Source: Diplonema japonicum (lineage: Eukaryota > Protista > Euglenozoa: Diplonemea). Taken from it: a DNA stretch of 64,000 bases. How positions within the stretch are numbered: position 1 is the first letter of the stretch; every line of letters starts with the position of its first letter. Made by a program: the position numbers and the translations under genes. The notes beneath the pieces are model-generated. The model ran no database searches and was not told the DNA's origin. It saw nothing but the letters and a program-made list of their open reading frames with translations. Below are positions 1 through 64,000 of this stretch, in pieces. Where the stretch lies: contig OZ025748.1 of NCBI GenBank assembly GCA_964019335.1, forward strand, positions 277,249 through 341,248. The letters run 5' to 3'.

Positions 1-1126
1 TTCCACAAGAGGGGCAAAAGAGAGAAGAAAAAAAAAAAGAAGAAGAAGAAGAAAAAGGGGGGTTTTCTCCCCCACTTATTTTCCCTTTTCCCTCCCCATT
101 ATTTTTTTTAACCCCCCAATTTTTATCCCCACTGTAGCAAAGGAAACAGCAAAGGAACAAGGGAACTAGAGAGGAAGGAAAGAAGGAGCACGGGAAAAAA
201 AAAAAAAAAAAAAAAAAAAAAGGTAAGAAAAAGATGGAAAGGCTGTCCAAAGTTCTTCCTTCCTTTTTTTTCTTTTTTTTTCTCACTTCGATGAAATGGT
301 ATGATGATACCCTTCTTTTTTTTTATTTATTTATTTATTTTTTTTTCTTCTTCTTTTATTTTTTTTTTATTGCTCCTTTTAACAAAAGATTTAATGAAGC
401 AAACAAAGCAAAATGAAAAAAGAAATATAGATCCTTGCTGCCTTTCCCTCCCCACCCCCTTTCTTTTTATATATTTCTTTGAGAATGATTCTGTATCTGG
501 AGGAGAAAAAAGAAAAAGAAAAGAAAAAAGAAGAAAATATAAAAAAAGAAAAGAAGAGAAAAAAAAAAAGAAAAAAAACAAGAAACACCAACGAGACACG
601 TTCAATACTTAGATTATTTATGTTCTTTCTTCTTTCCTGACGCCCATTTCAAAAAAAAAAGAAACTATTGGCACAAAAAGATTTAACCTTGGAAATCTCG
701 ACTCTTTAAGGGAAAGAGAGTATTGAATTTTGATGGCAAATGAAGTGAAGTCTTTTCTGCTATGTCACACATAGTGGTTAAAGACACAATTGTAAATGCA
801 TTTCTCTCCTTTTTTTTTTTTTTTTTTTTAAAGATTAAGTGTCTCAAGGGGGGGGGGGGGGGGGGGGGACAGGAAAAATTTTAAAAAAGAAAAAAAAAAG
901 AAAACCTCCCCCCCTCCCCCCCCATCCCGTCTTGTCACATTTTTTTTTCTCTTTTTTTTCCCCCACCTCCTCCCCCCCTTCCCCGTCCCCCCGACGCGAC
1001 ACACACACACACGCACACACACACACACACACACACGCCGTTTTTTTTTTCTTTTTTCTCCCCCCCTTTTTTTCCCCCCTCCCCATTTCTCCAGCTTCTC
1101 ACTAACGTTATCACGTATCCTACAGA

Positions 1127-3910
1127 ATGCATGACTTTCTTACGCTTCGGGAATGCTTGGCAGCTCTAGAAGAGGAAGACAATCTTTACGAAGCTGAAAA
1201 ACTAAGAAAACACGATCACTGGCGCCAGGCACTAGAGGTAAGACGAAGGCTACGACGACTGGACAACACCAAGGTACGAGAAAGACTGGACAAAATATGG
1301 GCTGAAATGGAAGAGGTGGAACTGGCGGGGATACAAGCCGAGCAAGCCTTCGGGTACTGGGAAAGACTGACACACATCGGACTCGATTGGCTAATTAGGG
1401 ATGCAGCGTCTCGTCTATGCACTCAAATCCCCGAGAACAAATGGCACACTCCAATATCGTTCGGACTGACAATTTTATGCCTACATGATTCAAAAGGGAC
1501 CTCTATAACATACTCTGACTGGTGCAAGGGCATCCGGGTCTGTGGAAACCTTGAACTCTCCGCTCCGCACCCTCTTGATTCTTGCGACGAGAGGTCGCCT
1601 TTCTGCGGACACACAACCACCTCCACAGTAACCGGGGACTGCGTCAACCTCACGGTAGGTTCAAGCGAACTATCAATAAAAAACAGCACCCTCTTCTCGA
1701 ATCTTGACGTATCTCGACATCCTATTCCACAATATCACAAAATACCAGTAGGAGACGAGGGGTTGTTTTTGTACTGTGTGTTGCAAGTCGATGTTAAGTG
1801 GTGGCGGGGGTGGAGGAAACACTGTAAAACAACCTCGTTGCAGCCACGTGAGCAACATGAAAATGCCTTGATGTGGCACGCAGAGGTCACAACCCATCAA
1901 ACCTCCGAGCTCACCCTCATGCACCTCCATGATTACAATGCCATCGATGTTATGCACAACGCACCGATACGACCTTATTTACCAGGGGTCCTGAGAGTTT
2001 CCGGGGCTGCGAAAACTCCCAATGTGTCGGAGCAAACTAATCTAAGAACTCTCCGTCCTGCAGTTGCTATGTCGACAAAAACTAGTATGGCGTATATTTC
2101 AGGCGGGCTCCTACCTGGTTCGGAAGGAAACCCTAGCAATACCGTGACTGAGGTGGATCTTGGGAACTACACCACCCGACAGGTTGCCAACATGCCCTTC
2201 CCCCTCGAGTCGCACACAATGGTATCATACAATGGAAGGGTTTACGTGTATGGCGGTTATGGAAAGCTTTCTTGCGAACCAACCGCGAATCTTCTCGAAG
2301 CTGGTCCTTGCGATAAGGATCCACCGTATATTATACCGGAAGATCCTTCCGAGCAGCCTGATGAGGGGTCCTCCGGTGAGGGGCATTCATTTGGAAGCAG
2401 GGCCTCGTCGATTATGTTACCGCGGTCTCGGCGGAGAAGTATGTCAGGTAGACGGCGATCCAGCATGATAGGGAGAAGGGTCCTCGACTCGTACTCCAAG
2501 CTGTCCAGACGTCTGTCAAGAAGAAAGAAGAGCTTCTCGCGGTACTCACGTGCGTCGTCATCCGCTACTTTGGAGACCGTATCGGATGTCAAATCGACAA
2601 CAAAACCGCCCGCTAAGTACGGGCTGTACTGCAGTGTGTCGGAATGGATGGCGGAGAAATGGGTCACCCTTCCGACCACACGTGACAAGGTGTCTGGCAT
2701 CCCAGTACATCGAAGTGGTCACACCGCCACCATGCGAGGCCATTACATGCTCGTCCTCGGCGGTTGGGGGATGCTCCCTGACAAGCTTGTCATGAAGCGC
2801 ACAAACACCATGTTGTCCCTGTCATTGAAGTCCGGTAGATGGCGTCGGGTTGCTTACGACGAAGACGTTGAATCCCCTCATCCAAGGTCGGACCACACTG
2901 CTGTCATGTATGGTGAGGTGATGTACGTGTACGGAGGGGTGGGGTGCGCGCACACACAAAACAGCGAGTCTGAAACCACCGATGATGACACTCCATGGGG
3001 CAACATGGTGAAGAGTCACCACGACATGGGCACCTGCTCGTCCACTCTCGACGAGTTCTGGCTCTTCGATCCAATGGGCTTCTGGAGCAGGCTTACAAGC
3101 AGAACCGCAACACACCCCCCTCCACTCTCATCACACAGTGCTTGTGTCTACCGAGACTCTATGATACTTGTTGGCGGGCCTGGAATGCCGCACATGTACC
3201 AATGGTCCTTCCCAACAGACACATGGAGGTCCATACACGTTCCTAAGGTGATCCCTTCGTCGGTGTTGGAACGCTGTGGGCATGTAATGTTGCCTGTCGG
3301 GCAGGACACTGGGGTTCTATTGATAGGCGGGGTTGGGGTGGGCAACGGGAAGGTGCCGTCCGGGATGTCTACGAGCTCTTTCGAGTTCAAACCGCATGAG
3401 ACGGAAAGCTTGCGGCCTGAAGACATGTTGCCAGCGGCATTGCTTCTTTTAAAAGAAGGTGCCCCTCTCGATTTCGACTGGAAGGTGTTAAATGAGATGT
3501 ACCCTGTAGGGCTGTGTTGGAAGGAGAACGGGATGAACAGTTCTCCCAAACAGCCGGTGCTATCATTGGAGAAACCATCACCGCCGAAGGCGGTGGCTAT
3601 CATGGACACACAGGTGCAGAGCAAGGTGCAAATCAAACAAAACCAGGTTCAAAACTTAACCCGCCCGAGTCACAGGAGCGAGGGTCAGCTGCCTCGAACT
3701 TCAAGCAAATTGCACCCAGGAAAGTACCGTGCGCGGTCGCAGGCACAGTCGGTGTTTGATCGGCTCACCGTAGACCAGTACACTTATAATCCTGTGGAGA
3801 AAATAAGCAGTCCGAGAAGAAAAAGTCGGGGCAATAAATACGAGGCTTCTTCAATGTTGCGCAGAAAATTGCTGGAGCGGTTGAATACCTATTCAGGGGG
3901 TGTCGACTAG
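1127..3910 (+). CDS. Kelch-repeat (beta-propeller) protein
   Basis: 927-aa ORF with Kelch motifs: SHTMVSYNGRVYVYGG, RSGHTATMRGHYMLVLGG, PRSDHTAVMYGEVMYVYGG, SHSACVYRDSMILVGG, RCGHVM..VLLIGG. An ACTAAC...TACAG acceptor lies just upstream of the ATG. Confidence 0.8.
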   Translation: MHDFLTLRECLAALEEEDNLYEAEKLRKHDHWRQALEVRRRLRRLDNTKVRERLDKIWAEMEEVELAGIQAEQAFGYWERLTHIGLDWLIRDAASRLCTQIPENKWHTPISFGLTILCLHDSKGTSITYSDWCKGIRVCGNLELSAPHPLDSCDERSPFCGHTTTSTVTGDCVNLTVGSSELSIKNSTLFSNLDVSRHPIPQYHKIPVGDEGLFLYCVLQVDVKWWRGWRKHCKTTSLQPREQHENALMWHAEVTTHQTSELTLMHLHDYNAIDVMHNAPIRPYLPGVLRVSGAAKTPNVSEQTNLRTLRPAVAMSTKTSMAYISGGLLPGSEGNPSNTVTEVDLGNYTTRQVANMPFPLESHTMVSYNGRVYVYGGYGKLSCEPTANLLEAGPCDKDPPYIIPEDPSEQPDEGSSGEGHSFGSRASSIMLPRSRRRSMSGRRRSSMIGRRVLDSYSKLSRRLSRRKKSFSRYSRASSSATLETVSDVKSTTKPPAKYGLYCSVSEWMAEKWVTLPTTRDKVSGIPVHRSGHTATMRGHYMLVLGGWGMLPDKLVMKRTNTMLSLSLKSGRWRRVAYDEDVESPHPRSDHTAVMYGEVMYVYGGVGCAHTQNSESETTDDDTPWGNMVKSHHDMGTCSSTLDEFWLFDPMGFWSRLTSRTATHPPPLSSHSACVYRDSMILVGGPGMPHMYQWSFPTDTWRSIHVPKVIPSSVLERCGHVMLPVGQDTGVLLIGGVGVGNGKVPSGMSTSSFEFKPHETESLRPEDMLPAALLLLKEGAPLDFDWKVLNEMYPVGLCWKENGMNSSPKQPVLSLEKPSPPKAVAIMDTQVQSKVQIKQNQVQNLTRPSHRSEGQLPRTSSKLHPGKYRARSQAQSVFDRLTVDQYTYNPVEKISSPRRKSRGNKYEASSMLRRKLLERLNTYSGGVD

Positions 3911-4236
3911 GCTTTTTTTTAAAAAAAAAATCTTCATTTACACAATTTTTCCCCCCCCCCAGTAAATCTTTTTTCTCGTTAAAAAAAAAAAACTACAACA
4001 CTTGTTATTGTTGCAGCGTTATGCGTTACAAAAAAAATATAAATTTCCCCCTTCTTTTTTTTTTTCAGTATTTGTTTTTTTTTAAGCCCCCCCCAAGTCA
4101 CATCAATGATTGAATGATACTTGTCATCAATCATTCAAGTAATGAATAAGAAAACAAAAAAGGGGGAAGGGAGTGAAGAAGAGGTGGGCCGCTAACCCAA
4201 CGAGCCTTCTGGCCGTAAAGTAGGGGCCGGTACCAC

Positions 4237-7200
4237 ATGCAATCTTCTAATGGCAGCAACTGCTACGTGGAATGGAGAGCGGGGGACCTGGACGTGATGC
4301 GTGTCGACGAGGAGAAAACCCGGCTCAGGAAGAAACAGCTGGAGGAGAAACAACTAGCGAAGGTACCAACTACAACAAAAAAAGAAGAAGGGAAAAAAAA
4401 AAAAAAAAAAAAAAGGAACAACTGTTGAAAGGGAAATCAGAGTCATTCCGCGCGCAGTTCAAGAATCAGATTGCCAACATGGGTGAGGAAGTATGATGAG
4501 ATATCTTTACAAAGAAAAAAAAAAAAAAAAAAAAAAAAAACCAGGACCCGCAAGTCTGGTCAAGCAACCTCAGCATAGTATGCGGGGATGTGGCTACTTT
4601 AGTGGAGCGACGCCGCAGCGTGACTGTGCTGGTGTACGGTCATGAGAAGTCGGGGAAGAGCCGCACTGCGGACAAAGTAGTAGCTTCAACACTGCACTTG
4701 CTGCAGCAGGTAATCGACTCAGCAGCAAACCACCACGAGAGAAAGCTGTCCAACCTCGAGAAGGAAAAACGAAAAAAAGAACTGGAAGAAGAGCTGCGGC
4801 TGCAACAGGAACGAGAGGATGCAGAAGCTGCGAAGGAAGCGCAGATCGCCGCCGGAACCGCAGTGGCTGCCGCTCGCGGAATGAACTCCGCGAGGAAATC
4901 AAAAGTAGTCCTTCCTCCGCCTACTCCGGGCGATACAGCCAAGAAGTCCTTGAGCCCTACTGCAAGCAGCAAACGCGGCTCAGGCAAAAGAGTGAGCCTA
5001 ATGAAACGGCAGTCTATCTCCGCAGAAGTTTCTAACAAGATGCACGGCATCCTCCCCCCACCCGTCCTTGACAAAATCGACTTGAGTAAAGGGTTGGGTT
5101 CACGTACAACGACGCCGAACAATTTCACAGCGGAGCCGGCATTCGTCCCCTTCGAGACCCTCCCCGAGTCCGTGAAGCTTCCCCCCATCACACATGACGC
5201 CACACCGAAATCGCAACAGCGCGCCTCGAAAAGACTCACCCGCACCAAAGTGGACGGGGATGACACCGCGAGAAAACGAAGAAGCTCCATAGGAATGACC
5301 AGCTTAAGGTACTTTTGTTTGTTTTTTTTTTTTTTATTATTATAACACCCACCCCAGCCGGAACGGTTTGAAGGGCGTCATCACAGGGCTGAGCTTTGAC
5401 AGGGTGAGCACGCACGTGAAGCTCCCCCCGCTTGTGAAGCTGCCACAGTGGGTATGGTGCTTTTTCTTTACATTTGTTTCCAACCCTCTTAGGTACAATG
5501 CTCTGAAATCGAGTTCTGGGTGCGCAGCAGGGAGAAGGACCACCAGATGACGGTGGTGTGGGTGGGGGATGGGAACGCAGCGTCGCTGATCAAAATCAGT
5601 CTGAACACTGACGAGAACATGGAGCACTGCGAAGGGGTGCTGCTCTTCATGTTGCGGGACCAGTACAGCAGTACGTACATCGCCACCTGCGGAACAGAAG
5701 ACCTCTGCAACGACAAGTGGCACCACGTGAGCTTCAGAATCGTGAACCCAGCAGAAAACATCATCACACTCACTGTTGACAACAGAACGGTGCGAATGAG
5801 TATCAAAACAGCGGAGAATCCAAAAGACTTCGGCGACTGGACACAAAACGGTCTCGTTGGCGGTGAATACGTAGGTCGGTCCAAGGTCGACCACTTCTTA
5901 AAAGGTGAAATTCTTGACTTGAAGTTCTGGTCTTTCGAGGGCACCGACGACGGCCCCGCTACCTTGCAGGCTCACTACTCCTTCACGGACTCAGACGCCA
6001 CCACCGGCACGCTCACAGACCTCACAGGAGGACAAGGCGCGGAGGTTTTCTTCCCCGAATGGGGCATGATAGAGTTCCCCGAAACATGTCTGCACTTCAA
6101 TGGTGCTTTCACGCATATCAACACGGGGACGCTGGGCGACTTTGGCCAGCTCATGGGTTCTTGCCGTGTGGAATTTTGGCTGCGATCAGGCTGTACAGAC
6201 CGGTCAATGGCCGTGCTCAGAGTCACAGACACATCACATAAACACGCTGTAATCGGTGTAGAGCTGAATAAAGGAGCAGACGGGAACTTCCGCCGCGGTT
6301 GCACCTGCTTCACTATCAGAGACACGCAAGGGAAGGAGCTCGTGGCAGTGCAGACGATAACTGATCTCTGTGACGGGAAGTGGCACCAGGTGACGTGGGA
6401 CGTGGTGTGCTCCGAAAACGTAATGAGCGTCAAGATAGACAAGTTCGACGTGTCCCTGGACTACAGCAAAGCGGAGCAGCCCAGCAGCTTCTGTTCCCTC
6501 ACGCAGTGGGTGCCAATAGGCGCACACAACCACAGGGGCACGCTTCAGGACCACTTTGAAGGTTATCTCAAAGAAGTGAAAATATGCGGCGGTGGCGTGG
6601 GCAGCATCCAACAGGTGGTGGCACAGTGGCAGCTGGACGAAGGGGTCGGCGCCACCGTCGTTATGGACAAGACGGGGAACGGGAACAACGGTATCATCTA
6701 CGACAGAAATATGAAGAAGAAATCCAGCAGGTGGTACTCCGTGAAGCAACCTGAAGGGCTCGTCCTGGCAGTACCGATGCTGGGGTCCCCGCGCGCCAAC
6801 ATTAATCTGGAACACAGCTGCAACGAAGTCCAAATATCAGCAGTGCACATCATCCCCACCGCAAGCGAGCCGGGTCTTTACACCGAGACGATCATAGATC
6901 TCATTGACGGTGGAAACGACTTGAAGCTGGAAGACAGCACCGCGAACCCATACGGGAGGGGGGTCCATCCTCAGAAGCTCATGAAGTACGTCGCAAAGCA
7001 CACTTTCAAAGCAGTGCAGTCTTGCGCGCATGCCCAACAGCTGGTAGAGCAAGCCAACAAACACACAGACCCAAAAAGCCTGGGAACGCGAATCTTCACA
7101 TTGCTGATCGGCGAGGGACGGCTCACGGTCGTGGACCTGGCGAGCTTCTCACAGAAAACACGCAGCGTGTGGGATTCAACGCTCGAGGATTGGGTGGAAC

Positions 7201-9623
7201 CCAAGACTCTGATTTCTCAAGATGACAAGGCCGTCAATTTCTGCAACAAAAAGGCAAGCGCGACAGAGCGCACCATCATGAAATTCGGCAAATCGCCCGC
7301 GCTGTTCAGAAGGTCCAAGGCAGGCATGGAAACGGTCGACTTCTCGGAGACGTTGACGACGCAACTACTGCAGTACTCCCTCTTGCGTGACATGGAGTCC
7401 TTCCTGACCTTTGTACACATGTTGAAGGACACCCCGACCGCAGCGGAACAGAAGTGCACCGAGTGGTTCGTCAAAGGATTTTGCGGCGCAACGCAGTCTT
7501 TTGCGTGTGGTGTGGTTCAGAAAGCTGTGAGGGTGTTCCTGGCGAAGAAAAAGATCAGCGCCATCAAGCAGTCCAAGGAGGAGAACGAGGAAGGTCGAAG
7601 GCGCATCATAAAACTGCAAGAGGCGCACCCCGAACTGCTCTGCGTGAGAGACAGCAAGATCGTGTTGCTTGTGGACGTGACGAGACTGCAGGACGAGAGG
7701 ATGCCCCACTTACACAGCGCAGGGCAGAGGTGTAAGGAGCTAGAGGACAACTATGCAAGGCAAGGGTGGGAAGTGCGTGTCCTGGCCAAGGCCGACGCTT
7801 CCCTCCGGAGCATCATTGACAACGTGGGCTTGCTGCAAGGCTACCTGGGAACCTCCTTCATCATGGTGCACTACGTAGGCTACGCGGCTTACAGCGCGCC
7901 CTACCACAAGTGGATGGAAAGAAGTGAGCTACACGAGTTGACGAAAACCGCAGAAGAAGCAGCACGAGAAGAAGTCATGCAGACAGAGGCCCGCACACGC
8001 ACTGCCATGCAGCACGGAATGGCCGACGAAGAAGAGGAGACACGAGCAGCCGAAGCCATTCGTATTTCAGAAGACAAGGAACTCCGTAAAGAAATGCGGC
8101 GGAAGGAATTGGAAGCGAAGATGGAGGCCAAGCGGGCCTCCCAGCAGAAGAGCAGCGGCTGGGTCATGTCGACGAAGGTGGAACCGAAACACTCCGAGAA
8201 GGCGAAGTCACAACAGCAGCAAGACAACAAATGGGAGATCGAGGAGGCTAGGAGGATGAAGACACCCCTGCCTTTTGAACCCTCGCCCACACCAATAATG
8301 GAACCCCTGCCTGACGAGGTTCAGTGGTCGCCCGAGGAGCATCAGTTCCTCACAGCCTATGACACACCTGTAGAGTACTCCAGCAGCAACACTCTCCCTT
8401 TCAGCGCATTACGAGAGTGTCTTCTGAAAGAAGAACTGGGCAAACATGTCATCATTGCGGCAGAGTGCTACCCAGCCCCGAATACAACATCCCCTGCTTG
8501 GGCGTGGCTCGGCGCTTCTACAGGAGAAGTGCAGGAGTGGACGGGTAAAGGCGCACCCGAATATCTAGGGTATTATTTAAACAAAGCACTATGTGGGGGA
8601 GGGGCTTTGGATGTGACCGGGTTGTGCAAGTCTGAGGAGAGAAAGAAGAGGGAAGAAGATGTTCGCAAACTACACGAAAGTGAGGTGGAAGCCGCGCTGA
8701 GCGCCGGGAGGCCTGTCCCCATCGACAGCTTTTCAAAGGAGGGTGTAGCATGGCCGGGGTTCGCAAAGTATATCTCAAGCGGAATGCGAAAGAGGGACAT
8801 CACAAGTAGCAACACGGTGGAGGGCAGCACCTACGTAGGCGACATGCTGATCGCAGACAAAAACATGAGAACGCTGCGATCGATTCCGCAGAGACGGCAG
8901 GCGAAGGAGAAACAGGCGGCGGCCATAGCAACAGCATACATCAGCTTGAATACTACTTTGCCGGAGCTTTCAAACGACGAAATACCCGACATGATAGCTG
9001 ACAGGATGAATGAGGTCCAAGGTATAAGGCAGCGTGTGGCACACAGACCAGTGCATAGAAAACTCGTAATCGTCTTGCGGTTCAACGGTGACATCGTCAA
9101 AGCAGGGCTTCCATGGTGCAGCACGCTAGACTGGGAGGACTACGTCGCTGAGCTCACAGGAGGAAAGCAGAAGATGTCATACATAGTCCAATGTGAGGAC
9201 AAAGGCTCGTTTTCGCTGCACATCACCCTCCACGAGGACGAACATGCTATAGTGACAAGCATCGCAACGAAGTTTCGTGCAAAGCTCGGCCTGGAGTTTC
9301 GCCCTGCCCAGCTCAGCAACGAGGTTGTCTTGACCCCCTGTGCTGCTGGGCTTCTGTACTGCACAGGGATCGCCTGTTCCTTGTACTCCATCATGGCTGT
9401 GAAAAAAGCGTTTTTATCAGGAAGCCAGTCAGATGAAGAGTTCCGATTGGTGATTTTCGACATTGCTTCGCAAGATGAGCATGTTCACATGAACGACGAG
9501 CGCAAGACTATTCTCCAGAAGCGTAAGCAGGAGGTGGCAAGGCTGCGCGAGGAGAACATGACCGAGGACGAGAAAAGAAAGCGACAGGTAGAGGAAACAC
9601 GGAAAAGCTTACGCTCCATGTGA
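4237..9623 (+). CDS. ~1729-aa multidomain protein: degenerate kinesin motor interrupted by LamG/ConA-like domains, then an IQ-like motif and a caspase-like fold; 5 exons
   Basis: Exons 4237-4362, 4416-4490, 4545-5308, 5358-5451 and 5493-9623 join in frame via GT-AG introns 4363-4415, 4491-4544, 5309-5357 and 5452-5492. Motifs: VTVLVYGHEKSGKS, YTETIIDLI, RLTVVDLAS, FSETLTTQLLQYSL, LamG-like DLCNDKWHHV/DLCDGKWHQV, VVQKAVRVFLAKK, IMVHYVGY and VIIAAEC. Confidence 0.7.
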
Positions 9624-9781
9624 AAAAAAAAAAAAAAGAAGAAGAAAAAAAAAGATTTTTTTTGTTTTGTTTTCTTCTTTCTCATCTGTTTATATTACCT
9701 CTCTTTATACCTCTCTTTTTCTTTTTCTTCTTTTTATAAACTATCCAAACAAACCCCCCCCCCCCCCCCCCCCCCAGGGGC

Positions 9782-10684
9782 ATGGACCTACCTGTAGATG
9801 TCGTGAAGCACATTCTGCAGTACCTGCCCCTAATCGAAATAGGGAGGGCTGGGGGCGTTGCTAAAGTCTGGTTTCGGGCGTCTCGTGAGCCGGGTTTTTG
9901 GAAGGTTCTTTCGCTCAGGAACAAGTGGGTGAACCGTGACAAAAGAGTTCTGTTCGATTACAAGCGGTACTACGGGGTGGCGAGGCTGAGGGCAGCAGAG
10001 GTGGTCGAACTGAAACCATCTTTGAAGAGCAAGGCCGATGCCACACTGCTAAAGTCCATCACAGGGGCTTGCCCCAACGTCACCGAGCTCTGCATCACTG
10101 GCTGCATACACGTTTCGGATTCGGTGTTGGTGTCTTTCCTATCATCAACATCAAACTTATCCACGTTAAAAGCGGGAAGTTGCTGGAAAACAGCCGATCT
10201 AAAGATGCATCACTTCTCTTCTACAACTCTCCTTCGCGCCTTGCCAGGCGTACCGCTGCTCTCAAGGTTGGACATCTCAGGTTGGGGAATCACTGATGTG
10301 GGCGTCCAGACCATCGTCAACAATTGTAAAGGGCTGAGGGCGCTATCGATTGAAGGCTGTGTTCTTCTCACGCCCTGGGCTTTCACTATCCTCTCGGATT
10401 CTGTCTTTTTGTCCTTCTTAGATATTTCGCGTGTATTCCTAACCTCGGAGCACTGGGTGTCTCTCAGCACCTCCCCGCCCCCCCGTCTCTCCACCTTGCT
10501 GGCAGCTCACTGCGTGGCACACAAACCATCGTTCCTTAAACTGTCCTCGCTCGGTGTGACTATTCACATTCCCAATGCGACGAGCAATCGCACAATGCTC
10601 CAGAAGATAGCCGGCAAGAACCCACTGATCTCAACCTGCCCCCAGCAGGCCGAGGCTGCCCTTGACGCCTGTTTCCAGTATTAA
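9782..10684 (+). CDS. F-box/LRR-repeat protein
   Basis: N-terminal F-box DLPVDVVKHILQYLP..VAKVW; Cys-containing LRRs (CPNVTELCITGC, LSRLDISG, CKGLRALSIEGC). Confidence 0.85.
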   Translation: MDLPVDVVKHILQYLPLIEIGRAGGVAKVWFRASREPGFWKVLSLRNKWVNRDKRVLFDYKRYYGVARLRAAEVVELKPSLKSKADATLLKSITGACPNVTELCITGCIHVSDSVLVSFLSSTSNLSTLKAGSCWKTADLKMHHFSSTTLLRALPGVPLLSRLDISGWGITDVGVQTIVNNCKGLRALSIEGCVLLTPWAFTILSDSVFLSFLDISRVFLTSEHWVSLSTSPPPRLSTLLAAHCVAHKPSFLKLSSLGVTIHIPNATSNRTMLQKIAGKNPLISTCPQQAEAALDACFQY

Positions 10685-10812
10685 GGGCGTGAGCGGACGT
10701 TTAACATCTCTCTTTCGTGTGCTTTCTTCCCCTCCCCTTGCCCCTCCTCTTAAAATAGTTTAGCAAAGGTAGCAAATAGCTTTTCCTCTTTCGGAAAAGA
10801 ACAAAAACAAAA

Positions 10813-11394
10813 ATGGGAGCCGACATGTCAACGATGATCATCACGTGCAACAAGAAGGCATACCTCGATGCACCTGCTTCGTGGGCCTACGCGCAGATGA
10901 GCGACGCGCGGGTGTGGTTCGCTGCCTACTCGGAGCACGACGACAGCCCTGTGGTGAACCTGCACGGCCCGACCATCAAAGCAGGGTGTGAGTTCGATGC
11001 GGTGAAGAAGGTGAAGGTTCAGCAGCAGAAGACGAGCGGGAACTACAGAACAACGTGGATGGAGATGAGGGATGTTTCGGTGGAGCTGAAGCTGGAAGAG
11101 GCAACACCGGACTCCTACGTGAAGTTCTGGGGGAAGGAAACCTGGGTCGACTCCGACAGCAAGGTGGGCGACCCTTATGTTCTTGAGTTCAGGATCAACC
11201 CCTTGTCCCCAAGCACGTGCGAAGTCGAGGCCACTATGATATTTTCCAACTCCAGTGCCTGCCTCATCCCGTGTGTCCTGCTCTGCGGGAGTTGCATCAA
11301 AAGTGCCGCTCAGGGGAAGATGGGCGGGGCTCAGATCAAATTGAAGAAGATCCTTGACGGTAAGATGAAAAAGGGAGGTCAGGGCATGCGCTAG
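10813..11394 (+). CDS. Putative SRPBCC/START-like fold protein, copy 1
   Basis: 193-aa ORF with an A-rich start context and an SRPBCC-like layout (beta strands, C-terminal helix ending QIKLKKILD). A near-identical copy lies at 22081. Confidence 0.55.
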   Translation: MGADMSTMIITCNKKAYLDAPASWAYAQMSDARVWFAAYSEHDDSPVVNLHGPTIKAGCEFDAVKKVKVQQQKTSGNYRTTWMEMRDVSVELKLEEATPDSYVKFWGKETWVDSDSKVGDPYVLEFRINPLSPSTCEVEATMIFSNSSACLIPCVLLCGSCIKSAAQGKMGGAQIKLKKILDGKMKKGGQGMR

Positions 11395-12640
11395 AAAATT
11401 ATCTTTTTTCCCGCTTTTAACAGCCACGTCAGGCACCAGACAGCAACCGCTGAACGGTGACCGATTAGTGTGGATTTCTTCTTGAACAGTGAGCACCCCC
11501 ATGCACACTGTAACTTTATCGATTTTTCTTTTTTTTTTTACTTACCCTTTCAACGTTTTTCAAAAAAAAAAAAAAAAAAAAGAATTGATTTCACCGAAAA
11601 TGAAAACTTTTTTTTTTGCCTCGATCGCAAGCTTATGGAGAGAACCATTGGCTCACACTGGTCGTCTCTCCGACTGGTCCCCCCCCTATCAAATCTTTCG
11701 TAGAATCCCCACGCCCCCTACCCAGTTTGTTGTGTGAGTGAGGCCATGCCCCCACAATATTCTCCCAACGAACGGAAGAAATAGCGGACGAATGAAATAT
11801 TATTTACCTTTTAGAAATTCATACATGTGCCCACGGGCACTTACACCAAATGGGCTCTTCCCAGTGGGTGTATGGAAAGACCTTTTTATTTCCCGCTTTT
11901 TTTTTTTTTTTTCTTTTTTTTTTTTCCACCTCCCTTTTTAATTACTTTGCCAAAAAAAAAAAATGGATATTTTAAAATTTTTATATTGGGAGAAAAAGTA
12001 CCCCCCTAAGTGCTGTGAATTGCTCAAGATCACCCCCCCCCCCCCCCCTTTGGTTCTTGATATTGTTCAACGATCTATCTGTGCCCTCCCACTTCTTCAG
12101 TTGGAATGTGGAAGCATCTTGTTCTGAGCACCACATCGGCCTTAAGACTTAAGTGCTGGTCGCGCCTCTCCCAAATAATAAGAAAGAAGAATTTTTTTTT
12201 TTAAAAAAAAGAAGAGGAAAAGAAAGTTTTATCTCATATTTGGTTGTGTTTGTTGCTTTCTTACTCCAGCTTCTCTAGCCTCAATCTTGTGTATTTTTTT
12301 TTGCTTTTTTTTTGTCTTTCTTACGCAGAATTATTCGTCCCTTCAATGTGCAGGAGAGTCTCGCCCTTCTTTCCTTTCCTTTCCTTTCCTTTTATAGGTC
12401 TCTATCTCCCTCTTATTTTCTTCTTATTTTTTTCGGCAACACGAGTGCGGCGTCGCTCTTGGCGCTCCGCCTGCCATGAGGTTCGAAGGAACTACCTGAA
12501 CTGAACCCAACTAGGCGCTGATCGGACACCACGCACACTGCAGTGGGCTGTTGCTGACACTTCTCCCCATCATTCGAATATTTCTTTTTTTTGTTTTACT
12601 GCTGCCACACCCTTTATTGAAGGATTTCCTTAGTAGTCAA

Positions 12641-13703
12641 ATGAGGACGATGTCTGTTGTGATGCTTGCCCTGCTTGCGGGGTCCGCGCAGGGTCTGTCT
12701 GTGGAGTACGTGAACGCGAACGCGAGGACGATGTTCAAGGCCTTCAAGACGGACTACAGCAAGGTGTACACCTCTGTTGTGGAGGAGGAGAGGAGGTTCG
12801 CGATCTTCTCGGAGAACCTGATGAAGGCGGCGAGGTACGAGATGGAGCAGACGCACGGGGCCACCTTCGGGGTGAACGCCTTCTCCGACCTCTCGGCCGA
12901 GGAGTTCAAGGGGCGCCACAACCTGAGGGTCCCGAAGAAGACTGGTCCTCCTGCTGCCCCTGTTTCTGTGACGGGTCCCACTGAGGTTGATTGGAGGACG
13001 AAGGGTGCTGTTACCCATGTGAAGAACCAGGCTCAGTGTGGAAGGTGTTTAAAAAAACGAATAAATAAATAAATAAATAAAAATAAACAAAAAAAAATAA
13101 TTCTTTTTTTTTCATTTTTTTTTTCACAGCTGCTGGGCCTTCTCTACAACTGGAGGGATCGAGGGTCAGTGGTTCCTTTCAGGTCAGACCCTGACCTCGC
13201 TGTCTGAACAGGAGCTTGTGTCGTGCGACAAGAACGACGACGGGTGCAACGGGGGTCTCATGGACAACGCCTTCAAGTGGCTTCTGTCTGCGCACAGCGG
13301 TCAGGTGGTGACGGAGGCCTCGTACCCTTACACCTCGGGTGGCGGGAACAGCGGGTCGTGCCAAGAGGTGTCTGGGAAGGCGGTGGGGGCCACCATAAAG
13401 GGCTACAAGGACATCGCGCACGACGAGACCTCGATGGCGACCTTCGTCGGTGTCAGCGGTCCCCTCTCCATCGCTGTGGACGCGCAGAAGTGGCAGACCT
13501 ACACCGGTGGGGTCCTCTCCAACTGCTGCGGGATCTTCGGGTGCCAGCTGGACCACGGCGTCCTCATCGTCGGCTACGCCCCCGAGTACTGGATCATCAA
13601 GAACTCCTGGGGTCCCAGCTGGGGCGAGAACGGCTACATCCGCGTCAAGAGGGGCGACAACGAGTGCGGCCTCAACGAGTCCCCTTGCTCCTCGGAGATC
13701 TGA
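12641..13703 (+). CDS. Papain-family (C1A) cathepsin L-like cysteine protease, copy 1; intron 13045-13129
   Basis: Signal peptide, I29 propeptide (ERRFAIF..N, GVNAFSDL) and VDWR. Splicing restores catalytic QCGSCWAFS. LDHGV and YWIIKNSWG are present. Confidence 0.95.
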
Positions 13704-14025
13704 GATGGGTGAACTTGAAAGAGTGGTTTTTTAAGAGAAAACAAAAATTGTTAAACTCTTAATTCAATCCGTGTACTCCTTTCCCCCCCTACCTACTATT
13801 TTTTCTTTTCCATTTTCTTTTTTTTTTTCTCTTTCTCTCTTTGATCTTTCCTGTTTGAAATGCTTCTAACAAGTAAAACGTGGTGGCTGCAGCACAGCTT
13901 CCGTCCGAATCTCATTAATTTAAAAACAAGAGTGCTTCCTTTGTTACATGTTTGTGTCCCTTTTTTTCCTCTTTATTTATTCGTTTTCCTTGTGTTCCCC
14001 GCTGTATCTACCACACACAGGACCA

Positions 14026-14089
14026 GGCTGGGCTTGAGCTGCACACCGCACGCATCAAGGTCACGACGCAGAACGCAGAAGAAGCTACA
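14026..14089 (+). repeat. Dispersed intergenic repeat fragment (also 19828-19891 and 45207-45270)
   Basis: 59/64 identity to 45207-45270 by manual alignment. Confidence 0.8.
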
Positions 14090-14597
14090 GCGTCAACAGA
14101 CCCGCAAACCCGATGTGCACATCCAACAGAAATGGTCCAGCAAGATGCTGGGAAGAAGTCTTTTTTAAAAGTTGTTTTACCACCACCCCCCCCGCAGGAG
14201 CCACTAAGGACCTGGCTCTTCCATAGCCTTGTCCACAGAGCAAATGCGGAGACCGTGGTCGGGAGAAGTACGGACACTAGTAGGAGCCATTGAAGGGTGC
14301 CTCTCGCCTGAAGAGGTCAGCACCTGGAGGAGTCGCTCTGAAAAGGAAACGCGTTTCCTTAAGTATCTGAAAAATAAGGAATCGGAAACGTTTCCCCGTT
14401 TCTTGCCAGCATAGCCTGGGGGGGGGGGGGGGGGGTGATTCGGTTCACAACCAAAAAAAAGGAAAACATAAAGCTGTCGTTGCTACCAAGCGGGTGCTGC
14501 ATGGCAGGTCTGGGAATCCTTTCTAAGGTTCCTGTATGACACAGCAATGCAACGAGGTAACCCTACTTTGGTTTAAATGTCTTAACCGGGCTGCGAG

Positions 14598-14676
<79 letters not shown>

Positions 14677-14764
14677 CAAAAACCACGTAACAAAAATAAC
14701 AAAATCAAAAAATCAATTTAAACTCCAACCCATCCACACGAAAACCCAGACACACCCATCCCAA

Positions 14765-14783
14765 ATGAGTAGTATGTAGAACT
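14765..14783 (+). pseudogene. 5' stub of aldose 1-epimerase at the duplication breakpoint
   Basis: atgagtagt(at)gtagaact matches the start of the gene at 20529 with a 2-nt insertion, after which homology ends. Confidence 0.75.
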
Positions 14784-15081
14784 TTACTATTTTTCTTTTC
14801 CACCTGTAATCAAGTAAATGGTGCTTGTGCAGGGTGCCCCCACCGGCTTCCTTTAAATCATCGAATTTCCATTTTCTTCTCCTTTCTCTCTTTGATTCCT
14901 GTTTGAAATACTTCTAACAAGTAAAACGTGGCGGCTGTGGCACAGCTTCCGTCCGATTTCATTAATTAAAAAAACAAGATTGCTTCCTTTTGTTACATGT
15001 TTGTGTCCCTTTTTTTTCCTCTTTGTGTTTCCCGCCGTATTTACCACACTCAGGATCCTTGGGGGGAATCTTCAAAAGAAA

Positions 15082-18000
15082 ATGAATCGAGTAGCTGTGT
15101 CCATGGTGGCCATTATGGCAACCTTGCCGCCCACCCAAGCGGCCAGTCCGGGGAACTGTCCCAACGTGCAGTTTAGTTCAAGTGGAGCAGACACCTTGAC
15201 ATGTGATTATTTGAACAAATGCCCGAACTGCAACATGAACTGCAATGCGAACCAGAAATGCACCACAAAGTGTACCGCTGACAGGGCATGCGAGAGAGCG
15301 ACTCTGAACTGCCCTGACGGGAAGGATTGTGTTGTGAAGTGCGAATGGGACAACGCATGCACCGATATGACAGTGAACTGCCCGACAACGGGAAAATGTT
15401 TGATCACCTGCGCCAACCAATGGGCATGCAAGGGTATGAAAATCCGGCAACGCGGCGGCGGGGGCCAGCTGGACCTGAAGTGCAACGGACACAACTCTTG
15501 CACCAACGCCAACGTTGTGTGCCCGACAAGCGGGGCGAAGTGCACAATAGGTTGCCCCGAGCAGAACTCGTGCAGCACCATGACTGTGACAGCAGCGGGG
15601 ACGTCCCCCCTCGACATGGATTGCAAAAGCACCCGTGCGTGCTTCAAGAGCACCATCACCTGCCCCGCCTCGGCCGACTGCAACGTACAGTGTGAAAGTC
15701 CTGAGAACTCCTGCCTCCAAATGAAGGTCAAGCCAGAGAAGAAGCAGCCTTCAAACACCCCGCAGACAGGCACCGTCACCGTTACCTGCAAGAACAACAA
15801 CGACTGCCGCTTCGCGAAGCTCGACTGCGGCTACGCGGCCAGCTGCAAGATGACGTGCACCGGGAACTACGCCTGCGAGGAGGTCGAGATGAAGTGCACC
15901 AACTCCGGGACATGCATCCAGAGATGCTCGTATCACAAGTCTTGCAGCAGAGTAAAGGTGTTGCATTCCTATGGCGCTGCCACCGGTGGTGAGACACGCC
16001 TTCTATGCGAGACTGAATCGGCATGCGAAACATCTCAACTGACCTGCAAGGCCAACAGGGAATGCAACAGAAAGTGCCGTGGCCACCGTGGATGCTTCGA
16101 TTCTACTTTCGACTGTTCCCAGTCTGGGGTCGAACGGTGCTCGCAGGACTGCCGCGGGGGCGAATGGGTCTGCCAGACGACCATGAAGTGCCCCTCCGAA
16201 CCTTACAAATGCGAGTCGACCTGTGTCGGCGACAACGCCTGCAAGGGGTCCCTCACAGGGCACGCCTACCCGACGTACTGCCAGCAAACAGGGTCCAAAC
16301 CTCCTTGTGACAACGGCTACCAGAATGCAGCTGATAAGACCACGGAGGCACCCACCCCGTCACCGGGCACTGATGCCCCGCCCACAGCGGTGCCTACCAC
16401 ACCACAACCTGCTACATCTTCCCCTGTCACCTCCTCTGTTCCCACGCCAGCGCCAGCAATTTCCGTTCCTGCAACAGGTGTGCCTATAACAAATGCTCCC
16501 CTGACCGGAGTTCCAGCCACCAGCGTGCCAGAAACAGCTTTTCCTGCCTCACAACCACCTGTCACCTTTGGCAAACCCTACTTTTGTTCCTGTGACACTA
16601 TCACCAACAGATGCACCGGCCACGAACCCTCCGATGACCTTCCAGCCTGCTGTGGGTGGCACAGCGACACCGAAGACGTTTGCTCCTGTCACAGGTGCAG
16701 CGGACACAAGTGCACCTGACACAGATGCTGCAGTTACGCCCGCTCCGCCTTCTGGAAAGGCGCTGACGGGGAGTGCGAAGGACAAGGTGAACGGGGCGAC
16801 GTCTGTGTCTTCAGGAACTGCGTTGCTGTCCGGGGCAGGTGCCGGTGCGATAGCGAGAGTTGCTGTCTTGAAGGACCTGGGCTGCGAGGTGGAGGACGTG
16901 GACATCGACGAGGACGAGACTCTGGACTGGGAGTTCCACCCTACAGGGCTGGGCGTCGGGAACTCGCCACGGAAGTACCTGTTCGGTGCGGTTGTGATGA
17001 ACCCTGTGCTCATCCTGGGGATCCTCACCTTGCTGGCGGGCCTCGCCGCTTGCCTAAAATTCTGCAAGGGGTTGCCGACCTGGGGGGCGGCGCTTGGCGC
17101 TGTGAAGGCTCCCGGTTTGATCTTCATCCCGTTCCTGTTCCTGGTGCAGGGGACGTCTTTGATCTCGGCACGTGTGGCGTTCTTCCCCGGGAACGGGTTG
17201 GGAACCTTCGAGGTCGGGCTGGCGTGGGTCGTGCTTATCATATGCATCACGTCTCCGGGGGTGCTGTACGCAGGGGTGCTGCGGAGGGTGCACACGGAGG
17301 CCTGCATGATCCCCGACGCAAGGCTGCACCCCGACGACCCACTGGTGAAGAGGCTGTGTGCGACAAGCGGTGCACCGAAGGTAAATGCCTACACAGGTGT
17401 CACGGCGGTGTTGTACAAGCTGGCCTTCGGGGACAGGATCTGGGTGTCGAGCGACGCGGGGAGCTTCTTCGCAGACATGTATGGAGGCGCCTTCGACTCG
17501 TTCAAGCCCGGGGCGGTGGTGTGGTTCCCCTGTCTGGAGATCATGGTGATGGTCATCCTGTCGATGCTGGCGGCATGGAGGCCGACGAAGGGGATGGCGT
17601 GCGATACGAGGAATATCTTCATCTGCTGCTTGTTCGCAGGGTTCTTCTTCACCATCGTTATAAAACGCCCGTACCTGTCGGTGTTCGACAACTTTGTGGC
17701 GGTCCTGCTGTCCTTCTGCATGTTCCTGTCGGTTCTGCTGATGACGACGGGGCTGTGGATGCAGCTGCATTCGGAGTCCTTCCCGTTCCTGTCCTCTGCT
17801 TACATCCTGCTCTCCACCGCTTACATTGTCCTCTTCAAGGCGGTCTGGGATATGGTCGTCTACTTCATTGACATCTACATAGGCCGCCGCCAGTCGGCAA
17901 GAACTCTTGCAAGGGAATCTGCTAACTCATCGAACCACAGCATACCGGAGATGAGCATGGAGATTATGATTTACGTGACACTCCCTAACAGGGTGCCTGA

Positions 18001-18106
18001 TCAGATTGAGATATTGGACCCTATATCCGATACGGTGAGCCTTCATACCAGCAGTTCGTATACCTCCATTGGTTTCAACGAGAAGAATGGTCAGTTCAGG
18101 ATTTGA
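15082..18106 (+). CDS. Cys-rich repeat ectodomain + Pro/Thr mucin stalk + multipass TM membrane protein; +1 frameshift near 16567
   Basis: Signal peptide MNRVAVSMVAIMATLPPTQA and ~25-aa Cys repeats. The PT-rich linker continues from the 14980 frame into the 16568 frame, followed by about 7 hydrophobic helices. Confidence 0.75.
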
Positions 18107-18388
18107 AGAGGGGGTAACAACAGTTTTTTTTTCTTCCTTCCCCCTTCAGTGGGGGGAGTTGCATATGAAAACACGAAAAGAAAAAGCAGAATACAAAAAA
18201 AAAAGAGGGGGGAAAGAAGAGTAAGGAGGAAAAGAAATTGGAAAGCCATCTCTTTTTTTTTGAAAACTTCCCTAAATTTCTTGCTTTGTCCCCCCCCCCC
18301 CCCTTTATTTCATCCCCAGAATATTCGCTCGCCCTTCTCCCCCTTCTTTTTTTCTCAGGCGTCCTGCCACGTAGGTACCCTTAAAAAC

Positions 18389-20545
18389 TTTTTTGTTTTA
18401 CTGCTGCCACACCCTTTATTGAAGGATTTCCTTAGTAGTCAAATGAGGACGATGTCTGTTGTGATGCTTGCCCTGCTTGCGGGGTCCGCGCAGGGTCTGT
18501 CTGTGGAGTACGTGAACGCGAACGCGAGGACGATGTTCAAGGCCTTCAAGACGGACTACAGCAAGGTGTACACCTCTGTTGTGGAGGAGGAGAGGAGGTT
18601 CGCGATCTTCTCGGAGAACCTGATGAAGGCGGCGAGGTACGAGATGGAGCAGACGCACGGGGCCACCTTCGGGGTGAACGCCTTCTCCGACCTCTCGGCC
18701 GAGGAGTTCAAGGGGCGCCACAACCTGAGGGTCCCGAAGAAGACTGGTCCTCCTGCTGCCCCTGTTTCTGTGACGGGTCCCACTGAGGTTGATTGGAGGA
18801 CGAAGGGTGCTGTTACCCATGTGAAGAACCAGGCTCAGTGTGGAAGGTGTTTAAAAAAACGAATAAATAAATAAATAAATAAAAATAAACAAAAAAAAAT
18901 AATTCTTTTTTTTTCATTTTTTTTTTCACAGCTGCTGGGCCTTCTCTACAACTGGAGGGATCGAGGGTCAGTGGTTCCTTTCAGGTCAGACCCTGACCTC
19001 GCTGTCTGAACAGGAGCTTGTGTCGTGCGACAAGAACGACGACGGGTGCAACGGGGGTCTCATGGACAACGCCTTCAAGTGGCTTCTGTCTGCGCACAGC
19101 GGTCAGGTGGTGACGGAGGCCTCGTACCCTTACACCTCGGGTGGCGGGAACAGCGGGTCGTGCCAAGAGGTGTCTGGGAAGGCGGTGGGGGCCACCATAA
19201 AGGGCTACAAGGACATCGCGCACGACGAGACCTCGATGGCGACCTTCGTCGGTGTCAGCGGTCCCCTCTCCATCGCTGTGGACGCGCAGAAGTGGCAGAC
19301 CTACACCGGTGGGGTCCTCTCCAACTGCTGCGGGATCTTCGGGTGCCAGCTGGACCACGGCGTCCTCATCGTCGGCTACGCCCCCGAGTACTGGATCATC
19401 AAGAACTCCTGGGGTCCCAGCTGGGGCGAGAACGGCTACATCCGCGTCAAGAGGGGCGACAACGAGTGCGGCCTCAACGAGTCCCCTTGCTCCTCGGAGA
19501 TCTGAGATGGGTGAACTTGAAAGAGTGGTTTTTTAAGAGAAAACAAAAATTGTTAAACTCTTAATTCAATCCGTGTACTCCTTTCCCCCCCTACCTACTA
19601 TTTTTTCTTTTCCATTTTCTTTTTTTTTTTCTCTTTCTCTCTTTGATCTTTCCTGTTTGAAATGCTTCTAACAAGTAAAACGTGGTGGCTGCAGCACAGC
19701 TTCCGTCCGAATCTCATTAATTTAAAAACAAGAGTGCTTCCTTTGTTACATGTTTGTGTCCCTTTTTTTCCTCTTTATTTATTCGTTTTCCTTGTGTTCC
19801 CCGCTGTATCTACCACACACAGGACCAGGCTGGGCTTGAGCTGCACACCGCACGCATCAAGGTCACGACGCAGAACGCAGAAGAAGCTACAGCGTCAACA
19901 GACCCGCAAACCCGATGTGCACATCCAACAGAAATGGTCCAGCAAGATGCTGGGAAGAAGTCTTTTTTAAAAGTTGTTTTACCACCACCCCCCCCGCAGG
20001 AGCCACTAAGGACCTGGCTCTTCCATAGCCTTGTCCACAGAGCAAATGCGGAGACCGTGGTCGGGAGAAGTACGGACACTAGTAGGAGCCATTGAAGGGT
20101 GCCTCTCGCCTGAAGAGGTCAGCACCTGGAGGAGTCGCTCTGAAAAGGAAACGCGTTTCCTTAAGTATCTGAAAAATAAGGAATCGGAAACGTTTCCCCG
20201 TTTCTTGCCAGCATAGCCTGGGGGGGGGGGGGGGGGTGATTCGGTTCACAACCAAAAAAAAGGAAAACATAAAGCTGTCGTTGCTACCAAGCGGGTGCTG
20301 CATGGCAGGTCTGGGAATCCTTTCTAAGGTTCCTGTATGACACAGCAATGCAACGAGGTAACCCTACTTTGGTTTAAAATGTCTTGACCGGGCTGCGAGA
20401 ATTTTAAAAAAAAAAAAAAAAAAAAAAAGCAAAAAAAAAAAACCACGTAACAAAAAAATAACAAAATTCAAAAAAAAATCAACCCATCCAACAACACGAA
20501 AACCCAGATACACACCCCCCCATCCCAAATGAGTAGTGTAGAACT
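18389..20545 (+). repeat. ~2.2-kb segmental duplication, copy B
   Basis: Near-identical to 12587-14783 and runs into the intact aldose epimerase. Confidence 0.95.
18443..19505 (+). CDS. Papain-family (C1A) cathepsin L-like cysteine protease, copy 2; intron 18847-18931
   Basis: Translation is identical to copy 1. Confidence 0.95.
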
Positions 20546-21753
20546 GAAGGAAGTGGTGCTGCAGCTGAACGGAAACGAAGAGAACGCCAGCGAAATAATC
20601 CTAGAAAACGAAAATGGAATGCGTGCCGTTATACTCTCATACGGTGCGGCACTATGCGAGGTTCAGGTGGAGAACGTCGCGGGGAAGAAGCTGGATGTCA
20701 CGCTCGGCTTCGACAAGCCTGAAGACTACACCAGACAGGACAACCCCTTCTTCGGCTCCACCGTAGGCAGGGTCGCGGGCAGAATCCAAAACGGAAGATT
20801 CCGCATCCCGGGCCGATCAGAAGAGGTCATTCTATCCCCCTGCGACGCTCCATTCATCAACAAGACAGCAAACCTCCACGGAGGGCCCGACGGCTTCAAC
20901 AAACGAAACTGGACAGTCTCAGGACACTCAGCAGACAATGGGTCCGCAGCTGTCGCACTGGCACTAACAAGCCCGAACCTTGACCAAGGCTTCCCTGGCC
21001 AGCTGACCGCTACTGTAACATACACTCTAACACCTGAAAACGATTTGGAAATTTGCTTCGATGCGAATTCCACAGAAGACACCGTTTGCAGCATGACAAA
21101 CCACGCTTATTGGAACCTTGCAGGGCACGATAAACCAGAAAGCATGAAGGACCATGAAGTTAAAATTTTCAGCACGAAATATCTGCCCACCAAAGCGGGC
21201 ATCTACACAGGTGAAGTCCGTGATGTACTGAAGGGCTCCGTGCACGATCTGACAGAGGGGAAACGCTTTGAAGAAGCGGCGCAAGGAATGTTGAAGGAAG
21301 ACCCCGAGTTCCCCCACGGTGATGCGTACATAGCACAACACACTGATAAGGTTTGCCGCCCCGTTGCTTCCCTCTTCAGCCCTTCTTCTGGTATTCAAAT
21401 GACCGTCAGCACCACGGAGCCTGTTATACAAACGTACTATGCTTCTATCCTTGATGTTAAGGATGGGAAGGGCAAGATGGACTACCCGCCTTACTCGGCT
21501 ATGTGTATCGAGCCGCAGGGCTATGCGGACTCCGTGAGCGACCCACTTCCATCCGACCCTGTGCGTGCGGCCTTTTGCGAAAAGTTCGGACATACTTTGC
21601 TGTTGAAGAAAGGGGAGGCGTACAAGCACAAAACGGTCTGGCCTTTTCTTTTTATTTTTTTAATTTTTTTATTTTTTTTTATGGAGAGGGAGGGAAAAAA
21701 AAACTTTTTGTCAGGTATACTCGTTTGCTATAGTCGAACCAAGCAGTCCCTGA
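20529..21753 (+). CDS. GALM: Aldose 1-epimerase (galactose mutarotase); intron 21636-21714
   Basis: FFGSTVGRVAGRI, LHGGPDGF, DQGFPG, MTNHAYWNL and CIEPQ. Splicing gives the expected C-terminal YKHKTVYSF. Confidence 0.92.
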
Positions 21754-21977
21754 CTGAAATAAAAAATAAAAAAGAGGGGGGGGGGGAATAGTGTGGGAGG
21801 GAAGACAAAAAAGAAGAGAAAAAGAATACGGTGGGGGGGGGGGGGGGGGGGGTACTCTCTAACACGTAAGAACAAAAAGGGACGTTATTATTTTCTTTTT
21901 TGCTTTTGTTTTGCTCGCCACGGTTGTTACATTTTTCCCTCCTCCCCTTCCACATTCAAGAAGAAAAAAAAAAAGAA

Positions 21978-22009
<32 letters not shown>

Positions 22010-22080
22010 AAAAAAAACAGGTATCTAAACCCTTCCCCTTCTCCTGTCTCCCTTTCTTTCAACAAAAAACAAAAACAAAA

Positions 22081-22662
22081 ATGGGAGCCGACATGTCAAC
22101 GATGATCATCACGTGCAACAAGAAGGCATACCTCGATGCACCTGCTTCGTGGGCCTACGCGCAGATGAGCGACGCGCGGGTGTGGTTCGCTGCCTACTCG
22201 GAGCACGACGACAGCCCTGTGGTGAACCTGCACGGCCCGACCATCAAAGCAGGGTGTGAGTTCGATGCGGTGAAGAAGGTGAAGGTTCAGCAGCAGAAGA
22301 CGAGCGGGAACTACAGAACAACGTGGATGGAGATGAGGGATGTTTCGGTGGAGCTGAAGCTGGAAGAGGCAACACCGGACTCCTACGTGAAGTTCTGGGG
22401 GAAGGAAACCTGGGTCGACTCGAACAGCAAGGTGGGCGACCCTTATGTTCTTGAGTTCAGGATCAACCCCTTGTCCCCAAGCACGTGCGAAGTCGAGGCC
22501 ACTATGACATTTTCCAACTCCAGTGCCTGCCTCATCCCGTGCGTCCTGCTCTGCGGGAGTTGCATCAAAAACGCCGCTCAGGGGAAGATGGGCGGGGCTC
22601 AGATCAAATTGAAGAAGATCCTTGACGGTAAGATGAAAAAGGGAGGTCAGGGCATGCGCTAG
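22081..22662 (+). CDS. Putative SRPBCC/START-like fold protein, copy 2
   Basis: Differs from the 10813 copy at 3 residues. Diverged pieces of the 3' flank are also shared (11640/22955, 11720/23122). Confidence 0.55.
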   Translation: MGADMSTMIITCNKKAYLDAPASWAYAQMSDARVWFAAYSEHDDSPVVNLHGPTIKAGCEFDAVKKVKVQQQKTSGNYRTTWMEMRDVSVELKLEEATPDSYVKFWGKETWVDSNSKVGDPYVLEFRINPLSPSTCEVEATMTFSNSSACLIPCVLLCGSCIKNAAQGKMGGAQIKLKKILDGKMKKGGQGMR

Positions 22663-24256
22663 AAAAAAAAAAAAGGAAAAAAAAAAAAAAAAAAAAAAAG
22701 CAAAAAAAAAAAATCGTGGTGAGATAATAAGGGGCGTCTTATAAAGACCTGCTTTTAACTCATAAATATTTTTTTTTTTTTGTGGTTTTTTTTTTTTCTT
22801 TTTTTTTTTTTCTTTTTTTTGTGGTTTTTTTTTTTTTTTTTTTGCCAACGTTTTTATTAAATAATTCACTTCACTGGAAAAAAAAAAGAAGAAAAAAAAA
22901 GAAGAAGAGGAGAAAAAAAAAAAGTCTTTTTTTTTTCCTCCCACGAGCTAATGGAGAAAACCATTGGTTCACACCTATCGCCCACTTGAAAGGCTCACTG
23001 GCGGCAGGCCGACACTCGTTGACGCCATGGGGTCTTCTTCTGTGTGGGCATCAACCGAACAGATCAGAATTCACCCTTCCCCTCCAAAGAAAAGAAAAAG
23101 AAGAGAATAACAGAAATTCTAGCCCAGTTTGTTGTGTGAGTGAGGCCTACCCCCACAATATTCTCACAACGAAAAAAGAAAAAAGAAAAATATCAGATTA
23201 TTCGAAAGTTATATTTGAAAAAAAAAAAAAAAAAAAAAAGCCTTTATTTCCCTGTAATCCACTTACCGGTGATAAAAAAAGAAAACTTGAAATGAGGGAG
23301 AAATCACTGCAAAATGCAAAAAAACTTTTTTTTCCTTACTTTAAAAAATCCATGAATGTACCCCCCCCCCCCCCCCCCCCCCGGAAGGTGAATAAGGAGA
23401 GAAAGCACAGTAAAGGGTGTTCCTTCTTTCTCACTTTTTTTTTCCCTTTCCTTTCCCAGTGGGGTATATGGTACACACACTTTTTTGTTTTTGTCTTCCC
23501 CCCCACTTTACCTAACATTCTTACCTACTCATGTAGAGGGATGTAGCTTGACTTTCTTTTCTTTTTTCTCCCCCCCCTCCCCCTCCCTCCCATCCGCTTT
23601 TATTTCCTTTTGTTTTTTGGTGAAGTTAAACACACGAAGCAGAGAAGGAGACAAGCATCATGCTGTGTAGAAATGGGTTAGGCAAGTGTCCTCTCCCCAT
23701 ACCTACCTACATGGCGCATGCAGTGTGCTAAAAATCACCCTCCCCAAGAGGAAAACGTTACTGTTTTTTTTTTTCTTTTTTTTTCTTTTTTTTTTTTATC
23801 TTTCTAATCCAAATGCAACAACACGGGCGAAAAAAGAGAGGAAAAAAAAAAAAAAAAAGGAAAAGAAAAAAAGGTGAGGGAGAAATGACAACCTGAAGCT
23901 TAAATACTTCATATGGAACCTATGGTGTTCTTGTTTTTTTTTTTGTTTTTTTTTCCCTCCTTCATTCTGCCACTGGACACAGCGTTACATGCTGAGATCC
24001 AGTGCCTTACCCCTACTATGGGAGGGGTGTTGAATAATGGAGTAGTGTCTGAAATGTATGCGTGACCACCGTTTTTTTTTTCTGTTTTTTTTCTTCTGTT
24101 TTTTTTTTTTTCCTTCACACATTTAAATTTTATGAACATTTATTTCCCTTGAAAGAGAAAAAAAAACAGCATGTTTTCGTGATGTCATATAATTCGCTTT
24201 TATTTCTTTTTTTTTTTTTTTTTGTTTTTTGTGAAGAAACACAACATTTCCCCTCC

Positions 24257-24289
<33 letters not shown>

Positions 24290-24587
24290 TTTCTCTCCTT
24301 TTTTTTTTCTTAGCCCTTTTTATTTACTTTTTTCTTATTCTTCCGCCAACCCAACCAACCCACAGAAAGCTAAAGCCTACAGCGACATGTGTGCCTCGTG
24401 CGTGATACCTGCTTGTCCCCGAAATCCCCCTTGGTACCAACAAGAACACGGGCTGGAGAAGAAGTACTTCACCAAACCAAGAAGTTAGTCGCCCTGTCTG
24501 TCTCCACAAAGTTCCGGTCTCCTTAACCCCTATGTGTAAAGATCACTTTAAGACAGGGCAACATAACAAAAGAAAAAATAAAAAAAA

Positions 24588-26678
24588 ATGAACGATATGA
24601 CAGTGTTCGTGAAGATGGGAGGCGGGGTTCACGATGTGGAAGTGTCGGGGAAGGAGACGGTGGGGATCCTGTACAAGAAGGCGGGGTGTGCTGCTGGTTT
24701 ACTCGAAGGCAAGTTCGAACTGGTTTGGGAGGGCGAGGTCCTGGACAGGAACGGGGGTGAAGATATCCAGGAACTCGGGCTCGTGGAGGGCAGCGTGGTC
24801 CATGTGGAGGCGAAGATGAGAACCGTTCAGCTGGAGGAGCTTGAGAGCTCAGAAGTGGTTTCAGAGCTTGAGGAGCTTGTGAGAGCTGACCCTGAGCTGG
24901 TTCTGGTGGTGGAGGTGGGGAACTCGCCAGCTGTCGAAGTCTTGTCCATGAAGAAGACGGTCCTTCCTTCCGGACTTCGGTTCCTCGTTGTCACCGACTC
25001 CACAGGCTGTGTTACAAGGATAGGCTCTGAATTTCTTGAAGAGTGCGACCACCTGACGTCTGTTGATCTCATCCTCCCCAATGTTTCCACCATTGATGAT
25101 TTCTTTTTATATGAGTGCAAAAAGCTAGAAACCATCAACTTGAATGCGATGACCAATCTTTCTTCTATTGGTGATTACTTCTTGTCTGGGTGCGTAAAAC
25201 TAGAAACCATCAACTTGAATGCGATGACCAATCTTTCTTCTATTGGTGATTACTTCTTGTATGGGTGCGTAAAACTAGAAACCATCAACTTGAATGCGTT
25301 GACCAATCTTTCTTCCATTGGTCATAACTTCTTGGAGAAGTGCAAAAAACTAGAAACCATCAACTTGAATGCGATGACCAATCTTTCTTCTATTGGTGAT
25401 GGCTTCTTGTTTGGGTGCGAAAAACTAGAAACCATCAACTTGAATGCGATGACCAATCTTTCTTCCATTGGTCATAACTTCTTGGAGAAGTGCAAAAAAC
25501 TAGAAACCATCAACTTGAATGCGATGACCAATCTTTCTTCCATTGGTGATGGCTTCTTGTTTGGGTGCGAAAAACTAGAAACCATCAACTTGAATGCGAT
25601 GACCAATCTTTCTTCCATTGGTCATAACTTCTTGTATGGGTGCGAAAAACTAGAAACCATCGACTTGAATGCGATGACCAATCTTTCTTCTATTAGTGAT
25701 AGCTTCTTGTCTGGGTGCGTAAAACTAGAAACCATCAACTTGAATGCGTTGACCAATCTTTCTTCTATTGGTGATAGCTTCTTGGAAGGGTGCAAAAAAC
25801 TAGAAACCATCAACTTGAATGCGATGACCAATCTTTCTTCTATTGGTGATCGCTTCTTGGAAGGGTGCGAAAAACTAGAAACCATCGACTTGAATGCGAT
25901 GACCAATCTTTCTTCCATTGGTCATTGCTTCTTGTCTGGGTGCAAAAAACTAGAAACCATCAACTTGAATGCGATGACCAATCTTTCTTCTATTGGTGAT
26001 TACTTCTTGTATGGGTGCGTAAAACTAGAAACCATCAACTTGAATGCGATGACCAATCTTTCTTCCATTGGTCATAACTTCTTGTATGGGTGCGAAAAAC
26101 TAGAAACCATCGACTTGAATGCGATGACCAATCTTTCTTCTATTAGTGATAGCTTCTTGTCTGGGTGCGAAAAACTAGAAACCATCGACTTGAATGCGTT
26201 GACCAATCTTTCTTCTATTGGTGATAGCTTCTTGTTTAGGTGCAAAAAACTAGAACCCATCGACTTGAATGCGATGACCAATCTTTCTTCTATTGGTGAT
26301 AGCTTCTTGGAAGGGTGCAAAAAACTAGAAACCATCAACTTGAATGCGATGACCAATCTTTCTTCCATTGGTGATCGCTTCTTGTTTGGGTGCAAAAAAC
26401 TAGAAACCATCGACTTGAATGCGATGACCAATCTTTCTTCCATTGGTCATTGCTTCTTGTCTGGGTGCAAAAAACTAGAAACCATCAACTTGAATGCGAT
26501 GACCAATCTTTCTTCTATTGGTGATCGCTTCTTGTTTGGGTGCGAAAAACTAGAAACCATCGACTTGAATACGTTGACCAATCTTTCTTCCATTGGTGAT
26601 AGCTTCTTGTCTGGGTGCGTAAAACTAGAAACTGTCGACTTGAATTTAAAAAGAAAAAAAAGAAAAGTCGGTGTTTAG
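24588..26678 (+). CDS. Ubiquitin-like N-terminal domain + BspA/TpLRR-type leucine-rich repeat protein
   Basis: N-terminus MTVFVK..VEV..ETVG..ELVWEGEVL..ELGLVEGSVVHV is Ubl-like, followed by 21 repeats of LETINLNAMTNLSSIGxxFLxxCxK. Confidence 0.85.
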   Translation: MNDMTVFVKMGGGVHDVEVSGKETVGILYKKAGCAAGLLEGKFELVWEGEVLDRNGGEDIQELGLVEGSVVHVEAKMRTVQLEELESSEVVSELEELVRADPELVLVVEVGNSPAVEVLSMKKTVLPSGLRFLVVTDSTGCVTRIGSEFLEECDHLTSVDLILPNVSTIDDFFLYECKKLETINLNAMTNLSSIGDYFLSGCVKLETINLNAMTNLSSIGDYFLYGCVKLETINLNALTNLSSIGHNFLEKCKKLETINLNAMTNLSSIGDGFLFGCEKLETINLNAMTNLSSIGHNFLEKCKKLETINLNAMTNLSSIGDGFLFGCEKLETINLNAMTNLSSIGHNFLYGCEKLETIDLNAMTNLSSISDSFLSGCVKLETINLNALTNLSSIGDSFLEGCKKLETINLNAMTNLSSIGDRFLEGCEKLETIDLNAMTNLSSIGHCFLSGCKKLETINLNAMTNLSSIGDYFLYGCVKLETINLNAMTNLSSIGHNFLYGCEKLETIDLNAMTNLSSISDSFLSGCEKLETIDLNALTNLSSIGDSFLFRCKKLEPIDLNAMTNLSSIGDSFLEGCKKLETINLNAMTNLSSIGDRFLFGCKKLETIDLNAMTNLSSIGHCFLSGCKKLETINLNAMTNLSSIGDRFLFGCEKLETIDLNTLTNLSSIGDSFLSGCVKLETVDLNLKRKKRKVGV
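25093..26646 (+). repeat. 75-bp coding tandem repeat, ~21 units
   Basis: Near-identical units ...aaactagaaaccatcaacttgaatgcgatgaccaatctttcttc... Confidence 0.95.
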
Positions 26679-27062
26679 AAGAAGAAGAAAAAAAGAGGGG
26701 AAAAAAAGAAGAAAAAAGAACGCCCTGACGCTGAGGAACATCTTTGTGGAAAAACCAACGGAAAGCAATCCAATACCTCGAAGACACCGGGGACCTGCCC
26801 CCCTCCGCAACAACTCCACAACAACCATCTAACCTGCTGAAGTAGCATGCCGATCAGAAGGCGGCTGAGGCACTTGTCATTTAATCAGAATCCCGAGATC
26901 GCATCCCTGATCCCCAAATAGAGAGTGTACCATCCTGTTTCTCGCGGAAACAGAGAACCTACCCCCTCCCCACCACAGCACCCGACCAATCAGATGCAGC
27001 AGTGTGAAAAAAAAAAAGCCCCCCTCCCCAAACAAACAAACATTTCCCCACCCCCGATAATA

Positions 27063-27837
27063 TGCTTAATTCCTGGTACGTGGGAGGCTCCTCTTGAGGA
27101 TGTCAGTCACTTTTTCCCTTTTTTATTCGACTCTCTGTTTTCGTATGCAGTATTTATTCTTTTCCACCCCCCCCTTTTTACCTATTTTTTCGCTTCTCTA
27201 CTCAAACATAAAATCATTTCAGTAGCCACCCCCGATAACGTATAATTAAGAAAAAATATGGGGGGGAAAGGATTCTGAGGTCCGGCACCCTTAGTAGTCA
27301 AAAAAAAAAAAGAAAAGAACAAAAAGTGTAAAGTGTTAAACAGCCAGCAAAGCTTGTGGAAAGAGAACACCAAGAAAAAATAAGAGAGAGAAGAAAAAAA
27401 GACCAGGACACCCCCTCCCCGGTCGTGAGAGGCCTATGGGTGTGGCACGCCATGTCACAGACCTCGCACCCTATTATCTAGTTTCCACCCTTTCCATTTT
27501 CTTTCCAATTTTAATCTTTTTACTACCCTTTCTGCTTTTCGGTCCCGGGTATGACGTTAAACTGCGTCCGCCGACGCGTCTGAACCAGCACTTCCTGGCG
27601 ACCAGGCCGTCTTTTCTCTTTTCCTACTTCACTTCGTTCCGTTATTTTCATTATTCTGGCCGGGCCATGGAAGCAACCTCTGCTTAATTCCTGGTACGTG
27701 GGAGGCTCCTCTTGAGGATGTCAGTCACTTTTTATTCGACTCTCTGTTTTCGTATGCAGTATTTATTCTTTTCCACCCCCCCCTTTTTACCTATTTCTTT
27801 CGCTTCTCTACTCTAACTTAAAACCATTTCAGTTGCC
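27063..27837 (+). repeat. ~160-bp direct repeat pair (27063-27227, 27681-27837) around a ~450-bp spacer
   Basis: Both copies begin tgcttaattcctggtacgtgggaggctcctcttgagg and end catttcagt(a/t)gcc. Confidence 0.85.
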
Positions 27838-28170
27838 TCTAACTGCACTACCTTGTGGGCGCCGTTTAGACGCAACCAGAGGCTCTGCAGGTTTTTAACT
27901 CTTAAGATTAGCTTTTAAGACTTCTCACAGCTTTGCTGTACCAACCCCAGCGACCAACAATGGGGACTTACTTCACCGTAGGTCACTCTGCAGGGTCGCA
28001 TTTATGTAGACCCAAATACGAAACTGTTCTCCCCCCGTTCGTCGTTGAAAACCGAAGTTTTCGAGGGCTTTCTTCCGAAAAAAGCCCGTTTTTGATAAAA
28101 TGCCTTTTGACCGCACAACTAGAGACTCCCCACCTCTACATCCTACATCCTGAGAAATCCGCTCAGCCCC

Positions 28171-28918
28171 TTGCACGCGAAGGGGGTCCATGCGAGACAC
28201 GGCGACGGTGCGAAGGACTCGGTGATGCTTTCGATCAACAAGACGATGTGCACCGTTGGGGAGGGAGAGCTCTCCCTGGAGATGGTGTACTGGGGGGGAT
28301 CGACAAGCTGTGAGGGGACGGGGCAGCTGCTGCGGCTGATCGAGGGGAAGTGCGTGGAGACGCAGCTCGGGTCGGCGCTGTTCAACGTGTCTCTGTCCTC
28401 GAGCGAGATCTGCACGATGATGCAGTTCCTGACCGACGCGTGGAAGGGGGGACTGAGGCTGAGGGGATACCTCGGCTCCAACTGCACGGGGCTGGTGACA
28501 GAGAATGGCATGATCCCGACGAAGGTCCCCTCGTGCGGGGCGGAGCCGCAGTGCAAGGGGTGCTGCGCTCTGGAACAGCAAGGGCTGCACGAAGACCGGG
28601 CAGTTCAAGAAGGTTCTGACCTCGTGCCGGAAGGTGGCGGGGTCTTGGGAGGGCGGGCTCGTGAGCACCGGCTACAGCAACGACAAGTGCACCTCTGTGG
28701 ACAACACCGAGTACTACCTTGGGCTCCCGCTCTACATGAACGACGGGTCGAAGCAGCTGTGCAGCGAGACCGTTGACAGCTACCTCGGTGTCTCCATGGA
28801 GGCAGACTTCGTGGCACCCCTCACCATCGACACCTACTGCAAGTGGGTGGAGCTCAACACGAAGTTCGGTGTCGACGGCTTCCTTACTTGGAACCAGTTC
28901 AAGGAGTTTCAATTGTGA
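28171..28918 (+). pseudogene. Cys-containing secreted-type protein fragment, frameshifted
   Basis: GC-rich, coding-like sequence with no clear ATG or signal peptide. Removing one G in aagggg (~28555-28560) joins CK to GAALWNSKGC...FQL*. Confidence 0.5.
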
Positions 28919-29689
28919 CTAAATTAACCAGCTGACTGTGAAACTCCACCGTCTGCTGGACTTGTTGGGCTTTCGGGAGCCAAAATTCAATTCAATTAAG
29001 TTTCGTTCTTCAATTTTTTTTTTCTTCTTCTTTTTTTTCTTTTTTTTTTCTCAAAATAAAGGAATTCAAATCAAGCTCGATCGTGTACACCGAAGCTTGA
29101 ATCATCTGTCCTTCTTTTTTTCTTCTTTTTTTTTTTCTTTTTTCTTTCTATATGAAAGGTGAGTGAAAAATTTGAATAACACTGGGGGCGGGGGGCAGGG
29201 GCCTGGTAATGGAAAATAAGGGAAGACACTGGGGAGGGAGGTGAAAAGAAAGGATAGGAGTGAAGCCAGAGTCGAGAGATTGAGTTAGAAACAATTCAGT
29301 GTCTTACATTCCTGGTTTGTTTCACGGGTGGCCCTCAACAGGGGCTTGCCCTTTTTTTCTCTTTTTTCTCTCTCTCTTTTTTTTTTTCTTTTTGCTTTCG
29401 GGAGGAATTCCTTAGAAATTATGTCACATAAGGGACAAAGTACAACCTTTTTCATGATTTCTCATTTGTTTTCTGTCTGTCTTATATGTTGTTCATATAA
29501 GCGAGACATGTATTCCTTCCTCTTATTCGGAAAAAAATAAAAAATAAAAAAAAATATATAAAATAGAGGTACTCTCTCTCCCTGTTCTTCTATTATATCC
29601 GTTCTGGACTTTTCTTTTTCGAATTTTGTGTCTTCCATTATTCTATCTTGCTTGTACTCTTCTCAGGGGAAGGGGCAGCCCGGTACACG

Positions 29690-30955
29690 ATGGAGGTCAG
29701 CCCGCACAAGAAAAACACACGCGTGAAGGGGTCGTACCACTACTTACATTCATGCGGGAGACAGGATCAAAAGTTCTTTCCGTTCAGCGGGGTGCCGACC
29801 ACCCTGAAGGTGGGGAAGGCACTGGACAAGATCTATGATGTGAGACACGAATATTCAAGCAAACACAAAAGGTCGCGAACGCCTCGTCTGGTTGACAAGA
29901 CGGGCACGAAGAAGGTGCTGTTAAGAAGCAGCACACCGAAAAAGGAGACTATCGTGCCTGAGGGCCCTGACTGCTGCACGTACGACCCATTGAAGGCAAT
30001 GAAAGAGGTGAAACAGAGGGGGAGGATTGACATACGAATCAGCGCAGCGAAGAGGATGGACGAAGCTCTGTCACCAGTGCAGAGAGAAGAGAAAGCAAAG
30101 GAGTACGAGGATATGCAGAAGACGTTGCACACCCGAGAGAAGTCCAACGAGCCAGTACAACGCATGAACAAAGCGGTCAAACATGTTCCGGGGGTCGACT
30201 TCTCAAAACACCACCCACACCCCTCCCTCCAGCCAAGACCGCCATCTCCGCCTGCGACACCCGTTTCCGCTGAAACCTCTGCTAGTCCCATCCCTGCTGT
30301 CCTCTCTGCTCCCCCACCTGTTGCTATCCATCACAGGCCCTCCACACCACCTGGGGGCATGTTTGGTCAAAAGCGGAAGACCCTCGATTCCTACTCTTGG
30401 AATCCGTCGTCGTACCCCGCTGCAGGTCGCGCGATTGAGTTCCAAGATAAGATCAGCTACCGCGCGCAGGACAGGCACACCCCACGTGTGTCCATGGGCA
30501 GAGCGTCAGGACGCGAGCGGGACAACAGATCAAAGGACAACTGCGAGGCGCTTGAACGCATCATGAAGAAGGTGAACAGACAGCAAGCCGTGCGTGATAA
30601 AAAGGCTTCTTTTGTCGAGGAGGACAGGCAGTCGACATTCAAGAAGTGCAGGGGGGTCGATATCTGGCTGTCCGGGGGGCGCATGGGCATGGCCGTGCAA
30701 GGGTACTGTGAGGGCTCTGACAACGCGCGCTCTGCAGCGTGGGTTGCTAATGAGGCGCAGTCCATCAACAGAAGGGTGAAAAACGAGATGCATGTGAACG
30801 AGCCTGCCAGGGAGAGAGGGAAGAAAGGAGCGAAACTCAAGCCCTCCACGCCTGCACCAGCTCTTGTGGAGCACGCTACGGAGCTGGAGACACCTTCGGA
30901 GCCGTCGCCGATGGCGGCTGATGCCGCGGACATCGCTGTTGATTTCGAGGAATAG
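29690..30955 (+). CDS. Hypothetical basic/Pro-rich protein
   Basis: ~421-aa ORF downstream of a pyrimidine tract and AG acceptor. Confidence 0.7.
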   Translation: MEVSPHKKNTRVKGSYHYLHSCGRQDQKFFPFSGVPTTLKVGKALDKIYDVRHEYSSKHKRSRTPRLVDKTGTKKVLLRSSTPKKETIVPEGPDCCTYDPLKAMKEVKQRGRIDIRISAAKRMDEALSPVQREEKAKEYEDMQKTLHTREKSNEPVQRMNKAVKHVPGVDFSKHHPHPSLQPRPPSPPATPVSAETSASPIPAVLSAPPPVAIHHRPSTPPGGMFGQKRKTLDSYSWNPSSYPAAGRAIEFQDKISYRAQDRHTPRVSMGRASGRERDNRSKDNCEALERIMKKVNRQQAVRDKKASFVEEDRQSTFKKCRGVDIWLSGGRMGMAVQGYCEGSDNARSAAWVANEAQSINRRVKNEMHVNEPARERGKKGAKLKPSTPAPALVEHATELETPSEPSPMAADAADIAVDFEE

Positions 30956-31116
30956 CAATATTTTGACTTTTTTTTTTTCCATTCTTTGTTGAGTATTCGT
31001 CCCTCCGCTCTCCCCCATCTTCGATTGCGAAAAAATCCTTCTCTGCCTTCGTGTTCGTGTTTTATTCTGATTTTAATGTACCTCTTTCACTATCGCCCCA
31101 TAGGGAGAGATATGCA

Positions 31117-34100
31117 ATGGACGCACCCCGCAGGCGGTCTGCTTCCATGGGCGTGGCCTCTGCCCTTGCCCGGAAGCAGGTGCTGCAACAAGAACGGAGC
31201 AAAATAAAAAAGTACACCTTTGCAGAGGAGCACTACGACGCGGCTGAGATCGAGCGCAGGAAGAAGGAACAGATGGAGAACGAGGTCGCGAAGGCAAGGC
31301 GTGCAACGGAGGCAGCTCTCAGACACGCGGAAGAAGTGGAAGGGCTAAAGGACAGGGTGTCCGACGAGCTGGCAAAGAAGGAGAAAGAAATGGCCGCAAT
31401 CCAACAAGACGTTGCGGTGCAGACCAAGAAAGCACAGGAGAAGATAAGGTCATACGAGATGCAGTATCGATACCTGTCTGAAGAGCTGGTGGACAAGAAG
31501 AACGAGGAAAAGGAAATTCGAAGAGAAGTGTCATACATGAAACGCAAAGTGGAGGAAACCCGCGAGAACGCAGCCTGGGAGCGCGACACTGCGGTGCAGG
31601 CACTGCAGGTTGCGATCAAAAAAGAAGGGAACATCAACAGAGAGCTCGAGGGTCTACCTGAGAAAATCGAGTCCGAGATGAAAAAAAAGCTAGAGAAGGA
31701 AATAGGAAAGGGCGACCTCAAAAAATTTGACCAAGAGGAGATGATCAAGGCGATCGTAGCCCGTGTGACAGACGGGTACAACCTGCAGCACGCGCTGACG
31801 GATTTAGTGGAGAGCCTTAAGGCGCAGCTTGAGGTTGAAATACCTTCTGTAAGTACTGTGTCCAGCCATGAAAGCGATGTGTCCCCTGTATTCCCCTTCA
31901 TGCCCGATCCTGAACCTGAAGCACCTCCCACACCAAGCTCTTCGTTCCTTGATGGTAACGATGCTGACTATCTCCTCATGCAAGTCGAACATCCTAACTG
32001 CCGCATGCTGCGCAGCATGTCGCCCTGTTTTATGAGGCTGCAGCAAAGTCTGCAGGCTTCGGCGTCAGCCGCGCTTTGTGTCCTTGTCGCCGCCGCCCTC
32101 CCAGATTTGACTGACTACTTCAAAAACTGGGTCCCCGAAACCCTTTGCCTCAACTTGCGGTTAGGCGACTCAGGTGAAATGACGACAACCTGCGTGCGGC
32201 TCATCACAGCCGAGGACGGCACTGCCACCTACGAAGCTGACCTCGAGATCTCCCGAGACGCTATGGCATCCTTGTCCCCCAGATCCCCTGCTGCACGATC
32301 GCGTTCACGATCCAGATCACGACCCTCTTCATCTGTGCAGAGAACACCAAACAGACAATTAAGCCAGACACGGCTCTCAGCAACCCCAAACAGAAGGCCC
32401 ACTCAAGAGGAACGCATGACAAAACACCTCCAGAGAAAACTGGAGTACGAGGTTGAAGCCAAGAAACGGGCGGTCATGAAAGCAGAACAGCTGGAAAAGG
32501 ACAGAGAACATGCGGAGAAAGAGCGGAGACGGAAGGAAGCGCAAACCATCATACGGAATAAACTGACTCCGAAGAAAGTAGCACCGAAGAGGGAGCCTCC
32601 AAACGCACCTACGTCGCCGGTGCAAGAACTTCTAACGAGTGCCATGGTGCACACGTCGGTGGAGGAACTGGTCCCGCACATGTTACTGAGGGAGAAGATC
32701 GACCAGGTGGTCAGCGATCTGAAGAAAGAAGACTCTGTGCAGGGCAGTGAAAACGGTACCTCCGTCACGGGACCTATGTACCCAGTTCCCCATCTTCACT
32801 TCCATCAAGAACAGCGATCACCGCGAACAACACTACAGACACACTCCGCCTCTCTGCAAACAGACCGGGCACCTGACACAGGTGACGTTGCCGACCGCTT
32901 GCGAAGGTACTCGCTAGCAGTGGCGAAGGGCACCGGTATCAATATCGTAGATGAGACGATGACGAAGCGTCCCTCTAAACCACAGGTGCTGACGCCCAAG
33001 GGGAAGCGCAGCAGTGCCACCGTGATCCAACTGCACTCTGAGACGCCCGATCTAGGAAGCACACAGCAGAGGCTTGCCAACTACTCGTTCCCCTTGCACG
33101 AAGCCACACGGCACTCGCCTCCTGGCAATGCACACATGTACCCAACGTCGCCCTCTTCCATGCGAACAGCGAAGTCGTCGCCCAACTCAAAGTCTGTGCG
33201 GGTAGATGCTAGTGCCAGGGCTCCTTCTGTTCCTGAATCGGTGGTTAGCCCTAATGTCCGTCTCCACGCTGCGGAGCAGCCTGAGCATTCTACGTCACCT
33301 GCGGGCAGCCCAAGGTCGGGAGCGGGTTCCATGCGGTCACTCCCTTCCGCTGCGAGCTTCGACGTTCAAGAGCAAATGCGCCAACAGCAGAAACGAGAAA
33401 TGGAGCTTGAAAGGATCCTTCAGGAGCAAGACCTGAACAGCAGCAACAACAGCACTATGAAAAAAGAGTATACCCCGCAGCACATGCCCATCCAGCAGCA
33501 GCAGCGGCCCGACCTCTCGGTGCAGACACGTCCCGACGATGCCACAGTCCTTTCCCAAGCGTCGCCCATCTACAGTCAGGGCAGGTCCGTGGTGGCTCTC
33601 GATGGCTTGCTCCCCCCAATGGCCATGGACAAGGTCTCCTTTATTGATGACGCCATACAGCTGCCGCACGGTTCTCCTTACGAAGGATGGGTGAGTCCTT
33701 TCGACCAGATCCCAACCCCGCCCTCCAGCACTCACGCATCGAAGACGTCTTTAATGCGCTACAGTCCTTCAAGCAACAGCCCCCGCGGTTTGGCGACAAC
33801 ACTGCCGCAAGACATGCTGCCATCCTCTGCATCTGATGACAACGAGCGCCACATGCGTGCTCAGCAGCTCCTTCGGCAACAGCAGCAGCTGCTGCATCAT
33901 GAGCACAACTCTCAAGTTCCAACTGTCCAACAGGTGCACCAACATTCTCCCCAGCAGCAGCAACACCACCATCAACAGGCACGCTATCTGCAACATCAGC
34001 TGCAACAGCCTCAACAACAGTTCCAACATTCTCAGCAACCACAACACACTCAGCAGCAACGACAGCCACAACATCCACAACCACAGCAGCATCAGCCACA

Positions 34101-35084
34101 CCCACAACCACAGCAGCATCAGCCACAACAGCCACAGCCACAACATCTACAACCACAGCAGCATCAGCCACAACAGCAACACCCGCAACCACTGCAACAT
34201 CAGCTGCAACAGCCACAACCACAACAGCCACAACCACAACCACAACAGCAACACCCACAACCACGGCAGCAACCACAACCACAACCACAACAGCATCAGC
34301 TACAAAAGCAGCATGCACAAGATCAGGAGACACTCGGATCTCTACAAAGTACACCGCTGCAGCTTCCAGCAGAACAGCCACAGCAACTGCAACCACAGGA
34401 ACGGAAGCAACTTCCCACAGAGCCGCCACGACAAGAAGAGAAGCCACCCCAGACAACTGTGCGTAAACAAGATGATATCCCCACCACCACCACCACCACC
34501 CCCCCTGCGCAAACAAGTCAACTAGCCGGGGACCAAGAGCAAAAAGAAAAGGAGCAGAGCCCTGAGAGAGTGGAGAGCCCGACGGGGAACATCCTTAGCG
34601 ACACGGAGAGCATCGTAAGTGACACTGCACTGTACAATATGAGGCTTCTGTCGCAGGTAAGACACACGGTGACGGCGGAGCTGAACAAGGCGTGGGATGA
34701 AGCATTCGAAGACAAGAAAGAGGATAAAAAAGAGGATAAGAAGGAGACACAGGAAGAGGAGGAGAAGAAAGAGCAGTCTGTAAGAAGGAAGAGGGCGGCA
34801 ACGCTGAGCCCCCTGCCCGAGGTGATCGTCGAAAGGACGTCTGACATGCCAGAGGACATGCCAACCATCATCCTCGACAGGAGTGTGTCAGACCTGGACA
34901 CGTCGGAGAAAGGTATGCCTTCACCCCATCAATCATCATAACAGTGCCTCCTCAGTTCACGCTAGGTGAAGACGCCAAGCAGATGGCACTGACGGTGCCC
35001 CTCGACAGCATCCTTGGAAACGATGGACCCGAGGAGGAGGACCTAGTGCTGCAGGCGATGCTAGAGGACAACCCTGATATGTAG
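31117..35084 (+). CDS. Large coiled-coil, Gln/Pro/His-rich hypothetical protein; intron 34913-34965
   Basis: Long ORF. A GTATGC...CTAG intron extends the frame to GEDAKQM...DNPDM*. Confidence 0.75.
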
Positions 35085-35936
35085 TATGTGGCAGCTTTCG
35101 GGGAGGAAGAAAAAAAAAGGTCTTGTTGTGCTCGATCGCCATCTTACGTCGTAGCCATCAGATTGCCTGGGGAAAGGGGGTGGGGGAAGAAAGCAAATAA
35201 ACCCAATAATAAATATTAAACAGCAATCATTACTTGCGGCTACCCCTAGCAGAGCAATTGAAGGTTAAGCACCAGCTTCGAGAAGACCTCAGATCACGCG
35301 AACAGTCGAGCCACTTCGGGGGCTTCAGGTATAAAGGAAAAATTGTATGGGGGGGAAATAAAAACCAGTATCGGTGACCTTGAGGACGAAAGCCCCGTCA
35401 GCCTGGCGGTGGAAGAGTTCAGGCGACGCTCCCGTGCGAAATCAATGACCTCAAAGAGGGCTACCCCTATGTTCTAAAACCTACTAGACCTCCAGTTATA
35501 ATCTCTTTTTTCTTCTTCTCTTCTCCTTTGTTTTCATTTTGTACATTCTCACCCCCCCCCCCCCCCAACTTTTGTTGAGTGCGTAGAAACCAAAAAAAAA
35601 AGATCTTCCCCTTCCTTTGTAAGAACACGGGTTTCTCTCCTTCGTGTTTTGCCCCCTTCCCTTTTCTATGTTTTTCTTCTTTTTTTTTTTTTGGCTCTGT
35701 AGTACACCCATTTCAACACACAACAAGAAAAAAAAAAAAAAAAAAAAAAAAAAAGGGAAGAGAAACAAAACAAAAAAAAACCGATTCACCTGGTTACAGG
35801 CTTTTTCTTTTTCTTTTTTTTTTTTGTATATTTCCTTCACAGAAGGTTTTCTTTCTTTTTCTTTTTTTCTTGTCACCCAATCCTCTCTGACAAAACTTTC
35901 AGATCAAAAGAAGAAAAAATAAAAAAAAGGAGATAA

Positions 35937-37066
35937 ATGACGCAGCTGGACCCGCACTACAATGGGTTGAAGTGCAAGATACCGCATGATGAGCAGACTG
36001 TGTTGGGGCGGTATAGGTTGTACGCCAGAGGGATGCACCCGATGTTGATGCTGCAAGGGAGAGAAAAAGTGAAGAAGGTTCAGCTGCTGCTGAACGCACA
36101 AAAGGAAGCAGAGGCAAAGGGATGGGACGACGTCGCCCCGAAAGAACAGCTGGAGAGGGCATGGAATGTTAACAGGTGGTGCACCAACGACGTCAATGGG
36201 AGGTACATTCCCTTCTGGGGGAGGCTCTCCTTCATCACCATACCAACCTTCCTGTCAACCATGGCAAACATCAGCTCGGTTTACATAGTAAAGGATATTA
36301 GACGGTACCAGATGGCGCGTCTTGCAGCGCACACCAGCAGCGGTTTCACCTTCATGATCTTCGCAGCCTACCAGTCAGGGGGGGTCACCACGACTAAGCT
36401 CGAAAAGGCCGGGCTCATCACCCTCTCCGGACTCCTAGCCACGATGACAGGACTTTACGGCGAGTACCGGGCCTCCCTGACCTACGATGTGGTGAAGCGG
36501 ACGTTTTCGCACAAGGTACGTGGGACCATTAACGGTTCGTTGACCCCTGCGATCGGGATGGGGTTGGGCACAATGATCGTGAAAAGCAATGAATGGGCAC
36601 CCTTCATGATCACCGATGCGTACATCCCTGTTTATGACGAAACCGGTGAGCTAGTCGGTATGACGATTATATAAAAAAAAAAGGGGGAGGAAAAAAAAAC
36701 AGATAAAACCTCCGAGGCAGGGTACTTCGCAGCAAGGGAGACGAGTGTACTGAGGGCAGGGCATGCTTTTTTATGGGGGGTATGTAACAACAAAAAAAAG
36801 AAGGGGAAAAAAAAAAAAAAAAGGTCCTTTCGTTTTCGGTGTCTCAAGCTGTGATAAGCCAGCACAGCGCCACGAGCAAGAAAGCCATCGAGACGCTGCG
36901 GAGAAAAACCTGTTTGATCTCGTTCTTCCTGTTGGTCTCGTTTCTCGCCTCGCTCCCCTTGGCCATCGGGATCACCCCCGCGCACACGAGCATCGCGTCC
37001 CGTAGGATAGACACAGAGTACCAGAAGGCAGGGATAGCCAATTTGTACTACTACAGAGGATTGTAA
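35937..37066 (+). CDS. SFXN: Divergent sideroflexin (mitochondrial tricarboxylate/serine carrier family); introns 36658-36702, 36780-36823
   Basis: GRY...HPMLML, IPFWGRLSF and IPVYDETGELV. Splicing two A-rich introns yields ...LPLAIGITP...LYYYRGL, resembling the family's YxNKGL end. Confidence 0.75.
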
Positions 37067-37150
37067 CCCCGCTTCTCTTTCTTTTTCCTTTTCTTTGTAT
37101 CTCCCTTCATCAATCAGCCACAAGGGGAATTAAAAAGAGAGAAAAAAAAA

Positions 37151-38281
37151 ATGGAAGATGACACATACACATATCAACTGTCGACTGGTTTCAGCATTTA
37201 CGTTGAAATGGCGAGACAGCTAGACAGCATGGGGTGGAAGCCCGTTAAAGGATCCCGGTTCCACGTCCTTCTGGGCGATAGGTTCGGTATCAAGTACGGG
37301 CAGCTTCTGGGGAAGGAGGCGATCGGTGTCGAGCAGTGCGTGAACTACTTCCCGAAGACGCATTTACTGACGTTGAAAACAGCCTTGGTGAGGAGGCTGA
37401 GGGAACAAGGCAAAAACCCGAACTGGCTTCCCGAGAGCTACATATTAATGAAGGAAACAAACGAGCAAGCCTTGGACGAGACAGCCCCTCCGTGGAAAAA
37501 GAACCGGAACACATCAAAAGACGCTCAGGAAGCAGAGCATGACAAGGCACGGTTCGCCGCCATACCTAAAGGGGATAAAGTTTGGATTCTGAAACCATCG
37601 TCGGCATGTGGGGGGCAAGGCATACACATCACCAACGACCCGAAGGAAGCGGTAGAGATCGTAGAAAAGGCCAACGGGAAAGGTCTCTTCGTGGCACAAC
37701 AATACATTGACAAACCGCTGTTGCTAGAGGGGGAAAGAAAGTTCGATATGAGATGCTGGGTACTTCTAACATGGGATTTCAAAGTACACCTGTTTACTGA
37801 AGGGTCGTTGAGGACAAGCAGCAGTACGTACAACTCGGACTACAAGGACTTGCCTGCCCATGTGACGAACCACTGCTTGCAAGAGACACAAGAAGGGTTT
37901 GGAAAGTTCGAGGAAGGGAACGAAATGTGGTACTCCGTCTTCGAGGCGTTCCTTTCCCAACACCACCCCACACGGTCGTTAGAAGCTGACGTCCTTCCCC
38001 AGGTCCGCGAGATTATATTAACTACGCTCGACTCCGTCAGGGAGCTGCTGTCTGTCGACGGTACATCTCAGTACCTTCCTTTTCAGCTTTTTGGCTACGA
38101 TTTCCTCGTGGACAGTGCGTTCAAAGTATGGCTGTTGGAGATCAACGGAAGCCCTGCCAGCGCCGAAAAGTTTAAGTCTGAAATGGTTGCGGACATTCTC
38201 CGCAAGACTGTCCACAGGCAGTTCCCCTTCATGCCTGCAGAGATCCCTGATGGTACACCGCACTTTGAGCTTATAAATTAG
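37151..38281 (+). CDS. TTL: Tubulin-tyrosine ligase family protein
   Basis: VNYFP..LTLK, WILKPS..GQGI, VAQQYIDKPLL, RKFDMR, HVTNHCLQ, FQLFGYDFLVD..VWLLEINGSP. Confidence 0.92.
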   Translation: MEDDTYTYQLSTGFSIYVEMARQLDSMGWKPVKGSRFHVLLGDRFGIKYGQLLGKEAIGVEQCVNYFPKTHLLTLKTALVRRLREQGKNPNWLPESYILMKETNEQALDETAPPWKKNRNTSKDAQEAEHDKARFAAIPKGDKVWILKPSSACGGQGIHITNDPKEAVEIVEKANGKGLFVAQQYIDKPLLLEGERKFDMRCWVLLTWDFKVHLFTEGSLRTSSSTYNSDYKDLPAHVTNHCLQETQEGFGKFEEGNEMWYSVFEAFLSQHHPTRSLEADVLPQVREIILTTLDSVRELLSVDGTSQYLPFQLFGYDFLVDSAFKVWLLEINGSPASAEKFKSEMVADILRKTVHRQFPFMPAEIPDGTPHFELIN

Positions 38282-38398
38282 ATGACAATTTATTTTTATT
38301 TTCTTTGTTAGAGCTTTGTTGTTTATTGTTATTCCCCCCCTTTGGTATCCCGACGGTTTTTACAAAAGAAAAAAAAAAAACAAACAAATGAAATAGGA

Positions 38399-39145
38399 AT
38401 GGAGTGGGACTTGAGAGATGTAAGCCCCGCACGGAGTGCTAGCGGTGGCTCACTGCGGTCTCCTTCAAACTCACCATTCGCACGCGAGCCGTATGAGGCG
38501 GAAACGGAGGGGGACACGGTTTTGCAAGATAAATTGAAGAAACGCCTAGCAGCAGCACAGTTGAAGCTGGATCTGGCACACAGGGCGAAGGGGTTGTGCC
38601 AACAACGGAACAGAGGAGTGGAGAAGATCGCGCTGCAATCGCCGAAACGAATTGTGAAGAAAGTGATCGCGCAGGACATCGTTTCGAAAGTGATCAAGGA
38701 AGGGGAAGAGGAAGAGGAGGCTAGGAAAGTACGGGCGAGCGCCTTTGAAAAGGCAGCTGTGGAAAACGAGAAACTACTGAGCACCTTGGAAAATCTACGA
38801 AACGAGTTGGGAGGGAAGCCATCGCCCAAGTCCCAGTGGTACCGATTGGTATGCAGCACAGCGACAGTGCACGCGGAGCCAAACACTGCGTCAGCACTGC
38901 TGGACATGAAATCAGGTTCGTGCACCGCTGAAGTACACGGAAGGACGCCAGACGGCTCGTGGTTAAAACTAGCCCCCTCTGGGTGGGTTCACTCTTCGAA
39001 CTGGATCGAGACCACCTTGCCTGAACTCGTTGTACAGCAGCAGCATGAAATCGCCTACCTCAAATCCCTTCTTTCCACAGAAACAGCACGAGCTGATACC
39101 GCTGAGGCCGAGCTTGCCACCCTCCGTAGACTCATAGAAACTTAG
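38399..39145 (+). CDS. Hypothetical coiled-coil protein with an SH3b-like segment
   Basis: YRLVCSTATVHAEPNTAS...VHGRTPDGSWLKL..GWV pattern. Confidence 0.6.
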   Translation: MEWDLRDVSPARSASGGSLRSPSNSPFAREPYEAETEGDTVLQDKLKKRLAAAQLKLDLAHRAKGLCQQRNRGVEKIALQSPKRIVKKVIAQDIVSKVIKEGEEEEEARKVRASAFEKAAVENEKLLSTLENLRNELGGKPSPKSQWYRLVCSTATVHAEPNTASALLDMKSGSCTAEVHGRTPDGSWLKLAPSGWVHSSNWIETTLPELVVQQQHEIAYLKSLLSTETARADTAEAELATLRRLIET

Positions 39146-39237
39146 AGATCCATATTTGAAACTTTTTTTGTGAACAAATAAAATGTAAAAATAAAAAAAA
39201 TACCCTCCCCAGAAACGGCGTTTGATTGAAAGAAAAC

Positions 39238-40458
39238 ATGGAAGGTTTTGTGGGGAACCAGATTTTAGTGCAGCCTGAAGCGGAGGCCATGGTGAGGGAC
39301 CTCGAGCCGTTCAGTATAGAAGATGTGGGCACGAAACAGTGGCAGCTGCAAAGAAAGAAGATGGAACAACTGAACTGCCAAGCACACTACAACACGTCCA
39401 AGGGAAGTGGGGACTTCGTCACAGATGCAGTACTGGGGCATGACAAGGTGACAGTCGTCATTCACGAACTGCTGGTCATCGAGCAGTGGAGGCGAAAGGT
39501 CTTCCCGTCCATCAGGGAGAAGGTAATGGCCATGAATCCCACGTGCCTCTACAGTCTTTTGTACTACGAAGGTGTTCTTGTCAATTTCCTGGAGCTGGTT
39601 TTCTGGACAGAAGAAGGGGTGGCACGGTGTGACGATGATCTCCTTGAGGTCCTCGACTATCTGTGGCGCAACATTATCACACTGAACTCCGCCAACGACG
39701 ATTATTGGCCGTCTCCTAGCAGCATCGAAGACATCAAGAGCGGTGCGGGCATCTCAAAGATGGACAGCGAGAGGCGGCAAGAGTTCACAATATGCATGAC
39801 CTCCATCTCCCTGCTGTGGTACATAATCGACAAGATGAAGGTGCTGCCGATGTCAGCAGTCAACAACATTCTGAAGAAGAATGACATGCCTGTTGGCTTG
39901 GCTGTTTTGTTGGACAACAGGCCGTGGCTGCGTAGAGGCACCGACGGGATGGAGAAGTTCATCACAAAAGAATGGAAAAAGGTGACCAGAGGTGACACGA
40001 TGGTGGTCTGTGAGTACGAGGCTCACGTGTGGTTCATGATGCATTGCTTGCTGACGAACCCCATCTGCAGAGAGAAGTACTCCTACACGGTCTGGAGGAA
40101 AGACCAGTTGCTCAAATGCAGAAAGTTCCTCAACGAGATACTGTTGGATCAGATACCCCCGCTTGCTGACCTTCAGCGTGCTTTGGACGAGCTTTCCTTC
40201 TTAGACCCCCCTGCTTCAGCTGAAGAGAAGTTCAAGTCCACCTTGGTGATCGAGCCTGTTCCGCGGCTCATGAACAGCATCCTGAAAGGCGCCAACTTCA
40301 AGTCCCTCTCCGCAATGCACGAAGCGCGCCTCACTGACAAGGCCACTGTGATGGAGCAGTCGAAGGAGATGTCGCAGATGATCGACCAGCTCATCGGCAG
40401 CTTGGAAGGTGGCGACATCGACGAGGCGCAGCTAGCCAGCATGATGAAGAACATGTGA
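39238..40458 (+). CDS. ZMYND10: ZMYND10/BLU-like dynein-arm assembly factor lacking the C-terminal MYND finger
   Basis: EAEAMVRDL..EDVG..W..Q..EQLNCQA, HDKV..IHELL..EQWRRKVFP, RPW and LNEILLDQIPPLADLQR. Confidence 0.8.
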   Translation: MEGFVGNQILVQPEAEAMVRDLEPFSIEDVGTKQWQLQRKKMEQLNCQAHYNTSKGSGDFVTDAVLGHDKVTVVIHELLVIEQWRRKVFPSIREKVMAMNPTCLYSLLYYEGVLVNFLELVFWTEEGVARCDDDLLEVLDYLWRNIITLNSANDDYWPSPSSIEDIKSGAGISKMDSERRQEFTICMTSISLLWYIIDKMKVLPMSAVNNILKKNDMPVGLAVLLDNRPWLRRGTDGMEKFITKEWKKVTRGDTMVVCEYEAHVWFMMHCLLTNPICREKYSYTVWRKDQLLKCRKFLNEILLDQIPPLADLQRALDELSFLDPPASAEEKFKSTLVIEPVPRLMNSILKGANFKSLSAMHEARLTDKATVMEQSKEMSQMIDQLIGSLEGGDIDEAQLASMMKNM

Positions 40459-40577
40459 GGGTCTCTGTCTCATGGTGTTTTCCTTTTTGGTATTCGCGTA
40501 GTTTTTAACTTTGCTTTAATTATTTTTAACTTACCCTTGTTTTCGGTTCATATTTTCAGCTAAGCCTTACAGGTCTT

Positions 40578-43500
40578 ATGGCAACCGATTATGAAATGCA
40601 AGAGTTGCCTCCCCCAGAGGGTGGGGAGGTGGCAGCAGAAGGCGAGGACCTCTTCGAGGAGCCTGCGGAGGACCTTGTGCAAGAAGAGTGGGCCGACCCC
40701 ATGCAGCCTGGGCAAGAGCTGTACGCCTACGGGGAGGAAGGGGAAGAGCACCCTCTTGAGCCGCCGGCACCCATGCCTTTGCACGACGCCGTTGAGGGAG
40801 AAGGGATAGTGGAGGCTGAGGACGGGATGATGGAGGGAGGGGAAGAGGAGGAAGGGGAGGAGTACGACGGCGAGGAGCGTGACGAGGAAGGGCTCACGAA
40901 GGAGGAGAGGAAAGAGAGGGACAAAGCAGCGAAGAGGGAAGGGGAGGAAGCGAGAAAGCTTCAGAAACAGGAGGAGAAGGACCGGAAGAAGGAGGAAAAG
41001 AAACGGAAGAAGCTCGCGAAGCAAGAGGAGAAGGAGCGTCTTGCGGAGGAACGAGCAAGGGAGCGGGCACAGCGTGGGGTGGATGACGACGATGATGATG
41101 ATGATGATGATGACGATGAGGACGAAGAGGAGAGGAGGCGCCGTCGCAGGAAGGCGAAGGGGGAGAAGTTTACGTGCTACGGGTGGATGAACAAGGTGGC
41201 GCAAGAGATCGGGTTCAGCACGTGGTTCCGGGTGTACGTGCTGTACCTTCTCTTCTGCAACCTAACCTTCGTGACGCTTCTCGGGTACCACTTTATGATG
41301 GCGGCTGGCTACCGGATGGTGGTCCCTCCTGTGTCGAAGACCTTCTTCGTGAGCTTCACGATGTTGTGCACCTTCTTCGTGTCGATGACCTTGTTCAACA
41401 CCTTCATCTGGCTGAACATTCGCCTCGTGGTGAGTTGGCTGGGGATGACTCGTGAGAGCTGCAACCTGTTCTTCCTCCCGAACCGCTACGAGGACCCTGT
41501 GAAGGCAGTGCGCCTGCGAGACTACCAGCTCCTTCTCTTCGAGCTGGCCGTTCTTGTGGTTCCCTTGGTCTACTCTGTGGTCAAGGTGGTGACAGGTGGG
41601 GAGCTTGCGACCTCCGTTGTGGGTCATTTTTCCTTCGTCTCCTTTGTGGTTTTCGGGATCCTGTTCGCCGCTCTTTGGGTCTACTTCTGGTTCCGCTCCA
41701 TTCGTGCGAAGAGCAAGGCTTGGCGTCTTGGGAACAAGCTTCTGAAGGAAGCAAAGGCTGCTGAGAGGTACAGCGACAGTGAAAGCGATGAAAGTGAAGA
41801 GAGCGAAGAGGATGAAGATGACGACTCCGAAGAGGAGAGGTGTGTGACATAATAAAATAAAAGGGTTGTCAGAACAACAACAACAAATACAGAAGGAAGA
41901 AGAAGAAGAAGAAGAACAAGAAGAGGAGGGGAGACGACAGCAGCGACGATGATGATGATGACGACAGGTAAGTACAGGGGTTAACACAACACAACACAAC
42001 ACAACACAACACAACACAACACAACACAACACAACACAACACAACACAACACAACACAACACAACACAACACAACACAACACAACTAATAGGAGGAAGAA
42101 AAGGAAGAAGAAGAACCGTCGTGACGACGATTCAAGTGAGGAAGAGGAAAGGTATGCCAAACAATCAGTTTCTTAATCATCTTTTTTTTTTTTTTACAGG
42201 AGGAGAAAGAAGAAGGCAAAGAAAAGGCGGAAGTCTGGGAAGTCGGACTCCGAGAAGGAACAAAAGCCTCGTGTTCCGTGGCACCGCAGGAAACTTGCAA
42301 ACCCCCTTGTGATGGCAGAGTTTGGTGTGGACCTGTTCAGCATCCAAGCCTATGTGCTGCATTGCATCATGGGGGTCATATGGCTCGTGGTGGTGTCGTT
42401 CCCAATCGGGACAGCGGACGGGGCTCCCGTAGAGTGGCTTGCCATCACGGCGGTGGCGCTGATCGGTGGGCTGTTCATGTTGAGGATGGGCCCCTCGAAG
42501 AAGAAGGCGAAGAAAGTGGCGAACAGGCAGAGGCATGCGACCTTGGTGATGATGACTGTGTGGTCCCTGTTCATGTTGGTCGGGGTGATCGCCGCCTTCG
42601 CCGCGAGCATGACGTGGGCTGGGCTTCTGCTCTTTGTGATGCTCCTGATGACGCAGCTGCTGACCGTGAGGCGCCACGACATGCACGTGAGAGAGGAGGG
42701 GGAACCGGGGGCGATGTTCCTTCCCTACACGAACCACGAGAAGAAGGAGAACAAGCGCTGGATACGATGGGGACGCCCTGCCATGTGGATCCCGCTCATC
42801 CCTTGTGGGGACGTGTTCCGTGTGTGCTTCAAGCGTGGGTGCTGTATGGAGCCTCCTGTTCTGAACCCGAACGGTGGTGGGTACGGGGAGCTGAAGGCGA
42901 CGGCGCCCGTCACCGCTGTTGATGGTGGTGCCGATGTTGATGCCAGTGGTGCTGGTGCTGGTGCTGACGGATCTCCCCCGCCCCCCGCTGCAGTGGTGGT
43001 GACGATGGACATGAGGGACGGGAGGCAGGACAAGATCATTCGCCCTGCGGCTTGCCCTGGGTACAAGCTCCCTGGGGCTGAGAGCGAGTACGTGAAGACG
43101 GCCAAGGGGAAGACGCGGTTGGGACGGGAGGTGTACTTGAACAGGAGGGAGCGCGTGCTGATGGCCGACGCAATGGTGATGACCTGGTACTTCGCTGTTT
43201 ACCTCATTGTGCTCGGGGTGGTGTACGGCTTCGGGGACTGGCTCCAGCCCGCACCTGGTCTGGGGACACCCACCTCCGGGGGAACGACGCCAGAAAGCTC
43301 TCCGTATGCAGTGTGCATGATGCCGAACTTGTGGCAGGGGCACTCCATCCAGGACTTCGCTTTTTTGAACTACCAGACGCTTCTCGACGCTGACGGCCAG
43401 GGGGCACAGGGGCTGACCACGTGGTTCCCCTCCGCGAGAGTGGCGAACCGCTCGAGCATGGATGCGACCTTCATCGCCGAGAGAGGGCATCCCGTCGGAT

Positions 43501-44159
43501 GGGTGCACTACTCCACAGGCAGGGGGGAGGTGATCGTGTTGTACGGGGACAGCCCGAAGAAGGAATGGATGCGCGACGTGGACACATGGGGCGAGGCGGG
43601 GTTGTACCAGCTCCTCGGGGCACTGAACCCTTTCTTCGCCCTGTGGCCCCAGTCCAACCAGGAAGGGTTCGTGAAGGCCGCCGGCTACGTGAAGAAGGGG
43701 ATGGAGCAACAGAACCCACTGGCCCCTGTGGAGCGGTACCTGCAGTCGGTCCTCACAGACGGCAACACGGATCGCGTGTACCTCTCTGGACACGGGCCCT
43801 ACGGAGGCTGGGCGAAGATCCTGTGGCAGAAGGTGAAGGGCGGTGCCACTTCGGCGAGCGCAGCGAAGCTGGAAGGGGTGGTGGCGTTCGCACCTCCCGG
43901 GACACGCTGGACGGGCGAGAGGCTTGACGCACCGGCCCTGTCTACATCGAACGAGGTGTCGCTCGTCCCGAGGCGTGCGGCCCTCTCTCTCATCGACAGG
44001 CAGACGGGGTTCGTGCAGGAGACAGAGTGTGACACTGCAAACAGCATCACAGCCTGCCAGACGATGGACGTCCTCCTCTGCGAGCTCCTGAAGAGCTGCG
44101 GTGACCCGGATGGCAGGTCCTACACAGGCTTCACCGCAGACGGCAAGTGCAAACTCTGA
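40578..44159 (+). CDS. Multipass membrane protein with a C-terminal lipase-3-like domain, probably inactive; copy 1; introns 41840-41892, 41968-42091, 42152-42199
   Basis: Three phase-2 GT-AG introns join ORFs 40578 and 42309 in frame. Motifs: EWMRDVDTW, VYLSGHGPYGG, VVAFAPPG, CELLKSCGDP. Confidence 0.75.
41984..42085 (+). repeat. (ACAAC)n microsatellite filling intron 2; shorter in copy 2 (47211-47291)
   Basis: Read directly from the sequence. Confidence 0.95.
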
Positions 44160-44991
44160 AAAATGAATCATCAAGGAAGAAAGAAATAAAATAAGAACAG
44201 TGAAATGTAGATGAACGAAAAAAAAAAAGAAGGGATTTTTTTGTTTTTGAAATGTATTTTATTGGACCGAAGAAGAGAAATTCTGGAAACTACCGTCGTG
44301 CCAAGTCTGTTTGATGGCCTGACATTGCAGCTTTTACCCCACCCCCCCTTTTTTTAAAGGTCCTGGGGGAGAATTATTATTTTTTTGTTTAGGGCGGCCC
44401 TCCTGAGGGGGTTTGTCCTGCACTTTGAGTTTTGTTCATTATAATTACCAGATTTGAGATTATTATGTACCGTGAAAAGTCCCAAATTGGGGGGGGGTTT
44501 TTTAAAAGGTACATATAATTTTTTGCAGTACGACAATAAATGTGGTGCATTATAGAATACCCAGAAATGTCCCTTAACCCCAATCCTGCCTGAGCATGTG
44601 GATCAACTGTGTCACCGGGCTGTTTTCCCGAAGATTCAGGGAATCGCGATTTTTTGGAAAACCTGAAAAAAAAACCAGGGTTTTTAGGAGGGGTTTGATA
44701 CCCCCCTCCCCTTGTTTTTTCAGAATAAAAGCAATAGAAAAAGAAAATAGAAGTTCTACTGCACTCTCCAGCCTCTACCAATTTTTAATTGGTAAACCCT
44801 GCTAGTGTGTGTGGTGAGGACGCAAACAAAGAGCCGGCTGAAGGTACACACCTGAAGAGGCCCTCCGCAAGTATCTATCTTGGCCTAGCCTTGTGGGTTG
44901 ATGTGGCAGGTGCCGCAAGCTTGGACCGCTTTAATTTACCCCCCCCTTTTTTTCAGGCGTCCTGCCACATACCGCAGGTACCCTTAAATGT

Positions 44992-45032
<41 letters not shown>

Positions 45033-45805
45033 CTAAGGTGGTGGGGATAACATGAAAATATAAGAAAAACATCAGATGTGTTGTTCGCTGTTGACCTCCT
45101 CGTCGGTCATCACCGGTAGCGCCCGAGTGGAATAATGCAGATGCTCAGGGTGACGAACAGGCAGCAAACTGCACGAGCGCAGAATCTTGGTTACCCGGGA
45201 CGCACCGGCTGGGGTTGAGCTGTACACCGCACGCATTAAGGACACGACGCGGAACGCAGAAGAAGCTACAACTCGGCCGCGGTGCGCCCCCTGTAATCAA
45301 GTAGACGGTTCTTGTGCAGGGCGCCGCCAACACCGGCCTCCTTTAACTCATATTTTTTTTTTTTTTTTTTTTTTTTCCCCCATTCCCCTTTCATTCTTTC
45401 CTCGATTCCTAGCACTGAAAAAGGAAACGGGGTTTTTTTTTTTGTTTTTTGTTTTCTTGCTCTATCGTGTAAAACAGTAAGATTTCTCTGGAACCCCTCA
45501 AGGTTCTTCCAAATATCGGCTGCCAAAAGATATAGTTTAGGCAAACACCCCCCCCCCCCCCCCCCCCCCATATGTGACATTTCAATATAAAGCGAGGTGG
45601 AAAAGAAAGAAAAAAAAATAGAGAAAAAAATACAAAAAAAAGAAGAAGAAAAAAAGAAATAGCATCCGTTCTGTTCTCTGTTTTGTCTAGTGCCCACACG
45701 GACACCTTTATTGCATACACACCCTTTACATGTAGTATCTATGTCTTACCTTTTAGTTGTCTCCCCCCTTTGATCTCTCACATCGCACACAGGAACACTG
45801 CCTAA

Positions 45806-48800
45806 ATGGCAACCGATTATGAAATGCAAGAGTTGCCTCCCCCAGAGGGTGGGGAGGTGGTAGCAGAAGGCGAGGACCTCTTCGAGGATCCTGCGGAAGA
45901 CCTTGTGCAAGAAGAGTGGGCCGACCCCATACAGCCAGTGCCCGGGCAAGAGATGTACCACGGGGAGGAGTGGGAAGAGCACCCTCTAGACCCTCCAACA
46001 CCCATGCCTTTGCCTGACTCCGTTGGGGAACAGATGGCGGAAGAGGAGGACGGGATGATGGAGGGAGGGGAAGAGGAGGAAGGGGAGGAGTACGACGGCG
46101 AGGAGCGTGACGAGGAAGGGCTCACGAAGGAGGAGAGGAAAGAGAGGGACAAAGCAGCGAAGAGGGAAGGGGAGGAAGCGAGAAAGCTTCAGAAACAGGA
46201 GGAGAAGGACCGGAAGAAGGAGGAAAAGAAACGGAAGAAGCTCGCGAAGCAAGAGGAGAAGGAGCGTCTTGCGGAGGAACGAGCAAGGGAGCGGGCACAG
46301 CGTGGGGTGGATGACGACGATGATGATGATGATGATGATGACGATGAGGACGAAGAGGAGAGGAGGCGCCGTCGCAGGAAGGCGAAGGGGGAGAAGTTTA
46401 CGTGCTACGGGTGGATGAACAAGGTGGCGCAAGAGATCGGGTTCAGCACGTGGTTCCGGGTGTACGTGCTGTACCTTCTCTTCTGCAACCTAACCTTCGT
46501 GACGCTTCTCGGGTACCACTTTATGATGGCGGCTGGCTACCGGATGGTGGTCCCTCCTGTGTCGAAGACCTTCTTCGTGAGCTTCACGATGTTGTGCACC
46601 TTCTTCGTGTCGATGACCTTGTTCAACACCTTCATCTGGCTGAACATTCGCCTCGTGGTGAGTTGGCTGGGGATGACTCGTGAGAGCTGCAACCTGTTCT
46701 TCCTCCCGAACCGCTACGAGGACCCTGTGAAGGCAGTGCGCCTGCGAGACTACCAGCTCCTTCTCTTCGAGCTGGCCGTTCTTGTGGTTCCCTTGGTCTA
46801 CTCTGTGGTCAAGGTGGTGACAGGTGGGGAGCTTGCGACCTCCGTTGTGGGTCATTTTTCCTTCGTCTCCTTTGTGGTTTTCGGGATCCTGTTCGCCGCT
46901 CTTTGGGTCTACTTCTGGTTCCGCTCCATTCGTGCGAAGAGCAAGGCTTGGCGTCTTGGGAACAAGCTTCTGAAGGAAGCAAAGGCTGCTGAGAGGTACA
47001 GCGACAGTGAAAGCGATGAAAGTGAAGAGAGCGAAGAGGATGAAGATGACGACTCCGAAGAGGAGAGGTGTGTGACATAATAAAATAAAAGGGTTGTCAG
47101 AACAACAACAACAAATACAGAAGGAAGAAGAAGAAGAAGAAGAACAAGAAGAGGAGGGGAGACGACAGCAGCGACGATGATGATGATGACGACAGGTAAG
47201 TACAGGGGTTAACACAACACAACACAACACAACAACACAACACAACACAACACAACACAACACAACACAACACAACACAACACAACACAACTAATAGGAG
47301 GAAGAAAAGGAAGAAGAAGAACCGTCGTGACGACGATTCAAGTGAGGAAGAGGAAAGGTATGCCAAACAATCAGTTTCTTAATCATCTTTTTTTTTTTTT
47401 TACAGGAGGAGAAAGAAGAAGGCAAAGAAAAGGCGGAAGTCTGGGAAGTCGGACTCCGAGAAGGAACAAAAGCCTCGTGTTCCGTGGCACCGCAGGAAAC
47501 TTGCAAACCCCCTTGTGATGGCAGAGTTTGGTGTGGACCTGTTCAGCATCCAAGCCTATGTGCTGCATTGCATCATGGGGGTCATATGGCTCGTGGTGGT
47601 GTCGTTCCCAATCGGGACAGCGGACGGGGCTCCCGTAGAGTGGCTTGCCATCACGGCGGTGGCGCTGATCGGTGGGCTGTTCATGTTGAGGATGGGCCCC
47701 TCGAAGAAGAAGGCGAAGAAAGTGGCGAACAGGCAGAGGCATGCGACCTTGGTGATGATGACTGTGTGGTCCCTGTTCATGTTGGTCGGGGTGATCGCCG
47801 CCTTCGCCGCGAGCATGACGTGGGCTGGGCTTCTGCTCTTTGTGATGCTCCTGATGACGCAGCTGCTGACCGTGAGGCGCCACGACATGCACGTGAGAGA
47901 GGAGGGGGAACCGGGGGCGATGTTCCTTCCCTACACGAACCACGAGAAGAAGGAGAACAAGCGCTGGATACGATGGGGACGCCCTGCCATGTGGATCCCG
48001 CTCATCCCTTGTGGGGACGTGTTCCGTGTGTGCTTCAAGCGTGGGTGCTGTATGGAGCCTCCTGTTCTGAACCCGAACGGTGGTGGGTACGGGGAGCTGA
48101 AGGCGACGGCGCCCGTCACCGCTGTTGATGGTGGTGCCGATGTTGATGCCAGTGGTGCTGGTGCTGGTGCTGACGGATCTCCCCCGCCCCCCGCTGCAGT
48201 GGTGGTGACGATGGACATGAGGGACGGGAGGCAGGACAAGATCATTCGCCCTGCGGCTTGCCCTGGGTACAAGCTCCCTGGGGCTGAGAGCGAGTACGTG
48301 AAGACGGCCAAGGGGAAGACGCGGTTGGGACGGGAGGTGTACTTGAACAGGAGGGAGCGCGTGCTGATGGCCGACGCAATGGTGATGACCTGGTACTTCG
48401 CTGTTTACCTCATTGTGCTCGGGGTGGTGTACGGCTTCGGGGACTGGCTCCAGCCCGCACCTGGTCTGGGGACACCCACCTCCGGGGGAACGACGCCAGA
48501 AAGCTCTCCGTATGCAGTGTGCATGATGCCGAACTTGTGGCAGGGGCACTCCATCCAGGACTTCGCTTTTTTGAACTACCAGACGCTTCTCGACGCTGAC
48601 GGCCAGGGGGCACAGGGGCTGACCACGTGGTTCCCCTCCGCGAGAGTGGCGAACCGCTCGAGCATGGATGCGACCTTCATCGCCGAGAGAGGGCATCCCG
48701 TCGGATGGGTGCACTACTCCACAGGCAGGGGGGAGGTGATCGTGTTGTACGGGGACAGCCCGAAGAAGGAATGGATGCGCGACGTGGACACATGGGGCGA

Positions 48801-49365
48801 GGCGGGGTTGTACCAGCTCCTCGGGGCACTGAACCCTTTCTTCGCCCTGTGGCCCCAGTCCAACCAGGAAGGGTTCGTGAAGGCCGCCGGCTACGTGAAG
48901 AAGGGGATGGAGCAACAGAACCCACTGGCCCCTGTGGAGCGGTACCTGCAGTCGGTCCTCACAGACGGCAACACGGATCGCGTGTACCTCTCTGGACACG
49001 GGCCCTACGGAGGCTGGGCGAAGATCCTGTGGCAGAAGGTGAAGGGCGGTGCCACTTCGGCGAGCGCAGCGAAGCTGGAAGGGGTGGTGGCGTTCGCACC
49101 TCCCGGGACACGCTGGACGGGCGAGAGGCTTGACGCACCGGCCCTGTCTACATCGAACGAGGTGTCGCTCGTCCCGAGGCGTGCGGCCCTCTCTCTCATC
49201 GACAGGCAGACGGGGTTCGTGCAGGAGACAGAGTGTGACACTGCAAACAGCATCACAGCCTGCCAGACGATGGACGTCCTCCTCTGCGAGCTCCTGAAGA
49301 GCTGCGGTGACCCGGATGGCAGGTCCTACACAGGCTTCACCGCAGACGGCAAGTGCAAACTCTGA
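45806..49365 (+). CDS. Membrane pseudo-lipase, copy 2; introns 47068-47120, 47196-47297, 47358-47405
   Basis: Matches copy 1 except for the first ~80 codons and microsatellite length. Confidence 0.75.
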
Positions 49366-49665
49366 AGTATCAAAGTCCTGTTGTGTGAAATAGATCATTT
49401 TTAATTTTTATTTCCCCCGTTTCAGCAAGTAGCGGATCTCGGCTGATAGTTGTTTTATCGATTTGTAGATTTTTGCTTTGTGTTTCCAACCCCACCCCGA
49501 TTTGCTTGATTCAGATCTTTATAAAATAGAAAAAAAAAAAAAAAAAAAAAATAGAAGCAGTGTGCTGTTAGATGGCTGCCGCACCTCCTCTCCCTTCCTA
49601 CTTTTTATTGTCTTTTCTACCTTTTTTTACAAGTCACCTTTATGACACACAGGACCCGTACAAAC

Positions 49666-50604
49666 ATGATGAACCGCACGGTAATTGCCCTGGCGATGCT
49701 GGGGGTTGTGAGCGGGTTCAGGCTCACGGAGCTTGAGGGAGAGCTGAAGAAAAACAGCGAGGCGGGGCGTCTCCCCACAGTGACAGCACACGGGATGGGA
49801 GACAGCTGCTTCAACAGGGGTTTCAAACAGCTGACGGAGGCGGTGGCGAACACAACGGGAAGCTACGCCGTGTGCATCCCCGGGGCTCCTAACGAGCCTG
49901 AGGACACGCTGTCAGGGTTCTTTGTGAACATGAACGAGAACGTCAAGATCTTCGCGAAGAAGGTGAAGGAGGACCCGAAGCTCGCAGGTGGCTTCAACGC
50001 GATCGGGTTGTCGCAGGGGAACAGCGTGATCAGGGGGTACATCCAGAAGTACAACGACCCCCCTGTGAAGACATGGCTGTCCGTCCACGGTACTGTAATG
50101 GGTGTCGCAGGCTTCCCGAACTGCAACCCTGCTGGGCTTCTTGCCCCCGTGTGCGACCAGCTGGACGAGAAGCTTGGTGACGAGGCCTACTACATTGAGA
50201 CACAGGAGGCACTCTTCCAGGCGAACTACTTCCGCGACCCTATGAGGGTGAACACCTCGCAGTACAAAAGGAACTCGCAGCTCGGGGAGTGGAACGGTGA
50301 GGGTGAGAGGGTGAACCCTCTGTACAAGGAGAACTTCGTCAAGGTGGAGAGGTTCGCCATGATCAAGGCGATGAAGGACACGATGGTGTACCCCAACTGG
50401 GGTGAGTGGTGGGGGCAGTTCACCCCCGGCTCCTACCACACCATCCAGAAGATCAACGAGACCGACATGTACCAGAGGGACACCTTCGGACTCAAGACCG
50501 TCCACGAGGCCGGGAAGATCCTCTTTAACCACACCGACGGTAACCACCTTGTCTTCTCCATGGAGCAGCTCGAGTGGTGGGTCAACAACTACTTCCTTGG
50601 GTGA
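49666..50604 (+). CDS. PPT1: Palmitoyl-protein thioesterase
   Basis: HGMGDSC, FNAIGLSQG, QANYFRDP, DTMVYP and TDGNHL, with a signal peptide. The start could instead be 49642 or 49669. Confidence 0.93.
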   Translation: MMNRTVIALAMLGVVSGFRLTELEGELKKNSEAGRLPTVTAHGMGDSCFNRGFKQLTEAVANTTGSYAVCIPGAPNEPEDTLSGFFVNMNENVKIFAKKVKEDPKLAGGFNAIGLSQGNSVIRGYIQKYNDPPVKTWLSVHGTVMGVAGFPNCNPAGLLAPVCDQLDEKLGDEAYYIETQEALFQANYFRDPMRVNTSQYKRNSQLGEWNGEGERVNPLYKENFVKVERFAMIKAMKDTMVYPNWGEWWGQFTPGSYHTIQKINETDMYQRDTFGLKTVHEAGKILFNHTDGNHLVFSMEQLEWWVNNYFLG

Positions 50605-50997
50605 GCGTGGCTTGTTATTCGGTTACTGGTAGTAAGGTGAAACTTCCCTGTTTCCCCCCCAACCCCGCTTCTTTGAACTGTCAGTAATCTTCGATAGTTA
50701 GAGTCCTTCTGCCTCGAAGAAAGAAAACAGATGGGCAAATGAAGATTTTCTCTCTCTCTTTTTTAAGGGCTGTGTTGTCAACATTGTCCCCACCCTTTCT
50801 GTGGAGTGGCATCGTCTGAATCTGTGCTTACGTTCTTTCTATTCTTTCCTTTTCCTTTTTTTTTCATTCTTTTTTGTACTTCTTGTTTTTTTTCTTCCGT
50901 GATGTTATCCAGTGTCATTCTTGTCTTGCACTCCCTACTCACCTTAACATGCGAGAAAAAAAAAGGCGTTATTTTGAAAAAGAGAGGGAAAGAATAA

Positions 50998-51965
50998 ATG
51001 TCGGGGCTTTTGAAGTATCTGATTGCAGCCGCAGCGCTTGGCACGGGGATGTACTTGAATGAAGGAATTAGGTATTGACCGGTAGAAGAAAAAAGGGAGG
51101 AAACAAAAAAAAAAAAAAACAGAAACCGCGGGTTCAACTTGGGTGTTTGCGGTGTGCACAAAGTGAACGTGATGGGGCTGGGTATGGACAACGCAGAGTC
51201 CCTAGCGGCCATCAATGAAAAGACCGAACAGCTGTCGAAATGGCTGGGGAGGGATATCGACATGGAAATAAAGCAAAAGGTGCTGACACCACTGAATGTC
51301 AACGAGCTGACAGAGAGCAACGAGTACGGTGTGTGGTCAGACCCATGTGAGTTTTCGATTTACGGATGTGGTGAAGGACGACCTGCACTGCTTTTCCTCC
51401 CAGGATTCAGCGCCTCCGCCGAGGCCATCACCGGTATGCTACACCCAACTACACGAACCCCACAAAAGGTGCTGTCCCGCTCATTGCCAGAGCCGTGAAC
51501 AGCAGCTTGTTGGTTTGCAGCTACACACGTGACACCGCAGTGGACAGAGCGCAGGCCTGCTACGAAGAAGCCCTGAGGAATTCCTCCACCGTTTATGTGG
51601 CTGCCATGTCGGAGGGCGTTGGTGTTGCCGTCGCACTGCACAGGACTTTGAAGGAAAAGCCTGCCGGGTACTGGTTCATGTCCCCTTGGATGAGGCAGAC
51701 TGAATGTGGGAAGTGGCTGGCGCCGGCCTGCGGCGAGGTGCTGCCGCTCACCATGACCAAGGAAGAGAAGGACTCGCTTCCCCCAACACTCGTCACCTAC
51801 TCCACAGCCACTGCCTCCGATGCTGTCCGGGACTGGGCTACCTCCGTCGGCACAACCGACACATACGCAGACCTCCCACATGACTTTGTCCTGCTGTCGG
51901 ACTGGCTTCCCCAGAACATCGAAGCTGTAATGACAGCAAAGAAATTTTTTTCCGAGGCTAAATAG
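50998..51965 (+). CDS. Alpha/beta hydrolase (HSL-like esterase); introns 51072-51122, 51434-51468
   Basis: Splicing joins three ORF pieces in frame. Motifs: LLFLPG, VYVAAMSEG (nucleophile elbow), FMSPW, LPPTLV, YADLPHDF. Confidence 0.75.
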
Positions 51966-52058
51966 TTCCTACCCAAACAGTGTGCAATGTGCTGAAAAAA
52001 GTAAAGCCCCTTCCCACGCTCCACTGTTCCGTGATACCTTCCTTACAGGAGCAGCCAC

Positions 52059-53487
52059 ATGATAGACATATTGCTAACGGTGCAGCTTGCGGTGCTGTGC
52101 TGCTGCGCGTACAATGTAGGCAGGCTGTTCGTGCACATCCTCAAGGTGCCCGCCATTACAGGGTACATATTGACAGGTATCACACTGGGCACCATTCACT
52201 TTTGTTACAGGTATTATCTGCGGCCCGCACAATATGGCGCTTATTGGGAGCGACCCCGAGCGTCTGGGAGACTTGAAGAGGATTGAGCAAGGGTGCCTGT
52301 CCATTATAGGCTTGGCAGCGGGGTGTGAGTTGATTATGAAAGAGCTAAAGAGTCAGGGGAAGGCTATCACGTTCACGGTGCTGAGCATCTTGCCCTGCGT
52401 GGCAGGCGTGCTCGGGGTGGTGACAACTAACCTCGTGCCCACCACGGAGATCTTTCAGAAGTTTTCTGCGAACGAGGTGAAGGCCATCTGTTTGATGATG
52501 TCGACGATACTGCTTGCCCGCAGCCCCGCCTCTGCTATCGCTGTAGTGAAGGAGTCAAACGCAGAGGGTGCGTTTACGAAGCTGTGCGTCTGTGCGAGCA
52601 TCGTGCTGGACACATGCGTCGTGTCGCTGTTCGCCATCAACATCAACTTCGCCAAGCTCATCGTCGACGGTGTGCAGATGACTCCCTCTGTCATGATGCA
52701 GCCTTTTGTAAAGCTAGCCCTGTCGGCCATGGTGGGGTACGTCCTGTACCACTTCCTCACTGTTGTCATCATGAAACCGGCGAAGATCCCGCCTCTACAG
52801 AAGTTCCTGCTACGAGCAGTCGGCACATACGTATCGGGTGCCTTTGTATTCTTAGCCTCGGACACCTTAAGGGGCATGGACTCGTATGGCCGGATAGACC
52901 CTTTGCTGTGTTGTGTGGCGTGCGGTGCGTTCTTCTCGAACGCTTCTCCGCCTAAAGAAGAGTTTGTGGCGTTGGTGGACGAGACGCTTCCGTGGACGAA
53001 TATACCTTTTTTTACTTTGGTGGGGTGCAGCTTGTCCTTCAAGGGATTGGGTGGTGTGCTGCCGTTGGTGTTTACCCTCTTCGCAGGGAGGCTTGTGGCA
53101 CTGCTTGTCGGTGCGTGGGCGGGTGCCCACCTCGCAGGGCTACCCAGCGACTACCATCACTTCCGGTGGATGGGGTTCGTGACACAAGCTGGAGTGGCCA
53201 TTGGTCTATGCAAGCAGATTTCACTGGAGTTCCCATACTGGGGAAAAGCTGTGCATGCCGTGTGTGTCTCGTGCATTCTAGTCAATCTCCTCCTCGGTCC
53301 TGTCTGCTTCAAATGGATCCTCCAGCGTGTCGGAGAAGTAACTGAAACTGATGTTATCAACTTCGTAGCAGGGCCGGGGCTTCCTCAATGGCCTGCAGGT
53401 ACACCTAAACACCTCCCCTCGTCAAGGACCACGGGGTCTCCTAAGCACATGCAGACCGAGATCAATGTCATGGAAATGCAAGAGTGA
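52059..53487 (+). CDS. Cation/H+ antiporter (Na_H_Exchanger-like); intron 52177-52210
   Basis: PAITGYILTG|IICGP after splicing, ARSPASAIAVVKE, VLD, FFTLVG, TQAGVAIGL and many TM helices. Confidence 0.85.
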
Positions 53488-53631
53488 AGGCCGTCAAGAA
53501 GTGTTGAAACACCTCCCCCCCTCCGCCCCTTTAAAAAAAATAATGCAAGACTACTTTTTGATTTCCTGTTCTCTATCCTAGTCAGTCACCTTTATTCACA
53601 GGAACCCCCCGTTCCTCCTGGGGTGGTTTTA

Positions 53632-54666
53632 ATGGCCGACAGCCCTACTACGGCAGCTTCATATGTCAGCTTTAAAGATGACGAGTTGAAGGATGCGTTT
53701 TTCAAAGGGGTGGAGGCATCGCCCAAACGGATGGATTTTGGGGAGATCGCTGTCGGAGATGAGTCGGGCGCTGGGGCTCTGCAGCAAGACGGGGAAATAG
53801 GCGGGACAAGGCGCGATGTGACTGTCTTGAAACAGTCGGGTCGGGAACCGTTGTGCATCGACATGGATGACGCAACGATCACACGGGTGGAAGACGGACC
53901 TGCGAGGAGAGCGGGACTGCACGTTGGAGACAAGGTGGTAGCACTGAATGGGAAGCCCATTGCAAACCAAGATGAAGCTGCACAAGTACTGCGGAACGAC
54001 GGCGGCGACACAATCACATTCGGGGTCATCCGACAGAGGCAGCAACAACAGCAACAGCACAACCCACTAGCAGATGCTAATGCTGTTAGCTCGCAACAAC
54101 AACAGCAACAACAGTCGACGGTTGGTCAAAACAAAAGGCTAAGGTCTCGACTGGCAGGGTGGGGTTCGCAACGGCAAGCTGTTGTCCGTTCCCTGCTCTT
54201 GGCTGTTATCACTCTGGCATCGCTTCTCACCTACTTGTTCAGCACCGAAGACGGCACGTGTCAGAAGGAAATCCGCATGTGGATGTTAATTAATATTATT
54301 GCCTTGGGTGTCCTCCTCGTCCTCACCATTCTCTCGAGCAAGATAGCGCTGCGTCTTTGCTACGACAGCGACACGTACTCCAGGAGATGCTCCATCACTG
54401 TCACGGGCATCACGGGCATCTACTCCCTTGCCTGGGTCGTCATTGAGCTCTCCCTCCTCATTGCCTCTTCGCGCAACAGCTGTGGCAACGCTTTCACCGC
54501 AGCGGCAGCCACGGTCGCCATGTTGTTCATCTTCGCAGGCGTTCTCTTCATCCACTACTGTGCCATGTATACCAATTCAGCGGACAACGAGGAAGATGCC
54601 CTGTTGTACAAGTACTACGATCCGCCTGCGGGCGCCAATCAAATTGCAGGGAGGGTGTTCAGTTAG
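53632..54666 (+). CDS. PDZ-domain protein with ~4 C-terminal TM helices
   Basis: ITRVEDGPARRAGLHVGDKVVALNG, followed by hydrophobic segments. Confidence 0.8.
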   Translation: MADSPTTAASYVSFKDDELKDAFFKGVEASPKRMDFGEIAVGDESGAGALQQDGEIGGTRRDVTVLKQSGREPLCIDMDDATITRVEDGPARRAGLHVGDKVVALNGKPIANQDEAAQVLRNDGGDTITFGVIRQRQQQQQQHNPLADANAVSSQQQQQQQSTVGQNKRLRSRLAGWGSQRQAVVRSLLLAVITLASLLTYLFSTEDGTCQKEIRMWMLINIIALGVLLVLTILSSKIALRLCYDSDTYSRRCSITVTGITGIYSLAWVVIELSLLIASSRNSCGNAFTAAAATVAMLFIFAGVLFIHYCAMYTNSADNEEDALLYKYYDPPAGANQIAGRVFS

Positions 54667-54791
54667 AAGAATTATAGACTGCCTTTTCTTTTTTTTTATA
54701 AGGTATAAATAGATAGTTTGTGTCAGAAAAAAATTCTGTTTTTTTGTTGTAGCATAAGTTGTTCTTTCGTTTTGTGCACACAACGACTTCC

Positions 54792-57710
54792 ATGACCCCG
54801 CACCGCACCACAGGCACGATGTCTGCGCCCAAGGCCATCGTGATTAAGAGCAGCAAGAATGAGGTGAATGGCGAGTACCATATAGTGCCGGACGAGCAAT
54901 GGCTAGGGTACCCTGTGTGGGATCAGCAGACGAAGAGAGGGCAGAGGATATACTCGGACTCTCATGGGCGGTGGATGATAGGAACAAGCAACGCAATGAA
55001 AAAGAACGCAGGCTGGGTGTTGTCCGAGGCCCACAGAGACAGAATGCCGCACAAGGTGGGGACGTGGCTGTCGTTCACAGACGACGGGTGGAAGGTGTTG
55101 CCCATTGAAGTGACAGCCAGTGGCACTGTTTCTATAGAACCAGGCTATCTCCCTCAGAAGACACCTACCCACCTCCGCCGATCTCCTCACACCCGTTCAC
55201 CTCCCCGCTCTGAAAATTCAGAACTTGAATGCCCTGCTTCTCCTTTTTCCTTCGCATCTCCCTCGCGCACGCCGGCAACCTGCTCGCCGGCTCCTCATGA
55301 AAACGTTAAACTCTCTGCTATGGTAGCTGCATTGCAAGACCAACTTAAAGGCAGCAAAACGGCATTGATAGAAGCCACGGAAGAACTAGAGAAGAAACAG
55401 GCAGAGCTAAACGTGATGAGAAATCAGATGCAGAGCACAGAGACGATTCTCGCGGCGGTGAAGGAAGAGCGCGACAAGCTTACGGCAGACACTGACAAGC
55501 ACATCGCAAGTATGCTGAGTTACAAGCCAGGCAAGCAGACGACAGGCGTGCAGACGGCATGCGAGGTTGGCTGCCCTGGGTGCGGGGGCAACGCCTCCAT
55601 CGGGTGCGAACAATGGTGCCCCAGTAAATGGCATTCTCCTCTAATCAGCACCAGTACTGGTGACTCGTGGAAAGGGCTCTCGTTCCAGGCGTGCAAAGGC
55701 GTTCAGCTGAGCGATGGCGGCACGTTTGTTGCGAAGGGGACGGGCGGGCCTTCGACAACAGTAGTGGCGAACAAGACAGTTAGTGAAGGCAGCCACCGCG
55801 TGGCGTACACAATAGAAGGTCTCTACGGGAGCGGTAAGAGGTCGTGCGTCGGGATAAGTGGAACGCACCAGCTAGACCTGCGTGCCGACGGCTGTGTACT
55901 GGTCAACGGTGAGGTAAAGGGTGTCCTCGCCCCTTTCAAGGAAGGCAGCATTGTCATAGTCACTGTTGACATCACTGTTGGCACTGGGCATGCATATGGC
56001 AGCGTCGTGTTCTCTGTCGATGGGACCGAAGGCAACTTCAAGCTCCCGCCCTCGCCTGCGCACCACCTCTCGCCGTGTGTGCGGCTTGTCGCAGAAGGCG
56101 ATGCCGTGCGTGTGGATGCAATTCCCGAAGACGCCCTGCAGCGCAGCGATATTAAGCAGCAGCTTGTCGAAAAGCAGGCAAGGCTGCGATTAACTGAAGA
56201 AACGAATACAAAGCTCCAGCAACAGCTGGCGCTTGCGTACGATTGCGTGGATGTGGCCGCACGGCACATGTCAGAAGTAGACAAGTGTGTGCAGGTCGCT
56301 CCACCCATCGACGACGCGGGGACGCAGACCTTTGTGGAAACTTATGAAATAGCCACCGCCACCCAGCATGCACCGCAATACGAGCACGGCTGCCAGACAG
56401 AACAACCAGAGCGCTATGCTGTATCTCAGCAGACCGAAAGGGAAGAAACCGTAGCCATGTGCAGCACTGGAACCGACGCATCCCAAGACGCGCCACTCGT
56501 TGACTCTGAAGTCCAAACCGACCTCCCGCCTGCCATCGTCCCCGTGAAACCCATCAGTTCGCTGTTCCACCTTCAAGCAGAGCCTATTGTGTGTTATAAG
56601 GAAGAAGCATCCCCAGTGTTGGTACCTGTGCCCACTGAGCCTCCTGAAACAAGCGATTTCACAGGAGGTCCAGTAGGGCCGAGCTCGCGCACGTGTGGGC
56701 TGCAGTGCGAAAGGGGTGTTGCTGTGAAGAAGGTTCCAAGCGGTAACAGCAATGCGCAGACAGCGATCAGCGGGGACATCACGCATGTCGCCACAGTGGC
56801 GCAGATGCTGGCAGCCATTGACGAGGACGATTGGGAAGCAGCATTTGAGGTGTACCCTGACGGCCAGCACCTGTCAGTGGAGGTGGGCAAGCAGCTGCTG
56901 TATCGCTTGGAGCAGAGGATGCAGCCTTCAGTACCCGCTGCGCGAGTGTTGTCAACCACAGCGACTCAGGTGGACGACGAGACGCCAGCCGCCATCGTTA
57001 ATATTTTGGAAGCCTTCAACAACGGCCTTCCGCTGCCTGTAGATGACACAGTTGCTGGCGGCTTGGCACAGCTCTTGATGGAGCCACTCTCCAAGTTGCA
57101 CTCGAAGCTCAACGAGCCAAAGGCCAGCTTGGCTGGTGTCCAGATGCTGCTGGCTGCCATGAGTCGGAAGGAGCACGCAAACACAGTGCTCACGAAGATG
57201 TTCCCCAAAGGTCTTCCAGATGAGTGCAGTGACGCAGCACAGCAAGTATACATGATGACAAAGAGAAGCGATAAGTCGAAGAGAAGGTGCACGCGCGTAT
57301 TAGAGCACGTGCACAAGGTTATGTGTCTAGTGAAGTACTGGTGTTTGTGGGTGAGGACATGTACGAGGAAGGAGTGCAAGCCGCCGCCTTTAACAACGCT
57401 GCCACCTTTGCCACGTGAAATCCGGTTGCCAAAAAAGCAGACGGCGAACGAGCTTCTGAGGGAGATTTTGCAAAGGCCGGAACCACCTGCGCCTGCCACA
57501 CCTCCGCGGGAGGATCTTATGTGCACGCCTGTCACTGCGGAGGTGAGGAAGTTGATGCAGCAGTCTCTTCCCACACCAGACTACTCCCCTCTTGCTACCT
57601 CCAGGAAGGTGTCTCCCAAGAGGACGCGGCAGGCCGACTGCCGCCACGACCCGACCTTCAGGAGCGTCTACCAGGAACTGGTCATGACGAATGATGACAG
57701 GTATGCGTAA
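54792..57710 (+). CDS. Large hypothetical protein (coiled coils, SPRY-like beta region, multiple xQT motifs)
   Basis: ~972-aa ORF; a start at 54819 is also possible. Confidence 0.7.
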   Translation: MTPHRTTGTMSAPKAIVIKSSKNEVNGEYHIVPDEQWLGYPVWDQQTKRGQRIYSDSHGRWMIGTSNAMKKNAGWVLSEAHRDRMPHKVGTWLSFTDDGWKVLPIEVTASGTVSIEPGYLPQKTPTHLRRSPHTRSPPRSENSELECPASPFSFASPSRTPATCSPAPHENVKLSAMVAALQDQLKGSKTALIEATEELEKKQAELNVMRNQMQSTETILAAVKEERDKLTADTDKHIASMLSYKPGKQTTGVQTACEVGCPGCGGNASIGCEQWCPSKWHSPLISTSTGDSWKGLSFQACKGVQLSDGGTFVAKGTGGPSTTVVANKTVSEGSHRVAYTIEGLYGSGKRSCVGISGTHQLDLRADGCVLVNGEVKGVLAPFKEGSIVIVTVDITVGTGHAYGSVVFSVDGTEGNFKLPPSPAHHLSPCVRLVAEGDAVRVDAIPEDALQRSDIKQQLVEKQARLRLTEETNTKLQQQLALAYDCVDVAARHMSEVDKCVQVAPPIDDAGTQTFVETYEIATATQHAPQYEHGCQTEQPERYAVSQQTEREETVAMCSTGTDASQDAPLVDSEVQTDLPPAIVPVKPISSLFHLQAEPIVCYKEEASPVLVPVPTEPPETSDFTGGPVGPSSRTCGLQCERGVAVKKVPSGNSNAQTAISGDITHVATVAQMLAAIDEDDWEAAFEVYPDGQHLSVEVGKQLLYRLEQRMQPSVPAARVLSTTATQVDDETPAAIVNILEAFNNGLPLPVDDTVAGGLAQLLMEPLSKLHSKLNEPKASLAGVQMLLAAMSRKEHANTVLTKMFPKGLPDECSDAAQQVYMMTKRSDKSKRRCTRVLEHVHKVMCLVKYWCLWVRTCTRKECKPPPLTTLPPLPREIRLPKKQTANELLREILQRPEPPAPATPPREDLMCTPVTAEVRKLMQQSLPTPDYSPLATSRKVSPKRTRQADCRHDPTFRSVYQELVMTNDDRYA

Positions 57711-58072
57711 GGGTGTAAGGGTGTGGGTATTTAGAACACAACAAACAGCGACTGCGACACACCGACCCTCCACATCAACAGGCACATGAGGCACATATTG
57801 TCGTGAATCACTTGTTTCCTTGGACACGTCAACGTGTCACAAATAAAGATCTTTCCCCCCTCCTTTTTAGATATTTTGTTCTTCTGTTGGTTAACGCCCA
57901 TGGTCAGCGGGCAGGATGTTTTGTTCACACAGGGGGGATACCGTTGTTGTTGTTTTGGTATTAAAAAAAAACAAAAAGAAACAGTACAGACGTTTTTATT
58001 CCAGCCCCCCCCCCCCCCCCCCCCCCACCTCAGGTTTTAATACTTGTCAAAAAAAGAAGAAAAAAAACAAAA

Positions 58073-58555
58073 ATGGGTGTCGGCATATCTACTATTGTGG
58101 ATGTTGTGATTCTGGCAACGAGCATCACAGTGCAGGTGACGGTGCGGGGGAATGAGCATGAGTGGGAGAGCCCTCTTCACTGTGCGGCGTTCCGGGCGCC
58201 CTCTACAGGCTCGAAGTTTAATTGGAACCGTGGGCACACGGAGAGGAGGTGGCTACCAGCAGGGGGCGGCAGCTATGTGATGCCAACCATCGAGAGGGAT
58301 TTTTACGGAATGGCCATTACCTCAAACACGCGGTATGTAGTGAAGTGTGGTGTCGACCCAGACTGGGCTTTCAAGAAGTATCTCAAGACGGAAGTGAAGA
58401 CTCTACGTCTGTCCCCGCCGCCAGAACCAAGGGTACGTAAGCCCGCCAAGCCTGCCATAAAGACTGCGCCTGGGAAAGCCCCTCGAGAGCCACCAACCAG
58501 GGCATCCAGGGCATCAGGTTGTTTTTTCTTCGCCGTTCACTTCGGCATGTGTTAG
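58073..58555 (+). CDS. Small hypothetical protein
   Basis: 160-aa ORF with the A-rich ATG context typical of this window. Confidence 0.5.
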   Translation: MGVGISTIVDVVILATSITVQVTVRGNEHEWESPLHCAAFRAPSTGSKFNWNRGHTERRWLPAGGGSYVMPTIERDFYGMAITSNTRYVVKCGVDPDWAFKKYLKTEVKTLRLSPPPEPRVRKPAKPAIKTAPGKAPREPPTRASRASGCFFFAVHFGMC

Positions 58556-60075
58556 TGTCGTACTTCCCCGACTTCCTTTAACTCATTTATACATATTTTT
58601 GGTTTGTTATAACAACCCCTGTATCATCGAAGCACAAATAAAAAAAGGAAAAAAAGCTGTCAGGTGGCTAACGAGACTTTATTGGTAACATTATCCCTCT
58701 CGTGCGAGACCAAACTAGCTTTTTTTTTTTTTTTTTAAAGCGAGTCAAAATGAGTGGGCACTGTGCACTTTTGCCCTCTCAGTGCAATGGGTAACAGAGA
58801 AAGGCATGGGGCTTGACCAAGTGATGGGTTTAATAGTACCAACGCAAAGCCGAGTACCTAACCTCACAAAAGTCTTAACCATTTCTTTTTTGTCTTTTGA
58901 AGTTTCTCTCTCTCTCTCTCTCTTCCTTTTTTTTCCCATTACCGTAGTACCAATTGGTAAAGATTTTTTTTTTGCTAACTTACGAAAGAGTACTGATGTC
59001 AGAAATGTCAACAACAATAGAAAGAAAAAAATGAAGACTTGTGACATCGTTTCTTTTTTTTTTTGTTCTCTTTATCTTTTTCCCTACCCTTTTTTGTGTA
59101 TTCTTTTTTTTGTTGGGGGGGGGACCGAAAGAGAAGAGTAATGGACACGCCGGTTTAAGAGAGGGGTGAACCTAGTGAAGGAGAGCCCCTTTTCTTTGTG
59201 TTTCGCCACATGTGCTTACTTCTCCCCTCTCCCCCCCCTTTTTTTTTCCATTCCCCCGCCGGTATCGCTCTGGGGTCCTTAAGGTCCTCAAGTGGGATTT
59301 GCGCACTGAACATCCTTTTCTGATAACAGGGAAAAAGAACAAATGGGAGAGGAGAAAAATAAAATGCAGCCTTTTTCAGCGACAGTCTTCTTTAGGTCGT
59401 CTGTTAGGGGCGTCATAGAAGCATTTTCCCCCCAATTCATTACAAAAAAAAAAAAAAAAAATAAATAAAAAAAATTGGTCAGAAGTTTTCTGTACCTGCG
59501 ATAAAATCTTTTTTTTTTCTCTTTCTTCCGCCGGTGGGTCGTTAATCAACACCTTCCTGTTAGTTCATCGCAATCGATGAAAAATAACAAAAATAAAAAA
59601 TTGGGTGAATGACAGGGAGGGGGGAGGTGAGGGGTTCTTAACACATTTCACCCCTCCTCTGCATTGACTTTTTGAAGAATCCTTCAATTAACGACAATCT
59701 TAACTAACCATACTTACTCAATAAGAATTTTAAAGAAAAAAGAAAGACTTCCCCTTACTTTCTTTTTTTCTCTTTTTCTTTTCTTTTTTTTTTGAAGCTA
59801 GCTGTGCGCCTCCTGTAGTAAAGTAGACAGTGCTTATGCCACAGGCCTCCTTTATCTCTTATTTATATATTTTACTTTGCCTCTTTAGCATTCACTGCAA
59901 AAGGAAAGAGGCATCTGTCGTTTTCTTTTCCCGTCTTTTTTTCTTCTTTTTCTTTTTTCTTCTTGGTAGACAATGGGGGACGTTCCAAACAGGATTTTCT
60001 TCTTTTGTGGTGATGTGTTTTTCCTGTTTTGATTTTCTTCTTCCCCCGCTCTATGCTTTTTCGCATGGACATTGG

Positions 60076-61518
60076 TCACTCTGCCCCTTTCCCCTTTTTG
60101 ATTTCTCCCTCTTTACCCCTCCTAAATTTTACCCCCTGCCCCACGCATTCCTCCCCAGTTTGTTTTTGAATTTGCCTCTTCTTCTCCTCCCCTTTAAAAA
60201 AAAAAAAAAAAGAAGAGACCCACTCCTTCCTCCCGGGTTTGAATTGGTGGACTTGGGGTTCAGCTTCTTCTACTTCTTCTTTTGTTCCACTACTGAGGTC
60301 AATTACTTGCTGTTGGAGCTCTTTGACAAGTTCAATCCGGTCTTCCTCGTGTGCTGCTCTCTTAGCTTCGAGCGCCTGTGCTTCTTCAAGCTGCTCTTCA
60401 AGCTTTGCCATCGCATCCCTAGCGGCTGCTTCGATTGCTTGCTTCTCAAGATCTTCCATTGCTCTCGTCTTCTCTTCTTCAAGTGCGGAGTCCTTGGCTT
60501 CAATCTCCTGCACCTCCTTCAGCTGTGCTTCGAGCTTGGTGACGGTGTCGTTGCTTTGCTGCATCAGTTCATCATACGCAGCAACCTGACGCTCCAGCTC
60601 CTCAACAGCGGCAATCCTCTTCTCTTCGTGTTCTGCACGCTCTTTCTCCATGTCACGAGATGCCTGTGCCTCTGCCTCGAGGGCTGCAATAGTGTCAACA
60701 GCCACAGAGTCAGGAGACGTCTCTATGCTTTTCATCGTGCGAAGCTTCTCTTCCGTCACCATGTTGTCATTCTTGAGCTGCTTTACCTTGTCTTCAACCT
60801 CTTTCGTGTGCTTCTCAAGTTCCTCGAACGCCTTGATCCTTTCTTCTTCTTGCACTGCTCGTTCACGTTCCAGTTGCCGTGCCTCTTCCTGCTGTGCTTC
60901 AAGCGCAGCGATAGTCTCCCTCGCTTGTGTTTCAGATTCGGAAGGTGCCTTATTTTCATTGGGTTCGCATTCCTTGGCCTTCTCTTCGTGTTCTTTGAGC
61001 TGGGCTTCGAGCTTCGAGATCAGTTCCTTTTTTTGTTCAGAACCTGCGTCTGTGGCAACAGGCTTGCTTAAGGCGGCTTGTTGGTCTTCCATGGTTTTGA
61101 TTCTCTCTTCTTCAAATGCGGACCTCTTGGACTCAAGCTCGTGTGCTTCCTCCAGCTGCGCCTCAAGTTTTGCGATAGTTTCTCGTGATTGTTCGAGTTC
61201 TGTGCTGTGCTGTGCATCGTGGGAAGAGTTCTCAACTTCCAGCTTCTTCAACTGTACTTCGAGCTTGGTGGTTGTCTCCCTGCTGGCGCTCTCTTCAGAG
61301 GTCCGGTTCGACTCAAGTTGCCTTTCAAGTTCCTCCACTGTCTTGATCCTCCCCTCTTCGTTTGCAGATATCTTTGCTTCTAGTTCTTGTGCCTCCTTGA
61401 GCTGGGCTTCCAACGAGTCGATTATCATCTGCAAGTCCCGTTGCTGCGAGCTGTTACTACCCTCCAGTGCCTTGATCCTCTCCTCCTCGTGCGCGGATCT
61501 TTTTGTTTCAAGCTCCAT
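60076..61518 (-). pseudogene. 5'-truncated repetitive coiled-coil protein gene fragment
   Basis: About 7 degenerate repeats of (E/Q)LE.KR.A.EEERIK..EELE. It starts mid-repeat immediately next to the SL copy, and the 3' part decays into homopolymers near 60220. Confidence 0.6.
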
Positions 61519-61522
61519 CCAC

Positions 61523-61560
61523 ACCAACGATTCTAAAGCTACAGTTTCTGTACTTTATTG
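61523..61560 (+). other. Spliced-leader exon copy 1 (38 nt)
   Basis: ACCAACGATTCTAAAGCTACAGTTTCTGTACTTTATTG carries the euglenozoan SL core CAGTTTCTGTACT(T/A)TATTG. Confidence 0.92.
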
Positions 61561-61564
61561 CCCT

Positions 61565-61603
61565 AACCAACGATTCTAAAGCTACAGTTTCTGTACTTTA
61601 TTG
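61565..61603 (+). other. Spliced-leader exon copy 2 (39 nt)
   Basis: AACCAACGATTCTAAAGCTACAGTTTCTGTACTTTATTG. It has the canonical 39-nt length and differs at ~2 positions from the Diplonema SL as I recall it. Confidence 0.92.
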
Positions 61604-62090
61604 GTCGTTCGTGTTCTGCTGGTGCCTGCCGCCTCTGCCTGGGTTTGCCGCTGCGTCCGTCGTCCGTCGTCACCGGGGGGGTTGTTTTGCCCGTCGGCCT
61701 GCCCGCTGCTCAACGAAAGGATCCCCTCCCCCCCAACACACACTATAAAACAAAAAAAAAAAAAATGGATCCAAGACAACTCGCAGGAGGAGGTGACCGC
61801 AGCCGTCATGGCACCGAGACCCACCCAACCAGACAATCTGGTTGGGCAGTATGAATCCCCACCCCCAGCCCCTAGATCCCCCCACCCCCCTTTAGAAAAA
61901 AAAATAATAAAATAAAAAAATCACAAGTAGAGACCGCGGTTTTGACCGCTGCAACCGCCCCTGCTACAGCCACGGCCGCCCCAGCCGCAGCCACGACCGA
62001 CACAACCACGATCGCCGCAGCCGCCCCTGCTGCCTTGAACGCTGCAGCCGCCCCTGCCGCAAGCCCGACCTCCGCAGCCGACCCTGCCAT
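61565..62090 (+). mobile_element. SL-headed repeat unit A (putative retroposed element)
   Basis: SL plus ~390 bp conserved with unit B, then a GCC/GCA-rich mosaic tail. Confidence 0.55.
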
Positions 62091-62810
62091 AGTTGAAGAG
62101 GAAAAAAAAAAGAAGAAAAAGGGGGAAGGGTGGATACTGAAAGATGGCGAGCACCCCCCCCGGGTTGAAGACAGGTGCTGCCCCCGCCTTCCCAGAAGCT
62201 CTGCCTTTCCCTTCCCCTCCCAAAAAAAAAAAAAGAAAAGAAGAGACCCACTCCTTCCTCTCGGGTTTGATTTTTCATCGGTGGACTTGTTGTGTCACAA
62301 CTTTTTATTTTTAAGACTTTTTGAAATTTTTATTTTTGAATTTTTATCATTTGGAGTTGCCTCTTCTTCTTCCCCTCTCCCTCCCATTAGGAAAAAGAGA
62401 AACCCATGCCTTCCTCCCAGGTTGGAACTTGATTGTCTGTTTTGGAATATTTTTTAAAAAAAAAAAAAAGTGTGTACATGGGGGATAAGGTCTACCTCAG
62501 GCCCTGTTACCCATTAGCCCTGTCCTTGGTATGCCTTGATGGTCGGAGGGGGTAAGGTAGCTGGTGTGTGCGTGGTTCCCCCCTGTGCTGTGTATCGGCT
62601 TTCGTTGTGACTGTTGCTGAATACGAAGTAGAAAAAAAAAAGCAAACAAAACAAAAAAAGAAAGCAACAACAAAAAAATGAATAGAGGTTTTTTTTTAAT
62701 TCAAAGTATCTTTTTGTTTTTGATGTTGGTAGGCCATAAAACAACCTTCATTCGCTAACCACATCAAAATCAAAATCTGTATCTTGGACTAAAAAAAAAA
62801 CACCCACTAC

Positions 62811-62848
62811 ACCAACGATTCTAAAGCTACAGTTTCTGTACTTTATTG
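62811..62848 (+). other. Spliced-leader exon copy 3 (38 nt)
   Basis: Identical to copy 1. Confidence 0.92.
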
Positions 62849-63370
62849 GTCGTTCGTGTTCTGCTGGTGCCTGCTGCCTCTGCCTGGGTTTGCCGCTGCG
62901 TCCGTCGTCCGTCGTCGCCGTCGTCCGGGGGGGTTGTTTTGCCCGTCGGCCTGCCCGCCGCTCAACGAAAGGATCCCCTCCCCCCCAACACACACAATAA
63001 ACAAAAAAAAAAAAAAATGGATCCAAGACGACTCGCAGGAGGAGGTGACCGCAGCCGCAGCCGCAGCCCGCAGGAGCAAGCCCGCAGCCCGCAGCACACG
63101 GCGCCGAGACCCACCCAACCAGGCAATCTGGTTGGGCAGTATGAATCCCCACCCCCTAGATCCCCCCACCCCCCTTTAGAAAAAAAAAATAATAAAATAA
63201 AAAAATCACTAGCAGAGACCGCGGTTTTGACCGCCGCTGCTACAGCCACGGCCGCCCCAGCCGCCTGAACGCCGCAGCCGACCCTGCCGCCCTGATCGCC
63301 GCAACTGAGACCGCCGCAGCCGCCCCTGCCGCAGCCACGACCGCCGCGACCACGACCCCTGCAGCCGACA
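62811..63370 (+). mobile_element. SL-headed repeat unit B
   Basis: Homologous to unit A starting from the SL 5' end; the upstream flanks are unrelated. Confidence 0.55.
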
Positions 63371-63403
63371 TCCCACATCAGGAGCGAGGTGGTTGAATGG
63401 ATG

Positions 63404-64000
63404 AAACCCGCAAACCCCGCAAACCCGCAAACCCCGCAAACCCGCAAACCCGCAAACCCGCAAACCCGCAAACCCGCAAACCCGCAAACCCGCAAACCCG
63501 CAAACCCGCAAACCCGCAAACCCGCAAACCCGCAAACCCGCAAACCCGCAAACCCGCAAACCCGCAAACCCGCAAACCCGCAAACCCGCAAACCCGCAAA
63601 CCCGCAAACCCGCAAACCCGCAAACCCGCAAACCCGCAAACCCAAACCCGCAAACCCGCAAACCCCGCAAACCCGCAAACCCGCAAACCCGCAAACCCGC
63701 AAACCCGCAAACCCGCAAACCCGCAAACCCGCAAACCCGCAAACCCGCAAACCCGCAAACCCGCAAACCCGCAAACCCGCAAACCCGCAAACCGCAAACC
63801 CGCAAACCCGCAAACCCGCAAACCCGCAAACCCGCAAACCCGCAAACCGCAAACCCGCAAACCCGCAAACCCGCAAACCCGCAAACCCGCAAACCCGCAA
63901 ACCCGCAAACCCGCAAACCCGCAAACCCGCAAACCCGCAAACCCGCAAACCCGCAAACCCGCAAACCCGCAAACCCGCAAACCCGCAAACCCGCAAACCC
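63404..64000 (+). repeat. (CCCGCAAA)n / (TTTGCGGG)n telomere-like 8-bp array, ~75 units, open at the window edge
   Basis: Read directly from the sequence; occasional 6-9-nt variant units. Confidence 0.97.

Follow-up and report, generated by a model that had tools for sequence, protein, structure and literature searches.

Why should the spliced leader (SL) be written into genomic DNA at the head of a repeated unit? In hosts that employ trans-splicing, the translation of an mRNA requires a capped leader, and the leader that is spliced on is normally not part of the gene, a situation that poses a problem for LINE-like elements. The question is raised by the end of a 64,000-nucleotide stretch of the Diplonema japonicum genome (assembly GCA_964019335.1, contig OZ025748.1, positions 277,249 to 341,248, forward strand; hereafter the window). 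The 19-nt 3' half of the SL occurs there exactly in three places, all on the plus strand (61542-61560, 61585-61603 and 62830-62848), where shuffled sequences lead one to expect 0.00, in agreement with the three SL exon copies reported in a preliminary description. The analysis below establishes that the units headed by two of these leaders are the 5' ends of retrotransposons, that their SL is of RNA origin, that they occupy a telomeric position in a defined orientation, and that they do not represent SL RNA genes.

Organization of the end of the window

The features of this region are the following:

59996..60255, plus strand: 5' part of a ~400-nt, A-tailed, telomere-adjacent repeat module (modX)
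60256..61519, minus strand: internal fragment of a long coiled-coil gene, antisense to the SL units, with an ORF open across the entire piece
61523..61560, plus strand: orphan SL copy (SL nt 2-39), with CCCT as filler behind it (61561-61564)
61565..61603, plus strand: SL of unit 1 (full 39 nt)
61604..62207, plus strand: body of unit 1, with class A 5' UTR, A-run (61752-61765), ATG at 61766 (MDPR...) and low-complexity start region; ends abruptly at 62207
62208..62470, plus strand: 3' part of modX with its A-run, 95.6% identical to the modX copy of contig C16
62579..62808, plus strand: subtelomeric repeat module, 94.9% identical to L007/L008 (right end of contig C3), ending in A10 and CACCCACTAC just 5' of the next SL
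62811..62848, plus strand: SL of unit 2 (SL nt 2-39)
62849..63370, plus strand: body of unit 2, with class A 5' UTR, A-run and ATG at 63018 (MDPRR...); ends abruptly at 63370
63371..63403, plus strand: filler of ~33 nt, without homology to class A by alignment
63404..64000, plus strand: terminal (AAACCCGC)n octamer array, reaching the end of the contig (C101), which is also the end of the window

The two units can be aligned from SL nt 2 onward, with 98% identity between 61566-61675 and 62811-62920, 96% between 61673-61805 and 62925-63057, and ~79% further on, while their 5' flanks are unrelated, consisting of the coiled-coil gene fragment and the orphan SL for unit 1, and of an A-run and CACCCACTAC for unit 2. 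The preliminary description had likewise placed the start of homology at the SL, behind unrelated flanks. It had also proposed that both SLs head the same unit of ~0.5 kb; the homology stands and the size does not, since matches elsewhere in the genome reach 62207 and 63370, yielding units of ~640 and ~560 nt. In both, GTCGTTCGTG lies directly 3' of the SL, and the A-run followed by an ATG (MDPR...), also noted there, is located at 61752-61768 in unit 1 and at 63003-63020 in unit 2. The reading frame that opens at 61766 in unit 1 spans 28 codons before a stop, and the units are too short for any coding function. By BLAST, the similarity of unit 1 to at least eight copies of the element class designated here as class A (69-77% identity) stops at 62207, and its body is homologous to positions 1-~560 of a second, 10.66-kb element, class B; unit 2 is ~90% identical to class A copies of contigs C10, C62, C76 and C24, as far as 63369. 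A minus-strand, Ala-rich ORF (61872-62090) was rejected as a gene because it falls where the start of the element is GC-rich and of low complexity. A CCCTAA between the tandem SLs was also rejected as a telomeric hexamer, the genome being without TTAGGG arrays ((TTAGGG)4 occurs nowhere in it) and CCCT followed by a full 39-nt SL being the simpler reading.

The 5' part of modX has 43 genomic matches, and among those listed, low coordinates fall mostly on the minus strand and high coordinates on the plus strand, which fits a location 0.6-5 kb from a contig end and facing that end. In contig C16, this 5' part is contiguous with the counterpart of 62207-62454; in the window, an imperfect modX duplication of ~70 bp brackets the coiled-coil fragment, the orphan SL and unit 1. 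The coiled-coil fragment occurs only once in the assembly, and in runs X2, X4 and X5 it is found within contigs of 4.7-7.7 kb that extend past both its borders. Chromosome ends are (CCCGCAAA)n arrays; other contig ends carry the same octamer array as the window in the same polarity, and the end of the window is a chromosome end. The C-rich strand of the telomeric octamer runs 5' to 3' toward the chromosome end. Contig C41 carries a TERT-like gene.

Retrotransposon relatives and their position in the genome

Longer relatives provide the identity of the units. Class B is a tandem element of 10,659 bp, composed of an SL, a UTR, an A-run and an ORF of 2990 aa beginning at an ATG (MDPRR); its 3' end, A9 followed by CTA, is joined immediately to the next SL, and contig C24 harbors four such elements in tandem at a constant spacing of 10,659 bp. 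The ORF yields profile matches to 2OG-FeII_Oxy_2 (AlkB-like), OTU and RVT_1 (E = 1e-18), and the RVT_1 region is followed by YLDD and then by a CCHC motif (aa 1831-1848), RH, RKPAD and IDVTV. From the CCHC onward the assignment relies on motif matching only, with no profile or structure test, and the endonuclease motif is approximate, with KPAD instead of KPD. The nearest solved structures to the class B reverse transcriptase (RT) are R2 proteins, and the nearest named protein is a D. papillatum 'SLACS 132 kDa protein' (41% identity, 65% of the query). In class A, a copy in contig C76 carries an ORF exceeding 1176 aa with an RVT_1 match (E = 7e-17), which starts ~630 nt 3' of the SL; the fragments in the window end 5' of the RT region. 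Both classes have the SL|GTCGT junction in common and are ~70% identical over the first 350 nt. The absence of LTRs, the A9 at the 3' end and the site-specific position at octamer-capped contig ends are features of the non-LTR type, and no clean target-site duplication was found. Downstream RT ORFs and an A tail, both named in the preliminary description as features to look for, are present in relatives of the units; of the target-site duplications that it also mentioned, none was found in clean form. The two origins it had offered, copying of an SL-bearing RNA by reverse transcription or derivation from the 5' end of a CRE/SLACS-type element located outside the SL array, hold together, as indicated by the RT ORFs, the R2 structures, the SLACS match and the relic SLs described below. 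It is highly probable, inferred priming and template jumping included, that each unit is the 5' end of a class A non-LTR retrotransposon of the restriction-like-endonuclease (R2/CRE-like) group, truncated on its 3' side and copied from an RNA template that bore the SL. No published description of an SL-headed retrotransposon layout in diplonemids was found.

The SL followed by GTCGTYYGTGTT (GTCGTYYGTG after the SL) is present in 106 copies in the assembly. Among the 100 copies listed, ~88 lie near a contig end and are directed toward it: ~41 of the 50 listed minus-strand copies are within 46 kb of contig starts, ~47 of the 50 on the plus strand are near contig ends (end positions known or inferred), and none of the 100 points inward within ~11 kb of a contig end. 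These statistics employ coordinates from pattern-search listings and do not represent an unbiased sample of contig ends; by the coordinates of the listed copies, SL-headed elements are present at nearly every chromosome end. Some copies sit chromosome-internally. Octamers adjoin some of the 5' junctions of SL copies, and contigs C9, C11 and C24 display SL-proximal octamer junctions and chains of partial SLs.

Origin of the leader and competing explanations

Among the 39 SL copies that do not belong to SL RNA genes, all (100%) have C at nt 3, 90% have A at nt 2 and only 26% have A at nt 1; their flanks are unrelated from nt 1 upstream. The DNA copies begin at SL nt 2 and fall one base short of the nucleotide adjacent to the cap. 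A search of the genome for class A bodies preceded by [ACG]G gave 0 matches, and therefore no parent with an AG acceptor exists in it, such as the SL-less parental locus that the preliminary description had proposed to look for. In addition, the genome holds eight relic SLs; the cut follows ACAG in seven of them and AAAG in the remaining one, and no other spacing occurs. These cut points are exactly the two internal AGs of the SL. No relic lies in the window, whose tandem SLs are of full length and separated by filler. The start at nt 2, the unrelated flanks, the lack of an AG-acceptor parent and the relics at AGs together indicate that the SL entered these elements, and travels with them, via RNA.

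How the exact SL|GT junction is maintained in each cycle can only be inferred; the candidates are an internal start associated with an SL encoded in the DNA, and renewal of the leader. The reading preferred here, which is inferred without RNA 5'-end data, is that the DNA-encoded SL is transcribed, and is selected as an internal start or as a cap-and-translation signal, with occasional re-trans-splicing. In the copies inspected of variants L008 and L029, the SL is joined to internal positions of the UTR, after CG and not AG; with such junctions, neither simple trans-splicing nor simple DNA encoding of the SL covers every case. When metagenomes were scanned with the 3' half of the SL, the matches were mainly 5' ends of metatranscripts, which have little bearing on DNA-encoded leaders elsewhere.

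The SL could instead be added during reverse transcription, with the RT leaving an SL-less element RNA for a free SL exon, an SL RNA or the leader of another mRNA, in which case the SL head would be a by-product of template switching at telomeres. Several junctions lend themselves to this explanation: the orphan SL and 4-nt filler 5' of unit 1, the three partial SLs joined to octamers in contig C11, the partial SL that follows octamers in contig C9, a jump at GGGT microhomology that accompanies an internal deletion in contig C39, and copy L003, in which an SL exon and ~85 nt of the true SL intron precede an ORF behind an unrelated upstream flank. The SL-UTR junctions after CG also leave a 1-nt ambiguity with the last G of the SL. 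However, SL|GTCGT is identical in classes A and B despite ~30% divergence in the adjoining sequence, which is better accommodated by one inherited junction; the restriction of relic SLs to the two internal AGs points to the spliceosome and not to RT jumps; and the class A body occurs in 62 copies, ~55 of which are also in the SL+GTCGT list, while 2 of the remaining ~7 stand behind relic SLs. Template switching as the source of the SL head is thus considered unlikely.

A further possibility is that no autonomous retrotransposon is involved. The units would then be ordinary processed pseudogenes, or a gene family of the subtelomeres, that arose a single time from a trans-spliced mRNA and have spread only by DNA exchange between chromosome ends. 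Subtelomeres are indeed mosaics of common modules (modX, module Y), the identity between units 1 and 2 is itself a mosaic that drops from 98% to 79%, and unequal exchange could also yield the four regularly spaced elements of contig C24. Nevertheless, full-length relatives possess an RT, a CCHC and an endonuclease-like motif within an intact ORF of ~3000 aa, copies start exactly at SL nt 2 behind unrelated flanks, some are chromosome-internal, and relic SLs record repeated passages through RNA, so that exchange alone appears very unlikely to account for the family. The arrival of the two units of the window by subtelomere recombination, instead of by retrotransposition of their own, could still have taken place.

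That the units are variant SL RNA genes, serving as functional SL donors with a divergent intron, is scarcely credible. The assembly contains nine copies of the true SL RNA gene, a distinct type of locus with an intron (GTACCCAATC...) of 98 nt that ends in T6, a conserved upstream promoter flank (...ctaagccttatctgggtttggagaaagaggtccgggaggtta) and, in contig C15, 5S alongside. Of the traits of such a gene the units share one, a perfect exon of 39 nt with the GT of a 5' splice site directly behind it. They lack the common promoter, contain no T-run of six or more, show no intron-like fold (z of +0.7 and -0.7 vs -4.1 for the true SL RNA), and continue into the UTR, the ATG and, in full copies, the RT ORF; an Rfam scan of 58000-64000 gave chance-level matches only and no SL RNA family. 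The preliminary description, which would have been refuted had the units proved to be the real gene, is hence not contradicted here. Its statement that no stem could form after the SL is correct in that GGTCGTT does not form a stem of the kinetoplastid type, but this element start can pair with SL nt 5-11, a point that would be compatible with an SL RNA. Insertion into SL RNA genes finds no support, as the elements are at octamer telomere arrays and none of the nine genes seen is interrupted by one. Nothing beyond the GT resembles the SL intron, and therefore the suggestion that exon and GT are the remnant of a target site remains unproven.

Finally, an assembly artefact or cDNA contamination can practically be discounted: although no junction in the window is bridged by contigs of public runs (58200-63430 compared), the de Bruijn contigs of which break at repeats, the same architecture recurs at ~100 places in strict orientation, 10 runs from 3 studies contain 40-73% of the words of the stretch, and the assembly was, according to the genome note, built from 102x HiFi DNA reads with Hi-C (PMC13598402).

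Proposed mechanism and related systems

In the mechanism proposed for the retrotransposon reading, the element RNA that undergoes reverse transcription would carry the host SL at its 5' end, as a consequence of which each DNA copy would begin at SL nt 2 and proceed through GTCGTTCGTG, a ~150-nt UTR and an A-run to the start of the ORF. Priming is inferred to be target-primed, with cDNA extended from a 3' end of the G-rich (TTTGCGGG) octamer strand, and this would direct the sense strand of the element toward the chromosome end. Upon reaching the capped 5' end, the RT may often add a few bases and then jump to another RNA, a step that is also inferred; such jumps could generate head-to-tail chains, orphan SLs (61523-61560 with CCCT) and mosaics, such as that of modX, the coiled-coil fragment, an SL and unit 1. 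Loss of distal parts followed by octamer re-capping could then produce the arrangement of unit 2, filler and array. A more ambitious version of this model holds that chromosome ends are built by retrotransposons that have taken the host SL as their own DNA-encoded 5' end, where it would act as an internal start and as a cap and translation signal, furnishing SL-bearing, translatable RNA without trans-splicing; reverse transcription would be primed from the inward-pointing G-strand of an octamer telomere of inverted polarity, and would also capture other SL-bearing RNAs, leaving orphan SLs and gene fragments. This version is tentative, and we regard it as possible but doubtful.

An autonomous element family with the leader in its DNA, together with relic leaders, allows propagation through RNA to be traced directly, and counted, in Euglenozoa. 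The finding brings together CRE/SLACS-type SL-associated elements, dinoflagellate-style relic leaders and retrotransposon-built telomeres, usually separate topics, in a host genome that ends in an octamer repeat, not in TTAGGG, with an unusual strand polarity. Should the SL head function as an internal promoter or cap signal, it could serve as a compact expression tool for diplonemids, and would constitute a new case of a parasite that copies a host RNA-processing signal.

The SL-gene-specific non-LTR elements of trypanosomatids (SLACS, CRE1, CRE2 and CZAR) resemble the present ones in belonging to Euglenozoa and in their close tie to the SL; their RT precedes a CCHC and a restriction-like endonuclease region, for which the present elements offer motif matches only. 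The insertion site of SLACS and CRE is within the SL RNA gene, between nt 11 and nt 12 of the exon; a duplication of ~49 bp accompanies it, and the elements make use of the promoter of that gene. The elements described here differ in that they are found at octamer telomere arrays, possess an entire SL (nt 2-39) that forms their 5' end and, in class B, harbor additional AlkB-like and OTU domains. Kinship with CRE/SLACS is suggested only by the best named match given above, and membership in that clade is not backed by a phylogeny.

In dinoflagellates, relic-DinoSL retrogenes carry a DNA-encoded SL at the 5' end of the retro-copy, and successive rounds of copying produce leaders that are cut back to an internal acceptor (PMC6050394, PMC12014239). 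The likeness lies in the SL at the 5' border of homology (nt 2) and in the relics at its two AGs. However, host mRNAs are copied by a foreign RT in dinoflagellates, whereas here the retrotransposon's own RNA bears the SL tag; the leader is as a rule complete, with few relics (8 vs >100), and no AG-acceptor parent exists. A functional model for the retention of a 5' SL is provided by the Pr77 hallmark of the trypanosomatid L1Tc/ingi/SIDER elements, also a short conserved sequence at the element 5' terminus, which acts as an internal Pol II promoter, gives rise to transcripts that are translatable although unspliced, and is bound by TBP and SNAP50, factors of the SL RNA gene (PMC1874656, PMC8190864). 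Pr77 is nevertheless not the SL, and promoter activity of the SL head is hypothetical.

The telomeric arrangement is reminiscent of Bombyx TRAS/SART, Drosophila HeT-A/TART and Giardia GilT, in which the orientation relative to the telomeric repeat is likewise fixed, copies are arrayed head to tail, and repeats cap the truncated ones. Those telomere-specific non-LTR elements have other endonuclease types or none, and are not known to carry an SL. HeT-A has its 5' end toward the chromosome end, while in the present elements it is the 3' end that faces it, and the repeat to which they are attached is an octamer whose C-rich strand runs 5' to 3' to the end.

Leader copies and modules at the end of C101

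The 19-nt 3' half of the 39-nt spliced leader (SL) matches the window three times, always on the forward strand, with a shuffle expectation of 0.00. The copies lie in a mosaic of modules that leads to the contig end.

Modules at the right end of contig C101 (window positions; modX is a subtelomeric repeat module)
59996-60255, + strand: 5' part of modX
60256-61519, - strand: coiled-coil gene fragment, 1264 nt, antisense
61523-61560, + strand: orphan SL copy (nt 2-39, read directly from the window), then CCCT; right of the coiled-coil fragment and left of unit 1
61565-61603, + strand: SL copy of all 39 nt, preceded by the filler CCCT, heading unit 1, which lies between CCCT and the 3' part of modX
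62208-62470, + strand: 3' part of modX
62579-62808: another shared module
62811-62848, + strand: SL copy (nt 2-39) heading unit 2, which lies right of the shared module and is followed by ~33 nt of filler, then octamers
63404-64000: terminal array, (AAACCCGC)n, ~600 bp, reaching the end of C101

The preliminary description had recognized three SL copies, two of them heading one repeat unit behind unrelated upstream flanks, and both the window read and the alignment bear this out. In units 1 and 2 the leader passes into GTCGTTCGTG..., followed by an A-run at ~150 nt and then ATG GAT CCA AG (MDPR), in agreement with the poly(A)-ATG start that had been placed ~160 nt into each unit. Identity between the two is 98% and 96% in the first 240 nt and ~79% thereafter, while the sequences upstream of their leaders are unrelated. 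The shared homologous unit therefore stands, but its proposed size of ~0.5 kb does not: homology to other class A copies ends at 62207 for unit 1 and at 63370 for unit 2, giving fragments of ~640 and ~560 nt. The ORF of unit 1 meets a stop after 28 codons. Judged from sequence, both units are 5'-terminal fragments of class A elements, non-coding for lack of length, and their identity as retrotransposon 5' ends is considered highly probable.

It is of note that GGTCGTT, comprising the last SL base and the first six bases of the element, could pair with SL nt 5-11 (AACGATT; window 61565-61614 and 62811-62860), which would close the entire leader as a hairpin; 6 of the 7 pairs are retained in class B.

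The modX module, of ~400 nt with a T-run at its start and an A-run at its end, is present at more than 40 chromosome ends in outward orientation, often abutting the terminal array (also L004 1068-1470), and may be a non-autonomous retroelement. The variant found in the window is uninterrupted on C16; here a 1.95-kb insert (coiled-coil fragment, SL and unit 1), flanked by a ~70-bp imperfect modX duplication, divides it in two. The coiled-coil fragment occurs once in the assembly. In public sequencing runs X2, X4, and X5 it lies inside contigs of 4.7-7.7 kb that extend past both borders, indicating that a longer coiled-coil gene is apparently absent from the primary assembly, the parent being perhaps on the other haplotype; whether the piece arrived as cDNA or DNA cannot be told. 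No public-run contig bridges the window junctions, since these contigs break at repeats, nor do they reveal RNA starts or strand. Run X5 contains hundreds of joints between SL and diverse UTRs, from which we infer that it looks like RNA.

Two classes of SL-headed retrotransposons

The SL followed by GTCGTYYGTGTT is found in 106 copies in the genome, which split into class A (GTCGTTCGTG), to which the window units belong, and class B (GTCGTCTGTG), both being groups of SL-headed non-LTR retrotransposons. On contig C24, four class B elements lie in tandem at a spacing of exactly 10,659 bp, with the layout SL, ~140 nt of UTR, A-run, an ORF of 2990 aa starting ATG MDPRR, and a 1.5-kb 3' UTR terminating in A9 + CTA, after which the next SL follows immediately. 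The ORF carries an AlkB-like 2OG-Fe(II) oxygenase, an OTU protease and a reverse transcriptase (RVT_1), with YLDD, a CCHC motif, and an RKPAD...IDV motif 3' of the RT (motif match). The nearest solved relatives of this RT are R2 proteins, and among named proteins the best match is a D. papillatum entry annotated as 'SLACS 132 kDa protein'. On C76, RVT_1 lies in a class A copy whose ORF exceeds 1176 aa and begins ~630 nt past the SL. The preliminary description had proposed a copy count and a search for downstream RT ORFs; the count covers the two classes together, and RT ORFs are present in both.

On C39 (L037 8953-9130), a class A 5' end of ~115 nt is fused to a class-B-like internal position (~2554) via GGGT microhomology, a joint that reflects either internal deletion or template switching, not GT-AG splicing. 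Further SL-headed families, mostly of the form SL|GT... with UTR, A-run and ATG, are located chromosome-internally (L012, L013, L019, L022, L030, L001, L005, L006 and L027), so that SL-headed DNA extends beyond classes A and B and beyond telomeres; L030 gives a weak OTU match (E = 0.005).

Passage of the leader into DNA

In a set of 39 independent SL copies outside the SL RNA genes, C occupies nt 3 in 100% and A occupies nt 2 in 90%, but A at nt 1 falls to 26%, the chance level; homology therefore starts at SL nt 2, against unrelated DNA. A hypermodified cap-adjacent base is known in kinetoplastids and, if such modification is assumed here, a border at nt 2 is what would be expected from copying of capped RNA that halts short of that base.

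Eight relic leaders, in which a complete SL precedes a clipped one, are present in the genome, seven cut after ACAG and one after AAAG. The SL contains just two internal AGs, which are the sites of this clipping, and no relics occur genome-wide at other spacings of 0 to 12 nt. Clipping only at these AGs shows that transcripts through a DNA-encoded leader were trans-spliced there and then copied back to DNA, and dinoflagellate retrogenes similarly harbor relic leaders clipped at an internal acceptor (PMC6050394, PMC12014239). The earlier proposal of reverse-transcribed, trans-spliced RNA of the dinoflagellate kind is thereby supported. The SL-less parental locus with an acceptor AG that was also envisaged was sought in the assembly and not found, no class A body there being preceded by [ACG]G.

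Comparable arrangements were seen in L075 (Ga0163144_10171551), an environmental contig of another euglenozoan with an internal SL 3' half and then the same relic TTTCTGTACTTTATTG, and in metatranscript contigs L059 and L072, where SL + SL(nt 6-39) stands ahead of ordinary coding sequence.

The leader is intact in copies whose adjoining UTR diverges by ~30% (class A vs class B), which indicates that it is strongly constrained or renewed; the regeneration of the exact SL|GTCGT junction is unresolved, because TG|GT does not conform to a canonical acceptor. Our preferred reading, an inference drawn by analogy with Pr77 of L1Tc (PMC1874656, PMC8190864), is that the DNA-encoded leader would be included in the transcript and may provide an internal start or a cap signal. 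Confidence in this retention mechanism is much lower than in the identity of the units. Alternatively, the leader could be attached through RT template switching, a possibility favored by the orphan SL and CCCT that precede unit 1, the partial-SL chains at C11 and C9, the head of SL exon plus intron at C2:150558, and the microhomology jump on C39.

That the units are themselves SL RNA genes can be ruled out, as they lack a true SL intron, a common flank, and a fold beyond chance. In the genome-wide census (62.5 Mb in 132 contigs), only 9 of the 220 SL copies, whose leader is of the diplonemid type, have GTACCCAATCTGATCC directly 3'. These nine SL RNA genes, far outnumbered by SL-headed retro-copies, are alike in their upstream flank, which is conserved, and have a 98-nt intron with a T-run at its end; on C15 they are in tandem and adjoin a 5S rRNA gene (L023 1009-1127, 102.6 bits). 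The true SL RNA folds with z = -4.1 vs shuffles; the window units fold no better than shuffles, no upstream flank common to them was found, and their overlap with the true intron is limited to 'GT'. The preliminary description, which would have fallen had the units proved to be the SL RNA gene repeat, survives on these three grounds, the nine true genes being of different make-up. The genome note for D. japonicum YPF1604 (62.3 Mb, 118 chromosomes, 102x HiFi plus Hi-C) does not mention telomeres, spliced leaders or transposons (PMC13598402).

Locus L003 (G000:C2:150558) consists of the SL exon and ~85 nt of genuine SL intron, with an upstream flank unrelated from SL nt 2 and a subsequent ORF of at least 456 aa without a Pfam match. 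The arrangement resembles a retro-copy with SL RNA at its head that had not been spliced, and it may offer a hint to the first acquisition of the leader by the elements.

Placement and orientation at chromosome ends

Octamer polarity is uniform at all contig ends read, which are no unbiased sample of ends, with (GGGTTTGC)n on the left and (GCAAACCC)n on the right. Among the 100 class A and B copies listed of the 106, ~41 of 50 on the minus strand are no more than 46 kb from a contig start, the majority at 11 kb or less, and ~47 of 50 on the plus strand lie near a contig end (contig extent known or inferred from the size order of the contigs); about a dozen are internal, and none within ~11 kb of an end points inward. 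The sense strand of near-end copies thus has the direction of the C-rich octamer strand, toward the chromosome end. Numerous copies retain only ~60 to 960 nt of the 5' part, in some cases with octamers as a direct cap, and some SL-proximal junctions are abutted by octamers or partial SLs.

Each ingredient of this system is already known: SLACS/CRE are RLE-type LINEs tied to the SL, dinoflagellates have relic leaders, LINE transcription is driven by a conserved 5' hallmark in the case of Pr77, and TRAS/SART and HeT-A are telomere-specific LINEs. Their combination, an autonomous element whose 5' end is the complete leader of the host, at nearly all chromosome ends and directed outward into non-canonical octamers, was not found in the literature searched.

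In (TTTGCGGG)n, the G-rich strand points inward 5'->3' at all contig ends read (window 63404-64000; L032 1-165; L011 1-345), a polarity opposite to that of canonical telomeres. A genome-wide search for (TTAGGG)4 found none; a TERT-like ORF of 1086 aa is present on C41 (Telomerase_RBD, 28.4 bits, C41:533974-534300). At the right end of C11 (L020), the last 300 nt contain three tandem partial SLs (nt ~3-24, 3-24 and 3-36) joined straight to octamers, and at the left end of C9 (L015) the order is octamers, a partial SL, GCA, and a full SL-headed unit.
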